IMG/VR virus record: IMGVR_UViG_3300032334_001937 | Span: 1-64,000 of that record | Origin: a virus | Strand: one strand, 5' to 3' | Length of the DNA stretch: 64,000 nt | In this document: positions 1 to 64,000 of the stretch, piece by piece | Layout of the letters: each line of letters starts with the position of its first letter | Numbering within the stretch: the stretch's first letter is position 1 | Program-made: the position numbers and the translations under genes | The notes under the pieces: model-generated | Database searches by the model: none | The model's input: only the letters and a program-made list of their open reading frames with translations | What the model was told of the DNA's origin: nothing

Positions 1-123
1 TTGGCGTATACCGCTTGTGTTTTCAAGGGTATGCCAAATAATATTTTTATTATTTTTTGTTACTGCTTGGCTTACTTCAAGAATCTGATCTAAACTTAAA
101 AAGTTATCATCATAGATAAACAA
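1..123 (-). CDS. Partial ORF running off the left edge; possible 2OG-Fe(II) oxygenase N-terminus
   Basis: TTG start at 123 after AAAGGA; open to base 1 (MFIYDDNFLSLDQILEV...), similar to the 'I..dnFL..e' N-terminus of the neighbouring oxygenases. Not in the ORF track. Confidence 0.45.
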   Translation of the reverse strand, partial: MFIYDDNFLSLDQILEVSQAVTKNNKNIIWHTLENTSGIRQ

Positions 124-132
124 CTTTATCCT

Positions 133-537
133 TTAGGAGTTCCAGTTCCATACATGGTCATACTTTTCCCAAGCATGGGTTCCACTAAGATTAAAAGCAC
201 TAATAAAGGCAGTAAAAGTACCGTCTACGTCAACAATTACATTGTTTGCTCTTGCAACATTAAAAGTCTGACCATTCATTGCTTGATCTTCTGGATTGAG
301 AAGTCCGCTAACTGTTATAACAAGAGGGGTGCTTTCTGGCATGTAATCTGTTAAGTATGGAGGGAAAGAATTATTAAAGAACATTGTGCTATTGCTAAAT
401 ACTGCGTCATAGCCAACATCATTAAGATTAACGCTTGATATGCTTAAGGTTCTAGAAAATGTTGCTCCAGCATTTCCCATAATGTTTCCTGAGCCTGTTA
501 TTGTTCCTGCTCCGAATATTGATCTTGGTGCTACCAT
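133..537 (-). CDS. Hypothetical protein
   Basis: 134-aa ORF with AAGGAG SD and TGATATAAT -10 upstream. Confidence 0.7.
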   Translation of the reverse strand: MVAPRSIFGAGTITGSGNIMGNAGATFSRTLSISSVNLNDVGYDAVFSNSTMFFNNSFPPYLTDYMPESTPLVITVSGLLNPEDQAMNGQTFNVARANNVIVDVDGTFTAFISAFNLSGTHAWEKYDHVWNWNS

Positions 538-578
538 TTACTACTCCTTTGAAAGATAGTATTATTATATCATCTTTA

Positions 579-607
579 TTGACTTTATAGCACGAAAGGA
601 GTATACT
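579..607 (+). promoter_or_regulatory. Sigma70/SigA-type promoter, leaderless
   Basis: TTGACT-17bp-TATACT, then 6 nt to the ATG at 614. Confidence 0.75.
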
Positions 608-613
608 GGGTAT

Positions 614-832
614 ATGACGTATGATGAACTTTTAGAGGCTGTAAATAGCCCAACTTATATGCAAAGCAGAACCTTGGATCATCCCTATATTGCCCTTCGT
701 GCAGTAGTGGAATTGCATAGTCCACAGGACATTACTTTGCCTAATGGTGATTGGGGAAGTAACTGCATTGAGTGTGATGGATTGTTTTATCCATGCCCGA
801 CTATTTTGGCTATTAAAAAAGAATTGCAATGA
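614..832 (+). CDS. Hypothetical protein with Cys/His motif
   Basis: ALRAVVELH...CxxC...YPCPT; consensus promoter directly upstream. Confidence 0.75.
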   Translation: MTYDELLEAVNSPTYMQSRTLDHPYIALRAVVELHSPQDITLPNGDWGSNCIECDGLFYPCPTILAIKKELQ

Positions 833-1050
833 CAGACTGTAACTGCTGCACTGATCCAGATTGCTGTGCATGCTACTGTGATGACTTAGAGACTGACGGA
901 GGATATATGCAAAAGTATAATGAAATTAAATTTAAAAACACATGGATTCACTATGGTGGTTCATTTAAGCGTATTGGATTGGGTTTTAACATTGATTCAT
1001 ATTCCATAAACATAGACTTCCTTTGGTTCTGGGTAAGCATAGAGCGATAG
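829..1050 (+). CDS. Hypothetical protein with Cys-rich N-terminus
   Basis: ATGA overlap with the previous ORF; possible internal start at 907 after GGAGG. Confidence 0.6.
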   Translation: MTDCNCCTDPDCCACYCDDLETDGGYMQKYNEIKFKNTWIHYGGSFKRIGLGFNIDSYSINIDFLWFWVSIER

Positions 1051-1069
1051 CTTTTGGTATACTAAGTAC

Positions 1070-1174
1070 ATGTGTGATTGTAGGGTGTGTCAGTTAGAGT
1101 CTAAGTACCCTGCCGAAATTGACGGCGTAATTGCAAAGGTATTTGAGTATATTATGGAGGGGCAAAATGGATGA
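1070..1174 (+). CDS. Small leaderless ORF (34 aa, CxCxxC)
   Basis: TATACT-6nt-ATG; MCDCRVCQLESKYPAEIDGVIAKVFEYIMEGQNG; its stop overlaps the next gene's 5' end. Confidence 0.55.
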   Translation: MCDCRVCQLESKYPAEIDGVIAKVFEYIMEGQNG

Positions 1175-1943
1175 TCAGCTATGGAAAAAAATGACAGAGC
1201 ATACACCTCTTCATCAACTATTAAAGGTTGACGCTATAGATCAAGTAGAAAAGATAGAAGAAAACATTTGGGTTATAAAAAATTTTGTTTCACAAGAAAT
1301 TCTTGATGCATATAATTCATATATAAATTCTATAGATGAAAAAAAATGGTGGGAAAAAAATAAAGATTGGTGGGTTGGAAAGTATATACCAATAGAAACT
1401 AACTCTGTAATTTTTCCAGTTTCAGATCAACTTGTAAAGAAGTTAGAGTCAATAGTTAATGACAATATTTTTATTGGTGCTTTTGGTTCAATTCACAGAC
1501 TAACTCCAGGTCAAGGAATGTTTATTCATACAGACAATCCAACAGAAAAAAGACCTATCTATGATGAAAACAAAGAACAAGTTGGAGAAACTAACGGATA
1601 CAATAACTATTGCATTTTGGCAGCTGTTTTATATTTAAATAGTTTTAATGGTGGAAATTTATACTTTCCAGAAATTGGTGTTGAATACCATGGAAACCCT
1701 GGAGACTTAGTTTTATTCCCTGGAACTGGCAAAAGATACGATCACGGAGTAAGACCACTTGAAGAAGGATCAAACAGATATATAACTACTGGATTTGGTT
1801 ACGACAAAAAGGGTAAAGAGCTAAAAGAAGCTAGCTATGTATTTGAAAATGTTGAAACTGGAGAGTATATAGATATTGAACCATCAAAGGTTGTTAACAA
1901 TCCAGAAGAAGCAATGAAACTACCGCCAAGGCTTATAAATTGA
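1167..1943 (+). CDS. 2OG-Fe(II) oxygenase, prolyl 4-hydroxylase-like
   Basis: HTD...YLN..FNGGNLYFP...PGDLVLFP...HGV...RY; start moved to ATG 1167 (GGAGG SD). Confidence 0.85.
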   Translation: MDDQLWKKMTEHTPLHQLLKVDAIDQVEKIEENIWVIKNFVSQEILDAYNSYINSIDEKKWWEKNKDWWVGKYIPIETNSVIFPVSDQLVKKLESIVNDNIFIGAFGSIHRLTPGQGMFIHTDNPTEKRPIYDENKEQVGETNGYNNYCILAAVLYLNSFNGGNLYFPEIGVEYHGNPGDLVLFPGTGKRYDHGVRPLEEGSNRYITTGFGYDKKGKELKEASYVFENVETGEYIDIEPSKVVNNPEEAMKLPPRLIN

Positions 1944-2530
1944 AAGATACAGAGCTAATATTTAATCATCCTAGTTTTAAAAGGGTGGAAGAAAACATTT
2001 GGGTTATACATAATTTTTTACTTGATTCTGAGCGTCAATCGTATATTAATGCAGCAGAACTTGCAGATGAGAGTGAATGGTGGAACCAAAATACTGGATG
2101 GTATGATGGAAAGTTTTTATCAATTGTAAATAAGCCTGTATTTAATGTGTCACTTGTAGTTGAACAAAGATTTGCAAGTTTATTTAAAAACAAAGATAAC
2201 TATACTTTTGGAAACCCTTCATCAATTCATAGAATTTTTCCAGATCAAGAAATGTTTGTTCATGCAGATTTTCCAGAGTTAGATAATATGGATCAGGATT
2301 GTGTGTTGTTTAATGCTGCTATATATCACAATGAATTTGATGGGGGTGAACTGTTTTATCCAGAGATAGGAATTGAATATAAGCCTTTGCCTGGGGATTT
2401 AGTCATACATCCTGGCACCACAAGGTATAGGCATGGAGTAAAAAAGGTTGTCGGAAACAAAATAAGATATATGTCAAATACCTGGGTAGCCGATGAGCTT
2501 GGGCTTAACATAAAGGTAACTGGATATTAA
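1940..2530 (+). CDS. 2OG-Fe(II) oxygenase, prolyl 4-hydroxylase-like (paralog of the previous gene)
   Basis: HAD...FDGGELFYP...PGDLVIHP...HGV...RY. Confidence 0.85.
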   Translation: MKDTELIFNHPSFKRVEENIWVIHNFLLDSERQSYINAAELADESEWWNQNTGWYDGKFLSIVNKPVFNVSLVVEQRFASLFKNKDNYTFGNPSSIHRIFPDQEMFVHADFPELDNMDQDCVLFNAAIYHNEFDGGELFYPEIGIEYKPLPGDLVIHPGTTRYRHGVKKVVGNKIRYMSNTWVADELGLNIKVTGY

Positions 2531-2569
2531 ATAAGTTTTAGTGTATACTTATTATCTAGTGGAGGAAAA

Positions 2570-2737
2570 ATGCCAAAAGTATTATGTTTTAATTGTGGAG
2601 CATCGTTTGAAGTTAAGTATGAGATTAAAAATCCTACTAAGCAATGCCCTAAATGCCTTAATAAACCACAAAACAAAATGATGGATATTGGGTTTAGCAA
2701 GGATGACTTTTATAAAACTCAGGAATCTTTTGAGTGA
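2570..2737 (+). CDS. Small zinc-ribbon protein (55 aa)
   Basis: GGAGG SD; CFNC...CPKC; below the ORF-track cutoff. Confidence 0.65.
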   Translation: MPKVLCFNCGASFEVKYEIKNPTKQCPKCLNKPQNKMMDIGFSKDDFYKTQESFE

Positions 2738-2788
2738 TCATTAATTACCTTGATTGGCTTAGTGTAAACAATATAGAATGGGAATAAA

Positions 2789-3061
2789 ATGAGTACTTGT
2801 GCTATTTGTCGTAGACATACAGATGCCCCTACAATTTGGCAGGGAGCAAAGCTTTGTATTGATTGCGTTCCCAAAGAACGTAAAGCATTTACATATGATG
2901 TAGTTGATGAAGATGTTATCCTTAAGATTGTTACTAGGTCCCCTGGAAAATGGATGCTGGTTGATAGAGAAACAGGGCAAACATATCAGGGTAATCCCAA
3001 TGGTTACTGGGATAGACTTGATCCAGTCATTAAAGATGTTGACAACAATAAGAAACCTTGA
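2789..3061 (+). CDS. Hypothetical protein with N-terminal CxxC...CxxC
   Basis: 90-aa ORF with CAIC and CIDC. Confidence 0.7.
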   Translation: MSTCAICRRHTDAPTIWQGAKLCIDCVPKERKAFTYDVVDEDVILKIVTRSPGKWMLVDRETGQTYQGNPNGYWDRLDPVIKDVDNNKKP

Positions 3062-3067
3062 TACACT
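3039..3067 (+). promoter_or_regulatory. Sigma70-type promoter
   Basis: TTGACA-17bp-TACACT. Confidence 0.65.
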
Positions 3068-3089
3068 TAATTAAAAGAAAAGAGGAATT

Positions 3090-3305
3090 ATGCTAGATAA
3101 ATTATTTAAGTACTGGTCAATTGGCATTTTGCCAGTTACGGCTGTTTTTGCATTAAGCTACATTATTGCTGTGGTACCTCACCTTGGTGCAGTTCTTGTT
3201 ACTCTTGCACTTTTTATTGGTACCCCAATTTTTGTTGGTAATGTAATCATGTTTGAAAAAGAACGCAAAGAACGTCTTAAGGCAAAGTTGAGCAAGAAAA
3301 AGTGA
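3090..3305 (+). CDS. Small membrane protein (2 TM, basic tail)
   Basis: GAGGA SD, two hydrophobic stretches. Confidence 0.7.
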   Translation: MLDKLFKYWSIGILPVTAVFALSYIIAVVPHLGAVLVTLALFIGTPIFVGNVIMFEKERKERLKAKLSKKK

Positions 3306-3403
3306 AAGAGCCAAAGATTACAAAGATGGACTGGAAAGCACTAGGTTATTGGCCAGTTTATGAAGATGGCAAGCTAAAATGGGTGCCTCAAGAAAAAAAA
3401 TAA
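3302..3403 (+). CDS. Small hypothetical protein (33 aa)
   Basis: GTGA overlap; MKEPKITKMDWKALGYWPVYEDGKLKWVPQEKK. Confidence 0.55.
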   Translation: MKEPKITKMDWKALGYWPVYEDGKLKWVPQEKK

Positions 3404-3419
3404 GTGCTATAATGGACAC

Positions 3420-4205
3420 ATGAAATCAATTTATGATATAGAAATGGCCTCTGCTGAAGGAAAATCTAACTTCTTGCAGCAGTTTAAAGGCAAAGCAGTC
3501 CTATTAATTAACACAACAGTAGGTTGTGGTAATGCTGGTCAGATGGAACCAATCCAATGGATCCAGGAAAAGTATGCTGGCGAAGACTTCTCTGTTGTTG
3601 CTATCCCAACTAATGACTACTGTGGTCCTGAAATTACTAAGGGCAGATGGGCAGAAGGAATTAGCTGTGGTCTTGATTCAAAGAATTATGGCGAAGAAGT
3701 ATATGGAGTTACATTTCCATTCTCAGAAATGATCGCATCAAACCCAATGGAGGTTCCAAAGGAATCACCTTGGAATGGTGTAGGTCATGGCAAGAATGGT
3801 CTTGGTCAAGACTTTCAGCCACCTCATGAGTTGTACCAAGAAGTTTGTCATCAGACAGCATTAGTTCGTCAAAAAAGAGCAGAGCTTGGTCTAGAAGACA
3901 AAAAAGATTATACTTCACAGTGGCTTAACGAGCATGACGGTGGTACGCTTATGTGCTGCAACTTTGAAAAGTATCTTATTGATAAGGATGGTTTTGTAGT
4001 AAAGCACTATGCTTGTACAACACTTAACTATGATGTAGAGCGTACATACAAAGAAGATCTTGCAGCTCAAGGAATCTTTGCTACACTAAATAAGGCTAGA
4101 ACACCTGAAATCTTTGAAGAAGAATATGCTGTTATTACAGGTCATATTGAATCATTGATTGCTGGCGAAAAGTCAATCTTAAACTCTTATGCTTTAACAG
4201 CATAA
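3420..4205 (+). CDS. Glutathione peroxidase-like protein (BtuE/Gpx fold)
   Basis: KGKAVLLINTTVGCGN, AIPTNDY, YGVTFPFSE and NFEKYLIDKDG motifs. Confidence 0.8.
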   Translation: MKSIYDIEMASAEGKSNFLQQFKGKAVLLINTTVGCGNAGQMEPIQWIQEKYAGEDFSVVAIPTNDYCGPEITKGRWAEGISCGLDSKNYGEEVYGVTFPFSEMIASNPMEVPKESPWNGVGHGKNGLGQDFQPPHELYQEVCHQTALVRQKRAELGLEDKKDYTSQWLNEHDGGTLMCCNFEKYLIDKDGFVVKHYACTTLNYDVERTYKEDLAAQGIFATLNKARTPEIFEEEYAVITGHIESLIAGEKSILNSYALTA

Positions 4206-4211
4206 AGAATT

Positions 4212-4676
4212 TTAATTAGCTTTAGATAAATCTACTAATAGATGTATTCTGTCAGTGTTTCCATTGTTTAAGACTTTGTGCCATTTTTTGTAATCAAACT
4301 CCCAGCACTCGCCAACCTTTATATTTATTTGGCTATTTCCACAATGAAACATAACTTCTTTGTTTGTCTTAATTGCTATGTGAAACCTTCTTAGGTCGTT
4401 AACTTCATCAGCATGCTCTCTAATATCTTCATGTGCTGGTAGTAATGTTACGGAACGTTGCATCATTTTCCCACCAAACCTATTAATTAAATCTTCTACT
4501 ATAGGTTCTATTAACAAGTCTAATTCTACATTTTGTTTGTGATTAATGCTTTTATAATTAGGAGCATTGTGCACATCTGGATCTGGATCTTTATCCCATA
4601 CTTGAGGGTTATCATCTAAAAACTTAATTATAGATTCAACACTATAGTTTGTTATTAGTTCAAAGTCCATCAGCAA
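4212..4676 (-). CDS. Aspartyl/asparaginyl beta-hydroxylase-like 2OG oxygenase
   Basis: IREHAD...RFHIAIKTN...GECWEFD...HKVLNNGNTDRIHLLVD. Confidence 0.85.
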   Translation of the reverse strand: MLMDFELITNYSVESIIKFLDDNPQVWDKDPDPDVHNAPNYKSINHKQNVELDLLIEPIVEDLINRFGGKMMQRSVTLLPAHEDIREHADEVNDLRRFHIAIKTNKEVMFHCGNSQINIKVGECWEFDYKKWHKVLNNGNTDRIHLLVDLSKAN

Positions 4677-5326
4677 TCTTCAGATGTACTCATTGGAATG
4701 TTATCTGAATCATTCCAGCAATTTCCGTAAAGTGTGTGTCTTGAGTTACCAGCGGTAATCTTATTAACTCTATGGTGCAGTTTAGATTTTGTAATTATGA
4801 CCACTAATCTTCCTGCTTTTGGTTCAATCTTAATTGGTGGATCTATAAACTCTAGTTCTCCACCTTCAAAATCGTCATTAAGATATAGGCTAAATGATGC
4901 ATTAACATTCTCTGTTGGATCCTCATGAATTTGCATAGCAAAGTTAAGTGGCTTTTCAAAGTCTAGGTCTGGCTGAAGGTTTGCCTCTATCTCTTCGTCT
5001 GTCATATACTTAAATGTTTGCAGTGTGCCGTGTGATCTGTATGTCTTTGGAAGCACTGAAGCTAGTCTATCCCATATTTCATTAAAGATAGGAAAATGCA
5101 ATGTTACTGATTCAGCGTCTGGAATCATTACGTTTCCATTTTCATCATACCTTGGCTCAACATTAATAAACTTATTTAAGATATTCTTGTATGGGGAACG
5201 CATTGTTGTGTACCAGTCATTTGGATCGTCGCACCAAACCTTAAACCAGGCAAGTTCTTCTTGCGTAAGAAAGTCATCAATGTACCAGATATCTTCGTGT
5301 AGCTGCATTTTATTAAAATTAGTCAT
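4670..5326 (-). CDS. 2OG-Fe(II) oxygenase
   Basis: HED...LYLNDDFEGGELEF...HRV...RH. Confidence 0.85.
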   Translation of the reverse strand: MTNFNKMQLHEDIWYIDDFLTQEELAWFKVWCDDPNDWYTTMRSPYKNILNKFINVEPRYDENGNVMIPDAESVTLHFPIFNEIWDRLASVLPKTYRSHGTLQTFKYMTDEEIEANLQPDLDFEKPLNFAMQIHEDPTENVNASFSLYLNDDFEGGELEFIDPPIKIEPKAGRLVVIITKSKLHHRVNKITAGNSRHTLYGNCWNDSDNIPMSTSEDC

Positions 5327-5359
5327 AAATCCATTATACCATCAAGCTTAATAACCATA

Positions 5360-5388
5360 TTGACTAGGGGCAGTTTGTTTGATATACT
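5360..5388 (+). promoter_or_regulatory. Sigma70-type promoter, leaderless
   Basis: TTGACT-17bp-TATACT-6nt-ATG(5395). Confidence 0.75.
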
Positions 5389-5394
5389 GATTAT

Positions 5395-5601
5395 ATGCTA
5401 AACCTTCAAATACCAGACCCATTTGATACATTTGTACTCAAAAAGTATAAAAATGCAAAAGGGTCAAAGTATGACTTCTTTTCTGGTGAATGGTCTCATG
5501 AGTGTGGGGCCTGTAAAGAAACACTGTTTGCTCCAAGTAAAAAAGAAATCTTAAAATCAAGGCTTTATCATACTCGTAATTTGTGTCTAGGAGGATACTA
5601 A
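5395..5601 (+). CDS. Hypothetical protein (CxxC...H...C)
   Basis: ORF directly behind a consensus promoter. Confidence 0.7.
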   Translation: MLNLQIPDPFDTFVLKKYKNAKGSKYDFFSGEWSHECGACKETLFAPSKKEILKSRLYHTRNLCLGGY

Positions 5602-5687
5602 TGGTACATGCTTTGTTTTTGATTCCCGCTTTTATAATGGGCTATGTTGCTTGCTATATTGCAATGACATATAAGGTAGATAAATAA
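5601..5687 (+). CDS. Small membrane peptide (28 aa)
   Basis: TAATG overlaps on both sides; MVHALFLIPAFIMGYVACYIAMTYKVDK. Confidence 0.6.
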   Translation: MVHALFLIPAFIMGYVACYIAMTYKVDK

Positions 5688-5920
5688 TGGCTGATTGGAC
5701 AGATGAACTAACTGAAGAACAAAAAAATAATATTATGGATTTGATTGTTACAACAGTCAAAGAAATTAGGTATCAGATGGATCAAGATATTTTGTTTACC
5801 CAACAGATTTGGGAACGCAAAGGTTTTCTAAAAAGCCGTAGAACTCGCAAAGCATTTGATGCTTGTCGTGCAATTGTTAAAGGCAAGAATGAAGTATTTG
5901 AAGATCAAGATGAACTATAA
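5687..5920 (+). CDS. Hypothetical protein
   Basis: 77-aa ORF, translationally coupled. Confidence 0.7.
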   Translation: MADWTDELTEEQKNNIMDLIVTTVKEIRYQMDQDILFTQQIWERKGFLKSRRTRKAFDACRAIVKGKNEVFEDQDEL

Positions 5921-6083
5921 AGAAGTTATTGCAAAAACATTACAAGAGCATGGTCCAACTGCAATTAATATGCATAAGATAGAAGACCACTTTATAATGG
6001 ATATTGACTATGCTGTTATTGTAAATGCAATAGTTGAAGATTTAAAGTCTAATAATTTTGAAATAAAAAATATTATTCTTTAG
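5910..6083 (+). CDS. Hypothetical protein
   Basis: Likely ATG at 5910 (MNYKEVIAK...) overlapping the 3' end of the previous gene. Confidence 0.6.
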   Translation: MNYKEVIAKTLQEHGPTAINMHKIEDHFIMDIDYAVIVNAIVEDLKSNNFEIKNIIL

Positions 6084-6624
6084 TAATTACAAAGAGCATG
6101 TCATCAGGTGTATCACTAATTGATCTAAGATCGTAAAATGTATAGTCATACTTAAGTAAATGTCTTTTTATCGTTACTATATTTTCAGGAATCTCAATGT
6201 CTTCAATAAAATATTTACCACCTGATTTCAATTTTGGAAAATAATTATCAAAAGTTTTTAGCTGAGATTCAACTGTGTGTAACCCATCATCAATTATGTA
6301 ATCAAATGTTTCGTCCTGAAAGGTTAAGTCGCATGCTTTTTTGTCCATGGAATCAATAACATGTACCTTGTATTCTATTCCTTCTGGAACAACTCCATCA
6401 AATTTTGGATAAAGATCAACTCCAGATATTGTTGAATTTTCAAGATATGAATCCCACAAAAGAAGAGATCCCCCATATGCAACTCCAATTTCAAGTAATG
6501 AAACATCTTTTGTCTTGGTCATTTCTTTTTCATATATTGGTAGATAGTTATGAGGGTCATCTTTATCTGTAATAACCCTATCTAATATTTTTCTTAAATC
6601 TTCTAATTTTTCTTGTATACCCAT
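6073..6624 (-). CDS. SAM-dependent O-methyltransferase (MycE / Methyltransf_24-like)
   Basis: LLEIGVAYGGSL..W, FDYIIDDGLH, LKSGGKYFIEDI. Confidence 0.85.
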   Translation of the reverse strand: MGIQEKLEDLRKILDRVITDKDDPHNYLPIYEKEMTKTKDVSLLEIGVAYGGSLLLWDSYLENSTISGVDLYPKFDGVVPEGIEYKVHVIDSMDKKACDLTFQDETFDYIIDDGLHTVESQLKTFDNYFPKLKSGGKYFIEDIEIPENIVTIKRHLLKYDYTFYDLRSISDTPDDMLFVITKE

Positions 6625-6650
6625 TTTTTAATTATAGCATAAAAGATAAG

Positions 6651-6679
6651 TTGACAATAAAACATATTCACTATATACT
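6651..6679 (+). promoter_or_regulatory. Promoter of the tRNA cluster
   Basis: TTGACA-17bp-TATACT, ending 12 nt before the first tRNA. Confidence 0.8.
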
Positions 6680-6691
6680 TATATTAAATAC

Positions 6692-6765
6692 GCAGCAGTA
6701 GCTTAGTTGGTTAAAGCCCCGAACTCATAATTCGGTAATCGTAGGTTCAAGTCCTACCTGCTGCA
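6692..6765 (+). tRNA. tRNA-CAU (elongator Met or Ile2)
   Basis: GCAGCAG/CTGCTGC acceptor, CCGAA-CTCATAA-TTCGG anticodon arm, GGTTCAAGTCC T-arm; paired 1:72, so not an initiator. Confidence 0.9.
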
Positions 6766-6789
6766 CTGCTATAATTAAATAGCAAATAT

Positions 6790-6862
6790 TGGTCCATAGC
6801 TCAATTGGCAGAGCGTCCGACTGTTAATCGGAAGGTTGTAGGATCGTGCCCTACTGGACCAG
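6790..6862 (+). tRNA. tRNA-Asn(GUU)
   Basis: TGGTCCA/TGGACCA acceptor, TCCGA-CTGTTAA-TCGGA anticodon arm, G73; atypical T-loop ATCGTGC. Confidence 0.88.
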
Positions 6863-6866
6863 CAAT

Positions 6867-6940
6867 GCGGATATCGCATAGTGATAGTGCGTAACCTTGC
6901 CAAGGTTAATGTGCGGGTTTGATTCCCGCTATCCGCTCCA
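6867..6940 (+). tRNA. tRNA-Gly(GCC)
   Basis: GCGGATA/TATCCGC acceptor, TAACC-TTGCCAA-GGTTA anticodon arm, U73, encoded CCA. Confidence 0.88.
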
Positions 6941-6941
6941 A

Positions 6942-7014
6942 GCCTTCGTAGCTCAGGGGATAGAGCGACGGACTTCTAATCCGCAGGTCGCTGGTTCAAT
7001 TCCAGCCGAGGGCA
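6942..7014 (+). tRNA. tRNA-Arg(UCU)
   Basis: GCCTTCG/CGAGGGC acceptor, CGGA-CTTCTAA-TCCG anticodon arm, GGTTCAATTCC T-arm. Confidence 0.9.
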
Positions 7015-7033
7015 CTTAGGGTATAATAAAAAG

Positions 7034-7123
7034 ATGAAAACTATGTATTACTTGTATAAGATTTATTATGCAATAAAAAATATTTTTAAAAAAGAAAATC
7101 ATAAAGATAGGTATATTTATTAA
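7034..7123 (+). CDS. Small peptide (29 aa) heading the carbamoyltransferase operon
   Basis: TATAAT-6nt-ATG; MKTMYYLYKIYYAIKNIFKKENHKDRYIY; TAATG-coupled to the next gene. Confidence 0.55.
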   Translation: MKTMYYLYKIYYAIKNIFKKENHKDRYIY

Positions 7124-8070
7124 TGGATCCACTTTTTGCAATGACACATGACCCTTTTGATGAAGATCAAAAAAAAGATTATGGATTTGGTAAAAAACAT
7201 TACATAAATAATTTTTTGAATAATAATCTTGGATTTTTACCTAAAAATCAAATAGAATTTGGTTTTGAAAAAAACAGTGGATTTAGAGTTGATCCCAAAA
7301 CAGAATACAGAACTAATTCTTTTGGTTTTAGAGATGATCATTGGGAGGGTCCTGCAGAAATTGTTGCTTTGGGATGCTCAAATACTTATGGAGTTGGAGT
7401 TCCAGTTAAAGGAAGTTGGCCAAAGATTTTGCAGGACATGGTGAACAAAGAAGTAAGAAATTTATCTCAACCTGGCATATCAATTAATGAACTTGTATAT
7501 CAGCTTTTTGCTTATTGTAAAAAATTTGGTAACCCAAAGTTTATATTTTGTCTTTTTCCAGATCCATTTAGAATAAAGTTACCAACAAATGAAAATTTAA
7601 TAAATGCTTTGTCAACAAGTTTTCCTCAAGGATTTGGTAACATTAATTTAAATTTGCAAAATGATGCAAAAATTTCCAATAGACCAAAATATTTAAAAAA
7701 ACCATATCTTTATGATGATATTGTGCCAATGGAACTTCCTTTATATTTTTCTATGAAATCAATACATATGCTAGAACAATACTGCAAGTCAAATAAAATA
7801 AATTTAGTGTGGTCTTCTTGGCACAAAGATTTTCAAGAAACCATGATAGAAGTTAAAGATAATCCTTTTAATTATTTTTATCAAAATGAAAGTTTTAATA
7901 CTTATTACAAAATAAATTCTAACTGTCATAAAGATTATGATGAAACACTAAATGAATATTTTGATAGTGGGCTTGATATAGAAGACAGCCTTTCTATTCC
8001 TCATCCAGGGGTTCATAGACATATACATATAGCAGAAGCTTTTTATGAAAAGTATGGTGAGTTACAATGA
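7123..8070 (+). CDS. SGNH/GDSL hydrolase-like protein
   Basis: YRTNSFGFRD, VALGCSNTYG (block I Ser), C-terminal HPG..RH..IAEAF. Confidence 0.65.
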   Translation: MDPLFAMTHDPFDEDQKKDYGFGKKHYINNFLNNNLGFLPKNQIEFGFEKNSGFRVDPKTEYRTNSFGFRDDHWEGPAEIVALGCSNTYGVGVPVKGSWPKILQDMVNKEVRNLSQPGISINELVYQLFAYCKKFGNPKFIFCLFPDPFRIKLPTNENLINALSTSFPQGFGNINLNLQNDAKISNRPKYLKKPYLYDDIVPMELPLYFSMKSIHMLEQYCKSNKINLVWSSWHKDFQETMIEVKDNPFNYFYQNESFNTYYKINSNCHKDYDETLNEYFDSGLDIEDSLSIPHPGVHRHIHIAEAFYEKYGELQ

Positions 8071-9026
8071 AATCTTTTAATTACGATGTTGGGGCAACAA
8101 CTTTATTTAAAGATTTATTTTATAGAAATTTAACAAAAAGTCTACAAAAAAGAACACGTACGCTTAATACAACTTCATATTGGCCAGAGTCTGATGTGCG
8201 AATGAAAGTGCAATATAAAACAAACTCTTATGGGTACCGATCAGATGAATTTGGTCTAAATCAAGAAGTACTTGTACTTGGTTGCTCACAAACTTTTGGA
8301 CAAGGAATTCCGCAAGAATTTACATGGGCTAAAATTTTTTCTGACAGTATAAAAAAATCTTACGTAAATTTAGCTCAGCCTGGTGATAGCGCTCAAGCTC
8401 AAGTTCACAAAGCATTCAAATATTTTGAAGAGTTTGGTCATCCTGAAATGATAGTTGCTTCATTCCCATCAACTAGACTTGAAATGCCATATATTTCTCA
8501 AAAAATTGCTAGTAAACTTTCTTTATCTAGACAAGAATTTAAAGATGAACTACAAATGCAACAAATTTTTCTTTATGATCAAATAGAAAAGTTTTCAAAA
8601 ATTCCACACAGCCCTGAAGAAGTTTTACCAATAGAAGTTGGATTTTTTTATAGCTTTACTTTTGTTCAAATGTTACAGCAATACTGTAAAACCAACAACA
8701 TAAAATTAATATGGAATATGTGGGATGATGAATACTTTTTTAACTATGTAAAAATAAATGCTCCAGAAGCATTAAAAGATTATTTGCATTTTAATTTTAG
8801 ACAGTTCATGTTTGATAATCAAGATGGAGTAGAATACATTCAGCATGGTTCAGTAGAGAATGAATATATTGTTCCAACATGTCATGGTGATCTAAGGGAT
8901 CATATTTTATTCTATCGTGCAGCAGACTACAGACCTGGACACGGAAATGGACATTGGGGAATTCATCTGAATCAGCACATTGCCGAACACTTTTTACAAA
9001 GATACAACGAGATAAGGGATAGATAA
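8067..9026 (+). CDS. SGNH/GDSL hydrolase-like protein (paralog)
   Basis: YKTNSYGYRSDEF, LVLGCSQTFG, C-terminal HWG...HIAEHF. Confidence 0.65.
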   Translation: MKSFNYDVGATTLFKDLFYRNLTKSLQKRTRTLNTTSYWPESDVRMKVQYKTNSYGYRSDEFGLNQEVLVLGCSQTFGQGIPQEFTWAKIFSDSIKKSYVNLAQPGDSAQAQVHKAFKYFEEFGHPEMIVASFPSTRLEMPYISQKIASKLSLSRQEFKDELQMQQIFLYDQIEKFSKIPHSPEEVLPIEVGFFYSFTFVQMLQQYCKTNNIKLIWNMWDDEYFFNYVKINAPEALKDYLHFNFRQFMFDNQDGVEYIQHGSVENEYIVPTCHGDLRDHILFYRAADYRPGHGNGHWGIHLNQHIAEHFLQRYNEIRDR

Positions 9027-9030
9027 GTAT

Positions 9031-9654
9031 ATGAAAGATCATAAATTTTTTGAAAAACTTTTGGATAATGACCTAAGTATTTTGTCTAATGAATTAATTA
9101 ATAGGTATAAAGAAATAGAGGCATCAAAGTATTCAGGAACATTTGATATTTCTAGTGATGCATCTTGGGTAGAAAGTCAAAGTATATCTACTGCAAAATG
9201 GCAACAATATAATGTATTTCAGTTTCATCTAGATCAAACATATTCTCTATACAAAGCTGTTGCAGAAATGACCAAAGAAGCCTGTGAGTATTATGGATTT
9301 AACTTTGATGAACAAAAATATATGATTCAGGGCTGGTTTAATGTTAACTATAGGGATAAAGGTAAGCTTGGTTGGCACAAACATAATGATTACTTTGCCC
9401 CCGTATTTCACGGGTACTATTCTGTTAATGCAGAGCCATCAACAACAAACTATAAAATAATGCCAGATAGCAGAGAAGTAGATGTTGTTAATAAAAATAA
9501 CAAAGCTATTCTTTCAGAATTAGGACACTTGCATCAAATGGCAGAGTGGGATTGGGATGGACCTAGAATTACAATTGCATATGATGTATACCCATTAAAT
9601 ATTTTACAAAAAGAAAGAATGGATCAAGAACAGCATTGGGTTCCTTTATGTTAA
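9031..9654 (+). CDS. Putative 2OG-Fe(II) oxygenase (HxH type)
   Basis: QGWFNVN...WHKH...HGYY...H...RITIAYD. Confidence 0.7.
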   Translation: MKDHKFFEKLLDNDLSILSNELINRYKEIEASKYSGTFDISSDASWVESQSISTAKWQQYNVFQFHLDQTYSLYKAVAEMTKEACEYYGFNFDEQKYMIQGWFNVNYRDKGKLGWHKHNDYFAPVFHGYYSVNAEPSTTNYKIMPDSREVDVVNKNNKAILSELGHLHQMAEWDWDGPRITIAYDVYPLNILQKERMDQEQHWVPLC

Positions 9655-11099
9655 TTTTAGGCATTAATGAAACATCACATGATGCATCTGTCTCTTTAAT
9701 TCAAGATGGTAATATATTGTTTGCTGGACATGCTGAAAGATATAGCAAGAAAAAAAATGACTGGTATATCAATGATAGTTTAATTAAAGATGCGCTACAA
9801 TATGGTTTTCCAGATAGCATAGCCTACTATGAGAGACCCCTTCTTAAGGCTTCTAGGCTGCTTTTAAGGGGTGGATCTGGGGATTGGAGACCTAAGTATC
9901 AAATAAACAATATCTTTGGTAGGCCAGTACCAGTAAAATCATTTAAGCATCACTACTCACATGCCTGCGCTGGTTACTATACTAGTCCTTTTAATGATTC
10001 TGTTATTGTAGTTCTTGATGCCATTGGCGAATACAATACCTCCACAGTTTGGGTAGGAGAAGGAGAGCAAATAAAACTAAAGTTTAAACAGAACTATCCT
10101 GTAAGCTTTGGTTTATTTTATTCTGCATTTACACAGTTACTTGGCCTCATGCCAAACCAAGAAGAATACATTATGATGGGTATGGCTGCATATGGAGATT
10201 GGAAGAGATACTACAAAGAGGTAGATGAATACTTCACAAACTATCATACACAAAAGTACAACTTCCATAAGGGTATCCATGACTGGGGCATGTTAATTAA
10301 TGATCAGGATAGGTTTGATATTGCTGCTGCCGTTCAAGTTGTTTACACAACAAGGTTGATGGAATTTATGCGGATGGCTAAACTAATAACTGGTAAAAAG
10401 AACTTGGTATTAATGGGAGGCTGTGCATTAAACTCATCTGCCAATACAAGTCTTTGGAAATTGTTTGATGATGTTTGGATTATGCCAAACCCAGGTGACG
10501 CTGGATCATCACTTGGTGCAGCAACAGCCTTGTATGGAAAACATGTAGATTGGAAGTCACCTTACCTTGGTCATGACCTTGGCGGTAAGTATCCTGTACA
10601 AGAAATTATAGACGGACTACTTAAAGATAAAATAGTCGCAGTAGCAGCAGGTAGAGCAGAATATGGACCAAGAGCATTAGGAAATAGATCTATACTTGCT
10701 GATCCTAGAGATCCAAATATTAAAGATAAAGTTAATCTAATTAAACAAAGAGAACTCTTTAGACCATTTGCGCCAGTAGTTATGGAAGAGCATGCCTCTA
10801 AATGGTTTGACATGGAGTTTGCTTCTCCTTATATGCAGTACACAGTTAAATGTTTACAGCCAAACAAAATACCTTCAGTTGTTCATGAAGATGGAACCTC
10901 TAGAGTCCAAACAGTTAATAAAGAACAGCACAGAGGATTATGGATGGTTTTAAATAAGTTTTATTTAAAGACAGGTGTTCCAGTTTTGCTAAACACAAGC
11001 CTAAACATTAAAGGACAACCGCTACTAAACGATCAAAAAGACATTGCTGATTGGGAAAAAGAATACAACTTTAAGATTATTCAGGGCAGCAGTCTTTAA
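9648..11099 (+). CDS. O-carbamoyltransferase (NodU/CmcH family)
   Basis: ILGIN..SHDAS, HHYSHA, GGCALN, GDAG, GPRALGNRSILADPR, RELFRPFAP, DGTSRVQTV, LLNTSLN; start ATG 9648. Confidence 0.95.
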   Translation: MLILGINETSHDASVSLIQDGNILFAGHAERYSKKKNDWYINDSLIKDALQYGFPDSIAYYERPLLKASRLLLRGGSGDWRPKYQINNIFGRPVPVKSFKHHYSHACAGYYTSPFNDSVIVVLDAIGEYNTSTVWVGEGEQIKLKFKQNYPVSFGLFYSAFTQLLGLMPNQEEYIMMGMAAYGDWKRYYKEVDEYFTNYHTQKYNFHKGIHDWGMLINDQDRFDIAAAVQVVYTTRLMEFMRMAKLITGKKNLVLMGGCALNSSANTSLWKLFDDVWIMPNPGDAGSSLGAATALYGKHVDWKSPYLGHDLGGKYPVQEIIDGLLKDKIVAVAAGRAEYGPRALGNRSILADPRDPNIKDKVNLIKQRELFRPFAPVVMEEHASKWFDMEFASPYMQYTVKCLQPNKIPSVVHEDGTSRVQTVNKEQHRGLWMVLNKFYLKTGVPVLLNTSLNIKGQPLLNDQKDIADWEKEYNFKIIQGSSL

Positions 11100-11556
11100 A
11101 TAGTTTATCTATCTTGGACGCTGGAACACAATTAGGAACTGGCTTACCATTTTTGCCTGGCTTCATTCCTCTTTGAACATAACCATCCCAGCACGGTCCT
11201 TGCTTAGCAAAACTAAAGATTCCCTCAAATGGATCAAAATCTTTTTGTGCTGCAACTATTTTTCTTGACCATGAAAAACCAGCATCTCCACCCCATGCAT
11301 CCCACATGATACGACCATTAGATGGATTAGATGTATTGTTAAAATCTTTACCTTTTTTATCTACTTCATGCCTTGAAAAAAATGAGTACATTCTCTTAAC
11401 TGTATCAAGAGACATTGCAGCACCGCTAACTATATCGCTTGCTCTTCCCCAGCCTACAGGAGTGCCAGCACCAGTTGCCTTGCCATCTTCTTTCCACTTC
11501 AATGCACGTCTAGCAGCAGCCTTCATGCCAGCGTTTGGGGTATATGTATCAGCCAT
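11077..11556 (-). CDS. Conserved phage protein with C-terminal PCWxGY...VPNCVP motif
   Basis: KRMYSFFSRH and WDAWGGDAG module plus the PCWDGY..GMK...VPNCVP module common in phage proteins. Confidence 0.7.
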   Translation of the reverse strand: MADTYTPNAGMKAAARRALKWKEDGKATGAGTPVGWGRASDIVSGAAMSLDTVKRMYSFFSRHEVDKKGKDFNNTSNPSNGRIMWDAWGGDAGFSWSRKIVAAQKDFDPFEGIFSFAKQGPCWDGYVQRGMKPGKNGKPVPNCVPASKIDKLFKDCCPE

Positions 11557-11594
11557 AACATCTATTTTACCATAGACTGTGGTACAATGTTTAT

Positions 11595-12095
11595 ATGGAA
11601 GAAATGATTAATAAGCTAAAAGAATTGCTTGCAACCTCAATTGCCCTTAAGCATAAAGCACAGGGGTATCACTGGAATGTAGAAACTGATGATTTTCCTC
11701 AATATCACGAATTTTTTGGTGAGATTTATGAGGCTATAGATGCAACAATTGACCCTATGGCAGAGTGGATTCGTATGATGGGTGCCTATGCTCCATTTAA
11801 ACTTTCACGACTAGTATCATTAAGCACACTTCCAGAGACAGATGTTACAACAGACCACGAAGATATGTCTGCTGATCTACTCAAGGATCACAAAGCTGCA
11901 GCAGATGCATTTGGTGCTGCTTCCATAATGGCTGCCAACTTAGGACAAAAAGGACTTGAAAATTTTCTTGCTGATTGCATGACAACTCATCAAAAATATA
12001 CATGGCAACTTACAGCAATTGGTTCTGAATCATTGATGGAAGCATCAACAGAAAACATGGAACCTGCTGGTTCAAGACTTCCCGAAGAAGACTAA
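11595..12095 (+). CDS. dps: Dps (DNA-protecting ferritin-like protein)
   Basis: YHWNV, HEFFGEIYE and DPMAEWIR ferroxidase motifs. Confidence 0.9.
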   Translation: MEEMINKLKELLATSIALKHKAQGYHWNVETDDFPQYHEFFGEIYEAIDATIDPMAEWIRMMGAYAPFKLSRLVSLSTLPETDVTTDHEDMSADLLKDHKAAADAFGAASIMAANLGQKGLENFLADCMTTHQKYTWQLTAIGSESLMEASTENMEPAGSRLPEED

Positions 12096-12098
12096 TCA

Positions 12099-12746
12099 TT
12101 AAACTGTTGTTTTAAAAATTACAAAACAATAGCTAGCAGTATTATCAAATGTAACCAAGATAAAATTATATCCTTTTTCTTTCAGATATTTCTTTAGTGG
12201 CTCATAAGTATAGTAAGTATCTTCAATAATATAAATACCATTGTGTTTTAACTTATCCCAAGAATTTTCAAGCAGTGTAATGTTTGCGTGTGCCTCATGC
12301 AAGCCATCGTCAAGAATAACATCAAAGTCTGTTTCTCCTATACGCTCCCACATACTTTTAATAGATTCTGGATCAGTCTGATCAACCTGATAGGTTTTAA
12401 TTCTATCCTCTTCAAAAAGAATACGGTCATCTATATCTGCACCATATATCTGTGCATTCCAAAAGTAATCTCTCCAACCTCTTAAAGATGCTCCTGGTAT
12501 ACCGTTAGCAGTCATATTAGACTTTACATCTTCATTGTTTGTACCAATTCCACATTCAAATATTTTTTTTGCATCATCACGCAATGTAGCAAACAAAATA
12601 TGATAAATATCAGTGTATCTATTTGCTATCCAACCTGAAGGTGTTATATCAACTTCGTGAGGTGAGCCTTTGTCACTTCCGTAATTTCTCATTAAAGATG
12701 AAAGGAAGTTAGCACCTTTATCATATTCAATACTTATCTTGTTCAT
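12099..12746 (-). CDS. SAM-dependent O-methyltransferase (MycE-like)
   Basis: YGSDKG, IFECGIG, GASLRGWRDYF, FDVILDDGLH, GIYIIED. Confidence 0.85.
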   Translation of the reverse strand: MNKISIEYDKGANFLSSLMRNYGSDKGSPHEVDITPSGWIANRYTDIYHILFATLRDDAKKIFECGIGTNNEDVKSNMTANGIPGASLRGWRDYFWNAQIYGADIDDRILFEEDRIKTYQVDQTDPESIKSMWERIGETDFDVILDDGLHEAHANITLLENSWDKLKHNGIYIIEDTYYTYEPLKKYLKEKGYNFILVTFDNTASYCFVIFKTTV

Positions 12747-12747
12747 T

Positions 12748-13461
12748 TTATCCCCACTTCTTCATTACGAACTTATCATAAAAATATTCCATTGCAGACT
12801 TTGGTGGAAAATAGTTTTTATCTATTCCACCACGAGTTGTCATTGAGTGATAGACAGAAATACTCTTTGAAGTTTTTTCTAATAGTTTAATTTCTTTTGT
12901 ATGATTTGGGTTCCATAGTTTTTCCCATTGTGACCAGTGAACTCCACAAAAAATCTCTATTGGATGGACATGATCCATTAATTCAAATGCTCTAAATGTT
13001 TTGTCTACAAGTGCTGGTCCAACATCAGTCCATTTGATTTTTGTTTTATCAAACTGGGTTGACTTCTTAATTAAATATTTTAAAGCTGGGGAATCTTGCG
13101 GTAGAGCAAGAACACCACCAACTACTGTATCATTTTCTAGACAAGCATAGGTATCCCCAAGCCCATCCCAGTCAGGGGATAAACATATAGTGTCAGCATC
13201 TACCCACGCCAAACCAGTCTTCTTGATCATTCTATATCTGAATAGATCAGAGAAAGCTGCATATGTATTTTGTACCAGGAACATCTCAGACTCGTCCATA
13301 ATATCCCCCGCAAAAGCCTTCTGAACGCCCTCTGGGACCTTCATATCCATGTCATATACATAAAGGGTAAGGCTATGTCCGTGATATATAAAAGAGGATA
13401 AAGATACTTCTTGTATTTTTGTCATTGGATTTCCTACCCATAAAGATCCAAACTTAGCCAT
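12748..13461 (-). CDS. Glycosyltransferase, DXD type (GT32 / Gly_transf_sug-like)
   Basis: SLWVG, SDLFRY, WVDAD, WTDVGP. Confidence 0.8.
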   Translation of the reverse strand: MAKFGSLWVGNPMTKIQEVSLSSFIYHGHSLTLYVYDMDMKVPEGVQKAFAGDIMDESEMFLVQNTYAAFSDLFRYRMIKKTGLAWVDADTICLSPDWDGLGDTYACLENDTVVGGVLALPQDSPALKYLIKKSTQFDKTKIKWTDVGPALVDKTFRAFELMDHVHPIEIFCGVHWSQWEKLWNPNHTKEIKLLEKTSKSISVYHSMTTRGGIDKNYFPPKSAMEYFYDKFVMKKWG

Positions 13462-14053
13462 TATTTCCCCTAAGCATAATATTTGTTGCTGCCATGTTGC
13501 TATGTTGATAAAAAATTGGTTTCTTTAGGGCATAAACATTAAAATATTTTTGTACCAAAGCAAAGCCTTGATCAATGTGTTTATTATTATCTCCAGACCA
13601 CTTGGCAATTTTCTTTGCTAGGCTTATGTACTCTGGGGATATATATAATATGGCATGTGTAGCAAGCATTCCATTGATCCTATAAATACCCTGAAAACTT
13701 TCGTGTCTTTCATACTCTATGTTATTTAGTTTTGACTCACTATTAAGAAAACCCCACCCAGATAGGCCAAGATATAGTGCGTCCGTGTCATCTGGTATTT
13801 CAATAACATATGAATCATTTTTAATAACACAGTCATCTTCAAGAATTATAGTTGGCTCATTCATATTTTCTAAAATACTATAGTGAGATTTTGCACATCC
13901 AGCCATTGGTTGCTTTGGTAGTGCAACACCTTTAGTTCTTGAGTATGTTTTAAATCCTACATCTTTGCCAAGCTGCATCATATCAGCATTTCTATCTTTG
14001 TGTTTGTCCATGTTGATATAAAATGTTGGAAAATTTCTTAAATCAATTTGCAT
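13454..14053 (-). CDS. Glycosyltransferase, GT25-like
   Basis: YINMD...R, GCAKSH, ILEDD, THAILY. Confidence 0.75.
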   Translation of the reverse strand: MQIDLRNFPTFYINMDKHKDRNADMMQLGKDVGFKTYSRTKGVALPKQPMAGCAKSHYSILENMNEPTIILEDDCVIKNDSYVIEIPDDTDALYLGLSGWGFLNSESKLNNIEYERHESFQGIYRINGMLATHAILYISPEYISLAKKIAKWSGDNNKHIDQGFALVQKYFNVYALKKPIFYQHSNMAATNIMLRGNNG

Positions 14054-14939
14054 ATAAATAATCTTTCATACTAACCTGTGGTTCCCAACCAAAAGTACTT
14101 CTAAACTTTTCATTATTACAGAGAGTTTCTCTCATCTCTCCAATACGTGGTGGAAGATAAATAAAATTATCAGATATCATTGCAGCAATTTCATTTATAG
14201 AATAATTTACTCCGTTACCTAAGTTATATACTTGTCCAAATGCACTCTTACTCACATCTGTTGTTGCAGCAATTATATTTGCATTTACTACATCTGAAAC
14301 ATGGGTAAAATCTCTTCTTTGTTCTCCATCACCAACAATAGTTAATGGTTGATTATTTAGTTGTTGTTTTAAGAATAATCCTATTACTGGTGCATACTGA
14401 CCTTTTGTTGGTTGTCTATTTCCATATACATTAAAGTATCTAAAGATCACAGTATCAAGATCAAATAAATTACTATACATTGAGCAAAGTTTTTCTCCAT
14501 TTACCTTTGATACTGAATAAGGGTTTAAACAATCGTCTGGCTGTGTCTCTATATTAGGGATAGTATTATTTCCATAAGCAGATGATGTTGAAGAATACAT
14601 TACTCTCTTTACCCCTGCTTCACGGGCACACTGAAGTACAGTTGCAGTGCCAACAGAGTTTATACTTACTGCTTCTATTGGGTTTTTAATCGCTGCCTGG
14701 ATTCTTGATTCTGCTGCTAAATGAAATACATAATCAACATTATCATAAAGTAGACGAGTTTTTGCATAGTCTCTAATATCTAGTTTATGATTAATTGCAT
14801 TATCATTCCAGTGAAAGCTATCATGTGAGTCAGAAAACTCATTGTCAATAACTGTGACTTCATGGCCAGCATCAAGTAATTGATCAACTAAATTTGATCC
14901 AATAAATCCTGCTCCGCCTGTAACTATGCTTCTTGTCAT
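14043..14939 (-). CDS. NAD-dependent epimerase/dehydratase (extended SDR)
   Basis: VTGGAGFIGS, YSSTS, YSVSK, RYFNVYG, RDFTHVSD. Confidence 0.95.
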   Translation of the reverse strand: MTRSIVTGGAGFIGSNLVDQLLDAGHEVTVIDNEFSDSHDSFHWNDNAINHKLDIRDYAKTRLLYDNVDYVFHLAAESRIQAAIKNPIEAVSINSVGTATVLQCAREAGVKRVMYSSTSSAYGNNTIPNIETQPDDCLNPYSVSKVNGEKLCSMYSNLFDLDTVIFRYFNVYGNRQPTKGQYAPVIGLFLKQQLNNQPLTIVGDGEQRRDFTHVSDVVNANIIAATTDVSKSAFGQVYNLGNGVNYSINEIAAMISDNFIYLPPRIGEMRETLCNNEKFRSTFGWEPQVSMKDYLYAN

Positions 14940-14956
14940 TGTCTTCCGTTCTTCAT

Positions 14957-15667
14957 TTAATTATATCCTATTCCTAAGATATATTTATCTGTAAATTTTT
15001 GCTTTTCTGTTATTAAATTTTTTGCAGTAGCGTAATCATCATGTATAAATCTAATATCTGTTTCAAGCAATTTAATATCATACCCTGCAACATGTTTTGA
15101 AAAATAAGAAATCCAAAGATCATCAAGGATATAATATTCTTTAGGACATTTAAAGAAATCTTTATGTAAAAATAACTCAGAGTTGCAAACAAGTCCACCA
15201 CCACCTGCATAATTTCCAGACTGTTTTGGTTTTAGCTTATGCTTATTCCAGTAATCATCAATGATTTCATGTGCATAAAAAGATTTTACAACTTTATCTT
15301 CGTATTGATCATAGCAATCTTGAATAAAAGTATTTGGCAATCTTTCATCGTCATCAATAATAATAATTTTGTTATATCCATTTTTTGCAAGTTCTTTTGC
15401 TAACATAAACCTACTAAATATGCTATATTTATTATAATCTTCTTTAATAAAAATATTATATCTAAGATGTTCTAAAAGTTTTCTTGTTGTATTTAATATG
15501 TGTGGGTCTTTATTAGAATTATCTGATATGTAAAAATCAAAATCTAAATTTGTTTGCTCATTTAAATCATTATATGTTTTGGGTAGGTTTTTATATCTAA
15601 GATAGGTGCACATAATTACTGCAGTCTTAGATAAAGGTTTAATTTTATTTTCAAATTTATATTTCAT
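14957..15667 (-). CDS. Glycosyltransferase, GT2-like
   Basis: VIMCTY.R, FYISDN, IIIDDD, LDDLW. Confidence 0.7.
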   Translation of the reverse strand: MKYKFENKIKPLSKTAVIMCTYLRYKNLPKTYNDLNEQTNLDFDFYISDNSNKDPHILNTTRKLLEHLRYNIFIKEDYNKYSIFSRFMLAKELAKNGYNKIIIIDDDERLPNTFIQDCYDQYEDKVVKSFYAHEIIDDYWNKHKLKPKQSGNYAGGGGLVCNSELFLHKDFFKCPKEYYILDDLWISYFSKHVAGYDIKLLETDIRFIHDDYATAKNLITEKQKFTDKYILGIGYN

Positions 15668-15673
15668 GATATC

Positions 15674-15714
15674 AAAGAAAGAGAGGGGTAGGCCAGATAG
15701 ACATACCCCTCCCT
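15674..15714 (-). terminator. Rho-independent terminator
   Basis: AGGGAGGGGTA...TACCCCTCTCT stem followed by TTCTTT on the - strand, just after the 15721 ORF stop. Confidence 0.7.
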
Positions 15715-15720
15715 AAAGAA

Positions 15721-15990
15721 TTACTTCTTCTTTGCTGCAGCCTTCTTTGCAGGAGCCTTCTTAACTACCTTAGCAGTCTTCAAAGCCTTATCTACAACCT
15801 TTACATCAGGTAGGCGACCAAATGCTGCGTCATTTGGATTAATAGCTCTCATCAATACTGGAACAAGTGCACCAAGTAGTGAGTATGCTAGTGTTTGTGG
15901 ATCTGTAATTCCAGCAGCGTACATTGCTGTACCTGCACCAATTGCAGATCGTACGTATGAGGCAAGTGCCTTCTTTAGTTGTTCATTCAT
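15721..15990 (-). CDS. Small membrane protein, holin-like
   Basis: Two hydrophobic helices, NPND.AFG motif, KKAPAKKAAAKKK tail, AGGAGG SD. Confidence 0.6.
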   Translation of the reverse strand: MNEQLKKALASYVRSAIGAGTAMYAAGITDPQTLAYSLLGALVPVLMRAINPNDAAFGRLPDVKVVDKALKTAKVVKKAPAKKAAAKKK

Positions 15991-16000
15991 AATTTTCCTC

Positions 16001-16159
16001 CTAGGATATTACATTAGTTATAACTGTTGCGCCAATCCATATACCAATAATTCCTGCGAGTCCCGCAAAAACTGGAGGTGCTGGTACTGGCAATTTGAAT
16101 GCTGCAAATAATGCACCACATCCAAAACCTGTTAGTGTTGAAAGAATAATGTCTTTCAT
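16001..16159 (-). CDS. XapX / DUF1427 domain membrane peptide (52 aa)
   Basis: GALFAAFKLPVPAPPVFAGLAGIIGIWIG signature; not in the ORF track. Confidence 0.75.
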   Translation of the reverse strand: MKDIILSTLTGFGCGALFAAFKLPVPAPPVFAGLAGIIGIWIGATVITNVIS

Positions 16160-16572
16160 TTTGTTTCCTCTGCTGGCAATAATGTTTTTAATTTCTCATA
16201 CTCTTCCGCTATTTTCTTCATAGAATAATAATTTGGAGCCATTCCCATCTTATCTCCATATTCCTTAAAGTAGCTAATCTCTGGCGCTGTTTCGTTAATA
16301 AAATTATTTAACCCAGCCTGAACATTTTCAATATATTCATATGCCCAATCACGAGAATCAGACAAGAACTTAATAAAGTTTTCTTTATGCACACTCTCAT
16401 CTGACTTTAACTTAGACTCTTCAATATCATTAATTAATTTTTCAAGCAGCATCATATCAATAAATAACTTTTCATATTGATTGCGAATCTTATTAAAGTT
16501 ATATGAAAGAGTAATGTATGCAACGCTTACTGAAAATAAACATGTTGATAAAATAATAGTTGACATACTCAT
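16156..16572 (-). CDS. Hypothetical membrane-anchored protein
   Basis: N-terminal TM; FIKFLSDSRDWAYEYIE. Confidence 0.7.
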   Translation of the reverse strand: MSMSTIILSTCLFSVSVAYITLSYNFNKIRNQYEKLFIDMMLLEKLINDIEESKLKSDESVHKENFIKFLSDSRDWAYEYIENVQAGLNNFINETAPEISYFKEYGDKMGMAPNYYSMKKIAEEYEKLKTLLPAEETK

Positions 16573-16802
16573 TATTTAATTGCCTCTCTTGTAACCAATA
16601 CAATTGCACCATTTTGTTCAAGTGCATCTTTTACTTTTGCTACATACTGAATTGCTTCTATTTTTTCGTCATGAACCATTGGAAGAAAATCTTTTTCATT
16701 TAGCTTAATAGTCAAAAAACTATCATTATCAATTATATTTACACCAAAATTTTTTGGAGTATTAATTGAATGAACAGCCCTACGCATTTCTTCTGTATAC
16801 AT
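16572..16802 (-). CDS. Hypothetical protein
   Basis: Coupled ORF. Confidence 0.7.
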   Translation of the reverse strand: MYTEEMRRAVHSINTPKNFGVNIIDNDSFLTIKLNEKDFLPMVHDEKIEAIQYVAKVKDALEQNGAIVLVTREAIK

Positions 16803-17101
16803 TAAGATTCCTCACCTGATGTATGCTTGAATAGTTCTTCAAGAGATGTAAATCCAGTATCCTCATCAACATCAAGAGATTTCAAAAGAATAATCCAAGT
16901 TTCCTCAACATATCTTTTTGCAATTTCTGTTGGTTCAACTAACTCAGAGTCAATTAAAAAAGCAAGAGGTAAACCAAGATCATTATAAGATATAAAATCT
17001 TCAAATGTTTTTTCTTCTTTATGGTTTATCCATAATTCTGCAAGTATTGAACAAGCATCCTCAAAAGATGTTAGTTCGTCTCCGTTGTCAGAGATTGCCA
17101 T
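16802..17101 (-). CDS. Hypothetical protein
   Basis: Coupled ORF; YNDLGLPLA motif. Confidence 0.7.
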   Translation of the reverse strand: MAISDNGDELTSFEDACSILAELWINHKEEKTFEDFISYNDLGLPLAFLIDSELVEPTEIAKRYVEETWIILLKSLDVDEDTGFTSLEELFKHTSGEES

Positions 17102-17358
17102 ACATCACCCCATTGCTCTTTGCTCTTGTGTTTATTAAACTCTCGTGAAATTTCTCCACCTTCTAAGTATACACCACCCCAAACACCCCACTCTTTGCCT
17201 GACACACCGTTAGCAAAACATATTTTTGCAACAGGACATGAGGCACAAAAATTATCTATGTTTGATCTTAGTTCAACATCATCTTCGTATTTATCAAAAT
17301 ATAAATTTGTGTCTAATCCAAGACATTTAGCCTGATCTTTCCATAAATGTTGTTTCAA
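17071..17358 (-). CDS. whiB: WhiB-family Fe-S transcription factor
   Basis: W..QAKC...CASCPV...C and EWGVWGG. Confidence 0.9.
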   Translation of the reverse strand: MKQHLWKDQAKCLGLDTNLYFDKYEDDVELRSNIDNFCASCPVAKICFANGVSGKEWGVWGGVYLEGGEISREFNKHKSKEQWGDVWQSLTTETN

Positions 17359-17361
17359 GGA

Positions 17362-17571
17362 TTACTCCTTATACTTATTTGGAATATCCCAGCCTTGGCT
17401 ATTTACTTCATAAACTTTATGCAAATACCATTCGCCATTAATTCTAATACCTTGCGGAGATGTGCGACCAATGTCTGACTTCTTCAGGTCAATAATATTC
17501 CATCCATCCCAGCGAAGATTGCGATTCTTCTTAACAATTGATTCCATAACTTCTAGCTTGCTTATAATCAT
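17362..17571 (-). CDS. Hypothetical protein
   Basis: 69-aa ORF with GAGG SD. Confidence 0.7.
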   Translation of the reverse strand: MIISKLEVMESIVKKNRNLRWDGWNIIDLKKSDIGRTSPQGIRINGEWYLHKVYEVNSQGWDIPNKYKE

Positions 17572-17579
17572 TTTATACC

Positions 17580-17933
17580 TCAGTATCTATAAATTCCGAC
17601 TTCAACATTTTTGAGTTCGGCTGATGCAACTAACTTTGAGACTGTTTCTTTTGGCTTACTTAAAAATGCCAAATAGTTTACATACTCTAAATTTTCTTCA
17701 ATATAAGATGCGGGTACCTTAAAGAACTTAATCTTTTTACCTCTAGCCTTCATACCTCTCTCAGAAAGGTTTGAAAACTCTGACACCATTGAATTGATCC
17801 TTGCTGGACCTGCAGAATAGATTAAAAGTTCTTTATCTTCGTCTTGCATTGCAGACATTGCAACACCCATTGCACGAAGAAAGACCTGATAATCATCAAA
17901 ATCTTTCGTTCCCTGCACTGCTACTATCATCAT
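17580..17933 (-). CDS. SLOG / DUF2493-like protein
   Basis: IVAVQGTKDFDDY N-terminal motif. Confidence 0.55.
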   Translation of the reverse strand: MMIVAVQGTKDFDDYQVFLRAMGVAMSAMQDEDKELLIYSAGPARINSMVSEFSNLSERGMKARGKKIKFFKVPASYIEENLEYVNYLAFLSKPKETVSKLVASAELKNVEVGIYRY

Positions 17934-18315
17934 TACTTCCATTCTTCAGGTTATCCAATATGAATAACATCTTATCAATATCTTTTTTTGACATATTGGT
18001 TGCATCTACTGGCTCTGTGCTATCTATATCAACACCACCACTAGAAGCATCAGCACAATAAAATATATTGTTGCTAACCCAGTATGCTTTACCTTCTATG
18101 AATATAACCTTGATTGTATTTTCCTCAATATGGTTTAAAGATTGAGACTGTTGTCTTGGCTTCTCATATAAAGTTTTTGGAAGAAAATCTTTTATCATTA
18201 AATGTATGCTGCTTTGAGTATATGCAATACCACTAAATGTTTTTCTTTTTCTTCCTTTATAAATTATATATGAGGATAGACACAATGTCAAGCCCACGGC
18301 CAATATATAATTCAT
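17896..18315 (-). CDS. Hypothetical membrane-anchored protein
   Basis: N-terminal TM followed by basic residues. Confidence 0.7.
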   Translation of the reverse strand: MNYILAVGLTLCLSSYIIYKGRKRKTFSGIAYTQSSIHLMIKDFLPKTLYEKPRQQSQSLNHIEENTIKVIFIEGKAYWVSNNIFYCADASSGGVDIDSTEPVDATNMSKKDIDKMLFILDNLKNGSNDDSSSAGNERF

Positions 18316-18332
18316 GTCTGTCCTAATTATTA

Positions 18333-18869
18333 TTACTTATAAAATGGACTTAAATCAAGGACAGATCCGCCCCAGATTGTGTGATGCTGTGATTTTCCAA
18401 TTGAATTATCATATGCATCTGTATTTGGCTTTGTTGCTTCAAACTCTGCATCTTTTCCATCACCAACATTTTTTGGTGAGCATGCAGGACAGTCTGGACA
18501 ATCACAGTTAAGTGCCTTACATGTTTCGCATCCACAGTCTTTATATCCTTCAGATGTTACTTCTTGTTCTTGAGGAGTACCGCCAGGGATTTCTCCAACC
18601 ATCTGTTTAATAACTGATGCTAATTCTTTAATTTGATCTGCTGCTGTCATTGCCATTCCTCCCGTATTCATTCCTGAATGTGAATCCCCTATGCCACTTC
18701 TGCGTCTTCCATAACGGATAACATCTTCTTTTGTGGCATCTGGTACATTAGCGTACAAAGCTCTTACTTGAGCTGCTGCTTTACCTTTTGTAGGATGTGT
18801 GCCAACAGTCTTACCCTTGTCATCAACAACGGAATACTGTGAGCCTGATCTTTCAATATGGTATGGCAT
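18333..18869 (-). CDS. Hypothetical phage protein with Cys-rich segment
   Basis: MPYHI...VGTHPTK..A..QVRALYAN module; CGCETCKALNCDCPDCPAC. Confidence 0.7.
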   Translation of the reverse strand: MPYHIERSGSQYSVVDDKGKTVGTHPTKGKAAAQVRALYANVPDATKEDVIRYGRRRSGIGDSHSGMNTGGMAMTAADQIKELASVIKQMVGEIPGGTPQEQEVTSEGYKDCGCETCKALNCDCPDCPACSPKNVGDGKDAEFEATKPNTDAYDNSIGKSQHHTIWGGSVLDLSPFYK

Positions 18870-18902
18870 TTTTCTCCTAGCTTATACTATGATTATAGCA
18901 GA

Positions 18903-19229
18903 TTACTTAACTAAAAGTCTCTTAATCTCAAGCAAGGATATCTGATGCTCAATTGGTAGATTTTGAACCTCAATATCATCAAAAGCTTTTTCAGTGAGTT
19001 TAACAAGTGGATCTTCATCAAGAAAGTCTACACTCAAAAAGCCTTTTTCCCATAAACCCATAATGTCACGATTGACCTCATTAAGGTGCTCACGATATAA
19101 ATCTGGCATTATTTCTTTAATAATTGGATTAAATTGATACAAAGCTTGCCCAGTTTTTGAATCAATACCAGCGATCTCAATAGCACCACTAAGAATTAAA
19201 GCCTCAATAGTTTCATCAATCGGATCCAT
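18903..19229 (-). CDS. Hypothetical protein
   Basis: 108-aa coupled ORF. Confidence 0.7.
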   Translation of the reverse strand: MDPIDETIEALILSGAIEIAGIDSKTGQALYQFNPIIKEIMPDLYREHLNEVNRDIMGLWEKGFLSVDFLDEDPLVKLTEKAFDDIEVQNLPIEHQISLLEIKRLLVK

Positions 19230-19473
19230 GAATAAATTCCTCTAGCTGTTCTCTAGTCTTTGCTCCATTAATTCTACGAACTTCTTGTCCATCTTCAATC
19301 AAGATAAAAGTTGGGATTGCCTTTATTTCAAACTTTCTACAAAGGTCTCCATTATCATCAGCATCAACAAACTGAATCTTGATAACTCCATCTCTGTCTA
19401 AATCTTCTGCAATTGGACGAACACGCTTGCATGGATTACACCATTCAGCAGTAAAGTAGAGTATATGTCTCAT
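19216..19473 (-). CDS. trxA: Thioredoxin
   Basis: FTAEWCNPC, cis-Pro IPTF, RINGA. Confidence 0.9.
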   Translation of the reverse strand: MRHILYFTAEWCNPCKRVRPIAEDLDRDGVIKIQFVDADDNGDLCRKFEIKAIPTFILIEDGQEVRRINGAKTREQLEEFIHGSD

Positions 19474-20108
19474 TTTACTGGGTTAACAACAATCTTGGTT
19501 GCTTTACAACCTTTTAGATTTGCTTCTAATGCTGCTTTTTCCTTAGAGTCAATAGTCAAAGACCAACGAACTTTAATAGAAATCCAGTTAGCAATATACT
19601 CACATGTATATGCTTTATTGGTTGGCATCCATTCTGCTGGATCTTGATCTGATTTAGATCTATTTGATCCCCCAGTAACTGCGATAAGGTGACGTGGATC
19701 TGTCTGATCATTAGCATACATTTCTTTTTTTGCTGCATCCCATGCAGATGCTCCAGAGTCCCAGGCTTCAGCAAGCGGGACCATATGATCTACATCTAAC
19801 TTTCCTGCTTCTGTAACCTTAACATTGTCATAGATGGATAGCCATTCTCCACCCTTAATGACACATCCTTTTTCAACAACTGGCTTAACAATTGCCTCAG
19901 AAATAATGACTGCCTTGCGAGAATCGCAACCATTCCCTGCTCCAGTCCAATGCTTAAAGAGTGTACGCTTGTATCCTGCACGTACTTCGTCTGCTACCTT
20001 CAATGAAGCAAGTGCAGTTTTTTGATCTTTATATGATACATCTGCAGCTTGTGCAGGAATCATTCCAACTGTTAGAGCTAATACTGTTAATGATAAAATC
20101 TTCTTCAT
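19470..20108 (-). CDS. Secreted HNH-type nuclease (DUF1524 / GmrSD C-terminal-like)
   Basis: Signal peptide ending AQA; DVDHMVPLAEAWDSGA, SNRSKSDQDPAEWMP. Confidence 0.85.
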   Translation of the reverse strand: MKKILSLTVLALTVGMIPAQAADVSYKDQKTALASLKVADEVRAGYKRTLFKHWTGAGNGCDSRKAVIISEAIVKPVVEKGCVIKGGEWLSIYDNVKVTEAGKLDVDHMVPLAEAWDSGASAWDAAKKEMYANDQTDPRHLIAVTGGSNRSKSDQDPAEWMPTNKAYTCEYIANWISIKVRWSLTIDSKEKAALEANLKGCKATKIVVNPVK

Positions 20109-20257
20109 TAATTTGCTTCTTTCTTTATGATAGTTGGCTTATTGTGATTAGCATAATAAGGTCCAAGATCTGCTTTAATACGACCATCTTTTCTTAGCTT
20201 AACAATTCTGCCGTCTTTAATTTGTGTAGCATTAAACGGATGCTTACTATTTCCCAT
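20108..20257 (-). CDS. Small basic protein (49 aa)
   Basis: Coupled on both sides; FNATQIKDGRIVKLRKDGRIKA. Confidence 0.6.
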   Translation of the reverse strand: MGNSKHPFNATQIKDGRIVKLRKDGRIKADLGPYYANHNKPTIIKKEAN

Positions 20258-20478
20258 TATTTTAACCTTGCTCTCTCGTCAATAATTTCAACCATAAACT
20301 TCATAATCTTGTCGTACCCAACTGCATTATCTACAACGGAATTGTAGTGATGAGAACAAAAAAGAAGTTCTCCAGAATGCCCAATTACTTTTACGTATGC
20401 CTGAGCAGCACATCTATCACAACGATCTGTTGCATCTAAAAGCCAAACCTGCTCTTCTTGTTCAATCATTGTATTCAT
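20257..20478 (-). CDS. Actinobacterial-type small Zn-binding protein
   Basis: LDATDRCDRCAAQAYV...ELLFCSHH. Confidence 0.75.
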   Translation of the reverse strand: MNTMIEQEEQVWLLDATDRCDRCAAQAYVKVIGHSGELLFCSHHYNSVVDNAVGYDKIMKFMVEIIDERARLK

Positions 20479-20547
20479 ATTGTACTACAACTTTCTCTAT
20501 AGTCTTTCATATATAAATTATACATCAAGATGAACTATTTGTCCAAT

Positions 20548-21324
20548 TTAAAGCATATGTTTTATTATTTCAAGTGCTTTTATGCTATCTGGATCCCCAA
20601 AAATAGGACTGATTAAAACATCGGTAATTCCTTTATTTTTTAGTTCAATAATTTTCTTTACTACTGAATCTCTTGTTCCGTATATAGCATTTTTTATTTG
20701 TCTTGTTCCTTCAAATTGTTGCATGAAATAATCTGCTTCTTCTTGACTATCTCTAACAACAACTTGAATACTAACCATTTTTCTTTTAAAACTACTTAAA
20801 TCATTTCTTTCAAAATCATCATACATACATAAGCTTATGTCAGTATATTTTTTTACATGCTTTATTATCTCAGGGTTTCCAGTACCTACTAGCAGTTCTG
20901 GCCTACCAGAATTTATAGGTATCTTGTCAAAATCTTCTAAAAATTTAGATACATAATCAAGTCTGCCATCAATTGTTGTAATTTCAGAATCAACATCAAA
21001 GTGTTTGTCTGGGACAGGTTCATGCTCACCAATTTGACCAGAAACAATGTTTAAGCTTAAGCGGTTTGGAGATATCTCATTAAATGAACGGACCATCATG
21101 GCACACATTGTTGGACTTATCATATAAGGTCTTAATGCAATTAAATATTTGAGTTTTTCGTTAGGATTAATTGCATGAGCAACCTTGATCCAGTTATCTG
21201 AATCATTTGCATTAACTACCAAGAGTAAAGATTTATAGCCTAAATCTTCAAGCTTTGTAGACATGTTTTTGATTTCTTGAATTGATAATGGTTTTTCTCT
21301 ATGCATCCAATGAAAATTTAACAA
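20548..21324 (-). CDS. Luciferase-like flavin monooxygenase (LLM, SsuD-like)
   Basis: LKYLIALRP..ISP, ISPNRLSLNIVSG, GTRDSV...L...GIT. Confidence 0.8.
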   Translation of the reverse strand: MLNFHWMHREKPLSIQEIKNMSTKLEDLGYKSLLLVVNANDSDNWIKVAHAINPNEKLKYLIALRPYMISPTMCAMMVRSFNEISPNRLSLNIVSGQIGEHEPVPDKHFDVDSEITTIDGRLDYVSKFLEDFDKIPINSGRPELLVGTGNPEIIKHVKKYTDISLCMYDDFERNDLSSFKRKMVSIQVVVRDSQEEADYFMQQFEGTRQIKNAIYGTRDSVVKKIIELKNKGITDVLISPIFGDPDSIKALEIIKHML

Positions 21325-21326
21325 CT

Positions 21327-21503
21327 TTACTTTTTTCTATTATCAGTGGAATAAAACCCATTACCTTGAAAGATCACACCTGGCGATTGCCATTGCCGTT
21401 GCATTGTTTTATTACAGCACACAGGCTCAGTACTGTCACCAAAATCTCTTTTATATTCAACAGAACTAGAGCACTGTGTGCATTTGTAATCGTATACTGG
21501 CAT
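21327..21503 (-). CDS. FmdB-family zinc-ribbon protein (58 aa)
   Basis: MPVYDYKCTQC...CC...MQR...VIFQGNGFYSTD; not in the ORF track. Confidence 0.85.
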   Translation of the reverse strand: MPVYDYKCTQCSSSVEYKRDFGDSTEPVCCNKTMQRQWQSPGVIFQGNGFYSTDNRKK

Positions 21504-21607
21504 TACTTCTTCTTTGCTTTTACTGTCCAGATTGGTGCATGTAGATTATCTCCGCCCCATTCATAACCTAAAACTTTAACCACAAATCTAATAATTTTAA
21601 TACGCAT
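21503..21607 (-). CDS. Small hypothetical protein (34 aa)
   Basis: TAATG-coupled on both sides. Confidence 0.55.
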   Translation of the reverse strand: MRIKIIRFVVKVLGYEWGGDNLHAPIWTVKAKKK

Positions 21608-21807
21608 TACTTAACTCCTTTCCCAAATTTTGCCCAAAGTCTTTCATGAATAAAATATCCAAGGGCTTCAATTCCAATATACAGGAGTGCTCCTAAACTG
21701 GCATACTCCCATTCTCCAGTGAATAAATAAATAATTCCAGCAAGAATTACTAGATGGAATGTTTCCCAGGTAATAGTTTTAATTGATGACTTCTTGGTTG
21801 ATTCCAT
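21607..21807 (-). CDS. DUF2061-like small membrane protein
   Basis: MES..KS.IKTITW...YFIHERLW. Confidence 0.8.
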   Translation of the reverse strand: MESTKKSSIKTITWETFHLVILAGIIYLFTGEWEYASLGALLYIGIEALGYFIHERLWAKFGKGVK

Positions 21808-22601
21808 TACTTAGCCTTCAATGCCTTTAGTGTTGCTTGATCAACAATACCTGTAACTAGAAGTCCAGCTTTCTTTTGAAATTCTTGAACAGCCTTTGCA
21901 GTACCTGGACCAAAGGCGCCATCTGCTTTAATTCCAAGAAGTCTCTGAATAGTCTTTACGCCAGTTCCTTTTGAACCATTCTTAAGTGGTTTAAATGCTG
22001 CTGGTGCTGCTTTCTTAGCAGGTGCTGATGGTAATGATGCCTTAGCTGGTGCATCAGAAGATCCGACCTTAGACAACAAAGGAAGATTTTCTTCACCTGC
22101 ATATACTGGACGACCCCAACCAACAATTGCATTCATAAGCTTTAGCTTATTATCCTTAACGTATGCACGAGTTTTTTCTACGCACATTCCGCCATTTCGC
22201 TGATCTCCCTTTGCAGTTCCTGAAGTATTTCCTTCAATAACTTGGATAGTTCCGTTTCCGTTATTCTTAATACAAATGCCAACATGTGAAATACGATTTA
22301 CGCCATCATCTGGAAAATCAAAATAAATCCAGTCTCCTGGAGTTGGATCATCATTACGAGCATCTGCCCAGCGATCCTTCTTCTTAAACCAATCAGACGC
22401 TGCTACTGTTGCTGCTGTTTTTGGAAAATCTTTTACTCCTGCTGTGTATGCACACCAAGAAACAAATGACTGACACCATGGTAGAAAGTTTGCACCTGTC
22501 CACTTGCCATATTTTGTTTCATTATCTTTTGGACCTTCAATAGTCCCAATTTCTGCTTTAGCAACCTCAATAATTGCTTCTAGTGAACCTTTAACCGCCA
22601 C
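21807..22601 (-). CDS. Endolysin: CHAP amidase plus peptidoglycan-binding domain
   Basis: PWCQSFVSW, PTPGDWIYF, HVGI, IEGNT; C-terminal ADGAFGPGT..AV..FQ...GL.VTGIVD. Confidence 0.9.
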   Translation of the reverse strand: MAVKGSLEAIIEVAKAEIGTIEGPKDNETKYGKWTGANFLPWCQSFVSWCAYTAGVKDFPKTAATVAASDWFKKKDRWADARNDDPTPGDWIYFDFPDDGVNRISHVGICIKNNGNGTIQVIEGNTSGTAKGDQRNGGMCVEKTRAYVKDNKLKLMNAIVGWGRPVYAGEENLPLLSKVGSSDAPAKASLPSAPAKKAAPAAFKPLKNGSKGTGVKTIQRLLGIKADGAFGPGTAKAVQEFQKKAGLLVTGIVDQATLKALKAK

Positions 22602-22643
22602 TTAAAACCTCCTAAAGTTTTGTATTACAAGTATACCAAAGAA

Positions 22644-22688
22644 TGAGCCTTTTTGCAACTTGCTCAGGTTGTCCCAGGTAGCGTCCTG
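22644..22688 (-). ncRNA. Candidate H-type pseudoknot plus hairpin 3' of hsp20
   Basis: - strand CAGG-ACGCTA-CCTG hairpin, then CAAC-CTGAGCAA-GTTG with loop TGAGC complementary to downstream GCTCA after an A-rich linker. Confidence 0.5.
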
Positions 22689-22692
22689 AAAT

Positions 22693-23112
22693 TTATTTGA
22701 TCTTAATTACTTTTGGCTTTTTTTCTTCAGGGACAATACGATCTACATTAACATGTAGCATACCATCCTTAAGCTCTGCACCAGTTACCTCCATATATTC
22801 ACCAAGAGCAAATGTTCGGGTAAACTTACGACCAGCAATTCCCTTGTGAACAATTTCAGCATCTGTTACCTCAGTAATTTCACCCTTAATGACAAGAGTT
22901 CCATTATCTACTGAAACATCAATATCATTCTTTCCAAATCCTGCTACCGCAATAGAAATGCGATATGTATCTTCATCTAGTTTAAGAAGATCATATGGAG
23001 GATAGGATTGTGAATTTACTTTATGTGCATTGTTAAGACGACCCAACTCTCTGTTGAATCCAATAAAAAATGGATCATTGAATAGATCCATAGCAAAGTT
23101 TGTTGCCATCAT
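22693..23112 (-). CDS. hsp20: Small heat-shock protein Hsp20 (IbpA-like)
   Basis: SYPPYDL, AVAGF, HKGIAGRKFTRTF, AELKDGML; real start ATG 23112/23109 after AAGGGG. Confidence 0.93.
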   Translation of the reverse strand: MMATNFAMDLFNDPFFIGFNRELGRLNNAHKVNSQSYPPYDLLKLDEDTYRISIAVAGFGKNDIDVSVDNGTLVIKGEITEVTDAEIVHKGIAGRKFTRTFALGEYMEVTGAELKDGMLHVNVDRIVPEEKKPKVIKIK

Positions 23113-23177
23113 TTTTATTCCCCTTTCAAGCGAATAAGATAGTGCACCCCCATTTGGCAAGTGCACTACCTATTATA
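23113..23177 (-). promoter_or_regulatory. hsp20 promoter and ROSE-like RNA thermometer 5'UTR
   Basis: TATAAT -10; hairpin AGTGCAC...GTGCACT; second hairpin TTATTCGCT-TGAA-AGGGGAATAA pairs a UCGCU motif with the SD. Confidence 0.65.
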
Positions 23178-23183
23178 CACTAT

Positions 23184-23945
23184 TTATGCTTTATTCGCTA
23201 CATACAAGGCAGAAAACATTGGTGCAGCAACTGATGTTCCAGTTACAGTTGTTTTAACATTCTTGTAGTTATTTACAATAACATCACCACGAAAAGTAAC
23301 ATCCATTCCTGGTCCAGAGTTTGTATAGGTTGCAAGCGGACCAGAAGGCTTTGTTGCACCAACCCCAATAACATCTGTTACGCAGGATGGAAAACCAACC
23401 ATATTATTTTTTCCATCATTACCTGTTGCTACGTGAACTGGAATTCCCTGTGCTTTAAGTGATTGAACTGCTGCAGAAAAAACTAAATTTGTTGGACATG
23501 TGCCAGCAGTAAAGTTAATTCTTGACTGACTAATTGATACTGCATCAACACTATACTTTGATGCATTTTCAGATACCCACTTAATAGCCTTATCAAGCGC
23601 ATCTCCACTATTTAAAAATGATGTTGGGAATACATCGCTGATTCTTACAAAAATAATCTTTACATTTGGAGCTACAAGTTTAGCTGCTTGTGTAATATTA
23701 TATCCGTGATCAATATTTGAAATACTCCAGTTTGGAACATTTGCAGTTCCAGCTCCTTCTGCAAAAGATTTTCCATTTGCACAAGATTGATTTGATGTAA
23801 AGCATGCTTCATAGATAACTCCAGGAATCTTACTTGAATCAATTGCAGAGTCAATGATTACCAAAACCTTTTCATCTGCTGCATTTACAGGACTAACTAC
23901 AGTAAAACCTAGTGCTAGTACTACTCCAATAATTAACTTCTTCAT
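23184..23945 (-). CDS. Secreted subtilase (peptidase S8)
   Basis: Signal peptide; IIDSAID (Asp), DHG (His), ATGND (oxyanion Asn), GTSVAAP (Ser). Confidence 0.85.
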   Translation of the reverse strand: MKKLIIGVVLALGFTVVSPVNAADEKVLVIIDSAIDSSKIPGVIYEACFTSNQSCANGKSFAEGAGTANVPNWSISNIDHGYNITQAAKLVAPNVKIIFVRISDVFPTSFLNSGDALDKAIKWVSENASKYSVDAVSISQSRINFTAGTCPTNLVFSAAVQSLKAQGIPVHVATGNDGKNNMVGFPSCVTDVIGVGATKPSGPLATYTNSGPGMDVTFRGDVIVNNYKNVKTTVTGTSVAAPMFSALYVANKA

Positions 23946-23947
23946 TA

Positions 23948-24130
23948 TTACTCCATTACCTTAATTACTACTTGACATGGGTCGCCACCTTGGTCCCACT
24001 CTTCCATCTCTTCTTCACTCATATAGGGATCGCCCTCATGAGTATTACAGAACGGTTCAGTTACCCATCCCCGTTCAATTCCGTTTTCTAGCCATATACG
24101 AAACTCTAAATGGTTTTCTTCTGTTATCAT
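23948..24130 (-). CDS. Conserved small protein
   Basis: WLENGIERGW...CNTHEG...GGDPC. Confidence 0.7.
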   Translation of the reverse strand: MITEENHLEFRIWLENGIERGWVTEPFCNTHEGDPYMSEEEMEEWDQGGDPCQVVIKVME

Positions 24131-24145
24131 GTTTTAAGTATACTC

Positions 24146-24676
24146 CTAAACACTAACTACGTCAACTGGACCCATGCAAGATGGGCTAAATTTAATTGCT
24201 GCATTTACTGCTCCCACTACACGCTTTCTTGCATCCCTTGCTTTTTCTGTGGCATTCATATATCCATAAGCATACTCTGCCCCTGAACCCATGGCAAGAT
24301 AAGGAAGTGTGTATTTAGACAAAGACATGTCTGCAGAACTATGCTCATAAATATTTCCACGTACAGCAATAATTAAACCAAGGTCACCTTCTTTTGAAGT
24401 ATCTACCCAAAAATCATTATAGAATGCACGAAGTTGTTTAATAAACTTGGTTTGCATAAACTTGTCTGTATCTTTAATATCAGGTACGTAGGGGTTAAAG
24501 TTATAGCGAATGCGTTCACCATCCATAGATCCAGCATAGCCAATTAGATAAGGTCCTAGTTTCCAAACCTTTGGACTAGATAGTGCTAGAATAGTACCAT
24601 CGTCTGATGCACCACGATCTCCAGCCATGTAGATCTTATTGTTTATTTCATCACGAACTACTGCAATACAAGTCAT
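24146..24676 (-). CDS. Ntn-hydrolase, HslV / proteasome beta-like peptidase
   Basis: Thr2 nucleophile (MTCIAV), MAGD, KVW, IGYAGS, AMGSGA. Confidence 0.8.
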   Translation of the reverse strand: MTCIAVVRDEINNKIYMAGDRGASDDGTILALSSPKVWKLGPYLIGYAGSMDGERIRYNFNPYVPDIKDTDKFMQTKFIKQLRAFYNDFWVDTSKEGDLGLIIAVRGNIYEHSSADMSLSKYTLPYLAMGSGAEYAYGYMNATEKARDARKRVVGAVNAAIKFSPSCMGPVDVVSV

Positions 24677-24706
24677 GCAGAAACCCCTCCCAAAGCGATA
24701 TATTTA

Positions 24707-24735
24707 AGTATATCATCCCTAGAAGGGGCTGTCAA
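24707..24735 (-). promoter_or_regulatory. Sigma70-type promoter
   Basis: TTGACA-17bp-TATACT on the - strand. Confidence 0.7.
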
Positions 24736-24755
24736 ACAGGGTCAAATATGCTTAA

Positions 24756-25055
24756 TTAAGCTGTCTTTGATCTTGCTCTACGTTTTTCAACTGCTTCATC
24801 TTGTACAGTTACTGCATTTTTATCTGTGGTAGAAAATGCTGCGTTAATCTCATCTCTTGTGAGTTTGCCGTCATCCATAAATGCACGAGCCAACTTTTCA
24901 ACTACAACTGCTACTGCACTAAGTCCAGCAACTGTCATAGCCTTTGCTACTGAAATTCCTGCGATTGCACCAGCACCGATTACTGCTAGTGCATTTGCTG
25001 CAAATACCGCAACAATACGCATAAGAATATTCCAAATATTTAATACACCGTTCAT
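24756..25055 (-). CDS. Membrane protein (2 TM, DDGKLT motif), holin-like
   Basis: Hydrophobic N-terminal half; GAGGAG SD. Confidence 0.65.
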   Translation of the reverse strand: MNGVLNIWNILMRIVAVFAANALAVIGAGAIAGISVAKAMTVAGLSAVAVVVEKLARAFMDDGKLTRDEINAAFSTTDKNAVTVQDEAVEKRRARSKTA

Positions 25056-25057
25056 GT

Positions 25058-25237
25058 TTACTCCTCTCTATTTCTAATTGGACTTGTTAAAATCCAAATT
25101 ATTGTTGTTGCAAAAATTCCATAGCCAACAACAACCTTTGCACTGCCATCAAGTACAACCCAGGCAATAAACATTCCAAGGAGAGTCCATGCCTGATCAA
25201 GTAGATCATTGATTATATTTTTTATTAGTCTTACCAT
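25058..25237 (-). CDS. Small membrane protein (59 aa)
   Basis: AGGAGG SD; DQAWTLLGMFIAWVVLDGSAK...; not in the ORF track. Confidence 0.7.
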   Translation of the reverse strand: MVRLIKNIINDLLDQAWTLLGMFIAWVVLDGSAKVVVGYGIFATTIIWILTSPIRNREE

Positions 25238-27699
25238 CTTTCATTCCTCCTTGAACCACCTGAATTTGTTCCTCCAGATGAACCTCCTGTTGAACCACCA
25301 CCTGATGGTGATCCGCCTCCTGTTGCTAGTCCTACAGCATTAAGTGCTGCTCCTGTTGCTACAACTGTAGCCACAACCATATTTGTTGCTTCTTTTCTTT
25401 CTCCTGGAGTCATATCTGCTCCAATACTTCCAAGTGCTGCTAATGCTGCTCCTGGATCAGTAAATGCTGCTTGTAATAATTCTCCTGGATTTTGAACTAA
25501 TTCTACATTTGCTGCTACCTCTGCAGTAATAATTAGGACTTCTCCAGATTCAGATGTTCTAATTTCTACTGGTGTTTCTGGTGGAAGGTCTGCATATGAT
25601 ACTCCTGATGCTTTAACTTCCGCTGCAGAAATTGATTCTCCTGGCTTAAGATCTGCTATTAATGCTGCTACCACAATATCTTTTTGTTCTTCAGTTAATT
25701 CTTTGCCATTTTTTGCTTCCGCAACTATTTCTTTTAATTCTTTTTCCTGTGCAAGTTCTTCTGCTTTTGCTGCTGCTTCTTCTGCCTTAGCATCTTTTGC
25801 TTCTTGTGCTTTTGCTTCTGCTTCTGCCTTTGCATCTTCTTCTGCTTGTCTAGCAGCTTCTGCTTCTGCCTCTGCAGCTGCTGCTTCAGCTTTTGCATTT
25901 TCTTCAGCTTGTCGTGCTTCTTCTGCTTCTGCCTCTAATCTTTCAGCCTCTGCCTGTGCTGCAGCCTCTTCTGCTGCCATAGCCTCTTCTTTAGCTTGGG
26001 CTGCTGCTTCTTCTGCAGCAATTCTATCTGCTTCTGCCTCTAATCTTTCAGCCTCTGCCTGTGCTGCAGCCTCTTCTGCTGCTACTCTATCAGCCTCTGC
26101 TTTTTCTGCTGCAGCTTGGGCTGCTTCTGCTGCTGCTTCGGCTTGTGCTGCTGCAGCTTCTGCTACTCTTGCATTTTCTGATGCTTCTGCTGCTTGTCTT
26201 TCTGCTTCTGCTCTGGCTGCTGCTTGTCTAACTGATTCCTCTGCAGCAAGAGTGGCATCTACAATTGAATCTGCTGAACTAACTGCTGACCCCATAGCAG
26301 AAACTGCTTGCTCTACAAGAATTAATGCTGAATCTAATTGTGATTTAGCAGTACCAACCTGTGCTTGCCAATAAGAAACATCGTTTGCTGCTGTCACTAA
26401 ATTTGCCTGTGCTATTTGCAATGCTTGTTGTGCTGCATTTATTTCTGATTGCAATGCATTCTTATCTGATTGCAAACCAGATAAAACTGCCTGTGCTGCA
26501 GTCAAAGTCTGCTGTGCAGTAGTTAAATTATTTTGTGCAGTTGTTAATGCTTCAGCAAGATTTGTATTTGCTGGAGCAGGAGTATATGGTGTGTACCCAG
26601 TCCTACTAATATGTGCTGTAAAATTAGTAGAGTTTGTTCCAGTATTTAGCGGTACTGATATGCTTTGTAATTGATTATTCACATACTCAACTACCTGTAC
26701 TGGATTATTATAATTATTTCCATTCATACCAACAGAAGAAACATCTGCTTTCCAAGAACCATCTAATGGATTTACGTCAGCATCAAATGTCATATATGTC
26801 TTTGAAGTATTCCATGATCTTGTTGCATATGGAACAACACTCCATTCAACTAAAAGGCTATTGATGGTTGTTGAATATCTAACATATGTATCTGAGTCAA
26901 CATTCCACCAGTCACGGAAATTAATATAAACTGCTGGAGCATTTCCACCCCAACCTTGTGGGGTACCAAAAGATATCAAACCATTTGTAGCAACATAAAC
27001 ATCTGTATAGGTTTGGTCTCCAAGTTTAAGAGCATATGGAAGTTGCATTCTAAATGCTTGATCATCATCTTTAGGAAGATTTGTGGTTTGTGGATTGCCA
27101 GCATTTTCTAGCCTTATCTGGTTTTGAACTAATGCTACATCTCCTTGACGAGAAACTACTGTAGCACTATCTGTATTAACTATTGCTGTCTGGCTATCAA
27201 TCTGGCCATTAAGAACTGTCATGCTATCTGTCAAAGATAGGACTGTTGCTGATTCTGTGGCTACTGTTTGGGCTCTAGCAGTTTGAGTTTCTACTGCTTG
27301 AGCCAGGGAATTCTGAACAGAGATAACATTATTTACAGCCACAGTAGCACTATCTACTACTGTCTGAGCCTGTTGAATAGAGGTCTGAGCCTGTGTGATA
27401 GTGGCTGTAATGGTCTCTGTAGGGCTTGTAATGGCTGTTGCTTGGCTTTGTATGGCTGCCGTGGTAGTTTCAGCCTGAGTAATTGTAGCCTGTGCTACCT
27501 CAATTGTGGCTGTGGCACTTTCTGTTGTTGTGTGTACTATTAATGTTGATGATGAATCTATAACTACCGTTGCTGAATCAGAAGGGGTGACTTGAGCGCT
27601 TAATACTTCTTCCGCATGTGCGTGATCACTTGGACATAGAATGAACCATAATCCCACCAAAAAAGCCACCAACCCACTTTTTAGTAGGAAATTTCTGAT
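25231..27699 (-). CDS. Large exported protein: signal peptide, coiled coil, NIDO-like domain, Ala/Glu repeat stalk, C-terminal anchor
   Basis: ORF-track 813 aa extended to an in-frame ATC at 27699 after GAAAGGA; AHA cleavage site; DDD...LPY...VYVATNGLISFG. Confidence 0.75.
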   Translation of the reverse strand: MRNFLLKSGLVAFLVGLWFILCPSDHAHAEEVLSAQVTPSDSATVVIDSSSTLIVHTTTESATATIEVAQATITQAETTTAAIQSQATAITSPTETITATITQAQTSIQQAQTVVDSATVAVNNVISVQNSLAQAVETQTARAQTVATESATVLSLTDSMTVLNGQIDSQTAIVNTDSATVVSRQGDVALVQNQIRLENAGNPQTTNLPKDDDQAFRMQLPYALKLGDQTYTDVYVATNGLISFGTPQGWGGNAPAVYINFRDWWNVDSDTYVRYSTTINSLLVEWSVVPYATRSWNTSKTYMTFDADVNPLDGSWKADVSSVGMNGNNYNNPVQVVEYVNNQLQSISVPLNTGTNSTNFTAHISRTGYTPYTPAPANTNLAEALTTAQNNLTTAQQTLTAAQAVLSGLQSDKNALQSEINAAQQALQIAQANLVTAANDVSYWQAQVGTAKSQLDSALILVEQAVSAMGSAVSSADSIVDATLAAEESVRQAAARAEAERQAAEASENARVAEAAAAQAEAAAEAAQAAAEKAEADRVAAEEAAAQAEAERLEAEADRIAAEEAAAQAKEEAMAAEEAAAQAEAERLEAEAEEARQAEENAKAEAAAAEAEAEAARQAEEDAKAEAEAKAQEAKDAKAEEAAAKAEELAQEKELKEIVAEAKNGKELTEEQKDIVVAALIADLKPGESISAAEVKASGVSYADLPPETPVEIRTSESGEVLIITAEVAANVELVQNPGELLQAAFTDPGAALAALGSIGADMTPGERKEATNMVVATVVATGAALNAVGLATGGGSPSGGGSTGGSSGGTNSGGSRRNERW
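25922..26082. repeat. 56-bp exact direct repeat (25922-25977 and 26027-26082) in the Ala/Glu stalk
   Basis: Identical copies 105 bp (35 codons) apart, in frame. Confidence 0.85.
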
Positions 27700-27754
27700 A
27701 GAGGGCCATCCTTTCCAAGATGTTTGATAACCCTATTATATCATTTTATAGCAC

Positions 27755-27787
27755 AAAAAAGAGGGCTAGCACTTGGCTAACCCCCTT
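27755..27787 (-). terminator. Rho-independent terminator
   Basis: AAGGGGGTTAGC-CAAGT-GCTAGCCCTCTTTTTT on the - strand. Confidence 0.8.
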
Positions 27788-27800
27788 AATTGTTGGCTTG

Positions 27801-29513
27801 TTAAGCGTTTACCTTCTTCTGAATCTTTACGACTAGAGCGGTAAGTGCTGTGATCTGCTTCTTAAGTGAAGCAATCATTGCAGAAACACTTGCAGATAGC
27901 TTGGCTACCGCATCAGATGCTTCCTGAGCTGCTGCTGTAGCAGCATCTGCAGCATCTGCAGCAGCAAGTGCTGCATCTGTGGCTGCGTTGGCTGCATCTG
28001 TTGCATCATTTGCAGCATCTCTTGCATCGTTAACTGGTGTGTTAACTACCTTTGCAGTTGCATTTACTACAACCTGACCTGCAGCAGGAAGTGATGCACC
28101 ACCTGTTGCAGAGATTGTTACAGTGTTTTCAGTCAAAGGCATAAATACCTTATATGTCTTTACTGTATCTGTATCAGTTGTAATTGATGTTGCTGTAAGA
28201 ACATCTGATCCTGAACCAAATGCATAAGTAGAAGTAATTCCACCTGTAGCAAATAGTGCAGAGTGTGTCTTACCTGAAACTGGAAGACCTGCTGCATCAA
28301 CAACCTGAACCTTGATAGTTGCTGCTTCACCTGGAAGATATTCAGCCTTATCAAATGTAAGCTTTACTGATGCTGCTGCTGCTTCTACACGAGTAGCAAC
28401 TGGAGCAGATACGATTGTGCCTGCTGCATTTCTAACTGTAATAGCAACTCCACCAGCCTTAACGCCAGTAAGAGTAAATGTTGCTACACCATCAACGATA
28501 GTTGCTGCTGTACCTGAATCAGATACTGTTGCTACATCAGATGAATTAGCATAAAGTGTTCCTGCTCCGACTGTTACGCCAGAAGCATCCTTTGCAACTG
28601 CCTTAACTGTAGTTGTGTTTGCACCAACTGCGATAACAGACTTAACTGGAGTTGCTACGATTGTAGCGATATCACCATAGAATGTTACCTGCTCTGTTGC
28701 AAGCACTGTACCTGTAAGTGTTGTAAGTGTAATTGTTCCAACTCCTGCTGTACCGTCAGCAAATACGCCAATGTAGTTGCCTGATGGGATTACTAGTGCA
28801 CGACCAAGAGCAGAGATAGTTGTAGCATTTGTGCCATAACCGATCAAACCTGTTCCTGAAACTGTTGCAAGAATTGACTCAGTTGCGTTTCCACCTGCAG
28901 CATTCTTAGGTGTAACAACGATAACTGCTGCTGCATCTGTTGATGTTGCCTTTGGTGCATACACTGAAGCATCTGCTGTTGCAGTTGTGACTTCACCAGC
29001 GTTTAGGACTGAAGTTGTTGTTGCTGCAGAAGGTGTAATATCTGCTGCCTTAACTGTTACTGTCCATGCAACTGATGGACCAGTTGATGGGCGAGTAGTA
29101 ATAATTCTTGCTTCGTATGTACCTGCAACTGATGGAGCAACCAATGAAACTGTAAACTTTGCAGTTACATATCCTGGTGTTCCAACTGTTGAGTTAACAT
29201 CAGCAGAAAGATTTCCTGCTGCAACTGCAACTGTAGCAGTTGTTGTTTCAAGCAATGTTAGTGTTGCATTCTTAGATGCACCTGTTGGTTGTAAGAACAT
29301 AGCAGAAAGCACTGTTGCTGTATCTGCTGCTGTTTCTGAGATAAACGACAAAGTTACTACTGCAGTTGCGGTTTCACCAGCAGTGATTGCATCTGTAGCA
29401 GAGTCAATCGTTAGTGAAGGTCCGATTACAGCAGCACTTGTCGGAAGTGCTGACATAACGCCAAAGGTCATAGCTGCAGCAAGACCTAGGGCAATTTTCT
29501 TAAATGAATTCAT
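27801..29513 (-). CDS. Secreted Ala/Thr/Val-rich Ig-like (S-layer-like) protein with C-terminal coiled coil
   Basis: Signal peptide MNSFKKIAL...TSA; beta-rich repeats, FDKAEYLPGE; AAGGAG SD; own terminator. Confidence 0.75.
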   Translation of the reverse strand: MNSFKKIALGLAAAMTFGVMSALPTSAAVIGPSLTIDSATDAITAGETATAVVTLSFISETAADTATVLSAMFLQPTGASKNATLTLLETTTATVAVAAGNLSADVNSTVGTPGYVTAKFTVSLVAPSVAGTYEARIITTRPSTGPSVAWTVTVKAADITPSAATTTSVLNAGEVTTATADASVYAPKATSTDAAAVIVVTPKNAAGGNATESILATVSGTGLIGYGTNATTISALGRALVIPSGNYIGVFADGTAGVGTITLTTLTGTVLATEQVTFYGDIATIVATPVKSVIAVGANTTTVKAVAKDASGVTVGAGTLYANSSDVATVSDSGTAATIVDGVATFTLTGVKAGGVAITVRNAAGTIVSAPVATRVEAAAASVKLTFDKAEYLPGEAATIKVQVVDAAGLPVSGKTHSALFATGGITSTYAFGSGSDVLTATSITTDTDTVKTYKVFMPLTENTVTISATGGASLPAAGQVVVNATAKVVNTPVNDARDAANDATDAANAATDAALAAADAADAATAAAQEASDAVAKLSASVSAMIASLKKQITALTALVVKIQKKVNA

Positions 29514-29531
29514 TTTTCTCCTTGTTAGTTT

Positions 29532-31319
29532 TTATAATAAATTGAAATTATCAAGATAGTCCCGAACTTCTTCAGGCATTTCCCGACTATCCAATTCTAC
29601 CATACGTTGCTCTTGCTCTGCAAGTCGTTGCGATGAGCGTGACCAAGTATGAATATCAATCTCTATATTAGTATTCTTTGGTGTATGAGATAGAGCACCA
29701 AATACCGCACCAGTTACGGCATCCGATAAGTCCTTTGACTTTTTACGTGGGTGATCTACTTTTTTATCATTGATAATCTTAAGTTCAGACATTTCATCAA
29801 GCAGCAATGGGATATGTGGCATGGCAACACGCTCTTCATAAATCATCATTGCAAGGTCTTCATAATGTTTCTTACCAACAGAAACAGTATCAGTTCTTAT
29901 TCCCACTGCTTGAAGTTCCTGTTGAATATCAAATGATTGCCAGCGGTCAAATGTAACCATTCCAAGATTAAAGCCTTGTCTGCGAAGGTTTTGAATCCAT
30001 TGTTTTACTTCAGATAAATTGACTGGGCCTTCTACTTTTGGTTCCCACCAAACTACAGCATCAACAATAATAATTGGAGCAACTTGCTCATAGTCTTTAA
30101 CTACTTGTAGGTTTACCCATTTATCAACATGAGCAATTGCCACTGCACACTTATCGTGCTTTTGTGCAAGGTCAGCATGAACATAATAAACCTTATCTGG
30201 GTCTGGAACAAATGACTCATCAAACCTTTTATTATTATCAATTGGATTTCTAAGTGTCATACACTTTTCAAGCTTATCTTTTTGTTTAAAGAAAGCATCA
30301 GAAGCAAATGTTGGAACACAAGCAAAACGCTGCATGGCATCTCCCATGTCTGTAAAGAATGCTAACTTAAAGTCATCAATCTTTCTTGTTGGGTTTACTA
30401 CCCATGTTGGTCTCTTTAGTGCAAATACCCCAGGATATTTATATGCAACGATTTGATCTTCATCCCATCCAATATCTAAGTAATTGCCTTCAAGGTCATC
30501 TGGAAAGTCTGGATTCATAATAAATCTATGTGTATATGTAATTGTTTCTTTTTCCATTATTGAGTCTTCATATTTTTGTGAAATAAAGTCCCCTGGAAAA
30601 CGGGGGAATGAAAGTAGTGCAACCTTACCAAGGTCAGGAAAACGAGAGTCTACAGAAGCACGAAATGCCTTATAGATATTGTCTGCAGTTTTTCCCTGAT
30701 CATTTCCAGTTCCAACCTCTTGTGCAAAACCAGAAATTTCATCAAGTACTGCAAGAATCAAGTTCAAACCTTCGTGTGATTCTCTTTCTGAGTGACCAGA
30801 GTAAACCGTAATTGCTTTGTCAAACTCAATACTTTCAGCCTTAGCATTATACTTTCCTGCAAACCATTCAGACTTTTCAATCTTAGTTTTAAAGCCTTTG
30901 AAGAACACGTTCTTAGCTTGCTGAGCGTTAATAGCTACGTTAATAATATCAATTGCATCTCCTGCAGGCTTACCAAAGTATCTTGCAGGATCTTTTAAAC
31001 ATAGTAGTTTGTATACAATGTATGCACATGCTACAGTTGATGTAAAATCTTTTCCAGATCCCTTGCCAAGTTGCAGAATTACTTCATTTTTTGTATACTT
31101 TTTATAGTAACGATGGCCTTCTTCTGCTCCCATAATATCTACAAGATCTTCTTCTCTATAAATTTGGCTCATTGCTTCAACAATGTCATATTGTATATCT
31201 GACAATGGTGGCTGGTTTAGATATGATTCGCCCTCAACAAATGTTTTTGCATCAACAGGCATCTCTTCAAAGTTATTATTTTTTAATGCTTCAAGAAAAT
31301 CATTGAACATCGTGGACAA
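29532..31319 (-). CDS. terL: Terminase large subunit
   Basis: Walker A LGKGSGKD, Walker B AVLDE, nuclease motifs VHADLA, FDRWQS, KDLSDA. Confidence 0.9.
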   Translation of the reverse strand: MSTMFNDFLEALKNNNFEEMPVDAKTFVEGESYLNQPPLSDIQYDIVEAMSQIYREEDLVDIMGAEEGHRYYKKYTKNEVILQLGKGSGKDFTSTVACAYIVYKLLCLKDPARYFGKPAGDAIDIINVAINAQQAKNVFFKGFKTKIEKSEWFAGKYNAKAESIEFDKAITVYSGHSERESHEGLNLILAVLDEISGFAQEVGTGNDQGKTADNIYKAFRASVDSRFPDLGKVALLSFPRFPGDFISQKYEDSIMEKETITYTHRFIMNPDFPDDLEGNYLDIGWDEDQIVAYKYPGVFALKRPTWVVNPTRKIDDFKLAFFTDMGDAMQRFACVPTFASDAFFKQKDKLEKCMTLRNPIDNNKRFDESFVPDPDKVYYVHADLAQKHDKCAVAIAHVDKWVNLQVVKDYEQVAPIIIVDAVVWWEPKVEGPVNLSEVKQWIQNLRRQGFNLGMVTFDRWQSFDIQQELQAVGIRTDTVSVGKKHYEDLAMMIYEERVAMPHIPLLLDEMSELKIINDKKVDHPRKKSKDLSDAVTGAVFGALSHTPKNTNIEIDIHTWSRSSQRLAEQEQRMVELDSREMPEEVRDYLDNFNLL

Positions 31320-31836
31320 CTGTAATCACTTCCCCATCTTTTGCAACAGAAGAAAGTCTGTGCATAATTAGGTCACGAATTTCTGGATGAGAAGATGCAA
31401 TATCTCTTAATATTGCAACAAGTGTTTCCTGACGTTTTTCAATCTCAACCATTTCTTCTGCAAGTTCCTTGTTCTCAAGAAGTCCTGCTTTTTGAAGCAT
31501 GTCAATTCTTGCTTTTTCAATATCAACAACAAGTTTAATTGCTTGAGTCTTTGCACTAAGATTATTAGTCATAGTTGCTTCATCAATAACTTCATAAGAT
31601 TTTGTAATCAGTTTACTATAGTGTGCATCCATTGCTGCAAGTGCTTCCTTTGCACGAGCACGGATTGCGTCATTAGCAGAAGCCATAACCTTCCACTCAT
31701 TAATAAGTTCTACAACACGAACTCTTGGTATTGCAAGCTCTTTAGAAATTCTTGTTGGGTCAGTACCCTTTAGGTACTCTGCAACAACTTGGTTTACCTG
31801 ATCAAGATGTTTAACTAGATCTTCTTCAGTTGACAT
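31300..31836 (-). CDS. terS: Terminase small subunit (HTH plus helical region)
   Basis: N-terminal HTH; immediately upstream of and overlapping terL. Confidence 0.6.
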   Translation of the reverse strand: MSTEEDLVKHLDQVNQVVAEYLKGTDPTRISKELAIPRVRVVELINEWKVMASANDAIRARAKEALAAMDAHYSKLITKSYEVIDEATMTNNLSAKTQAIKLVVDIEKARIDMLQKAGLLENKELAEEMVEIEKRQETLVAILRDIASSHPEIRDLIMHRLSSVAKDGEVITVVHDVQ

Positions 31837-32071
31837 ATTTTCCCTCTAGTCTATTTATTTCATCCTTGATATAAAAGATTGCTTTTTCAAGATCTTGAAT
31901 AGTCTTTGACTCATCTTTAAGTCCTGCTCTCCAAAGATATTTAAATGCATTACCAATGTTAAAATTACGATGACGGGTAATCTGAATACACTCAACACCA
32001 GAAGGATCTGTTGTATAATGAAGTGGATGGTTAACTTGATCAACCGTAATGCTTAGGTTGTCACTCATCAT
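31826..32071 (-). CDS. DUF3310-family protein
   Basis: VNHPLHY, GVECI, GNAFKYLWRAG, DLEKAIFY. Confidence 0.85.
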   Translation of the reverse strand: MMSDNLSITVDQVNHPLHYTTDPSGVECIQITRHRNFNIGNAFKYLWRAGLKDESKTIQDLEKAIFYIKDEINRLEGKYVN

Positions 32072-32183
32072 CTTCCTCCCAATCAAATGCTTCTGGCATT
32101 CCCTTTAATGTAAATACAGCATAAGTTAATCCAACAGCACATACTGCTGCAACAAATGTTACAAACTTATGAAACTTATTCAT
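32061..32183 (-). CDS. Small membrane peptide (40 aa)
   Basis: ATGA overlap; one TM plus acidic tail. Confidence 0.55.
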   Translation of the reverse strand: MNKFHKFVTFVAAVCAVGLTYAVFTLKGMPEAFDWEEDDE

Positions 32184-32335
32184 CTTTTTGACTTCCTTAG
32201 TCCAAATTTAGCAAGGTATACATAGATAGTTTCTACGCTTGTACCGCACTCTTTTGCAATATCTTGTGGAGACTTTTTATCCATAAGGAACCTCTTACGA
32301 AGCCAAGTCTCGCTAGTATATAGTTTAGCAGCCAT
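32180..32335 (-). CDS. Small HTH DNA-binding protein
   Basis: MAAKLYTSETWL...KSPQDIAKECGTSVETIY; the ATG at 32335 is more likely than the ORF-track start. Confidence 0.75.
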   Translation of the reverse strand: MAAKLYTSETWLRKRFLMDKKSPQDIAKECGTSVETIYVYLAKFGLRKSKR

Positions 32336-32339
32336 AGTG

Positions 32340-32930
32340 TTATTTGTCAACCCCAATAGCCTTACCCCAGTTATTGATAGCCCAGTGCCCAATACCGCAA
32401 GCATCTGCCACATCATTATCAGTAATAGCTTTATCATAGATTGTATTTATAAACTTAATAGTTCTTTCTTTGCGTAGGTTACGCTCATAAGTTTTGTACC
32501 ATGAAACAGACTTACCAGGGTGCTGTGCACGAATATAAAGTTGTTCATCTTTTGATATCTTCTTGTTTCCAATATAGTTTTGCCACGTAATAGGAGATAC
32601 TTTTCCAAAGGTATCAATACCAGATAGGCCTGCTGCACCAAGAAGTGCACCCTGTACAAGAGCAAGATCGGCAGCAGTCTTAGGGCTATTCATGAAAACC
32701 GTATGCTCAATAACTATGGCATCAACCATGTTGAACTGATCAAATAATCCCTTTGTTTTCTTGCATGCGTCTGCTACCTTTTCATATATATCATTACCGC
32801 TAAAATTAATCTTTCCAATTGTTCCAAGGTTTTTAAATGAATAAAAAGCAAAAGCAAGACTATTAGTGCTAGCATCTATTGCACAAATATTATTTGGTTG
32901 CACTGGTCCGCCCCACTTAGTCTTGTTCAT
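32340..32930 (-). CDS. RuvC-like Holliday junction resolvase
   Basis: ICAIDAS, IVIE and DVADA acidic motifs. Confidence 0.75.
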   Translation of the reverse strand: MNKTKWGGPVQPNNICAIDASTNSLAFAFYSFKNLGTIGKINFSGNDIYEKVADACKKTKGLFDQFNMVDAIVIEHTVFMNSPKTAADLALVQGALLGAAGLSGIDTFGKVSPITWQNYIGNKKISKDEQLYIRAQHPGKSVSWYKTYERNLRKERTIKFINTIYDKAITDNDVADACGIGHWAINNWGKAIGVDK

Positions 32931-33207
32931 ATTCAATAAAACCTTTTAACTCTTTTAACATCTTATCAACTGATTTTTTACTAATATTACAATTAGAACA
33001 GAAGCCTGAGTCGTTGTAGATTGAAAGATCAACTCCACAACCACCCAAGCATTTTCTGATCTTACCTATTCTCTTTTGTCTACGAGTTGCTTGATAGCGC
33101 TCTGCTATCTTTTCTTTTGTAGCTTCGTCTCTACAAGATTCACTGCAGTAAATCTGGTAAGAAACTTTTGGTGTGAAATAATTATCACATCTGCTACAAA
33201 GTTTCAC
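32917..33207 (-). CDS. Zinc-binding hypothetical protein
   Basis: CxxC...YCSxxC...CxxxC...CxxC. Confidence 0.7.
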   Translation of the reverse strand: MKLCSRCDNYFTPKVSYQIYCSESCRDEATKEKIAERYQATRRQKRIGKIRKCLGGCGVDLSIYNDSGFCSNCNISKKSVDKMLKELKGFIEYEQD

Positions 33208-34027
33208 TCAATTCCTCCAGAGAAGCAATCTTAATAGTTCCATCTCCAGCTTCAGCACATGCTGCCTTTACTGGACATGTTTTACAAATCTTTGAATTAC
33301 CACGATAGTTCTTTGTTGGGATGGTTTGATCATTCCATGCCTTGCGAACTTCTCTCATCCAATTAAAAGCATAGTCAACCCACTGGCGATAACCATCATT
33401 TACTTCTATTGGAATAATCATCAAGTCATGGTTATTTTTATTCTCATAAATAAGTGCACCCTTTTGCTTGCCAAGAATCTTCATATAAATCAACAGCTGA
33501 ACTAGGTGTCCAGCCTTTGGCTTATTTGTTTTCTTACGATACTCAAAAGCTTCACTCATCATTGTCTTAATTTCTCCAATGATTTCTTCACCCTCCCAAT
33601 TAAGCATTACGTCTCCGTAACCAAAGATTGGTGGGTCATTTGCAATAACCTTAAACTCTGTTGTCTTTTCACCCTTATCATTTACATATGGAACAGCAAC
33701 ACCAGAAGCAAGCATTGCTCCTTGAATTCTGTCGTGTCCCATAGTTCCTGCACTCATATTAGCAACACCATATGCGTCTGTGTAATCATCAAAAACATTA
33801 CCATTAAATGCAAGATACCAGTATCGTGGACACTGGCCATGCTGATATGCAATTGTTGATGGAGCAAATGTTTTCTTTGTGGTCATCTTTGGACCACGAC
33901 TAACTGTATATCCAGAATTAATCTTAGCTATCATATCCTCAGCATTGAAGATTGTATTTTGCTTAGTGATTGCTTCTTTCTTTTCTGCTTCTTTTAACAT
34001 AACCTGCTTTAGTAAACTTTTTGTCAT
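33194..34027 (-). CDS. Cas4-like PD-(D/E)XK exonuclease (solo)
   Basis: CPR...GT.GH...GD...EIKT...QL..Y...CKTCPVKAAC (four-Cys Fe-S pattern). Confidence 0.85.
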   Translation of the reverse strand: MTKSLLKQVMLKEAEKKEAITKQNTIFNAEDMIAKINSGYTVSRGPKMTTKKTFAPSTIAYQHGQCPRYWYLAFNGNVFDDYTDAYGVANMSAGTMGHDRIQGAMLASGVAVPYVNDKGEKTTEFKVIANDPPIFGYGDVMLNWEGEEIIGEIKTMMSEAFEYRKKTNKPKAGHLVQLLIYMKILGKQKGALIYENKNNHDLMIIPIEVNDGYRQWVDYAFNWMREVRKAWNDQTIPTKNYRGNSKICKTCPVKAACAEAGDGTIKIASLEELSETL

Positions 34028-34061
34028 TTTTTATTCCCCTTGTTTATATAAGTATAGCAGG

Positions 34062-34376
34062 TTAGCGCATTATATACTTGAGTGCTGACACCAAGTTATT
34101 GATAGATTCCGCTGCTGTGTAATAAATGTTCTTCTTTGCACGATCATTCTTATCTACATTAGCCATCCAAGTAGCCTTAAAAGCCATCTTTGCTGCAATG
34201 GCCTGTAGTCTAACAATCTCAATACTTGCTACTTGGGTTGGAATATCTGGCTTAATAATTACCTTTGCAATAAATATTAGGGCAGCAGTTAGCTCTTCGT
34301 CTTGCATATAATCTGCAATCTCTGTCAAACCATTTACCATATCTAGTGTTGTTTGCTGTGGTCCTATTTCAGTCAT
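34062..34376 (-). CDS. Hypothetical helical protein
   Basis: Coupled ORF. Confidence 0.7.
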   Translation of the reverse strand: MTEIGPQQTTLDMVNGLTEIADYMQDEELTAALIFIAKVIIKPDIPTQVASIEIVRLQAIAAKMAFKATWMANVDKNDRAKKNIYYTAAESINNLVSALKYIMR

Positions 34377-34662
34377 TTTGTTCCCCCTCTGTTAGTTGCT
34401 CTAATAGTTCTACTTCAATTACTGCTAATCTTACCTTGGCATTACCATCGCCTAAAATAATAAAAATTGCTGGATCGTTATGATTTTTAATAGCATCTGT
34501 AACTGCTTTAGCCCAGATATCTTTATTTATCGTTATACCCTTTGGATACTCCTTAAAGTCTACAGTAAAGTTTCTCCAAGTTGCATCACCTTTATGTGTG
34601 CCACGTCCAGAGTTCTTGTGCTGTTTAGCTCCAAGTCTTTTTGACTCACTTCTTTCGCTCAT
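34369..34662 (-). CDS. PD-(D/E)XK nuclease, Hjc-like resolvase
   Basis: E...NSG...KGD...VDFK. Confidence 0.65.
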   Translation of the reverse strand: MSERSESKRLGAKQHKNSGRGTHKGDATWRNFTVDFKEYPKGITINKDIWAKAVTDAIKNHNDPAIFIILGDGNAKVRLAVIEVELLEQLTEGEQND

Positions 34663-34825
34663 AGTCCTTCTTTGTTAAAATTAGTGGAACCCTTGATATA
34701 TGTTTTTGTGAGCACATCCAAGTAAGGTCAGCAGTTTCAATCCAAAGGCGAAGTGACCTAACTTCTTCTTTACACGATTGACAATTAAACTTACCGTTAA
34801 AAACTTTAAACTTTTCGTTAGACAT
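34646..34825 (-). CDS. Small Zn-binding protein (59 aa)
   Basis: CQSC...WMCSQKH; fills the gap downstream of recA. Confidence 0.65.
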   Translation of the reverse strand: MSNEKFKVFNGKFNCQSCKEEVRSLRLWIETADLTWMCSQKHISRVPLILTKKDYERKK

Positions 34826-35831
34826 TTAACAACTTACTTCTAAGAGATTCTTGTAAATCAAGATCTTCTCTAACACGATTGATAAAACCTTCACGACCTT
34901 GAACCTTTGTTCCATCTTCAAGTTTATACCAGGCACCTGTGCGCTCTACAAGACCTGCTAGTTCAGCAGTGTCAACAAGATCACCGATACCATCAATACC
35001 AACATTATCGCCTCTAAAATAAAAGTCGTATTCACCGCTTTGGAAACCAGCAGATGTTTTAGAGAATTGTAACTCCCACTTAACCTTACGACCAATTTTT
35101 TCTTCAATCAGTTTATCTCCTACCTGAATCTTTCCCTTAATCGCTTGATTATCTGACTCAGAGGAAAACAACTTAATAACAGTTGAGGAATAAAACTTAG
35201 TAGCCTGACCACCAGAAGGCTGCTGGCTAGTATACATAGCACTAATATTGTTACGAGACTGAGAAATAAGAACAAGCAAAGTTGGCTTAACTTTATTGTT
35301 TGCATAGTTAAGCATCTTCCACGCATTACTAAAGTCTCTAGACTCAGCACCAATTTGCTTGGTATTCTCAAGTTGCTTAAGTTCATCTGTGTCCTTCTCA
35401 AAATAAATAGCAGGCAGCAGGGATGTAATACTGTCTACAACAATTATATCAACACCAGCATTCATTAGGCTTGTGCCAACATCTACCATCTCATTAATGG
35501 TTCTTGCTTGTGAATAAATAAGCTTTGTTGAATCTACCCCAAGCTTTTCAGCCCATGCAGAATCATATGACATTTCAGCATCAATCCATGCACAAACCTT
35601 GCCTTCTTTTTGTGCTTGACCAATCATTTGAAGGCACAGAGAAGACTTAGCAGAAGACTTAGAACCCCAGATAAGAACCTGACGACCATAAGGCAAACCA
35701 CCCTTTAAAGCCCTGTTAAGGCCAAAGCTAGGTGTTCCTGCATAGTCAACTTTTTGCCCTGTAGCATCTCCAAGACGCTTACGAATGCGTGGATCTAACT
35801 GTGCTAATACTTCTTCCATTGTTACTGACAT
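34818..35831 (-). CDS. recA: RecA-like recombinase
   Basis: GGLPYGR, GSKSSAKS (Walker A variant), WIDAE, IVVDS, ISQ.R, GG.A.KFYSS. Confidence 0.92.
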   Translation of the reverse strand: MSVTMEEVLAQLDPRIRKRLGDATGQKVDYAGTPSFGLNRALKGGLPYGRQVLIWGSKSSAKSSLCLQMIGQAQKEGKVCAWIDAEMSYDSAWAEKLGVDSTKLIYSQARTINEMVDVGTSLMNAGVDIIVVDSITSLLPAIYFEKDTDELKQLENTKQIGAESRDFSNAWKMLNYANNKVKPTLLVLISQSRNNISAMYTSQQPSGGQATKFYSSTVIKLFSSESDNQAIKGKIQVGDKLIEEKIGRKVKWELQFSKTSAGFQSGEYDFYFRGDNVGIDGIGDLVDTAELAGLVERTGAWYKLEDGTKVQGREGFINRVREDLDLQESLRSKLLNV

Positions 35832-36148
35832 TAAAATTTTACCCCGTGTTTTTCTGGTCTAGTCTTGTTAAACTCTGATTTTTGCTTAAGAATATAGTCA
35901 AGTGATTCTCTAGTATACCCTGCTTCAACCATTCCTGCATAAAGATCTAGCGTACGAATAATAATATCTGCAAATTCTTTAGCAATCTCTTCTTCGCCTT
36001 TATCTTTACGCACTGCCTCCATTACTTCAACAACTTCAGATACAATCATCATTAGTTGTTTAGCAACAAAGATATCGTCAATATCATCTGGCCAAAAACC
36101 TTTTTCAACTGCTACCTTGTGCAAATCAATTGCTAGCTGATCAAACAT
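35831..36148 (-). CDS. MazG-like nucleotide pyrophosphohydrolase
   Basis: SEVVEVMEA...KEFADIIIR. Confidence 0.8.
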   Translation of the reverse strand: MFDQLAIDLHKVAVEKGFWPDDIDDIFVAKQLMMIVSEVVEVMEAVRKDKGEEEIAKEFADIIIRTLDLYAGMVEAGYTRESLDYILKQKSEFNKTRPEKHGVKF

Positions 36149-39100
36149 TTACTACATCCTCCAATATAACTGTTCCGTCTTTAGTTTTACCCAAAGAAAC
36201 TTTATAAACATTTCCCTCTTCAATTGTCATGTATGCCTTAGAAAATGCTGTGGGGAATACAAGAACTGAATGAAGTTCTCTAGCAGCATCTGCTACTACA
36301 AGGTTTGCCATCTTCTTTCCAGCTTTTGTCATTCTTGGCTTAAAAGAAACCACAAACTGCTCTTCACCTTTATACGGCAACTGCTTATAATTTAAAAACT
36401 TTACTAAAGCATCTTTTGATTCTTTAATACTATCAGCAGGAATTGCATTTACAATTCTGTTATCACTAACAAGAATCAAATAAGTTTTACCAGTTTCAAT
36501 TGTTGTGTTCTCATCATCAAAGATTCCAACACTACCAGTCTTATCAAGAAATTCAACTCTTGACCATCCCTTACCACGCTTGACTGATTTAATCATTCCA
36601 AGCATAACAAATGATCCAGTCTCTTCATAATCTTCTGATTCTTGAATATAGGCATAGTAGTGTTGAGGTACCTGCATATTAAACTCAGGAAGGTTTAAAT
36701 ACTCGTAGAGATTTTCTTTAATCTCTTGATCATTACGTGGGCTGTCTTCAAATGTTGCTGCACCGATGATTCGTAATGCTTGAAGAGCACGAGAGTTAAC
36801 TCCGTTTCCTTTAGTAAAAGTAAACTCCTCAAGTTCAGCATATGATTTAAAAGGTCTAGCAGCCATGTATCTTTCAGCAATCTTGTCTGAGATAAACTTA
36901 ATGCCCGACAAACCAAAGCGTATACCCTTACCTTCAATCTTAAAATCAATATCTGATTCGTTAATATGAGGTAGCTTGACGTTAATTCCCATTCTTTTTG
37001 CTTCAATAAGGTACTCAGTACGTGCATCTTTATCCTTTTCATTCTTTAATAGTGAATACATAAACTCTAGTGGATAGTGGTACTTTAACCATGCTGTCCA
37101 ATATGAAAGTGTTGAATATGCTACTGCATGGGATTTGTTAAATGAATACCCTGCGTGAGCCTCAAAGTCATGCCATAAATCTAAAGCTTGGTTTGGCGAA
37201 ATATACGCAGACGCTCCCGCAACAAATCTATCCTTAAACTCATCAAACTCTTTAGCATCTTTTTTCTTTCCAATGATCTTTCTAACTTTATCTGCTTCCG
37301 ACATGGACATACCGCCAAGGTGTACGCATGCTTGCATAACCTGTTCCTGGTAAAGAATACAGCCATAGGTTTCCTCCGTAAATGATTTAAGAATCTGGTG
37401 CTTGTAGTCTGGATTCTGGCGACCATGCTTAATAGCAATATAGTCTTTTCCAATTGTATTCATCGCACCTGGACGAACCAATGCGTTAGATGCAGCAAGT
37501 TCTTCAAGATTCTTTACACGCATCTTAATAAGAAGGTTTGTGTATGGTGCTGCTTCACACTGAAATACTCCCTTTGTATATCCATCTGAGAGCATTGTAT
37601 ACACATTAGCATCATCCATATTAATCTTTAATAAATCAATCTTTGTTCCTTCACGGTCTTTAATAATATCAATACAGTCTTTAAGTACCGTCAAAGTTTT
37701 TAAACCCAATGCATCAATCTTAATCAAGCCAATGTTTTCAGCTTCTCCCATGTCTACAGCAACAACAGGAATTCGCTCATCTTGTCCAGCAACTGATCTT
37801 GTTTCCATTGGAGCATATCTAAAGATTGGGTCCTTAGATGTTACAACACCTGCAGCGTGAATTCCTGTACCCTTAATGCGACCACGAAGTTGTTCTCCGT
37901 ATAATTCTACTTCTGGATATTTTTCTCTAAACCACTGTGCACTCTTTGATACGCAGTATTCATCCCAATTATCAATTTGTTTGTTTACTTTGTTTGCATC
38001 AGCAAGTGGAATGTTTAAAACACGAGACACATCCTTAACAATGTTCTTGTCTTTAAACTGCATGAATGTTGCAATAGAAGCAACATGGCGATATTGTCTA
38101 ACTAGATAATCTTTTACTTCATCACGACGGTTGTCTTGAATGTCAGAGTCAATATCAGGAAAGTCATTGCGGTCTGGATTAATAAATCGGAAGAACAAAA
38201 GACCGTGCTTAATTGGGTCAATGTCTGTAATACCAAGTGCATAACAAAGCAATGAACCTGCTGCAGATCCACGACCAGGACCTACCATGATTCCTTCTTT
38301 CTTGGCCCAGTTAAGCATGTTGCGAACAACTAGGAAGTAAGGACCAAAGTTCTTTTCACTAATAATTTTTAATTCTTCATCAAGACGATCAAGATATTCT
38401 TGATTACTTTCTAGTCCACGCTCAGTCAAACCTTCAAGTGCAAGAGTCTTAAGTTCATTCATTGGCTTCTTGTATTGAACTGGAAGCAAATCAAGACCAG
38501 ACTTAATATCATAGTCTTCAACTTTGTCTGCAATCTCTAGTGAACTTGTGAACATCTCTTCGTCTGTATGTCCTTGTTCTGCCATTGCAGTCTTCATCTC
38601 TTCGTAAGAAAGAAGATGAATATCAAAGGTACGGAAAGACATTTGACGGTCTGCACCATATAGATAATCTAGGCGTTCCATCATGTTATCAATCTTCTTT
38701 GACTTTTCAAAGGTTGATTCCTTTAAAACTTTACCGTGGGTATTTAACAGAAGCATCATCTCCTGAATTTCTTTTTGACTTGTATCAGAATGATGACAGT
38801 CTGGTGTGACAACAACCTTTACATCAAATGCTTTTGCCAATGCAACAAGCTCATCATTAATGTTTTTTGGGTTATGTGGCATTAGTTCAATGTAGAAGTC
38901 ATCCTTAAAGCGATTCTTAAACCATTGAACTTTTTCTTTTGCAAATGCATACTCTTCATTTTCAATAGCCTTTGCAATAAGACCACCTTGACAAGCAGAC
39001 AAGGCAATAAGGCCATCTCCGTATTGATCTAATGCTTCAAAATCAATGCGTGGCTTGCGGTAAAAACCATCTGTCCATGCAATTTCATTTAACTTGTTAA

Positions 39101-39416
39101 GGTTTTCTAAACCTTGTTGGTTCTTAGCAAGAAGGACTATATGGAAGTAGTTAACATCAAGTGGACCTACCCTTTCGGACTTATCCCTTTTATCGTGTCT
39201 ATCTAATGCCAAATAGCCTTCTATGCCAAGAATTGGTTTGATGCCTTTTGCTTTTGCAATACGGTGCAGTTCCCTATGCCCAGATAAAGTACCGTGGTCA
39301 GTAATGGCAATTGCTGTCATTCCTAACTCAACTGCACGGTCAACGTATTCTTCTGGAGTAGCAACACCATCCATCAAGGAGTAGTGTGTATGGACATGCA
39401 AACCTACGTAATTCAC
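36141..39416 (-). CDS. dnaE: DNA polymerase III alpha subunit
   Basis: PHP motif HVHTHYSLMDG, GRGSAAGS, PDIDSD, KIDALGL, YSFNKSH. Confidence 0.97.
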   Translation of the reverse strand: MNYVGLHVHTHYSLMDGVATPEEYVDRAVELGMTAIAITDHGTLSGHRELHRIAKAKGIKPILGIEGYLALDRHDKRDKSERVGPLDVNYFHIVLLAKNQQGLENLNKLNEIAWTDGFYRKPRIDFEALDQYGDGLIALSACQGGLIAKAIENEEYAFAKEKVQWFKNRFKDDFYIELMPHNPKNINDELVALAKAFDVKVVVTPDCHHSDTSQKEIQEMMLLLNTHGKVLKESTFEKSKKIDNMMERLDYLYGADRQMSFRTFDIHLLSYEEMKTAMAEQGHTDEEMFTSSLEIADKVEDYDIKSGLDLLPVQYKKPMNELKTLALEGLTERGLESNQEYLDRLDEELKIISEKNFGPYFLVVRNMLNWAKKEGIMVGPGRGSAAGSLLCYALGITDIDPIKHGLLFFRFINPDRNDFPDIDSDIQDNRRDEVKDYLVRQYRHVASIATFMQFKDKNIVKDVSRVLNIPLADANKVNKQIDNWDEYCVSKSAQWFREKYPEVELYGEQLRGRIKGTGIHAAGVVTSKDPIFRYAPMETRSVAGQDERIPVVAVDMGEAENIGLIKIDALGLKTLTVLKDCIDIIKDREGTKIDLLKINMDDANVYTMLSDGYTKGVFQCEAAPYTNLLIKMRVKNLEELAASNALVRPGAMNTIGKDYIAIKHGRQNPDYKHQILKSFTEETYGCILYQEQVMQACVHLGGMSMSEADKVRKIIGKKKDAKEFDEFKDRFVAGASAYISPNQALDLWHDFEAHAGYSFNKSHAVAYSTLSYWTAWLKYHYPLEFMYSLLKNEKDKDARTEYLIEAKRMGINVKLPHINESDIDFKIEGKGIRFGLSGIKFISDKIAERYMAARPFKSYAELEEFTFTKGNGVNSRALQALRIIGAATFEDSPRNDQEIKENLYEYLNLPEFNMQVPQHYYAYIQESEDYEETGSFVMLGMIKSVKRGKGWSRVEFLDKTGSVGIFDDENTTIETGKTYLILVSDNRIVNAIPADSIKESKDALVKFLNYKQLPYKGEEQFVVSFKPRMTKAGKKMANLVVADAARELHSVLVFPTAFSKAYMTIEEGNVYKVSLGKTKDGTVILEDVVNV

Positions 39417-39424
39417 CTAGAGTA

Positions 39425-40078
39425 TTACCAGTCCATGTTTGTGGATGTAGTACCTGGTGTATCAAAGCCTAGATAAAAGGCTTCTTGTTCAGCGTAAGGA
39501 ATCTTGTTGAGTGCCTTCTCTAGTGGGAAGGGTTCAATTGTTGCCCAATCAAATGGTTCCTTATCTGGACCACCTGGAATAAGTGTGTATGATGTTTCAG
39601 TTCCCTGACCATTACGCTTCACCTTCCAAGTAAGATTTGAAATACTGCCTGTCTCCAGTGCGTATTCACGAATAGTATTAAATGCAGATTGCTTGCTAAC
39701 ACCCATTGACCAAATAGCCACGTATGGTGCTTCAATGCCGTCATCTACAAGTACGTTGCAATAGAAACGAAGACGTGCTCTCCAGCCTGCCTTCATATCC
39801 TTGCGATGCATTTCTTCTGCCCAGTCACGACCTTCTGTATCCATTGTATCTACAGCCTTACGCTTATAGTCCTTTGGATTTGTGTGTTCTGAAACAACGA
39901 GTGCAAGACCACGATCTTCATTGTAGTTTGCTGAGTCTTCATCAAGTTCCTCAATGAAACGGATCTTTACTGATTGTCCATCAGCTAGCTTAAGCCAACG
40001 AACCTTTGTGCCTGTGCCTTCATACTTGGGCTTATCTACCAATGCGTTGATATTTTTTAGTCCCTTTACAATAGCCAT
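39425..40078 (-). CDS. Single-stranded DNA-binding protein (gp32-like)
   Basis: Located between primase and polymerase; RNGQGTETSY; acidic/aromatic C-terminus. Confidence 0.7.
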   Translation of the reverse strand: MAIVKGLKNINALVDKPKYEGTGTKVRWLKLADGQSVKIRFIEELDEDSANYNEDRGLALVVSEHTNPKDYKRKAVDTMDTEGRDWAEEMHRKDMKAGWRARLRFYCNVLVDDGIEAPYVAIWSMGVSKQSAFNTIREYALETGSISNLTWKVKRNGQGTETSYTLIPGGPDKEPFDWATIEPFPLEKALNKIPYAEQEAFYLGFDTPGTTSTNMDW

Positions 40079-40109
40079 TTTATTTTTCTCCTATATGTTT
40101 GTTATGTTT

Positions 40110-41033
40110 TTATTTTAGCATGGCGATGATTGAATTGTCAAACTGGAACTCCAACTTTTTAATTGCCTCATCATCCATATCGCCTATATCTTTATATTTT
40201 TTATCTAACTGTATTACTGTGATAAGGTGACCTAGTTTCTCAACTAGTTTATCTTTCATGATAGAGCCAGCCTCATCGTTGTCTGCAACAAGCACAACAT
40301 TATTGAAGTACTTTGCTAATAGTTTAATCTGCGATGCAGAAACATTAGCCCCCAGTGTTGCAACTGCTGGGAAACCCACTTGATCAAGCCTAATAGCATC
40401 AAATGATGATTCAACTACATAGACTGTTGTTGATGTTTTAACTCTGTGCAAGTTAAACAAAATCTTACTTTTTAGTAAACCTGGAGTATTCTTGAAGTCT
40501 TTGCCCTCAATAGTTCTAGCAACAAACCCAATGCACATCCCATCTGGAGTAGCCATAGGTATTGTTACTGAGTCTTGCTTTTCAGAATAACCTAGATTAA
40601 ATTTTATCACAGAATCTTTTGTTATGCTACGACCCTCAAAATATCTCATTGCTCTTGGTGATTCAATAGCCTGATTATTAAGTCTTTTAATTAGTAGTTC
40701 ATCATATTGAACAAAGTCTGCAGGAGCATAAAGCGCTTTATCAATTATAGAAGAAAGGTTTGATTCTTGCTCTTTGCTTTTAATATAGCGAACTGCCTCA
40801 AAGTATGTTCTGTTTGACATAAACATAATTAGTTCAGTTAGATTCTTGGTTATTTGACAACCAAAGCAAAAGAATAGCCCAGACTCTTTGGAAACTTCTC
40901 CAGCAGGAGTTCTATTATTGTTGTGATACGGACAAAAGATAATAAAGTCAGAGCCAAACTCAGCTTCAATGTCAATGCCTGCTCCATTAAGAACACGACG
41001 AATCTGATCTTCTGTATATATACTTTTATCCAT
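40110..41033 (-). CDS. dnaG: DNA primase (CHC2 zinc finger plus TOPRIM)
   Basis: CPYH...CFGC; VVESSFD; ADNDEAG; KDIGD. Confidence 0.92.
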   Translation of the reverse strand: MDKSIYTEDQIRRVLNGAGIDIEAEFGSDFIIFCPYHNNNRTPAGEVSKESGLFFCFGCQITKNLTELIMFMSNRTYFEAVRYIKSKEQESNLSSIIDKALYAPADFVQYDELLIKRLNNQAIESPRAMRYFEGRSITKDSVIKFNLGYSEKQDSVTIPMATPDGMCIGFVARTIEGKDFKNTPGLLKSKILFNLHRVKTSTTVYVVESSFDAIRLDQVGFPAVATLGANVSASQIKLLAKYFNNVVLVADNDEAGSIMKDKLVEKLGHLITVIQLDKKYKDIGDMDDEAIKKLEFQFDNSIIAMLK

Positions 41034-41595
41034 TTGTCACTTCTTCAATCGTAGAATTAAAAGCACATCCCATACTATATCTTATTCCAGACTTTACATA
41101 ATCTACAGAGTGAAGCTCATCCATTTGATAAAATGCAAAATCTCCAGTTGCTGGCTTATACTTGTAATCTCTTTCTGGAAAAGAAAGTTCTCCACCCTCA
41201 TAATCATCGTTTATGTAGAGCATACAGACAAACCCATTAGAGTTTTCTGTTTTAGAATCTTTATGAGTAGCCATTGGACGATAAGGTTTTAGTTTAGAAA
41301 CTGCAAGAAATGGTTGATATGGGTCTGCATTTAAAAGATTAATTTTTTTAGCATAATCATTCATTGTTAAAGATAAAGCATTAAAGAATAAATTACGTAG
41401 TTCAATTGCCTCTATACTATCTGTGTTAGCAAAATAATTTGGCAGCTCCATGGTTTCATGTGGTCTGCGTTCAACCTTTTGAAATGAATAACAATTTGTA
41501 TCAATCTTATCAATTAAATTAATCCAATGCTGTGTGTCAATATCAACTGAGTATATACTAAGAAAATCATTATTAACCTTATGCACCAAAGACAT
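41026..41595 (-). CDS. 2OG-Fe(II) oxygenase
   Basis: HKD...LYINDDYEGGELSFP...HSV...RY. Confidence 0.85.
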   Translation of the reverse strand: MSLVHKVNNDFLSIYSVDIDTQHWINLIDKIDTNCYSFQKVERRPHETMELPNYFANTDSIEAIELRNLFFNALSLTMNDYAKKINLLNADPYQPFLAVSKLKPYRPMATHKDSKTENSNGFVCMLYINDDYEGGELSFPERDYKYKPATGDFAFYQMDELHSVDYVKSGIRYSMGCAFNSTIEEVTNG

Positions 41596-42815
41596 TACTT
41601 ATCCTCAAAATCCTTGTAGCGATAATAACCTTTATCAAAGTCGCACTGAACCAAGAAATCACCCATAAAACCATTACGGTTCTTTCTAAAAGCACACTCA
41701 ATAATATCGCTATTAGTTCCACGACCAAGGGCTAATACCCAGTCAGCATCATATGCAATCTGTCTAGACCATGCGGTTTGTGCAAGTGTTGGCACTGTTG
41801 ATAAATCTTTCACATCATCAGGTGTAGCAGATGAGATAGCAATAATCGGTACTTCTTCACTAATAGCCATGAGCTTAAGTTCACGAGAAAGATTTTTCAT
41901 CTTTACCGTTTCATTATCAGCCTTTTGATTTGGATTCATCAACTGAAGATAATCCACAACAACAAAGTCTGGTTTGTACTGATCCAGTTTTCCACGAATA
42001 ACTGAAGGAGTTACTTCTCCACCAGAATCATTAGAAATAATGTGAAAAGGTGGGCGACCATCAATTCTATCTGTATGCCACTTTTTCATCATATCAAGTT
42101 CAACTTCACCATTTGATAATTTGCGATGTGACCAAAGACCTTCACCCATAATAGTAAATACACGGTTGCGAACTTCTGTCTCACTCATTTCAAGAGAGAT
42201 AATAAGGGGTGTCTTACCCTGTTTCCAAGCCTGTACAGCAAAGTATAAAGCCATCCATGACTTTCCGATACCTGGGTATGCTAAAAAGACTCCTAGCTGT
42301 CCTGGCATAATTCCAGATGGTAGGTAGTTATCAAACCCTGGCAAACCTGTTTTAATTCCTCTATGACCTAAAGCCTGCTGCTCTTTAACATTTTCAAAAT
42401 ATGCAATAGCAGAATCAATATCTGTGGCATCAATATCACGAATTGCTGAAGTGTTTTTCTTTAACTGCGAAGTCTTTGTAATGAGCTCTTCAAGAGCCAT
42501 TGATCCTTGACCATTTTGAACTTCACCTGCTGCAGATCGTAAAATGTCTTTAAGGCTATCGTTTAAGTATTCTATTTGAAGTTCTTCAAGGTGATGCTTA
42601 GTTGCACCAATTCCTTGTACTGGTTGAAAATCTCTAAACTTTTCTACAACCAATGATGTTGGAGGAACTGTTCCATTATTTTCAGCATAAAGCCTAATAA
42701 AGTTCCATACATCATTGTGTGTACGAAGCAGTGTCTCTACATTTGCTTGTAGCAAAACGTGAAGTTGTTTATCTGCTAGGACTGCGGAGATTACTTTTGC
42801 TTCTGTATTATTCAC
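41595..42815 (-). CDS. dnaB: DnaB-like replicative helicase
   Basis: AYPGIGKS, ISLEM, VVDYLQLM, IAYDAD, KNRNG. Confidence 0.93.
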   Translation of the reverse strand: MNNTEAKVISAVLADKQLHVLLQANVETLLRTHNDVWNFIRLYAENNGTVPPTSLVVEKFRDFQPVQGIGATKHHLEELQIEYLNDSLKDILRSAAGEVQNGQGSMALEELITKTSQLKKNTSAIRDIDATDIDSAIAYFENVKEQQALGHRGIKTGLPGFDNYLPSGIMPGQLGVFLAYPGIGKSWMALYFAVQAWKQGKTPLIISLEMSETEVRNRVFTIMGEGLWSHRKLSNGEVELDMMKKWHTDRIDGRPPFHIISNDSGGEVTPSVIRGKLDQYKPDFVVVDYLQLMNPNQKADNETVKMKNLSRELKLMAISEEVPIIAISSATPDDVKDLSTVPTLAQTAWSRQIAYDADWVLALGRGTNSDIIECAFRKNRNGFMGDFLVQCDFDKGYYRYKDFEDK

Positions 42816-43116
42816 TCAGCCACTCCTTTGCTTTCCTTCTTAGTTCTGCTCTTTGTTTGATATCTTCTTCTACTTCTAGTTTACCATTAAGAATTTTTTC
42901 TGCATTGTAAGCAAAATAATTCCATGTGGGATCTTGTGCAACATTAAAATAATACTCTAACAAGTCATAGCATTGTGAAATGCCATATGATTCTACAAGA
43001 GCATCTGCTGCCCACTGTTCAACATTTAAATTCATATTAGACTTACGCTCATAGCGTTGTGTATAAAATTTGTTGAATCTACTGAGCAAAGCCATTCGGT
43101 CTTTGCGGTCAGCCAT
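42808..43116 (-). CDS. Hypothetical protein (possible helicase partner)
   Basis: Coupled directly upstream of dnaB. Confidence 0.65.
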   Translation of the reverse strand: MADRKDRMALLSRFNKFYTQRYERKSNMNLNVEQWAADALVESYGISQCYDLLEYYFNVAQDPTWNYFAYNAEKILNGKLEVEEDIKQRAELRRKAKEWLSE

Positions 43117-43325
43117 TAGCCTTCAGAAGCCTCTTCTTGTGCTTCCTTAATCTTCTCTGTAAGCTTATCTTCTACAAACTTATAGACACGATCAAAAGCT
43201 TGTTCAATGTTTTCTCCATCACGCTTGCTATCAATAACACCCAAATCAAGTCTTAGTGACTGGAAATTTCCCAGATTAAGAGTATATCCAAGTGTTACGT
43301 TTACCTTTGTTGAATCGTTTTCCAT
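43116..43325 (-). CDS. Conserved phage protein
   Basis: LGYTLNLGNFQSLRLD motif. Confidence 0.7.
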   Translation of the reverse strand: MENDSTKVNVTLGYTLNLGNFQSLRLDLGVIDSKRDGENIEQAFDRVYKFVEDKLTEKIKEAQEEASEG

Positions 43326-43343
43326 TACCCACCCATTCCTATT

Positions 43344-43886
43344 TTAAATGCTCTCTGACCAAGTTGGAATAAATCTTCCATCTTCTGTCTTCGTATATGT
43401 AAGTATACCGTCTCCCATTCGCCTTGTCAATTCTTGACTAGTAGGAGTCATGTTATTTGTTATTAATTTATCTTTTCTTGGTTGACCAATATGTATACTT
43501 GCAAGTATAGCACGTATCTCTTTTACTTGTGATTCTGAGTAATATGCTCTTACTTGCCATCCTGGTTCCCCGCCTTTTCTTGAACCTGTTGGTCCAGGAA
43601 TAGTTCCGTTTTTAATTAATCTTGGTAAATACTTTCTATGTCTATTGACAAGAATTGCAGTTTCTGTTATAGTGTAGGCTCTTTCACGATTACGTCTAAA
43701 GTCAGTACGCAAACAAGTTTCAAGTCTATCTTTTGTGATATTATAAAAAGAAGTCATTCCAGTTGATCTAGAGTTATGATGAACCCTAACTAGATCACCA
43801 TTTAAAAACCAAACCTTTTGGTTTCCTTTTATTACAGACTCGTTATTGTACTCTTCGCTCTGTATTTTTCGTTTAGCAGTAGCCAT
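43344..43886 (-). CDS. Putative MerR-like HTH DNA-binding protein
   Basis: YTITETAILVNRH...GTIP...RAYYSE. Confidence 0.6.
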   Translation of the reverse strand: MATAKRKIQSEEYNNESVIKGNQKVWFLNGDLVRVHHNSRSTGMTSFYNITKDRLETCLRTDFRRNRERAYTITETAILVNRHRKYLPRLIKNGTIPGPTGSRKGGEPGWQVRAYYSESQVKEIRAILASIHIGQPRKDKLITNNMTPTSQELTRRMGDGILTYTKTEDGRFIPTWSESI

Positions 43887-44023
43887 CTGCCCTCCCTACT
43901 TTCTTGCGGGGGATGATAAAATTTTCTCTCACCACAGCGCACACAGTAGGTCTCAATATGCATTTGAGAAGTATATTGTCTATCAATAAAAATTCTACCA
44001 GTGCATCGTTTACAGGTTAACAT
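43832..44023 (-). CDS. Small zinc-ribbon protein
   Basis: CKRC.G...YCVRCG. Confidence 0.7.
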   Translation of the reverse strand: MLTCKRCTGRIFIDRQYTSQMHIETYCVRCGERKFYHPPQESREGRWLLLNEKYRAKSTITSL

Positions 44024-44025
44024 TT

Positions 44026-44208
44026 TTAATCTTCTAAACTAGCCGAATATTCTTGAATTGCTTTTTCTTTTTCTTCTTTTTCCTGTGATAACTGTGTTAG
44101 GTCTGCCCTAAGAATAGCAATTTGTGTTTCATAGTTTGAAACAATTTCGCCAATTCGTTGCTGCAAAGCTGTAATTACTAGGTCTGCTTTATCCATTATC
44201 TTCTCCAT
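44026..44208 (-). CDS. Small coiled-coil protein
   Basis: Heptad pattern; may start at ATG 44196. Confidence 0.65.
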   Translation of the reverse strand: MEKIMDKADLVITALQQRIGEIVSNYETQIAILRADLTQLSQEKEEKEKAIQEYSASLED

Positions 44209-44419
44209 TTAAAGTATTAATTTCTTGATTTAGTACCTTTTGTTTATCATTGATAGAATCTATTTGCATTTCAATATCCTTTATATTTCCTGGATTTGTT
44301 ACACTTCCTGATCCCATCTCTAATAAAGAAATTTTTAGGTTATACTTGCTATATTCTAAATTTTTTAAATGCTGATTAATAATTGATATTTTTTCATCAT
44401 TTGTTAATTCATACGCCAT
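44189..44419 (-). CDS. Small coiled-coil protein
   Basis: AAGGAG SD. Confidence 0.7.
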   Translation of the reverse strand: MAYELTNDEKISIINQHLKNLEYSKYNLKISLLEMGSGSVTNPGNIKDIEMQIDSINDKQKVLNQEINTLNGEDNG

Positions 44420-44446
44420 AGCTTCTCCTTATTAAGTATATCATAA

Positions 44447-44662
44447 TTACCATTTACCTAGAGGGCATTGTGCATTATTTAACTTTGTTTTAATAAACAT
44501 AAAACAACCACATTGTTTGCATTGTCTACTAAGATTAATAAACTCTGGACAAGATTCACATATATTATATCTTTTTTCTGCAACTTCATGTACAGCATAT
44601 TGTGTATTAGGGTTTAATATATCCCATGGTTTTACACTTTTTTCTTCCATAAATTCCCCCAC
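44447..44662 (-). CDS. Cys-rich small protein (DUF6171-like)
   Basis: RY.IC..C...QCKQCGCFM..K......CPLGKW. Confidence 0.75.
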   Translation of the reverse strand: MGEFMEEKSVKPWDILNPNTQYAVHEVAEKRYNICESCPEFINLSRQCKQCGCFMFIKTKLNNAQCPLGKW

Positions 44663-44700
44663 AATTAATTTTATACTATCTATTCTATCATAGATACTTT

Positions 44701-46758
44701 TTAGAATCTTGTATCTCTGAAGTACGGTGGTACAAAGTAAGGAGGTGTAACAAAGTCTGGAGGTACAACAAAGTATGGTGGCACAAAGTACGGTGGTACA
44801 AAGTAAGGGAAGTACGGACCGAAGCTTGGTGGGAAGAACGGGAAGAACGGTGTAACTGCACTACCGCAGCAACTCCATCCATTTGGAACATCAGTATATA
44901 TGTCAGATCCTCCAAGGCGTGTAAGTCCAAGTTCAGAGCATGTAGCATTTGTAGGATTTGTAATTGTTCCTGGGCAAGGGTTTGGTGTAGTAAAAGTTGG
45001 TGGAATTACAAATGTTGGCGGAATAACAAAAGTTGGTGGTGTTGAACCAAATGTTGGCGGAGTTGCTGGAATATAAGAAGTAATGGTTCCTGATGAATAT
45101 TGGCTTCCAGCTCCATATTGATTAGTTCCTTTAGCATAACCAATAAAAATATATGGTGGTGGTGTTGCATCATTTGTAGTTACTGTATAAGAAAGAGTAT
45201 TTGATGCTCCTGAACTTACTGCCTTTAAAACAGTATAAGTTCCCATAGTTGTTCCAGCGTAAATAGAAAGATCGTATGTTGTTACTGGACCTCCAAAATA
45301 TTCTGTAGCTGTCAAAGTAATTGCTGATCCTGCTGCACCAGTTCCACTAAGCACTGGAACCATTATAGGAAGTGAAGGTGGTGCATATTCATAATCATCA
45401 GCATAATATGTGGCTGACCAACCATATGAATTGTATGCAGTAATTTTATAAGTAGCAATATCTCCAGCTACATATGATGGAGACCAAGAGTCTGTTGTTG
45501 AACTTGTAGTATGAGTTACACTAGATTTATATGCCATGCTTTCATTGTATAAAGTCCACTCATATTTATATTGAGTTGGAGAATTTCCCCAGGATCCAGC
45601 ATAGGCAGTTAATGTTCCACCAGAATTTGTAATTTCTTCTTTTGTGCCTGTTGTGTATGGACGCAAATAACTAACTGGAGTTACCCCAACAGTATAAAAA
45701 TCAAAAGAATAAGAGGGAACTGTTTGTGAGGACATTGTGCTTGATTTAGTATCTGATCCTCCTGATAAACCACTTGTTGTATTATATGGTGTAACTGTTA
45801 CGCTTATTGTGTCTCCTGTATTTACTGAGCCTAAAGATATAGAAGTTCCTGTAGTTGTTGTATTTTGAGCTGTTCCACCATTAATAGAATAACTAATTTT
45901 ATATTGGTTTGCATTTGTTGAAGCGCTCCATTGAACTAAAAATGATCCACCAGTTCCAGCATACCCATATACACTTGCGTGTCCAGTTACATAAACTGTA
46001 CTTGAATAATCAATACTTGCAGTAACAGATCCAGCACTTGTATAAGTTTGCGGTGATGTTGGAGAAGTTGTATAATTTAATGTATTACTATCTGCCTCAA
46101 GCAACCATGAAATTACAATTGAAGAAACGTTTGTAAGATTTGACCAAGCCAAAGTAAATGTTCCTGCATTTGCTGACGATGAATATGTGCCTACGTTTGG
46201 AGAAAGCTGACCAGTTCCAGAAGGTATTGGAGTTACGATTAAACCAGTCAGATCTGATGGTGTGCCAATACTAATTGGCAATCCATTACTATCTTCTGTA
46301 GTAGATTCACCATTAATATTTGCTGTTGCTGTTACAGAAAATCTATAATATTGTGTTGTTGCAATAAAATCTGATTCATAAATAGTTAATGTTTTAGTTT
46401 GTCCATTTGATATAGATGCAGAAGTTCCAATGTCTGTCCAATCTACTCCATCAGCTGATATCTGAAAAATATAGGTTTGACTAATTGTTCCTCCACCAGA
46501 ATAAGTCCAGGTTCCGTTTGTTCCAGTCAAAACAAGCCTTTGAATATTTGATACAGTTGTCCAAGGTCCAGCACTGATGGTTGGTACTGTATTAATTTGT
46601 GGACCAGATCCTCCAGACTTTGGCCAAAATGCTCTCCATCCAGAATTTCCTTTTACAAATGCTTTTGTTACAGCATGCCAAGATCCATCAGAACCTTTAA
46701 CAAAAAACTTGGAAACTTTACTCCAAGAACCACCTGCTCCCTTTACAAAATACCCCAT
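44701..46758 (-). CDS. Tail fibre / accessory tail protein with FN3/Ig-like domains and C-terminal Pro-aromatic repeats
   Basis: N-terminal FVKG..G.W repeats; GTWT..Y.FQ and GSWGNSPTQYKYEW Ig-like motifs; PPTF/PPYF repeats. Confidence 0.75.
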   Translation of the reverse strand: MGYFVKGAGGSWSKVSKFFVKGSDGSWHAVTKAFVKGNSGWRAFWPKSGGSGPQINTVPTISAGPWTTVSNIQRLVLTGTNGTWTYSGGGTISQTYIFQISADGVDWTDIGTSASISNGQTKTLTIYESDFIATTQYYRFSVTATANINGESTTEDSNGLPISIGTPSDLTGLIVTPIPSGTGQLSPNVGTYSSSANAGTFTLAWSNLTNVSSIVISWLLEADSNTLNYTTSPTSPQTYTSAGSVTASIDYSSTVYVTGHASVYGYAGTGGSFLVQWSASTNANQYKISYSINGGTAQNTTTTGTSISLGSVNTGDTISVTVTPYNTTSGLSGGSDTKSSTMSSQTVPSYSFDFYTVGVTPVSYLRPYTTGTKEEITNSGGTLTAYAGSWGNSPTQYKYEWTLYNESMAYKSSVTHTTSSTTDSWSPSYVAGDIATYKITAYNSYGWSATYYADDYEYAPPSLPIMVPVLSGTGAAGSAITLTATEYFGGPVTTYDLSIYAGTTMGTYTVLKAVSSGASNTLSYTVTTNDATPPPYIFIGYAKGTNQYGAGSQYSSGTITSYIPATPPTFGSTPPTFVIPPTFVIPPTFTTPNPCPGTITNPTNATCSELGLTRLGGSDIYTDVPNGWSCCGSAVTPFFPFFPPSFGPYFPYFVPPYFVPPYFVVPPDFVTPPYFVPPYFRDTRF
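44720..45060 (-). repeat. PP(T/Y/F)F peptide repeats, including a 23-bp exact duplication (44720-44742 and 44786-44808)
   Basis: Seen directly in the sequence. Confidence 0.85.
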
Positions 46759-49700
46759 TTAGTACACCACAAATAGATCCCCAATAACACCAGTATTACT
46801 TGTTGGTGTTCCAGTACCGATAGGGTCAGTAGTTCTTCCATAATAAACCGCCATACCTCTTAAAAGTTCTCCAGTGTATTCACTTTGAACAACTGTTCTC
46901 TGTCTTCCATAAGGACCAAGTGGAGATAAGTCTTCTCCTCCAGATTCTATTCTTCCATCACCAAGTCTATAGTTAGTTGATGGATTTTTTCTATATGCAA
47001 TATCTGCATTACCTTGAAAGTTAATTCCATAAATTTGTACGCCAGTACTAGATAAAATAATTGTAGATGCAGAATCATATGGAGAATCGTTTTGATCTGC
47101 AAGAGTTGATGCTTGTAGTTTAACGCTACCATTATTGACTGTAATTGCACCTACTGCATCATTTGGTCCTGATGTAATAATAATTCCTGGTTTATTTCCA
47201 GTTATTGGCTCTAGGCTAATAGCAACACTTTCAGACGCTTTAATTTGAATACCTGTAGATGTTGCAGACAAGAAAGGTTTTGTTTCTGAACCAGTATAAG
47301 TTCCAGTAAATATTCCAATACCACTCTTTGTTGCCTCATATCTATCTTTAAACCCTGATCCTGCTGAAAGATAAGGTGCATTTGTTGGACCAGAAGATGC
47401 TATCTCTTTGCCTGTTGACCAAGGCTCCGTTGCACTTGGAGCTGTTAAATAAATGTTTCCATTTCTTGGAACTAAATAAGAAACAGCACTATTACCTGCA
47501 GTAGAAAGAGACATGTATCCATGCTCTCCATTCATACTCATTGTTCCTAATGCTCCTACGCTTGATACGGTACCTGCAATAGTTGCATTAGTTGCGTATA
47601 GTGCTCCACCTAAAGTTACTCTAAATGGGTTTGATGTAGAGGTTGGTCCATAAGTACCCGCCCAAAATACGTTATCTGTTGTTGAATTTCCTGGACTATT
47701 AATACCAGCCTTTGAATCAGAAACCAGTGGGTGAGACACTGCGATAAAGCCATTGGTTGAGTCAATTTCAATATTACCTTTACCAGAAATTGAAGTCTTA
47801 TAAATCCTATTACTATCAACTGTCCAACCGCCTATATCAGCAGCGTTTGTAGTAAAGATGGCACCATTGGCCAAAGGAGTTGTCAACATGGCTGTATAGC
47901 CACCTGAAGCGTTGTGGGCTGCTATTCCTGATGAGTTAAAGACAGTCCTTATACCGCTGCTTACTGTACCTCCAGATCCAAGGGCATATAATGATCCACC
48001 ATTTAGTTTGACATTTCCAGTAAATTCACCACCAGTTGCATATAGTGTTCCAGTTAGTGTTGCACCTGTAGCAGTTAGTGTTCCATCATTTTTAACTGCA
48101 AATAATCCACCAGCACTAATTAGGTTGCTAGAAGGATCACCATTACCTATGATGGTAATTTCTCTTGCTGTTACTTCACCTGTTGGAGTTACTGTAAATT
48201 TTGCAGATGAGTTACCACCGCTTGTAGAACTTCCTGCCCAAAACGAATATGTGCCAGATGCTGAAAGTCCTGTATATTTTGTTGGTGGTCCTGATAAATC
48301 ATTTTCAATTTTATATTCAGAAATTTTCCAGTCAGCTATCTGTGCTTGCTTTGTAATAAATGTTGGTGTTCCAGCTGATGCATCTGAAACAATCTGTGTT
48401 GATGGTGAAGTATTGGTTGCGTCATATGCAAAAATACCAGAGCTTTTAAATATAGTTCTTTTTCCTGATGTTGCACTATTACCTGCGTAAATAACTCCAT
48501 TAGCACCAAATGTAATTGGACTTTCAAAAGATGTAATCTGTGCTGGGTCAAGTGGTGTTGTTGTTCCTTCTGCAGAATAATTTGATGTGTTACCAAAGTC
48601 ATCATAATATCTAATTTTAATATATACAGTTGTGTAGTCAGTATCTGTAATAACTGCAGGACTTAATCCAGCATAAACTACATAGGTATCGTCTGTTGGG
48701 TCTCCAGACCAAGCTGTATGCTTTGCATATACCTCTGCAAAAACAGCACCTGTTGGCAATGTAAAGTTAACTGAATAAGCATTAGATAAAGGAACTGTTG
48801 TAAATGTTGGAGTAACCCCTGAGAGCGGATTTGATCTTGCTGCTACGTTAAATGAAACTCCAGAAGACTTATTGTCATTTATATCAATACTTTTTAATAG
48901 TCCAGAGAAAGAACTGTAGTGCTCTCCAAATTGATCAAATAAATCTTTTTTGGTGATGATTGTTGTCTGGCTTGTTCCACCTCCAGTTGGGAAGCGATAA
49001 AAATATCCTACTAAGTTATTTGGTGCAGTTAATTGTATCTGAACTCTTACCGCAGCATCTGAAGATGGAAGTGTGTAAGCAACCACAACATCGTCATTTA
49101 CCCAAGATCCAGATACTGAAGCAACTTCACTTGGTGGTGTATTGTCAACTGATACTGGACTGGTTGGAGTAACAGCAGCAGCTGTAGAATAGGCTGTTGT
49201 TAGTCCACCATCTGAAGTAAATCTTGCTTTTACCCAACGCTTATTAAAGTTATGGGCAATAATATTAGCTGGATTAACTGTTCCTAAATAAGCTCTTGAA
49301 TATGTTACACCTGTTGGTTCTGTAGAGCTTGTTGATTCGTACTCAACAATTTCAATTGAGTTATAGGCACTTTGGGTTGGAGTAGTGTATGCAACACTAT
49401 ACCCTGCATTAATTGCCGTTACAGTAATTACTGGAACTGGTAAATCTAAAACATAAGTCGGAATAGTTCCAGCACATATTGTTTGGCTAATATTATTTAG
49501 GGGATCTGCAACAAGAACACATATTCCTGTTATTGCTGCTCTAAATATTCCAAATGTTTGAACATTTAATGTTTTTGTTAGGGTAACGGTTTGTGCTGTT
49601 TGTGTTTTATTTGCAGGGAATGTATTAAGAGCTGTGCGTTTTGTAATGCCATCTGCCGTTAATTCAAGAATAAATTGAGAAACTGTGCTATTAAGTTTGT

Positions 49701-50073
49701 TGGTGTAGTCCCAATTAAACTGTACAACTAAATCTTCTCCAACCCAACTAGCGGTTACATTGGTTGGGTCTGTTGGAATAATTACTACTGGGCCTTGTCC
49801 AGGATAAATAGATTCGGGCATTCCGTTAATTGGTGGAAGGTATGTATCTTTTGTATTATCTTTACTCTTACTTACATTTGATCCTGATTGATTCCCTGGA
49901 GTTGTTCCGCCAGCAACTAAAGATTTTCCATCAAGACCAACAATATCAATTTCTGCACCTTGACGTGATTTTGTTTGATTTATTTTATCCCAAGCAACTC
50001 TTGGATCATCTGCACTGATTGGGACTGTTGGATTCTTTGCAACAGATTTGCTACTTTGATATTTTGATTTCAC
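46759..50073 (-). CDS. Minor tail protein / tail fibre
   Basis: FN3-like N-terminal half; IGGW/IADW and F.V...G.L.A beta-repeats typical of tail fibres. Confidence 0.8.
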   Translation of the reverse strand: MKSKYQSSKSVAKNPTVPISADDPRVAWDKINQTKSRQGAEIDIVGLDGKSLVAGGTTPGNQSGSNVSKSKDNTKDTYLPPINGMPESIYPGQGPVVIIPTDPTNVTASWVGEDLVVQFNWDYTNKLNSTVSQFILELTADGITKRTALNTFPANKTQTAQTVTLTKTLNVQTFGIFRAAITGICVLVADPLNNISQTICAGTIPTYVLDLPVPVITVTAINAGYSVAYTTPTQSAYNSIEIVEYESTSSTEPTGVTYSRAYLGTVNPANIIAHNFNKRWVKARFTSDGGLTTAYSTAAAVTPTSPVSVDNTPPSEVASVSGSWVNDDVVVAYTLPSSDAAVRVQIQLTAPNNLVGYFYRFPTGGGTSQTTIITKKDLFDQFGEHYSSFSGLLKSIDINDNKSSGVSFNVAARSNPLSGVTPTFTTVPLSNAYSVNFTLPTGAVFAEVYAKHTAWSGDPTDDTYVVYAGLSPAVITDTDYTTVYIKIRYYDDFGNTSNYSAEGTTTPLDPAQITSFESPITFGANGVIYAGNSATSGKRTIFKSSGIFAYDATNTSPSTQIVSDASAGTPTFITKQAQIADWKISEYKIENDLSGPPTKYTGLSASGTYSFWAGSSTSGGNSSAKFTVTPTGEVTAREITIIGNGDPSSNLISAGGLFAVKNDGTLTATGATLTGTLYATGGEFTGNVKLNGGSLYALGSGGTVSSGIRTVFNSSGIAAHNASGGYTAMLTTPLANGAIFTTNAADIGGWTVDSNRIYKTSISGKGNIEIDSTNGFIAVSHPLVSDSKAGINSPGNSTTDNVFWAGTYGPTSTSNPFRVTLGGALYATNATIAGTVSSVGALGTMSMNGEHGYMSLSTAGNSAVSYLVPRNGNIYLTAPSATEPWSTGKEIASSGPTNAPYLSAGSGFKDRYEATKSGIGIFTGTYTGSETKPFLSATSTGIQIKASESVAISLEPITGNKPGIIITSGPNDAVGAITVNNGSVKLQASTLADQNDSPYDSASTIILSSTGVQIYGINFQGNADIAYRKNPSTNYRLGDGRIESGGEDLSPLGPYGRQRTVVQSEYTGELLRGMAVYYGRTTDPIGTGTPTSNTGVIGDLFVVY

Positions 50074-50086
50074 TGTAGCGCCTTAA

Positions 50087-50593
50087 TTATTTTGGACCTA
50101 TTGCTTGCCAATTTAAATAACAGTGACCGCTTAAAGCAGATACTGGTAAAGCATCTCCTCTATTTATCCTATAACTAAACTTATCTCTTGTAACATTATA
50201 AACATTAACAACAATATTGTGATCTGTACTAACAACACTTGTAAATCCAAACTGAATAGTTGCAGTAACAATTGGAATTGAGCTAAAAGCTGTTGCCCCA
50301 GTTGCTTCATCTCCGTAATCAATATCACCGTAATATATGTTTGCAGTACTTAATGAAGCATTATCACCAGAAAAATCTATGCGAGTTCTTCCATAAAGAA
50401 TCTTTTCGGAGCCAGGGTTGTACTCATGACCAACTGCATCTTCTGTGTTCCAGTTAGGAGTACCCGTTCCAACAACCCCAAAATTATTTGTAATAGTATT
50501 AATACTGTCGCTGTGCTGATTAACAACATTAATAAGTTGATGCCAAGCAGCAAGGTCAATAATATTTGGATCTGATATTTTTACATATGGCAT
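50087..50593 (-). CDS. Minor tail protein
   Basis: FSSIPIVTAT...LNWQAIG (H-lectin / gp53-like C-terminus). Confidence 0.7.
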   Translation of the reverse strand: MPYVKISDPNIIDLAAWHQLINVVNQHSDSINTITNNFGVVGTGTPNWNTEDAVGHEYNPGSEKILYGRTRIDFSGDNASLSTANIYYGDIDYGDEATGATAFSSIPIVTATIQFGFTSVVSTDHNIVVNVYNVTRDKFSYRINRGDALPVSALSGHCYLNWQAIGPK

Positions 50594-50628
50594 TCTGTTC
50601 TCCTATTTTATTAATTATACCACAGGGC

Positions 50629-53600
50629 CTAGTAGATCCTGTTAAGTGTTAACTGTGTGTCAAGTCCTTGATCAAAAGTATGATTAACTGAGCTTACAAT
50701 ATATTTTTGATTAGATATTCCATTTAGTGAGTATGTCAGGGTTACTACATCTCCCACTTGAATTAGTGGATTGCCAAATACATTTAGCGATACCGTTTTT
50801 GAAAAACCTTCAATGCCCATAGATATAACCTTGAGCATTCTTTGTCCTGCCTGCTTTGACTGAATCCATTCTGAATCTAGTTGTGCTGTTTCTAGTATGT
50901 TGGCTGGATCAATTACTACCTCTAAAATTTCTGGATCTGAAGGGGCAACAATTTCATGTGTCCAAAGATTAAGATTGATTGTAACTTGATTAAGCTCATC
51001 TGCTTCTTTTCTCAAAAAAACAAGATTAGACGAGTTATTTGCAATTGCCATCTTTGCTCTAAATCCTGTATTAATTGGTGTTGAGTATGACAGTGAGTAT
51101 TCATCAACTAGTTTCTTTTGATATTGTTTTTGATCACTTTGATCGGTTCCTGGGAAATAATACCACATATACTCAATTGGTAAAATGTCAACTGAAACTG
51201 CTGCAGGGGTTGTATATTGAACATCATAATAATTAATACCAGATATCTCTGGTGTTGTTTGCATCATGTATGTTGAGTAATCACCATACAAGTTTTGATG
51301 TTGTACAAGACCATTTAAGAATTCTCTATCTTGATAATAATAGCTTACGCTTCTTTCTTTAAGTGGTTTTTCAGTTGCATGAATTTCTCTAAGCGATGTT
51401 GTGCTTATTGGATTTGGAGAAACATCTCCAGTATACTCATACAGTGCAGGAATTGCTGTTGGAGTAGCGGTAGTCAAAAATCCAAACTTAGTACTATAAC
51501 CAATATTGTCATTAAAGTATGGTTTTTGTCTCATTCCAGTTTTCTTATTTACTTCAGTTGTTTTCCATCCAGATCCTCCTGGATTTGTAACTGTGTTATA
51601 ATCATCTGATTTAGTTTCATTCCAACCAGTAACCTCAATATTATTTATGAATACTGAAAGTATTCTTTTCTCATCTCCTGATGAACCATTTTCTCCATCC
51701 TCTCCATCTGAAAGATAATGAACAACCTTTAGGTTAAATGGGTTATCTGTTGTATAACTATATGTTGCAGGATCTGTGGTTGTATCCTTTTTAATGATTT
51801 TTGAAAAATTATTTACAACGCTATTGCAAATACCTGTTACATCTGCAAAATATTCATTTTCTGATCCATTAAAAATATGCAATAAATATCTATATTTTGG
51901 CGGGTTGTAATAGGCAACTGTCTTAGGGTCAAGTCTATTAAACCTTTGGAGCTCTACATAATATGTTCCGCCAGTGTCTGTCTCACTTGGCATATTAAAA
52001 AATAAACCAGATGCAATTTTAAAGTTGGTATCTGGCATATCAAACTTTACTGAATATGTCTGATAATATTGTTCGGTTTCATTTGTTGGATAAATAATTA
52101 CATATTGATCTGTTAATCCACTAACTTTTATCTTATCAATGCTTGGTAGTGCTGGATCTTGATCATAGTCGTCAACAATTGAGGTGTATCCAGTAGAGCT
52201 ACCAACTGTCCATCCATCTCTATCAATAAGTTTTTCTGATAAACCTTTACTGTCTAAATCAGTAATTCTTGAGTGAGCAGATGGAACTGTTCCAAACATA
52301 CCTCTTTGTACATTTGTTATGTTTCCTAATGTACGAATTAATACATCATAGTCAGAAGATATGGTTGCTTCTCCTCCAGATATATATGCTCCTTCTTGTG
52401 TACCCTCAATTTCAAACCAAGTGCTTGATGCATCAATAATGGTTCCAGATATATTGAATATTTGCGGATTAACTGCAGTAATATTTACTCTGTCTCCAAC
52501 GCTAAAATTATTTGCTGCTGTATAAACAATTGTTCCTCCATTTGAATTTACATCTGTGATTGTGGCATAAGATACCTTTAGCTCAACAGCATATTCTCTA
52601 ATAAAATTATTAATCTCTGCCTGCAACTGTAGATCATTTTTTACTGAAACCTTTTTGCTGGTGCCTGGATTTTCATCATCAATATATGGATCTGTTGATT
52701 TTGAAATTACATACTCTTTGTATAGAACTGAAACAATTTCATTCTCAATAAATGCATATCCATTTGCATCACGATTAAATGTATGAAAAATATTTTGTAG
52801 GTCGTTAACATTCATGCTAAATGAATTACTATCTTTTGCCATATCACTATACAAATAGTTAAATCCAACAGAGTCTATACTTTGTTGTTGCCATACTACG
52901 TCGTTAGACGCTGTATACAAAAATGATGATGAGTCTTTAATTGTAGGGTTTTTTACATTTTGCAAAGATGGAGATTGCTTTACCTTTGGTGACTGATACC
53001 TTAAAGAAACTTTTCCTGGCTTTGCTTTATTTGAAACTGAAAAACCATTCTTCTTAATATCATTATCATTTAATGAGAATGAGGATGTAGTTGTTGTAAG
53101 AATATCCTGTAGGCTTAAAAATTCCATTACTCCATACTCATTAATGTATGCCCCAATTTGATATGCTACAAAAATTTTGTTAAGTGTATCTAAGATTGTT
53201 GAGTCTTTTGAGTTACAGTAAAAATAAGAAATATCCATAGGTAGTGTTTTGCTATTGCAAACTTTATATAATGAATCATAGTTATAATCAGTAAACCCAA
53301 CAAGATCCAAAATGTTTGTAATAATGTCAAATACTGACTTTAAATTAGCAACATAATCTGGAGCTGGAGTAGACTGTAGATATCTAGTAATGTCTAGACA
53401 CTGAATAGATACTGTGTCTATGTCATTTTCGTCCCATGTATCAGAATAGAATACTCCGCCTGGTATATATTTGTTTGTAGAAACAGCATTAGATGGCTTA
53501 GAATATTCAAAAATATTAAATCCAACATAGAGCTTAATATTTTTTCTTAATATGTTTGCAAGAAGTGTTGATGATTGATCACTTTGACTTGAAAAAATGC

Positions 53601-55014
53601 TAACTAGCTGACCATTATTTACTAATGGTATTCCAGAAAGTGTAACGTTGCAAGAATTTGAGTTAACTGAAGATATTGGCAAAGCACTGTTTTGTGTATC
53701 TAGCATTTTTTCTATTGATAAAGATTGCACAAAATCTGAAATATCAACTTCAAGTCTTGGAGATACTTCAATAACCTGCATTCTATTAAGGTCATTGACT
53801 AAATCAAGACTGGTGTAAGAGCTAACTTCAGTTCTTGGAGTAGTAGATTTTTGTTTTACTGTTATTTTACTGAACGATGTTGCGTTACTTATTGTTCCAG
53901 TGCTAGTAAACTTTGGCAAAGTTGATGGTACCCATTTAGTTTTTGTCCACATTGTTCCTGTCCAGTACAGCGTTAAAACTCCAGTAGTAAAGCTTTCTGA
54001 GTTTACTGGGAAAGTTACATCACTATTGTTATCAACTTGGATTAACTGTCCATCCAAATAAATATTGATTATTGGGACTGAAAGTAAAGTATTAAACTTA
54101 ATAACTATTTTATTTGTTAAGATTGACTTTTCATATATACCAGAGATACTTGGAAGATATTCAAGTACAGAGTCAATTGGCTCTGAAACAAAATATTTAT
54201 ATGGAGCAATGTCTGAAGCTACAACACTTTTTAATCCTGGTACTGGGGATGAAGCAAAGAAAAAAGATGGCATATGTACAATTGGGCTAATTGGAGAATA
54301 ATTTACGCCAGAGTAGCCATTGATAATAGATGAGTTAATCTTTCTATAGTTAGCTGGTGGAGTACAGCTTGAGTTACCAGACTGAATGTATGATTCCCCT
54401 GGTCTAAAATGTGTAAAAGCACTATCTGTTGGCCACAAGCTTCCGCTTGTATGATCTGAATAAGATGTTTCAAAAATATGAGGTACAGTAAAATATACAA
54501 CAGGATTAATATCTGTTCCACTTAAAGCATTAACATTAATTGTATATGTAAAAGAAGACATGCCAGAACCTCTTGGGGTTGTGCCAATAGAGGTAATAAT
54601 TTTTGTCCAGCCCAAAGAAGTTGCTTCTTCTTGGCTTGTTCCATATTGATTTATTTCGCTTTCAGCAAAAGCTGTTACCATTACTGGGATTGCATTATTA
54701 GTTTTTACATAAGTAACTATTTTATACGCATGACCTTCATTTACAGAAACAGTATATGCCACTGATCCTTTTCCGTCAGCCATTGTAAATTTTTTAGTTG
54801 TAAAATTTTTCTTTTCTTCATCATTTGAAGCAGTAACAGTTCCAGAAGATAGCGTTGGTGTATACTCAGTTGATCCTGCAGCAACAGTAATATATGGTGG
54901 ATTAAATAAATTATGATTCCACTCAGCAGAAACTACAGGAACTAAACCAATAGAGCCTGAATCTTTAAATATATCGTTGCTTTCGCTTTGAGTTAATGTT
55001 CCCACCTTTAACAT
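50629..55014 (-). CDS. Large minor tail / baseplate hub protein
   Basis: Follows the distal tail gene; C-terminal GNPLIQVGDVV...V.H motif. Confidence 0.8.
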   Translation of the reverse strand: MLKVGTLTQSESNDIFKDSGSIGLVPVVSAEWNHNLFNPPYITVAAGSTEYTPTLSSGTVTASNDEEKKNFTTKKFTMADGKGSVAYTVSVNEGHAYKIVTYVKTNNAIPVMVTAFAESEINQYGTSQEEATSLGWTKIITSIGTTPRGSGMSSFTYTINVNALSGTDINPVVYFTVPHIFETSYSDHTSGSLWPTDSAFTHFRPGESYIQSGNSSCTPPANYRKINSSIINGYSGVNYSPISPIVHMPSFFFASSPVPGLKSVVASDIAPYKYFVSEPIDSVLEYLPSISGIYEKSILTNKIVIKFNTLLSVPIINIYLDGQLIQVDNNSDVTFPVNSESFTTGVLTLYWTGTMWTKTKWVPSTLPKFTSTGTISNATSFSKITVKQKSTTPRTEVSSYTSLDLVNDLNRMQVIEVSPRLEVDISDFVQSLSIEKMLDTQNSALPISSVNSNSCNVTLSGIPLVNNGQLVSIFSSQSDQSSTLLANILRKNIKLYVGFNIFEYSKPSNAVSTNKYIPGGVFYSDTWDENDIDTVSIQCLDITRYLQSTPAPDYVANLKSVFDIITNILDLVGFTDYNYDSLYKVCNSKTLPMDISYFYCNSKDSTILDTLNKIFVAYQIGAYINEYGVMEFLSLQDILTTTTSSFSLNDNDIKKNGFSVSNKAKPGKVSLRYQSPKVKQSPSLQNVKNPTIKDSSSFLYTASNDVVWQQQSIDSVGFNYLYSDMAKDSNSFSMNVNDLQNIFHTFNRDANGYAFIENEIVSVLYKEYVISKSTDPYIDDENPGTSKKVSVKNDLQLQAEINNFIREYAVELKVSYATITDVNSNGGTIVYTAANNFSVGDRVNITAVNPQIFNISGTIIDASSTWFEIEGTQEGAYISGGEATISSDYDVLIRTLGNITNVQRGMFGTVPSAHSRITDLDSKGLSEKLIDRDGWTVGSSTGYTSIVDDYDQDPALPSIDKIKVSGLTDQYVIIYPTNETEQYYQTYSVKFDMPDTNFKIASGLFFNMPSETDTGGTYYVELQRFNRLDPKTVAYYNPPKYRYLLHIFNGSENEYFADVTGICNSVVNNFSKIIKKDTTTDPATYSYTTDNPFNLKVVHYLSDGEDGENGSSGDEKRILSVFINNIEVTGWNETKSDDYNTVTNPGGSGWKTTEVNKKTGMRQKPYFNDNIGYSTKFGFLTTATPTAIPALYEYTGDVSPNPISTTSLREIHATEKPLKERSVSYYYQDREFLNGLVQHQNLYGDYSTYMMQTTPEISGINYYDVQYTTPAAVSVDILPIEYMWYYFPGTDQSDQKQYQKKLVDEYSLSYSTPINTGFRAKMAIANNSSNLVFLRKEADELNQVTINLNLWTHEIVAPSDPEILEVVIDPANILETAQLDSEWIQSKQAGQRMLKVISMGIEGFSKTVSLNVFGNPLIQVGDVVTLTYSLNGISNQKYIVSSVNHTFDQGLDTQLTLNRIY

Positions 55015-55520
55015 TAGATCTCCGTAAACTCAATATTTATATCTACATAATCTGATAAAGATGTTCTCTTTGATAAAGTTTTTGCAAATGTTGTGATAAA
55101 AGCACTGTATGTTCTATATCCAGTTGCATCAGTTATTGTTGCTTCTGTCTGTGCAGTCTTAAAGTTATGCCCTGATTCATTTGGGACTGAACCAGCAGCA
55201 GGATCTGAAGCAAGCTTTGACTCAACAACCTTTAAATATATCGGCACACCAGCATTGGCATTATAAAATGATTCCATCCAGGCAGCACCGTAGTTACCAT
55301 CAGCTGTTTCTGATGATCTTGTTGGCAAGAATGTCCAGGCTGTTGATATTCTATGCTTTTTAGCAATAACATATTTTCTCATAGTACCGTTAGCCATACG
55401 TGTTGTTTGCTCAATTAAATCTACATCTATTTGTATTGGTTGTCTATTATGGTCAGTAAGCTTATACCAGGTTGACCCATTAAGGGAAACCTGTATACCC
55501 GCTTGAATTTTATATGCCAT
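55014..55520 (-). CDS. Distal tail-like protein
   Basis: Directly after the TMP; RMANGTMRKY motif. Confidence 0.75.
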   Translation of the reverse strand: MAYKIQAGIQVSLNGSTWYKLTDHNRQPIQIDVDLIEQTTRMANGTMRKYVIAKKHRISTAWTFLPTRSSETADGNYGAAWMESFYNANAGVPIYLKVVESKLASDPAAGSVPNESGHNFKTAQTEATITDATGYRTYSAFITTFAKTLSKRTSLSDYVDINIEFTEI

Positions 55521-58500
55521 TACATCATCACCTTATTTGTTTTGTTATTTTGTCTTTGTACCCTATCTAATCTTACCATAATCTCATCTGCAATTTCTTT
55601 CTTATTGAGGTCTGTTCCATTAATAATAAAGTGGTTTGTCATTCCTCCATCATTATAAGTTTTATTTTGATCTGCTGGAATAATACGTTCACCCTTGTGA
55701 ACCATTGCAAGAGTATCAGCAGGTACATAATCTGTTCCAACATCATATGAAGGAATATTAAATTTAACCATTCCACCTTTAGCAAATCCAAATTTTGATT
55801 TTGCTGCATCAATTATTTTTCCAAAATTGGGTCCAGAGTAACCTATTGTTCCTTTTGAAGTTATTTCTCCTCCGCCCTGAATAATTGTATTAAATTTTTC
55901 TGGATTAAATTCAGGATAAACAGTTTTATATTGATCTGGCAAGAAAAGCTCTGCTCTTCTATTTTTAGCCATATTTGTAGCGTTTGTATTTGGTGCTAAT
56001 GGTTCATATGTTCCAAATCCTATTGGCATAAATTTTATACCCTTTGCAAATTTAGAAAGATATGATGCTGTTGCTTTTGCTCTATTTAATGAAAGCAAGT
56101 CATTATCTACTCCACCACGTGAATCTGCATGTCCTTGAACAACTATAGACTTTATGTTATTATCAATTAATTGAGAAGCTAGTTTTTGAAGTTCTAGCCT
56201 TTGTTTTTTATTTAAATCATATGAATTAGTACTAAAGTTAGATCTTATTGGCGGAACTTTAATTTTAATTATTTCTTTATGCGCTTCTTGCCAGGCAGCT
56301 GCTGGACCCATCATTGTTCCGCCTTGATAGGTAGGTTTTACTTCACCTTGGAAATTTTTGGAATAATTAGTGACTTGTCCACCTCTTGCAAACTTAGGTT
56401 TATTAATATTTTGGAATGCATTTGGTTGATTCCATCTTGGTCCAGCTGTTCCAAAATGAGGTATATGTGGTGAAGGCAATGTTCTTTTTGCTTCAAATAC
56501 ATACTCATCTAATAACTTAGAAGCACTTGGTCCAACCCACTGTTGACTTGCTCCTTCTCCAATAAAATGACCACCTTCTGCTGGTATTTTAATTGCTAAA
56601 GGATTAATTGCTTTTAAAACAAATTCTGTATAAGCAGCAACATACTGTTCTTTAGCTGTTGCATCTTTGAAGTATCCACCAAGACCAAGGTCCATTAAGT
56701 TTTTTATTCCACGGACATCTTTGCCTAATATAACTTTTGCTATAGCACCAGCCTGTCCACCTCCTGTACCTCCTTGTGTTGCTATGACTTTAGCCCAGTC
56801 TAAATTGTCAGTAAATGATTTATGCATATCTGGTATCCAGGATTGACCTACATTTAACCCCTTATCAAATTCTTTAAATGGAGCTGCTTCTGGTGAATCA
56901 TATCTTGGTTCTGGTTTTCCAGATGCCTTAATTAAATCTACTGCATTTTCTTTCCATCTTGAGGTAAAATGTGACCAAGGAGCATCTTGGGTCATAGAGT
57001 TATATCCGAATTTATCCATCCAAGCTTTTCCATTTTGCAAAGCCTTATTTGGAACTGTTTTATGTCCTACAATATCAGCCATGTCCTTAAGGCTAAGACC
57101 TCTATAGACAACTTGATCTTCTCCCATTGGTTTTCTAGTTAATAATGAATTAATTACTCCCCAATCATCTTTTTGAGCATACATTGGTTTTTGAGTATAT
57201 AAATCAAGTGCATTAATTCCACCAGGTGGGGTGTCTGTTTTTCTTGATAATTTTAATAGCTTTAGAGCATCAGCTATTGTTGTTTTTGAATTTTCTATCA
57301 TAGATGGAGCATCTTCTGGTTTTGCCCAGGTGTGGTCCTTAAAGAATTTACCACTTTCAAGATCTTTTATTTTGGTTCTATGATCTGCTATCATTTGCTG
57401 ATATTTTTTAATTGATGAAACTGTATCTTCAGAAAGCTTTGATGTTTTAACGGCTTGTGCTTCTGCAAATGCTTTATTTTGCTGTATAACTCTTTGCATT
57501 ACATAACTATTACCCATTGATGGACGATACTGAGGAAGCTTAGGAACAAAGTTATCATCCATAGCAGCATGGACAGTAACTTTAGGAACAATGGCTGATT
57601 TTGTACCCATTCCTAATTTACCTGCAAGTCCTACAGCAGGCAATACTCCAAGCACATCTGCAGCAACGCCTAAGCCTTTATGTCCAAATATTTCAGGGCT
57701 TGTATTATTTTTTAAATTAAATGCTGATGTATAGCCAGATAGACCTTGTGCAGCTAGTAACGCAATTCTATCTTTTTCTGTTTGAGAAACTGCTGACTTA
57801 TAAGAAGAAACTCTTGGGTCAATTTTTGATGCACCCATACCCATCATTCCAGATAGGTATGAGGAAAACATATTTACTGGGTTAAATCTACTAAAGAAGT
57901 TTCCGTTTTTCTTTCCAACTGGTCCACCTGTAGCAAACTTCTTTGCATTTAGTTGATCAAAGAAACCTACGCCATATTTATCAACAGCACTTGCATTAAC
58001 AACATATTCTTTATTAGATAGCATTGCTGGAATAGAATCAGATGTTGTACTTCCTGGTCCAGAAATAAAACCGCCATCTGCTTTTTTAGTTGTATTTCTA
58101 TTGACTGGCTTTCCCTTTACACTTAATGTTTGAGGATTCCATTGCTGAATCACGCCAGCACCGTCTACAGCATACTGCTTTCCATTCCATTCAAATACAT
58201 AAACAGAGTCACCAGTACTTGTTCTTGTTACTCCACTTCGTTGCTGCAATGCCTTATCAGCTGCAGCGCCAACAGTCTTACCGTCTATAGCCCGTGTAGG
58301 TGTCATAGATCCAGCACCAGACACAACTACTACTGGAAGAGGATTACTTTTATCAAAATTAAACATTCTTGATATGCGATCAAGTGCACCCTTAATGTCT
58401 ATTGTTGGGGTTGCAACTGGAGCTGGTCCAGCAGATGCAATGATGTTATCTTTTTTATCTTTATCTGCCTGTAGTTTATCAACTTCATCTTGCTTTGCAG

Positions 58501-61500
58501 CAATTTGCTTTTCTAGAGCTGTTAGTGCATTTTGATTATTATAGTCTACTGTGTTATTAGCTTGTTGTTGTCTTAGCTGTTCTGCTAAAACATAATTTCC
58601 ATGGATCTTTGCATCTAAAATTTCTGCATCAAGGCTTGCCTGTTTTTGCAAGTAATCTTGCTGATTCTTTAACTCTGCTGTTGCATCTTGCTGAGCCTGC
58701 AATTTTTTCTGAAGAACTTTAAGCTCTGCCTTTGCAATTTCTAAAGCACTCTTGCTATTTGCCTTTTCTGCTGCCTTTAGATTAGCAACCTTTGCTGCAT
58801 AGTCTGCTCTGTCTTTTGCATTTTGTTTTTGTATGTCAGCATTTGTTTTTTCAAGGTCTTTTTTAACTGCATCTAAAATCTGCTTTTGTCTTGCTTCTTC
58901 AGTTTGACCTGGAGTCATAGGAACACTTTGTGCTGCCTTCAAGAATATCTGAGCCTCAGCAAAGCTTGCACCCAATGCTCTAAGTTTTGTTAGCTGTGCA
59001 CCAAGGGCTATGTCTGATTTATTTGCTGCAATAATTAAATACTGATATGCCTGAGCTGTTCCGCCAAGAGCCTTAGATAATGCGTTGGCCATGCGGATTG
59101 CATCTTCATAAGATGTTTTTGAATCTAGAATTCTGCTTGCAACTAATAGCGCTGCATCCGCTACTCTCTTTTGCTGCTTTGTCAAACCATCATATGCAAC
59201 ATCAAGGTTTGATAATGGTCTAGCAGCATTTCTTAATTTAGATATCCATGTACCAGTTGCAGTAGTTGAATTCTTTGTGCTTGTTGTAACAGAATCTATT
59301 GCCTTCTTTAAGTACTCAGTCTTTCCAGCATATGTAAGAAGAGTTGTAATTAAGTCTTTTACCTTTGATGGATCCATTCCATTTGCTACCTGTGCAGCAA
59401 CAAACTGTCTTACTGTTCCAACAACACTGCTCTCACTGCTCATTCCCTTTAGGCTGTCAGCTACAAGCTTTAGAGGATTATCACTCTTTAACTTATTAAT
59501 TGCATTAACACGTTTTTGAAGTTCACTTAATTCTTTATTTGTATCTTTGACTGATGTTGCAAATACGTGAATCTTTGCAGTCTGATCAAGCATTGTTCCA
59601 CCGAACATGCTAATTACATCAGCACTTGCTGTATAAGTTGCTTTTACAGTTGCTTCATGCTTTCTATGCATTTCCACTAATGATGTTATTCCAGCAGTAA
59701 CAAGTCCTATTGCAGCTCCAGCTGCAGCTCCCCATACACCAAACATTGCTCCCATAGCTGCCATATTTGCTGTTGATTGAGCTAATGCTTTTCCTGTAAA
59801 CTCTGGCAAAGCACTAAGAGCCATGCTTCCAACCATAAGTCCAGCACCAGCTGCCATGCCTCTGCCACTTAAACCAAATCTAGATTTTCCAGCATCTTTT
59901 GTTTTGTTTCCATTTTCTTTTCCAGCAGCTAATTTTTCTTGTTCAGTTAATGCAGCAACAATTGGAAGTGACATTGCATTCTCTGGCATGCTTGGTCCAA
60001 TTTGAGCTGGCCCCTGTGTTCTTGTTGCTACTCTTCTTTTCTTTAGTGCCTCTTTAGCTCCAACATCTACTGACTGTACAGCTTCTACACCAATCTTTTT
60101 ACCTGCTGCTGTTACAATCTTTTCATCAGCAATCATGCCTTCTGCAAGACCACCATCAATATACTTTCCAGTACGTTTTGATGCTTGAGAGTTTGAAGCA
60201 GTTTCTGCACCCTGTGCAACTCCCTTAGTAGCTCTTCTTCCAGTTTCTATTGCAACCTTTTCTGCAAATTTTATTAAACGATCATGTGCATTTGCAATAA
60301 TTGCTTTAGTTCTTACTTCAATTTCTTTTACACTTGCTGTAATTCCTGGCATGATGTGTGCTGCTTGAGCTCCAGTATATTCTTTTAGTGAATTTTCCTG
60401 TGCTCTTTTTCTTGCACGATTTAAAGCTATTCGTTGTGAAAGATATGACTTGCGCTCTTCTGGCATGTCTTTTGGTGGTAATGTTCCTAGCTCAGGCAAA
60501 ACATCTGGCAAAGTGTTTGGAACATTTTTCATTTGAAATTCGGGCTTAGTACCAGTTTCACTTGATTTACTTGGTCTTTCACCTTTTCTAAAAGCAAAAG
60601 GATTTAATCTTACTGCAAGAGCTTGTGCTTTTTCTCTAAAATCAATATAAGATTTTCCTAAGCTTGTTCTTGGAACAGAAGATCCAGTACCGCTTCCAAC
60701 CATTGCAACAGTTCTTATATCATCTATTGCGCTATTAATTGCTGCAGCTGCTTGTTTACCGCCAATATTAATTGTTTCAGCTTCTTTTCTCATTGCTGGA
60801 ACAACAATATTTTCAAGGTCTAAATCTGTTACTAAAGTTTTTCCTGATTTTTCTAATGCACTTATAGAAGACTCTATAAGTTTTTTGCCTGCAACTTCAA
60901 AATCTTTATGTAACGTTGGATCCTCAACACTTACTCCCATTGAGTCTGCCATTACTGCAAGAAGTGGAGATGCTGCTGCACCACCAGACTGACGAAGTGA
61001 TGCAATAACATCCTGCATGCTTGCTCCAGTTGAACTTCCTAGCTGTTGGTTAATCCAATCTTGTAAATATATGGTTGCATTTCTATATGCTTTAATCTCA
61101 ATGTCTTCAAGTGGTCCTGTTGTCCCGCCCTTTAGTTTTGTTCCACGACCTGTTGGGAATCCAGGTAGGTTATCTGCAACTAAAGAATTAATTAGATCTG
61201 GATGTTTTGAAACAACTGCTGCTGGGATGATTGCTTCACCATTAGAAATTCTTGCAATGATAGAATCTGAAGTTCCAGTTCCTGGGCCAGTCACAACTCC
61301 TGGTGTTCCAGTTGCAAACTTCTTGAGGGCTGGAGCCTTCATCATTCCAGGATTGCTCATAGCAAAAGTTTTTGCTGCAACTATTGCTCTTTCATATGCC
61401 ACTCTTAATTGATTGACTGCCCCTGCTTCTACAGTAAATTGCTGAGTAAGGGTTGCATGTGCCTGCTCAAGTGAGTGTGCTGCTGCTGCAGCATCAAGCT

Positions 61501-63310
61501 GTTCGCTTGTTAAATATTGTGTTTGTTCTCCAAGATTTTGGCTTTGGCCAGTAAGTCTTTGATATCCTGTTCTTAATGTAAGGAAAAGTTTCATTATGTT
61601 TGCAACACCGTTTGCAAGCAAACCAAATGTCATCAAAAGAATTGGACCAAGACCACCAATAACTCCAGCGGTAATTGCTACAAACTTTTTAGTGCCATCA
61701 GATAAGTTATTAAACTTATCAAGTACTTTAGTAACAAAATCAATAACTGGAGTAAATGCTTTCATGAACACTTCTCCTACTGGAGCAAGAGATGCTTTAA
61801 GCTTTGCAACTGCTGCTTGAAATTTAATTAATGCAGATGCTGATGTTACACCTAATTCTTTTTCGGTAAGGCTTGCAAGATTCCCTGCTGACTGACCTGC
61901 TAAATCAAGAACTCTTGATGCCTGATTTCCTGACTGAATAACATTCTTCATCAATGTTGAAATACGTGCAAACTGGAATTTACCAAACATTGTTTCAATT
62001 GCTCTTGCTCTAGCAAGTGGATCTAATCTATCAAGTTCTTTAGCAAACTCAACAACTGTTGCCTTAAGATTACCCTTGTTTTTATTTACAATTCCATTTA
62101 TATTAATTCCCATACTTGCAAGCATTTCATTTGCTTTTTTGCTTGGGTTAATTAAAGAGGCTAAGCCAGACTTTAGTGCGTTAGCACCTTCTGATGCATT
62201 AACTCCTCCTTCTTTCATTGCAGTAAGGAAGAAAGCTAAGTCTTTTACATCTCCACCAAGTGACTGAATTACTGGAGCTACCTTTGGAATAGCTGTTGTA
62301 ATATCATCAAGAGATGTTACAGTTTGGTTTTCTACTGCGTTAAGGAAGTCAATTGTTGTAGCAAGCTCTGTTGAAGAAATCTTAAAAGCATTTTGAAGAG
62401 ATATAGTTGTTTCAAGTGCTTGCTGTTGTTCAATTTGTCCAAGGATAGCAAGCTTAGTTGCTGCATCTGTTTGTGCAATTAAGTCTGCATTCTTAAAACC
62501 TGCTGCAGCTGCTTGAGAAGCAAGCTCTACTGTCTTAGATACTTCAACGCCATACTTTGTATACCCGTCAGCAAGTGCTCTGATATTCTTTAATGCAGCT
62601 TCTGTTTCTACTTGATTAGTACCAAGATCGCCATATACTTTTCTAAATCTAATTACTTCTGTTTCTAATGTCTTAAAAGACTTGGCTGCTGCCTGACCAA
62701 ATGCAGCAAGTGGTAGAGTAAAACCAACCATAAGCTGACGACCAGCCCACTGAGTATTTTTACCAAAGTTAAGAAGACTTGTTGATCCTTGTTTTATTAA
62801 CTGATTAAAGATTGCTTGCTTTTGAGCTGCTATCTGAGTTTGTGTACTCAGATTATTCATGTCAAGAGTTAATGGTCTGATAGCAATTGCCTTCATTGCT
62901 CCAGTTGCATCACGACCCATCTTGATGTATTGGGTCTGTAATGTCTTTACACGTTCTTCGGCTACCTTGCCAATTGTGTCAAATTCACTCTTAAATGCTT
63001 TACCAAATGTTTTTGTTGCTGCCCCAGCATATCTGAAGTACTCACGCATTGAGAGCTTATTGCCCTCAAGCGATGTAGTAAATGATTCTGCTGTTGTTTT
63101 TACTGTGCGGAGTTCTGCAGAGAAAGCACCAATAGCATTTACACTATTGACAAAATTTCTCTGCAGATCCCTCTGAGCAAGTGCTGCTGCTTCACTACTT
63201 TTAGCAACAGATGAGTGAAACTGAGATATCTGACGTTGTAGGGCCTTTAGTTGGTCCAATGCTGCAGACGTATCAATATTTACGCCAATATTAGCATTTA
63301 CATCAGACAT
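55520..63310 (-). CDS. Tape measure protein (2596 aa) with embedded ADP-ribosyltransferase-like and OmpA-like domains
   Basis: TP901-type TMP core (ASEGANALKSGL), TM segments, two GPGxxTSDSI modules, YRG / SFT / xKE ART motifs, GHAD...N..LS..RA...NRR OmpA motif. Confidence 0.92.
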   Translation of the reverse strand: MSDVNANIGVNIDTSAALDQLKALQRQISQFHSSVAKSSEAAALAQRDLQRNFVNSVNAIGAFSAELRTVKTTAESFTTSLEGNKLSMREYFRYAGAATKTFGKAFKSEFDTIGKVAEERVKTLQTQYIKMGRDATGAMKAIAIRPLTLDMNNLSTQTQIAAQKQAIFNQLIKQGSTSLLNFGKNTQWAGRQLMVGFTLPLAAFGQAAAKSFKTLETEVIRFRKVYGDLGTNQVETEAALKNIRALADGYTKYGVEVSKTVELASQAAAAGFKNADLIAQTDAATKLAILGQIEQQQALETTISLQNAFKISSTELATTIDFLNAVENQTVTSLDDITTAIPKVAPVIQSLGGDVKDLAFFLTAMKEGGVNASEGANALKSGLASLINPSKKANEMLASMGININGIVNKNKGNLKATVVEFAKELDRLDPLARARAIETMFGKFQFARISTLMKNVIQSGNQASRVLDLAGQSAGNLASLTEKELGVTSASALIKFQAAVAKLKASLAPVGEVFMKAFTPVIDFVTKVLDKFNNLSDGTKKFVAITAGVIGGLGPILLMTFGLLANGVANIMKLFLTLRTGYQRLTGQSQNLGEQTQYLTSEQLDAAAAAHSLEQAHATLTQQFTVEAGAVNQLRVAYERAIVAAKTFAMSNPGMMKAPALKKFATGTPGVVTGPGTGTSDSIIARISNGEAIIPAAVVSKHPDLINSLVADNLPGFPTGRGTKLKGGTTGPLEDIEIKAYRNATIYLQDWINQQLGSSTGASMQDVIASLRQSGGAAASPLLAVMADSMGVSVEDPTLHKDFEVAGKKLIESSISALEKSGKTLVTDLDLENIVVPAMRKEAETINIGGKQAAAAINSAIDDIRTVAMVGSGTGSSVPRTSLGKSYIDFREKAQALAVRLNPFAFRKGERPSKSSETGTKPEFQMKNVPNTLPDVLPELGTLPPKDMPEERKSYLSQRIALNRARKRAQENSLKEYTGAQAAHIMPGITASVKEIEVRTKAIIANAHDRLIKFAEKVAIETGRRATKGVAQGAETASNSQASKRTGKYIDGGLAEGMIADEKIVTAAGKKIGVEAVQSVDVGAKEALKKRRVATRTQGPAQIGPSMPENAMSLPIVAALTEQEKLAAGKENGNKTKDAGKSRFGLSGRGMAAGAGLMVGSMALSALPEFTGKALAQSTANMAAMGAMFGVWGAAAGAAIGLVTAGITSLVEMHRKHEATVKATYTASADVISMFGGTMLDQTAKIHVFATSVKDTNKELSELQKRVNAINKLKSDNPLKLVADSLKGMSSESSVVGTVRQFVAAQVANGMDPSKVKDLITTLLTYAGKTEYLKKAIDSVTTSTKNSTTATGTWISKLRNAARPLSNLDVAYDGLTKQQKRVADAALLVASRILDSKTSYEDAIRMANALSKALGGTAQAYQYLIIAANKSDIALGAQLTKLRALGASFAEAQIFLKAAQSVPMTPGQTEEARQKQILDAVKKDLEKTNADIQKQNAKDRADYAAKVANLKAAEKANSKSALEIAKAELKVLQKKLQAQQDATAELKNQQDYLQKQASLDAEILDAKIHGNYVLAEQLRQQQANNTVDYNNQNALTALEKQIAAKQDEVDKLQADKDKKDNIIASAGPAPVATPTIDIKGALDRISRMFNFDKSNPLPVVVVSGAGSMTPTRAIDGKTVGAAADKALQQRSGVTRTSTGDSVYVFEWNGKQYAVDGAGVIQQWNPQTLSVKGKPVNRNTTKKADGGFISGPGSTTSDSIPAMLSNKEYVVNASAVDKYGVGFFDQLNAKKFATGGPVGKKNGNFFSRFNPVNMFSSYLSGMMGMGASKIDPRVSSYKSAVSQTEKDRIALLAAQGLSGYTSAFNLKNNTSPEIFGHKGLGVAADVLGVLPAVGLAGKLGMGTKSAIVPKVTVHAAMDDNFVPKLPQYRPSMGNSYVMQRVIQQNKAFAEAQAVKTSKLSEDTVSSIKKYQQMIADHRTKIKDLESGKFFKDHTWAKPEDAPSMIENSKTTIADALKLLKLSRKTDTPPGGINALDLYTQKPMYAQKDDWGVINSLLTRKPMGEDQVVYRGLSLKDMADIVGHKTVPNKALQNGKAWMDKFGYNSMTQDAPWSHFTSRWKENAVDLIKASGKPEPRYDSPEAAPFKEFDKGLNVGQSWIPDMHKSFTDNLDWAKVIATQGGTGGGQAGAIAKVILGKDVRGIKNLMDLGLGGYFKDATAKEQYVAAYTEFVLKAINPLAIKIPAEGGHFIGEGASQQWVGPSASKLLDEYVFEAKRTLPSPHIPHFGTAGPRWNQPNAFQNINKPKFARGGQVTNYSKNFQGEVKPTYQGGTMMGPAAAWQEAHKEIIKIKVPPIRSNFSTNSYDLNKKQRLELQKLASQLIDNNIKSIVVQGHADSRGGVDNDLLSLNRAKATASYLSKFAKGIKFMPIGFGTYEPLAPNTNATNMAKNRRAELFLPDQYKTVYPEFNPEKFNTIIQGGGEITSKGTIGYSGPNFGKIIDAAKSKFGFAKGGMVKFNIPSYDVGTDYVPADTLAMVHKGERIIPADQNKTYNDGGMTNHFIINGTDLNKKEIADEIMVRLDRVQRQNNKTNKVMM

Positions 63311-63332
63311 GTATCACCTCTTTTAAGTTTTA

Positions 63333-63653
63333 TTATTCAGCTGGTAAAACGTTGACCAGTGAACCAAGCTCAATGCCTGATGCTGCTTCAACAATTTTAT
63401 AAACAGTTGGAAGGTCAAGAATTTCTTCCAATGTTGCCAAATCTTTTGCCAGTTCTGGCTTGTACTGCTCCATAGCAATTTGAACACACTCAATCAAAAT
63501 ATTCATTGATTTTTCGTTGTTGTCTGCGACAGTAGCTATACCCTCAAACTTCTTCATAAATGGGCGGAGCAAAGAAATTTTTAGAGGCTTAACCTCAATC
63601 TTTGTACCGTCCATAAGAATAAGTTCATTACCCTCATGTACTTTCGTTGCCAT
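63333..63653 (-). CDS. Tail assembly chaperone
   Basis: Immediately upstream of the TMP; AGGAGG SD; own TGCTATAAT. Confidence 0.7.
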   Translation of the reverse strand: MATKVHEGNELILMDGTKIEVKPLKISLLRPFMKKFEGIATVADNNEKSMNILIECVQIAMEQYKPELAKDLATLEEILDLPTVYKIVEAASGIELGSLVNVLPAE

Positions 63654-63684
63654 TATTTTATTCCTCCTATATAGGCTTAGTCAA

Positions 63685-64000
63685 TTATAGCATAGCGGAG
63701 GGGTCTCTAGCGTCTTCATAATCAAGACCAAGACCAATACCAAACCCTGCTTTCTGTGCATTTACTCCTTGTAAAGCAAGAACATCATTACTATCAGAAG
63801 TTGCCCCACCACTAAATACTCTAGCCTTCATATCTTCCCATTGCTTTTGACCTTGCTCTTGTTCACCTTCAAGATCAACCCCTTGCATTGCTGCTAAAAA
63901 TTTCTTTTCTTCATAGTCTAATTCTCTTTTACTTGCTAGGGTTGCCAATAACTCTGGCATAGATAAAGATAATTCTAGTTCATGATAATCTTTCCATATA
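63685..64000 (-). CDS. Tail assembly chaperone-like protein, 5' truncated by the window edge
   Basis: Frame open to the edge (IWKDYHELELSLSMPELL...). Confidence 0.6.
   Translation of the reverse strand, partial: IWKDYHELELSLSMPELLATLASKRELDYEEKKFLAAMQGVDLEGEQEQGQKQWEDMKARVFSGGATSDSNDVLALQGVNAQKAGFGIGLGLDYEDARDPSAML

Follow-up and report, generated by a model that had tools for sequence, protein, structure and literature searches.

The locus studied here raises the question of whether the tape measure protein (TMP) of a siphophage can serve as a carrier of exchangeable protein cassettes, and whether the short motifs that recur along it mark the sites at which such cassettes are exchanged or released. 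The window, i.e., the whole stretch of DNA analysed, comprises 64,000 nucleotides (positions 1 to 64,000 of IMG/VR record IMGVR_UViG_3300032334_001937), and its source is an uncultured siphophage of ~112 kb, from a lineage that is common in lake metagenomes. With a probability of roughly 0.6, we read the TMP as a conserved core with three old joint modules and with exchangeable cassettes between and after them, which would be delivered early in infection; cleavage is the weaker part of this reading.

The tape measure gene and its joint module

The TMP gene occupies positions 55520..63310 of the window on the minus strand, as do all features described below, and encodes 2,596 aa plus a stop (ORF list and translation). 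The TMP identity given in the original prediction was borne out by PF10145 (PhageMin_Tail; residues 252-443, E 3e-26, 92.8 bits against a cut-off of 33.2), by TIGR01760 (E 5.5e-31, 107.9 bits against 28.8) and by many TMP PHROGs, phrog_10030 among them (E 4e-96), and this ORF is a genuine siphophage TMP. The span first assigned to it, 55520-61320, does lie within the gene, but covers residues 665-2596 only, the gene start being 63310. Moreover, the gene sits between chaperone-like genes and the gene of a minor tail protein: two chaperone-like ORFs matching phrog_10504, a tube-like Ig protein, a capsid protein, a protease and a portal are encoded upstream, and a 168-aa ORF and the 1,461-aa minor tail protein downstream. 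The N-terminal core, delimited by alignment of the relatives (aa 1-664; 61319..63310), has a hydrophobic hairpin at aa 542-575 in a hydropathy scan, shows 62-81% identity across the 80 IMG/VR relatives that were first found, and is conserved together with the upstream tail genes in IMG/VR relatives. In a phage collection, a near-identity DNA search returned only ~60-base patches in TMPs of Streptomyces phages, and a protein search matched the TMP over residues 1-575 only.

Beyond the core, the TMP carries three copies of a joint module of ~50 aa (AxGG-GxGxxSDxIPAxLSxGExV), of which FAxGG is the first strand. Module 1 (aa 665-723; 61142..61318; HMM E 2e-19) reads KKFATGT...SDSIIARISNGEAIIPA...NLPGFPTGRG, module 2 (aa 1744-1796; 57923..58081; HMM E 1e-20) includes a trailing KKFATGG, and module 3 (aa 2509-2553, FAKGGMVKFNIPSYDVGTDYVPADTLAMVHKGERIIPA; 55652..55786; HMM E 3e-10) is a diverged copy. 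Additionally, a lone joint motif, FARGG, was located by its position between the ART and OmpA cassettes (aa 2307-2311; 56378..56392). All the motifs that had been listed from the sequence were recovered at their positions (FATGT 665, FPTGR 718, ADGG 1744, FATGG 1792, FARGG 2307, FAKGG 2509 and YDVGT 2522), and the two claimed GPGxxTSDSI modules are real; their division into separate units has to be redrawn, since FPTGR closes module 1 on its C-terminal side, module 2 begins with ADGG, and YDVGT, the counterpart of GPGxxTSD, forms the core of module 3 and is no junction in its own right. Likewise, FAxGG is not a dedicated cargo delimiter, but the first strand of an old and widespread TMP module. 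The recurrence exceeds what composition would give: [FYW]AxGG was found three times against 0.135 expected by chance (20,000 shuffles; P=0.0005), and AxGG followed by two residues of a mainly hydrophobic set four times against 0.11, a count that was not matched in any of these shuffles.

The module is spread well beyond this phage. Module 1 is present at ~665-718 in all of the 80 first-found relatives whose contig spans that stretch; among complete relatives, 93 carry it twice and 12 carry it three times, and the module occurs in 763 phage records, nearly always under annotated TMP genes. Of 31 internal modules, 16 are trailed by a further FAxGG, which is true of only 1 of 96 terminal ones. 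Among phages with a named TMP, Douge gp16 carries the module twice (residues 963-1014 and 1411-1467; E 2.8e-31), JBD30 gp46 once (residues 1017-1054; E 7.5e-10), and lambda gpH probably carries it at residues 729-769 (hhalign E 8.7e-5, probability 60%), where FATGG spans 733-737, GEFV lies in the core and YATGG trails at 778; the Pfam family of the lambda C-terminus, PF09718, covers gpH residues 627-701, outside the module. Despite the hundreds of sequenced phages that have it, Pfam holds no family for the joint module, and the annotation of TMPs would gain from such a model. Since the 93 two-module relatives have no cargo slot, the main role of the module is probably structural or in maturation.

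Possible processing at the joints

Cleavage is known for two TMPs only, those of T5 and lambda, each with a single cut (PMC12617516). In T5 pb2 the mapped cut lies 92 aa from the C-terminus, between R1127 and AEGGMM (PMC10038345), and its context (...SFVPR/AEGGMMYPG..., the slash marking the cut) falls on AxGG; in the TMP described here, module 3 begins 88 aa before the C-terminus. The likeness to T5 is one of a 7-residue motif, the comparison of the module profile with the pb2 C-terminus being not significant (hhalign E 0.35). In lambda, cleavage of gpH yields the ~79-kDa gpH* and a ~14-kDa gpHC that is retained at the tip, the site being unmapped (PMC12617516); FATGG of the probable lambda module is near this cut, and cleavage at F733/A734 would yield fragments of 79.8 and 12.5 kDa. 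By analogy with T5 pb2, and probably with lambda gpH, the AxGG at the module start may be a maturation cleavage site. If so, the final 87 residues at the least, and perhaps every cassette, would be separate polypeptides in the virion.

The alternative that survives best, unlikely as we hold it to be, keeps the same architecture and dispenses with polyprotein processing: the TMP would remain uncut or be cut once near its C-terminus, the modules would be structural (seats in the hub or tube, or hooks), and the cassettes would work in cis within the ejected conduit, the OmpA-like domain as a wall anchor and the ART domain tethered to it. The occurrence of the module in 93 relatives without a cargo slot and in ordinary TMPs agrees with it, and argues that cargo release is not the primary role of the module; so does the 'hook' that the authors of the JBD30 study predicted at residues 1022-1066, in the module region and upstream of a predicted cut (PMC11445458), as do the lack of significance of the T5 match as homology and the single cuts known for T5 and lambda alone (PMC12617516). 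However, the sole mapped TMP cut directly precedes AxGG and two hydrophobic residues, the lambda cut region lies just upstream of the gpH FATGG, and lone FAxGG motifs (1792, 2307), which have no module core, divide cassettes, for which a purely structural seat gives no explanation. Furthermore, a cytoplasmic ART and a wall-binding domain would sit awkwardly on one uncut chain.

The opposite and fuller proposal, which we regard as doubtful, is that the joint module is the processing signal of siphophage TMPs for the gpH*/pb2* cut, perhaps self-catalysed through an invariant Asp and an invariant Glu, and that its multiplication here has made a polyprotein releasing exchangeable effectors (the ART and the wall anchor) at the start of infection.

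The cassettes

The motifs had been thought to bracket inserts foreign to a tail ruler, and these were found: a folding domain after residue 718, a domain of the ADP-ribosyltransferase (ART) fold and an OmpA-like domain. Cassette 1 (aa ~738-998; 60317..61099) is an independently folding alpha/beta domain in the AlphaFold2 model, which was built from a 17-sequence alignment; block pLDDT reaches 81-97 over aa ~738-858 (model residues 21-140) and drops to 48-94 beyond, up to aa ~998. For the region of aa 719-1130, Foldseek gave no convincing fold match (best E 0.42), and a wide VIA-align search gave Z scores of 5.5 or less, to long helices only, which is not proof of a new fold. The domain after residue 718 in the original prediction thus stands as a folding unit for which neither search gave a fold match. 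It is followed by a Gly/Ala-rich hydrophobic hairpin (aa ~1145-1214; 59669..59878), found by a hydropathy scan in which the mean Kyte-Doolittle value lies above 1.5 over aa 1183-1214; likened to the hydrophobic stretch of T5 pb2 (PMC10038345), it is a candidate membrane-inserting channel segment. Further on, aa ~1440-1620 (58451..58993) consist to 58-75% of A/E/K/L/Q/R/M, with Gly and Pro nearly absent, a composition suggesting that this helix-former-rich stretch is probably the coiled-coil ruler.

After module 2 comes a pre-cargo segment (aa 1797-1926; 57533..57922) with a hydrophobic, Gly-zipper-like helix at aa 1878-1900, as seen from TMP comparison and hydropathy. It is shared at 59-69% with the TMPs P0007, P0014, P0016-18, P0020 and P0021, whether the ART domain is present in them or absent, and may help membrane translocation. 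The ART cassette itself (aa 1930-2280; 56471..57523) combines a group of helices at its N-terminal side (aa 1930-2022) with an R-S-E ADP-ribosyltransferase fold (aa ~2023-2280), and was delimited by AlphaFold2, Foldseek, VIA-align and residue conservation. From the AlphaFold2 model (pLDDT 79.6, pTM 0.72), Foldseek retrieved Certhrax, VIP2, C2-I, iota toxin Ia, CDTa and C3 (E 6e-5 to 1e-3; probability 1.0 for the ART fold), and VIA-align matched VIP2, ExoT, iota toxin Ia, C3 and Plx2a (Z 11-12.4, 135-160 aligned residues, rmsd 2.3-3.6 A); by all three methods, the fold bears out the ART-like cassette of the original prediction.

E2221 does not vary among 20 homologues that are 28-73% identical, and the conservation of both R2070 and S2165 is 90% or more. 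The aromatic-Arg motif on strand 1 is Y2069-R2070, within an [FY]R[GA]LS present in every aligned homologue that covers the region, and the candidate S-T-S motif reads K-S2165-F-T2167, with S-x-T at least 90% conserved and a literal STS absent. Of the E/Q-x-E pair in the ARTT loop only the second Glu, E2221, is present, the -2 position being A, D, Y or N; with a single conserved Glu (A-K-E) and no pair, the ART activity or its target class is uncertain. We consider it improbable that the domain is inactive as a transferase, whether as a degenerate binding fold (cf. domain 2 of anthrax lethal factor) or as an NAD glycohydrolase. Anthrax lethal factor tops the Foldseek list, one conserved Glu stands in the ARTT position, a ~95-residue insert separates the Arg and Ser motifs, and no Pfam ART model matches the TMP or the ART-domain homologues, all of which would suit such a domain; the conservation of R2070, S2165 and E2221 is nevertheless the pattern expected from a working NAD site, and the matches with Z 11-12.4 are active toxins. 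The boundary of the cassette also recurs elsewhere: in P0003, P0004, P0005 and P0006 the ART domain ends ...HIPH and is directly followed by [FY][AS]xGG, and in P0012 LAKGG comes after an ART domain that ends ...FRPL.

Beyond the lone FARGG lies the OmpA-like peptidoglycan-binding domain (aa ~2343-2457; 55940..56284), matched by PF00691 at residues 2359-2451 (E 2e-11, 44.5 bits against a cut-off of 27.2) and by the NCBIfam models of YiaD, YfiB, Pal, TssL and MotB. Its translation contains GHADSRG and NDLLSLNRAKA (NxxLSxxRA), which we take to be the OmpA-family signatures with the Asp and Arg that contact the peptide stem. The OmpA-like cassette is therefore real by PF00691 and NCBIfam; a role as wall anchor is more likely for it than the effector role once given to it. 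After module 3, a C-terminal plug (aa 2554-2596; 55523..55651), ending NNKTNKVMM and recognised by its conservation in relatives, is kept in L016/17, L074 and L077 (47-65%) and in P0032 (82%), and more weakly in L015 (35%); by analogy with T5, JBD30 and Douge, it may be seated in the baseplate hub (PMC10038345, PMC11445458, PMC13033339).

Cassette exchange, probable delivery and known systems

The original prediction held that a comparison of related TMPs would find the scaffold kept, the inserts differing and the breakpoints at the motifs, and this pattern was found. The TMP of P0032, compared at the protein level only, is 98% identical to ours over aa 1-721 and 94% over 722-1743; identity ends exactly after the FATGG of module 2 (1796) and resumes at GFAKGG (2507), with 82% onward. 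Query residues 1797-2506 are unrelated to P0032 except for one 23-aa island, and the exchanged segment measures 717 aa in the query versus 382 aa in P0032, where the replacement cargo shares with the ART profile only an N-terminal helix (hhalign E 9e-5, 38 columns). At the DNA level, the relatives L054 and L109 share 99.5% identity as far as the end of module 1 (TMP aa 717), have no detectable similarity for aa 718-1083 (1.1 kb), the counterpart of cassette 1, and are 97.6% identical over the following 8.9 kb. Moreover, DNA similarity to L016 resumes at aa 2509 (module 3), and module 2 is an island of DNA similarity (aa 1751-1797, 71-75%) with L001, L002 and L015 amid dissimilar DNA. The order of cassettes also varies, with OmpA before ART in P0019, the reverse of the query, and FAKGG in between.

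Internal edges of blocks of at least 85% identity cluster at the modules: among pairs that are phylogenetically related and thus not independent events, 119 of 143 edges are no more than 25 aa away from a module end, where ~14 would be expected, and 101 of 143 within 10 aa in the case of module 1, against 5.8 expected. The right-hand edge of cassette 1 bears no module. Pfam searches of nine cargo segments, ten ART homologues and 15 other TMPs or cargo segments returned only PhageMin_Tail and one OmpA. DNA microhomology at the FAxGG sites was set aside as evidence; the shared TTTGCNANAGGTGGA is dictated by the peptide and codon usage and is uninformative.

Conserved islands in divergent DNA, with breaks of homology at their edges, make the modules recombination anchors for swapping, adding and reordering cassettes; the claim that the motifs are recombination junctions is strongly supported by the breaks in P0032 and L054/L109 and by the block-edge counts. 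That the sharp drops in identity would instead reflect unequal divergence rates of a constrained core and free linkers, with no recombination, is very remote: strong purifying selection on the modules, fast evolution of the variable regions and the merely moderate relatedness of many pairs would allow it, but it is contradicted by the fall from 99.5% to nothing and the return to 97.6% in L054/L109 DNA, by the passage from 94-98% to unrelated segments of unequal length and back to 82% in P0032, and by the reversed order in P0019.

As the ART and wall-binding cassettes are exchanged at a joint, the tail probably carries ready-made proteins into the host, to judge from the sequences compared. The cassettes are a domain of unmatched fold with the hairpin and the helical ruler, then the hydrophobic pre-cargo with the ART, then the OmpA-like domain; module 3 and the plug close the protein. 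The C-terminal end of the TMP would lie in the tail tip and leave first, so that the OmpA-like domain would be the first to meet the wall and would anchor the expelled conduit in peptidoglycan; aided by its hydrophobic leader, the ART domain would modify a host target early, as T4 Alt does from the head. A tail lumen of ~4 nm is too narrow for three folded copies of domains of ~25-56 kDa, which would therefore be stored unfolded or in a tip complex.

Phage T4 Alt is a virion-borne ART acting from the head, and the polyvalent proteins of phages and conjugative elements are reportedly very large, carry multiple enzyme domains and are thought to be delivered together with DNA; the latter differ from the present protein in that they are not TMPs and are not built around the joint module. 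Further head-borne examples are the MuF-VIP2 fusions of actinobacteriophages (PMC7302621) and the MuF polymorphic toxins (PMC12226406). As may hold for the cassette described here, these head-borne systems package an R-S-E or VIP2-type ART in the virion and deliver it with the DNA, and MuF proteins have variable C-terminal toxin domains on a conserved carrier; their carrier is, however, a head protein, whereas here it is the tail ruler, with an internal, joint-flanked ART and a wall-binding companion.

Parallels are also found among TMPs that carry enzymes, and the 'new system' first proposed is better described as a variant of these (T5 pb2, muralytic TMPs, P23-45 gp96). T5 pb2 (pb2* and pb2C) has a hydrophobic stretch that forms a channel, and its C-terminal piece, which bears an enzyme, is held in the hub and expelled first (Linares et al., 2023, PMC10038345); unlike our TMP, it has one cut and one small cargo, the 92-aa piece with a metallopeptidase motif, and lacks ART and OmpA domains and repeated joints. 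Lambda gpH probably shares the joint module and is cleaved nearby (PMC12617516), but has a single module, without a cargo cassette or known enzyme. JBD30 gp46 (PDB 8RK3) and Douge gp16 (PDB 8ZDO) match the module at the sequence level, and their C-termini form a trimer in the hub (PMC11445458, PMC13033339); the module is not resolved in either map, and descriptions of these TMPs mention no enzymatic cargo between the modules or behind them. In Thermus phage P23-45, the fusion of a TMP with the virion RNA polymerase in gp96 (Chaban et al., 2024, PMC10770324) is a precedent for a TMP carrying an enzyme that acts in the cytoplasm into the host, although this enzyme is N-terminal and of another class, and neither cassette exchange nor repeated joints have been described. 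Polymorphic toxin systems (Zhang et al., 2012, PMC3482391) likewise exchange domains on a conserved carrier, as seen here in P0032, P0019 and L054/L109. The difference is that a toxin-type fold was seen here in only one type of cargo. A cognate immunity gene beside the toxin, another mark of such systems, may be dispensable to a lytic phage that produces the protein late in infection.

Should the cassettes indeed be delivered, the ruler of the tail would double as a carrier of exchangeable payload, providing a second route for ready-made enzymes into the host beside the head-packaged T4 Alt and MuF fusions, and a new place to seek host-takeover and counter-defence activities. Furthermore, the module would tie this architecture to lambda gpH and T5 pb2, and is thus a concrete candidate for a TMP cleavage signal that could be tested in well-studied laboratory phages.

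The tape measure protein and its joint module

The window covers the opening 64 kb of one 112,019-bp contig (37% G+C). Its ORF list and translation give, on the minus strand at positions 55520-63310, an ORF encoding 2,596 aa (the query). The sequence identifies the product as a tape measure protein (TMP), with PF10145 hitting residues 252-443 (Pfam HMM, E = 3e-26), TIGR01760 also matching by HMM (E = 5.5e-31), and nine TMP PHROGs matching the N-terminal ~600-800 residues. The gene order is of the siphophage type, with portal, head protease, capsid protein, adaptor, Ig-bearing tube-like protein and two chaperone-like ORFs upstream of the TMP gene, and a 168-aa ORF followed by a 1,461-aa minor tail protein beyond it. 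Both neighbouring chaperone-like ORFs, of 106 aa (window 63333-63653, minus strand) and 240 aa (minus strand, window 63685-64000 and on to genome position 64407), match phrog_10504, the longer having a second domain (phrog_10474); the pair resembles a short and a long tail chaperone with a separate gene for each, in place of a programmed frameshift. Outside the window, an RNR large subunit gene (phrog_367, E = 4e-143) adjoins the portal gene (genome 73162-75195; L161:10162-12195).

All motifs listed in the original prediction lie at the residues assigned to them, and their recurrence exceeds chance, with [FYW]AxGG occurring three times against 0.135 in shuffled sequences (P = 0.0005), and AxGG plus two residues from a mainly hydrophobic set four times against 0.11. 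The motifs are genuine and not free-standing; each forms part of a ~50-aa joint module, of consensus [KR]K[FY]AxGG-x-GPGxGxSDxIPAxLSxGExVxxA...YG...LN. The two GPGxxTSDSI modules originally described are both real, and the HMM detects three copies in the query, all on the minus strand, at residues 665-718 (E = 2e-19), 1744-1793 (E = 1e-20) and 2509-2553 (E = 3e-10). FPTGR is the tail end of the first copy, ADGG the opening of the second and YDVGT the diverged core of the third, while at FATGG (1792) and FARGG (2307) the first strand stands alone, the core being absent.

Judging from sequence matches, the module is old and widespread. When a profile built from 52 copies was run against the sequences of solved structures, two copies were found in Douge gp16 (E = 2.8e-31) and one match in JBD30 gp46 (residues 1017-1054, E = 7.5e-10), with a weak match in phage Chi. 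Furthermore, tblastn with one copy as query matched 763 phage records, nearly all under annotated TMP genes, in phages of Gordonia, Mycobacterium, Pseudomonas, Arthrobacter, Burkholderia and Vibrio. The JBD30 stretch is a 'hook' by its authors' prediction (PMC11445458), and in all published maps the module stretch is without resolved structure. Lambda gpH also carries a module, FATGG(733-737)-GTGGKYEPAGIVHRGEFVFTKEATSRIG with a trailing YATGG at 778 (hhalign E = 8.7e-5). No Pfam family covers the module: PF09718 stops at gpH residue 701, and the query copies match nothing in Pfam. The gpH module (aa 729-784; L163:2327-2494) sits just after the glycine-rich region of the gpH to gpH* cut.

Exchange of cassettes at module edges

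IMG/VR and JGI metagenomes contain hundreds of relatives, and 160 loci were retained; the complete TMPs measure ~1,670 to 3,450 aa. A two-module layout, with modules at ~665-718 and ~50-100 aa from the C-terminus, is the basal design (93 complete proteins); 12 complete proteins have three modules and extra sequence between the last two. The closest cultured phages are Streptomyces siphophages of ~130 kb (capsid protein 43% identical; TMP residues 1-575 at 29-31% identity to the query), and for this reason the host is possibly actinobacterial. Lake metagenomes commonly contain the lineage, including many 70-108-kb contigs (L081-L160), which suggests a widespread freshwater phage group.

The motifs had been proposed as recombination junctions, and comparison of related TMPs revealed a conserved scaffold, different inserts and breakpoints at module edges. 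All 80 first-found relatives match query residues 1-721 at 62-81% identity; directly behind module 1 the identity falls away sharply, and none of the 80 has residues 1797-2505. The relative P0032 is 98% identical to the query at residues 1-721 and 94% at 722-1743; its identity stops after LNAKKFATGG (1796) and resumes at GFAKGG, the slot between holding 382 aa against 717 aa in the query, unrelated except for one 23-aa island. At DNA level, loci L054 and L109 share 99.5% identity as far as TMP aa 717, show no similarity over aa 718-1083, and return to 97.6% identity for the next 8.9 kb. DNA similarity between locus L016 and the window picks up again at aa 2509, and a DNA island at aa 1751-1797 is kept in three loci (L001, L002 and L015). 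Blocks of ≥85% identity in 139 pairs have 143 internal edges, of which 101 fell ≤10 aa from a module end, against 5.8 expected; this is a descriptive count and not a formal test because the pairs are related. Moreover, cassette order varies, P0019 showing module, OmpA, FAKGG and ART (ADP-ribosyltransferase); in P0003-P0006, [FY][AS]xGG directly follows the ART domain end (...HIPH). A trailing FAxGG lies behind 16 of 31 internal modules versus only 1 of 96 terminal ones. Taken together, P0032, the L054/L109 pair, L016, the edge counts and the variable order make cassette exchange at module edges well supported. Cassette 1, the domain that follows residue 718, has no module marking its right-hand edge.

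Cargo domains

The separate domain proposed after residue 718 was recovered in the predicted model, where ~738-998 folds as an alpha/beta domain (block pLDDT 81-97 at aa ~738-858, 48-94 beyond); fold searches with it gave no convincing match. Many otherwise different cassettes after module 1 share the start G-x-G-[FY]-R-N-A-T-x-[FY]-L, the query copy being KAYRNATIYL (window 60950-61100; TMP aa ~738-787). Locus L073 (L073:10346-11680, TMP aa 669-1099), in which two copies of the module-1 type (aa 669-718 and 1048-1099) flank a 329-aa insert, is an example of a cassette gained through module duplication.

The OmpA-like insert was confirmed by PF00691 on residues 2359-2451 (E = 2e-11, with a score exceeding the gathering threshold), and the NCBIfam models YiaD, YfiB, Pal, TssL and MotB agree. 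In a set of 1.84 billion proteins that was searched exhaustively, residues 1797-2306 have only 31 relatives, the full-length ones nearly all giant TMPs and the shorter ones apparently gene fragments. These relatives split the segment into a pre-cargo piece (1797-1926), in which residues 1878-1900 form a hydrophobic helix, and the actual domain, whose predicted ART-like nature is borne out by fold. The AlphaFold2 model of residues 1930-2306 (pLDDT 79.6, pTM 0.72) matched Certhrax, VIP2, C2-I, iota toxin Ia, CDTa, C3 and the ART-like domain of anthrax lethal factor in Foldseek, and VIA-align gave Z of 11-12.4 over 135-160 residues at 2.3-3.6 A. R2070 ([FY]R[GA]LS), S2165-x-T2167 and E2221 are conserved or invariant among 20 homologues; the first Glu/Gln of the usual E/Q-x-E pair is absent. 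The 23-aa island LPQYRPSMGNSYVMQRVIQQNKA (TMP aa 1928-1950, window 57461-57529), the sole part of the cargo slot that recurs in the unrelated cargo of P0032, is helix 1 of the cargo domain, perhaps serving as a shared adaptor.

Enzyme-bearing TMPs such as T5 pb2 and TMPs with muralytic domains are already known, and T4 Alt is a known virion ART. P23-45 gp96 is a TMP carrying an RNA polymerase (PMC10770324), and MuF-VIP2 fusions are also virion ARTs (PMC7302621). Our literature search found no report of an ART or OmpA-like domain within a TMP, nor of cassette exchange at the joint module.

Proposed delivery and cleavage

The architecture, folds and exchange at module edges are demonstrated here; delivery at infection is a proposal. 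By analogy with T5, lambda, JBD30 and Douge, a C-terminal plug would be seated in the hub, with the distal TMP part exiting first. The OmpA-like domain would fasten the conduit to peptidoglycan, the ART-fold domain, hydrophobic segment leading, would get to a host target, and a Gly/Ala-rich hairpin (1145-1214) may help to form the channel. The tail lumen could not hold folded trimers of the cargo domains; they would have to be kept in unfolded form or within the tip, an arrangement already suggested for T5 pb2C.

The only TMPs known to be cut are T5 pb2 and lambda gpH (PMC12617516). The mapped T5 cut, ...SFVPR|AEGGMMYPGVSYQMGEHGTEVVTP (PMC10038345), falls at an AxGG with two hydrophobic residues behind it and lies 92 aa before the C-terminus, compared with 88 aa for the opening of module 3 in the query; similarity of T5 pb2 to the module past the seven-residue motif is not significant. 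In lambda, where the gpH site itself is unmapped, a hypothetical cut at F733|A734 would yield calculated fragments of 79.8 and 12.5 kDa, the latter close to the ~14-kDa fragment reported from 'the glycine-rich region' (PMC12617516). Cleavage at the last module is a tentative reading, to which we give slightly less than an even chance, and cleavage at every AxGG, which would make a true polyprotein, seems unlikely. The tie of the module to the cleavage region of lambda and T5 is the most useful lead.

What the first reader, a model, noticed from the sequence alone, without database searches (positions are those of the whole stretch)
56490..57230. Putative R-S-E ADP-ribosyltransferase inside the TMP
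The order ALDLYT...INSLL...VVYRG (R2070)...HKSFT (S2165)...IAKVIL...AKEQYV...TEFVL (E2221) follows the VIP2/C3/Alt-type ART pattern. There is a long insert after YRG and an atypical A-x-E in place of E/Q-x-E, so the target may be non-canonical or the enzyme an NADase. Known: T4 injects the ART Alt from its head. Delivery through the tail tube as part of the TMP would be a different route to immediate host takeover or anti-defence.
Basis: partly seen in the sequence, partly recalled or inferred. Interest (0 to 1): 0.8.

Follow-up and report, generated by a model that had tools for sequence, protein, structure and literature searches.

The report
ADP-ribosyltransferase module inside phage tape measure
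The 2,596-residue tail "ruler" protein of an uncultured 112-kb phage carries an exchangeable module that is predicted to fold like C3/VIP2-type NAD-using toxins and keeps their catalytic residues, so the phage probably brings a ready-made host-modifying enzyme in with its tail contents; neither activity nor delivery has been tested.

Summary
All the motifs lie in one frame of the minus-strand ORF 55520..63310, a 2,596-aa tape measure protein (TMP). R2070, S2165 and E2221 are numbered correctly.

No sequence method recognises the domain: Pfam, NCBIfam, PDB sequences and hhalign against T4 Alt found no ADP-ribosyltransferase (ART).

The fold is clear.
- An AlphaFold2 model of aa 2000-2290 has pLDDT 86 and pTM 0.80.
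- An exhaustive structural search of 48,161 PDB representatives put 19 R-S-E ARTs on top (VIP2, C3, iota-like, Certhrax, ExoS, Tre1 and others) at Z 9.3-13.9. The next hit scored 5.9.
- A 215-aa homologue without the insert gives the same list.

R2070, S2165-x-T2167 and E2221 are invariant in about 35 homologues and sit on the expected strands. The first position of "ExE" varies. The insert after YRG is an optional subdomain.

All homologues long enough to judge lie in giant TMPs. Only 3 of the 120 closest TMPs carry the domain. The nearest non-identical relative has unrelated sequence in place of aa 1982-2506. ART identity and TMP-core identity disagree across relatives. The module therefore behaves as a mobile cargo cassette.

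Enzyme activity, target and entry into the cytoplasm are inferred. No held paper describes an ART in a TMP. This scan has reported similar modules on other DNA.

The parts
55520..63310 (-). Tape measure protein gene, 2,596 aa
   Evidence: ORF. Pfam PhageMin_Tail at aa 252-443, E 3e-26. Nine PHROG TMP families at E of 4e-16 or better, the best 4e-96. It lies between the chaperone-like genes and a minor tail protein gene.
55793..57367 (-). Exchangeable cassette, aa 1982-2506 (ART plus OmpA-like domain)
   Evidence: The nearest non-identical TMP, P0027, is 89% identical over aa 1-1981 and 82% over 2507-2596. It has an unrelated 219-aa segment in between.
56456..57253 (-). ART-fold domain, aa ~2020-2285
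   Evidence: AF2 pLDDT 86.4, pTM 0.80. Foldseek top hits are C3, VIP2, iota, CDTa and Certhrax. VIA Z 12-14 over model residues 22-278.
57101..57103 (-). R2070, the candidate NAD-binding Arg of the 'YRG' motif on the first core strand
   Evidence: Invariant in every homologue that covers the column. It lies in strand 67-72 of the model.
56864..57061 (-). Optional insert subdomain, aa ~2084-2149, between the Arg strand and the S-x-T strand
   Evidence: Shortened in P0006, P0008 and P0012, and missing in P0024, P0025 and L013-L017. Modelled with high confidence in this protein. The 215-aa homologue without it still gives the ART fold.
56810..56818 (-). S2165-F-T2167, the equivalent of the S-T-S motif
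   Evidence: S and T are invariant. They lie in strand 165-168, followed by helix 171-180 as in ARTs.
56756..56773 (-). GGTGGG loop, aa 2180-2185, between the post-STS helix and the next strand
   Evidence: T2182, G2184 and G2185 are invariant. A role in binding the NAD phosphates is inferred only.
56648..56650 (-). E2221, the candidate catalytic Glu (second Glu of 'ExE')
   Evidence: Invariant. It is the first residue of strand 222-225. The residue two positions before it varies among A, D, Y and S.
55958..56236 (-). OmpA-like peptidoglycan-binding domain, aa 2359-2451
   Evidence: Pfam PF00691, E 2e-11, above the cut-off. Absent from the other ART-bearing TMPs in the loci examined.
55523..55792 (-). 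Conserved C-terminal TMP module, aa 2507-2596, starting at FAKGG
   Evidence: Shared with P0027 at 82% identity and with several ART-bearing TMPs.
59675..59854 (-). Hydrophobic glycine-zipper region, aa 1153-1212
   Evidence: Hydropathy and [GAS]xxxGxxx[GAS] scans. A channel-forming role is inferred by analogy (PMC10240207).
57620..57676 (-). Hydrophobic Gly-rich segment, aa 1879-1897, upstream of the cassette
   Evidence: Kyte-Doolittle mean 1.69 over 19 residues. Function unknown.

Best explanation
Residues ~2020-2285 of the tape measure protein form a catalytically competent mono-ADP-ribosyltransferase of the C2/C3-like R-S-E type. It represents a sequence family not covered by Pfam. It is part of an exchangeable cargo cassette in the variable C-terminal third of the TMP. 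This end of a TMP lies at the tail tip and leaves the tail first. The likely mechanism: the domain is built into the virion with the TMP, is expelled when the tail opens, reaches the host cytoplasm (possibly after cleavage and refolding, through the channel the TMP makes) and uses host NAD+ to ADP-ribosylate a host protein at the very start of infection. Shown here: the TMP identity, the ART fold, conservation of R/S-x-T/E, the cassette behaviour and the restriction to TMPs. Inferred: activity, target class, release and translocation.
For: Fold. The AF2 model has pLDDT 86.4 and pTM 0.80. Foldseek's top PDB hits are C3, VIP2, iota, CDTa and Certhrax, E 1e-5 to 5e-4. VIA gives Z 12-14 with 144-158 residues aligned at 2.4-3.9 A. 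An exhaustive search independent of Foldseek ranks 19 R-S-E ARTs first (Z 9.3-13.9), then drops to 5.9. The insert-less homologue returns the same list at Z 8.4-12.1. Viral structure hits are phage ARTs, including ModB and MuF or portal fusions.

Active site. R2070, S2165, T2167, E2221 and the Gly-rich loop are invariant in 18-22 aligned sequences whose domains are only 29-65% identical to the query. They sit on the strands where ARTs carry R, STS and ExE.

Cargo behaviour. Only 23 representatives among 1.84 billion match the domain, and the full-length ones are 1,700-3,450 aa. All 16 IMG/VR loci place it near the C-terminus of TMP-like giant ORFs. Only 3 of the 120 closest TMPs have it. P0027 shows a clean replacement. 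ART identity and core identity are discordant.

Context. The region is a siphovirus-type head-tail module and no sheath family matches.

Precedents. In T5 the TMP is cleaved and its C-terminal enzymatic part is expelled first (PMC10038345). MuF-ART fusions are proposed to be injected (PMC5576092). T4 Alt is injected (annotation; established knowledge).
Against: No sequence method links the domain to a known ART family: no ART hit from Pfam, NCBIfam or PDB phmmer/hmmsearch at E up to 10, and hhalign against T4 Alt is negative. The first residue of the ExE pair is not conserved, so the chemistry may differ. I could not obtain model coordinates, so the placement of R/S/E around an NAD pocket rests on strand order, not on a residue-level superposition. 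NAD+ is cytoplasmic, whereas the neighbouring OmpA-like domain should act in the wall, and no translocation route is demonstrated. One high-scoring structural neighbour, anthrax LF domain 2 (Z 10.3), is to my knowledge an inactive ART-like domain, which shows that the fold alone does not prove activity.
Confidence: 0.58

Rival explanations
1. The domain is a catalytically dead ART-fold module that serves as a structural or binding element of the tail tip or ejection conduit, comparable to the inactive VIP2-like domain 2 of anthrax lethal factor.
For: LF domain 2 is among the structural neighbours, Z 10.3. The first ExE residue is not conserved. No sequence family recognises the domain.
Against: R, S-x-T and E are invariant across sequences only 29-65% identical to the query, together with a Gly-rich loop. 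The module is optional and horizontally exchanged, which is not expected of a structural part of the tail.
Confidence: 0.15
2. The domain is an NAD+ glycohydrolase (NADase) rather than a transferase. It would deplete or reshape the host NAD+ pool at entry.
For: The Q/E of the Q/E-x-E pair, which in characterised R-S-E transferases helps select the acceptor, is missing (established knowledge of the family).
Against: Structural neighbours with Z above 9 are almost all protein-targeting transferases. NADase toxins score far lower (Tne2 Z 2.9-4.4, Tse6 Z 2.8), as do DNA- and RNA-targeting ARTs (Scabin 3.7-4.0, RhsP2 3.0, DarT 2.8). NAD+ depletion would probably harm phage replication (inference).
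Confidence: 0.12
3. The ART is active but works in the producer cell late in infection, where the TMP is synthesised in an NAD+-containing cytoplasm. It would modify host or phage proteins there, possibly tail components or itself, and would not be an injected effector.
For: This avoids the topological problem of moving a folded 30-kDa domain across the membrane. The genome holds no recognisable macro or ARH-type hydrolase that would reverse modification.
Against: Every homologue long enough to judge is covalently embedded near the tip-proximal end of a TMP, and no free-standing full-length gene was found. That pattern argues that virion incorporation matters.
Confidence: 0.1
4. The motif order is a chance resemblance in a non-ART sequence.
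For: No sequence-based hit to any ART family.
Against: Two independent models and three structure searches give only ARTs at the top. The motif residues are invariant.
Confidence: 0.02

Closest known systems
C2/C3-like R-S-E mono-ADP-ribosyltransferases (VIP2, iota Ia/CPILE-a, CDTa, C2-I, C3bot/C3stau, Certhrax, ExoS/ExoT, Vis, Tre1; Pfam ADPrib_exo_Tox PF03496)
   Same: Same fold: Z 11-14, ~145-158 aligned residues. Same order of elements: N-terminal helical lobe, Arg strand, S-x-T strand plus helix, Glu-initiated strand. Arg, Ser and Glu are invariant.
   Different: No detectable sequence similarity: no Pfam match at E up to 10 for any of 22 members. S-x-T replaces S-T-S. The first residue of ExE is variable. 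There is an invariant GGTxGG loop and an optional 65-aa insert subdomain. The domain is embedded in a phage TMP rather than a secreted toxin.
T4 Alt (virion-packaged ART injected with the DNA) and ModA/ModB
   Same: A phage ART carried in the particle for action at the start of infection. A ModB model is among the viral structural hits.
   Different: Alt is a head-internal protein, whereas this domain is part of the tail's TMP. hhalign of the family against Alt finds nothing.
MuF (and portal) - toxin fusion proteins of phages, including MuF-ART such as the EFV toxin (PMC5576092)
   Same: A variable toxin or ART domain is fused C-terminally to a conserved virion protein, and injection is proposed. 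MuF, portal and 'minor capsid' ART fusions appear among the structural hits.
   Different: The carrier is the TMP (tail lumen), not a head protein. According to that paper, toxin-bearing MuF genes are almost confined to temperate phages. Here no relative of the domain was found in 185,579 species genomes, so no prophage copies are known.
TMPs with embedded enzymatic domains (T5 pb2 C-terminal peptidase, PMC10038345; mycobacteriophage TM4 Rpf-like motif, from my own knowledge)
   Same: An enzymatic module sits in the C-terminal, tip-proximal part of a TMP. In T5 that part is cleaved off and expelled first.
   Different: Those modules attack peptidoglycan outside the membrane. An ART needs NAD+ and so a cytoplasmic site of action.

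Membership tests
R-S-E clade mono-ADP-ribosyltransferases (C2/C3-like) | ART split beta-sheet core with an N-terminal helical lobe | tested here: met
   AF2 models with pLDDT 86 and 80. The top 19 PDB representatives are all from this clade, Z 9.3-13.9 and 8.4-12.1.
R-S-E clade mono-ADP-ribosyltransferases (C2/C3-like) | Conserved Arg on the first core strand | tested here: met
   R2070 in [YF]R[GA], strand 67-72. Invariant wherever the column is covered.
R-S-E clade mono-ADP-ribosyltransferases (C2/C3-like) | S-T-S motif at the end of a strand, followed by a helix | tested here: met
   S2165-x-T2167 is invariant, in strand 165-168 followed by helix 171-180. The middle residue is F, I, V or T rather than T.
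R-S-E clade mono-ADP-ribosyltransferases (C2/C3-like) | [Q/E]-x-E with a catalytic second Glu at the start of a strand | tested here: inconclusive
   E2221 is invariant and opens strand 222-225. The residue two positions before it is A, D, Y or S, never a conserved Q or E.
R-S-E clade mono-ADP-ribosyltransferases (C2/C3-like) | R, S and E line an NAD+ pocket in 3D | not testable with these tools
   Model coordinates and residue-level superpositions were not available. Only strand order and aligned ranges could be checked.
R-S-E clade mono-ADP-ribosyltransferases (C2/C3-like) | NAD+-dependent ADP-ribosyl transfer | not testable with these tools
   Requires biochemistry.
Pfam ADPrib_exo_Tox (PF03496) | HMM match above the gathering score | tested here: not met
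   No Pfam match at E up to 10 for the query or for any of 22 family members. PF03496 finds nothing in the whole phage genome.
Phage tail tape measure protein | TMP core domain, very long mostly helical protein, gene after the tail chaperones and before the distal tail genes | tested here: met
   PF10145 at E 3e-26. PHROG TMP families. Neighbours. More than 4,400 TMP relatives of the N-terminal core.
T4 Alt-type virion ART | Sequence homology to Alt | tested here: not met
   hhalign of A2 against T4 Alt gives probability 0.1.

The most novel reading that the evidence does not exclude
The variable C-terminal third of this very abundant TMP family is a general effector-delivery slot, an 'evolved TMP' analogous to evolved VgrG/Hcp or MuF toxins. 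Cassettes such as this ART are bracketed by repeated FAxGG junction modules and swapped by recombination. They would be released from the TMP on ejection and passed through the TMP's own glycine-zipper channel into the cytoplasm ahead of the DNA, where the ART would disable a host target or defence within seconds of adsorption.
Probability: 0.3. Interest if true: 0.8.

Novelty: new variant of a known kind. Interest (0 to 1): 0.62.

Why it matters
Phage ARTs that arrive with the particle are known from the head (T4 Alt, MuF fusions). Enzymes built into tape measure proteins are known only as cell-wall hydrolases. A cytoplasm-acting, NAD-dependent enzyme carried by the protein that leaves the tail before the DNA would be a different delivery route for immediate host takeover or counter-defence. 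It would also mean the TMP can carry a folded-size cargo across the membrane. The domain defines an ART family that current profile libraries miss. It sits in a TMP family with thousands of metagenomic members whose C-terminal thirds are mosaic, so other unrecognised cargoes are likely. The full-text searches of the held paper library found no description of an ART inside a TMP. Other agents of this scan have reported similar modules in other uncultured phages.

Tried and rejected
Sequence searches that found no ART or nothing at all:
- hmmscan of the domain against Pfam and NCBIfam, and phmmer against PDB sequences, at E up to 10.
- Profile hmmsearch against PDB. It gave only weak chance hits, including a P-loop-like match of the GGTGGG...AVAKI stretch to an ATP-binding protein (E 0.027). 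I rejected that match because the motif lacks the Walker lysine/Ser-Thr and the fold is ART.
- Pfam on all 22 family members.
- hhalign against T4 Alt.
- PF03496, Macro and ARH searches in the phage's own genome.
- megablast and tblastn against 50,697 GenBank phage records.
- A scan of 185,579 species genomes.
- Pfam on the C-terminal 1,300-1,800 aa of six homologous giant ORFs.

Other steps:
- The protein atlas gave only sub-threshold leads, 0.80-0.88, to DUF4765 (which papers link to CNF toxins; the CNFy D4-5 structure scored Z 3.1), ADPrib_exo_Tox, Mod_ADP_RT and DRAT.
- The 219-aa segment that replaces the cassette in P0027 showed no profile similarity to the ART family. It could not be folded because a sub-range of a protein id cannot be referenced.
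- My attempt to define a uniform 'slot' with two anchors worked for only 36 of 120 TMPs. I use it only qualitatively.

Full report
**Observation**

The finding lies inside the minus-strand ORF 55520..63310, which encodes 2,596 aa.
- ALDLYT at aa 2034
- INSLL at 2053
- VVYRG at 2067 (R2070)
- HKSFT at 2163 (S2165)
- IAKVIL at 2190
- AKEQYV at 2219 (E2221)
- TEFVL at 2228

There is one slip. E2221 belongs to AKEQYV, not to TEFVL. The Glu in TEFVL is E2229, and it varies among homologues.

**The carrier is a tape measure protein**

- Pfam PhageMin_Tail matches aa 252-443 at E 3e-26.
- Nine PHROG TMP families match the N-terminal 600-850 aa, the best at E 4e-96.
- Along the direction of transcription the gene order is: head protease, capsid protein, head-tail adaptor, an Ig-domain protein (probably the tail tube protein), two chaperone-like genes, this gene, a 168-aa gene, then a 1,461-aa minor tail protein.
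- No sheath family matches anywhere in the genome, so the tail is probably long and non-contractile.
- The genome is a complete 112,019-bp IMG/VR record with direct terminal repeats.
- A WhiB gene above the Pfam cut-off lies at 17170-17343 (-). WhiB is characteristic of actinobacteria and their phages, so the host is probably an actinobacterium.

**Sequence methods do not see an ART**

- hmmscan of the domain against Pfam and NCBIfam, and phmmer against PDB sequences, found no ART at E up to 10.
- A family profile against PDB gave only chance-level hits.
- None of 22 family members matches any Pfam model.
- hhalign against T4 Alt is negative.
- GenBank phages hold no relative, and neither do 185,579 species genomes.

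**The family**

An exhaustive phmmer search of 1.84 billion representatives found only 23 proteins. Most are 1,700-3,450 aa long, and the rest look like fragments. IMG/VR gave 16 loci. In every locus the domain lies 70-140 aa (once 857 aa) before the end of a giant ORF. Where the N-terminus of that ORF is present, it shares the TMP core of this protein.

Invariant residues in the alignments are R2070 (in [YF]R[GA]LS), S2165 and T2167, T2182/G2184/G2185 of a GGTxGG loop, E2221, and E2269/Y2270 of a near-invariant DEY motif, plus several alanines. The residue two positions before E2221 is A, D, Y or S, so only the second Glu of the classical Q/E-x-E pair is conserved. Residues ~2084-2149 are shortened or absent in several homologues.

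**Fold**

The AlphaFold2 model of aa 2000-2290, built on 22 sequences, has mean pLDDT 86.4 and pTM 0.80.
- Foldseek against the PDB returns only C3, VIP2, iota, CDTa, C2-I and Certhrax-type ARTs at the top (E 1e-5 to 5e-4, probability 1.0).
- VIA-align gives Z 12-14, with 144-158 residues aligned at 2.4-3.9 A for the best hits.
- An independent all-against-all VIA search of 48,161 PDB representatives ranks 19 R-S-E ARTs or ART-like domains first, Z 9.3-13.9. They are VIP2, a Listeria ART-ARH toxin, CPILE-a, C3bot2, C3stau2, Certhrax (two entries), C2-I, C3larvin, ExoS, ART2.2, Vis, Tre1, anthrax LF domain 2, XopAI (two entries), SpvB, HopU1 and a Yersinia RHS toxin. The next hit is SidE at 5.9.
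- NADase toxins and DNA- or RNA-directed ARTs score only 2.8-4.4.
- Viral predicted structures give phage ARTs, ModB, and MuF or portal-ART fusions.
- A second model, of the 215-aa insert-less homologue L017:759-1403 (pLDDT 80.5), returns the same 19 entries at Z 8.4-12.1 across nearly its whole length. The insert in this protein is therefore an added subdomain.

**Active-site placement**

In both models the residues fall where R-S-E ARTs carry them:
- S-x-T closes a strand that is followed by a helix (165-168 then 171-180; 94-97 then 100-109).
- The invariant Glu opens a later strand (222-225; 147-150).

I could not obtain coordinates. The statement that these residues line an NAD pocket therefore rests on topology and conservation, not on a superposition.

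**Cargo behaviour**

The N-terminal core (aa 1-720) has more than 4,462 relatives at E of 1e-20 or better. The best 120 are 68-99% identical in the core and 1,665-3,383 aa long. Only 3 of these 120 contain the ART.

The nearest non-identical relative is P0027 (2,261 aa, on a 110,665-bp contig). It is 89% identical over aa 1-1981 and 82% over aa 2507-2596. In place of aa 1982-2506 (ART plus OmpA-like domain) it has an unrelated 219-aa segment. The right border of this replacement coincides with the FAKGG motif at aa 2509.

Identity in the ART and in the core disagree across relatives:

| Relative | ART identity | Core identity |
|---|---|---|
| L006 | 63% | 39% |
| L002 | 54% | 34% |
| L010-L012 | 30-34% | 61% |

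The cassette has therefore moved between TMP genes. The OmpA-like domain (Pfam E 2e-11) occurs in none of the other ART-bearing TMPs in the loci examined.

**Mechanism (inferred)**

In T5 the TMP is cleaved, its C-terminal enzymatic part is expelled first into the periplasm, and the rest forms a channel with its hydrophobic segments (PMC10038345). Glycine-zipper segments of TMPs and of the T6SS effector Tde1 have been linked to membrane permeabilisation and toxin translocation (PMC10240207).

This TMP has a glycine-zipper region at aa 1153-1212 and a further hydrophobic Gly-rich segment at aa 1879-1897, just upstream of the cassette. I therefore propose the following. The C-terminal region leaves the tail first. 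The OmpA-like domain engages peptidoglycan. The ART, possibly released at the FAxGG junctions, is passed to the cytoplasm and ADP-ribosylates a host protein using host NAD+.

Because the first ExE residue is missing, the acceptor cannot be predicted, and an NADase activity cannot be excluded. The genome has no recognisable macro or ARH hydrolase.

**Comparison with known systems and novelty**

The fold and triad place the domain with C2/C3-like ARTs, but it fails the Pfam PF03496 membership test. In function it is closest to T4 Alt and to MuF-ART fusions (PMC5576092), with a different carrier. Among TMPs the known embedded enzymes are wall hydrolases.

Four full-text searches found no paper describing an ART or toxin domain within a TMP. 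Within this scan, other agents have reported ART-type modules in the TMPs of other uncultured phages: 144 notes in at least 102 genomes hold the search words. None is a close sequence relative of this one. Those notes are unverified and were not used as evidence.

**Verdict**

Activity, target and delivery remain to be tested.

Noticed in passing
window 55958-56236 (-), aa 2359-2451 of the TMP: An OmpA-family peptidoglycan-binding domain (Pfam E 2e-11) sits between the ART and the C-terminal TMP module. None of the other ART-bearing TMPs in the loci examined has it, so it looks like a second, separately acquired insert.
   Followed up: partly
window 61145-61318, 57920-58081 and 55523-55792 (-): aa 665-722, 1744-1797 and 2507-2596: A junction module (FAxGG plus GPGxxTSDSI.A..SN.E...) occurs twice in full and once as a C-terminal variant, and a bare FARGG follows the ART at aa 2307. 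The right border of the exchangeable cassette coincides with FAKGG at aa 2509. These could be recombination or cleavage sites; neither was tested.
   Followed up: partly
window 17170-17343 (-): A WhiB-family gene above the Pfam cut-off (E 1e-11), which points to an actinobacterial host despite the ~35-40% G+C of the window.
   Followed up: partly
P0027 aa 1953-2171 (ENA contig of 110,665 bp; also P0048): The closest related TMP carries a different 219-aa segment of unknown fold in the same slot as the ART plus OmpA cassette. hhalign shows no relation to the ART family.
   Followed up: partly
TMP gene 55520-63310 and relatives (P0026-P0144, L021-L100): The TMP family is very abundant in metagenomes: more than 4,462 proteins at E of 1e-20 or better, and at least 593 IMG/VR stretches. 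The first ~720 aa are highly conserved, while the C-terminal third is mosaic and varies in length (1,665-3,383 aa among the closest 120).
   Followed up: partly
window 63333-63653 (-) and G000 63685-64407 (-) (L101:386-1108): The 106-aa ORF matches phrog_10504. The upstream 240-aa ORF matches phrog_10504 in its N half and phrog_10474 in its C half. The short and long chaperone-like forms are therefore separate genes, not one frameshifted locus.
   Followed up: partly
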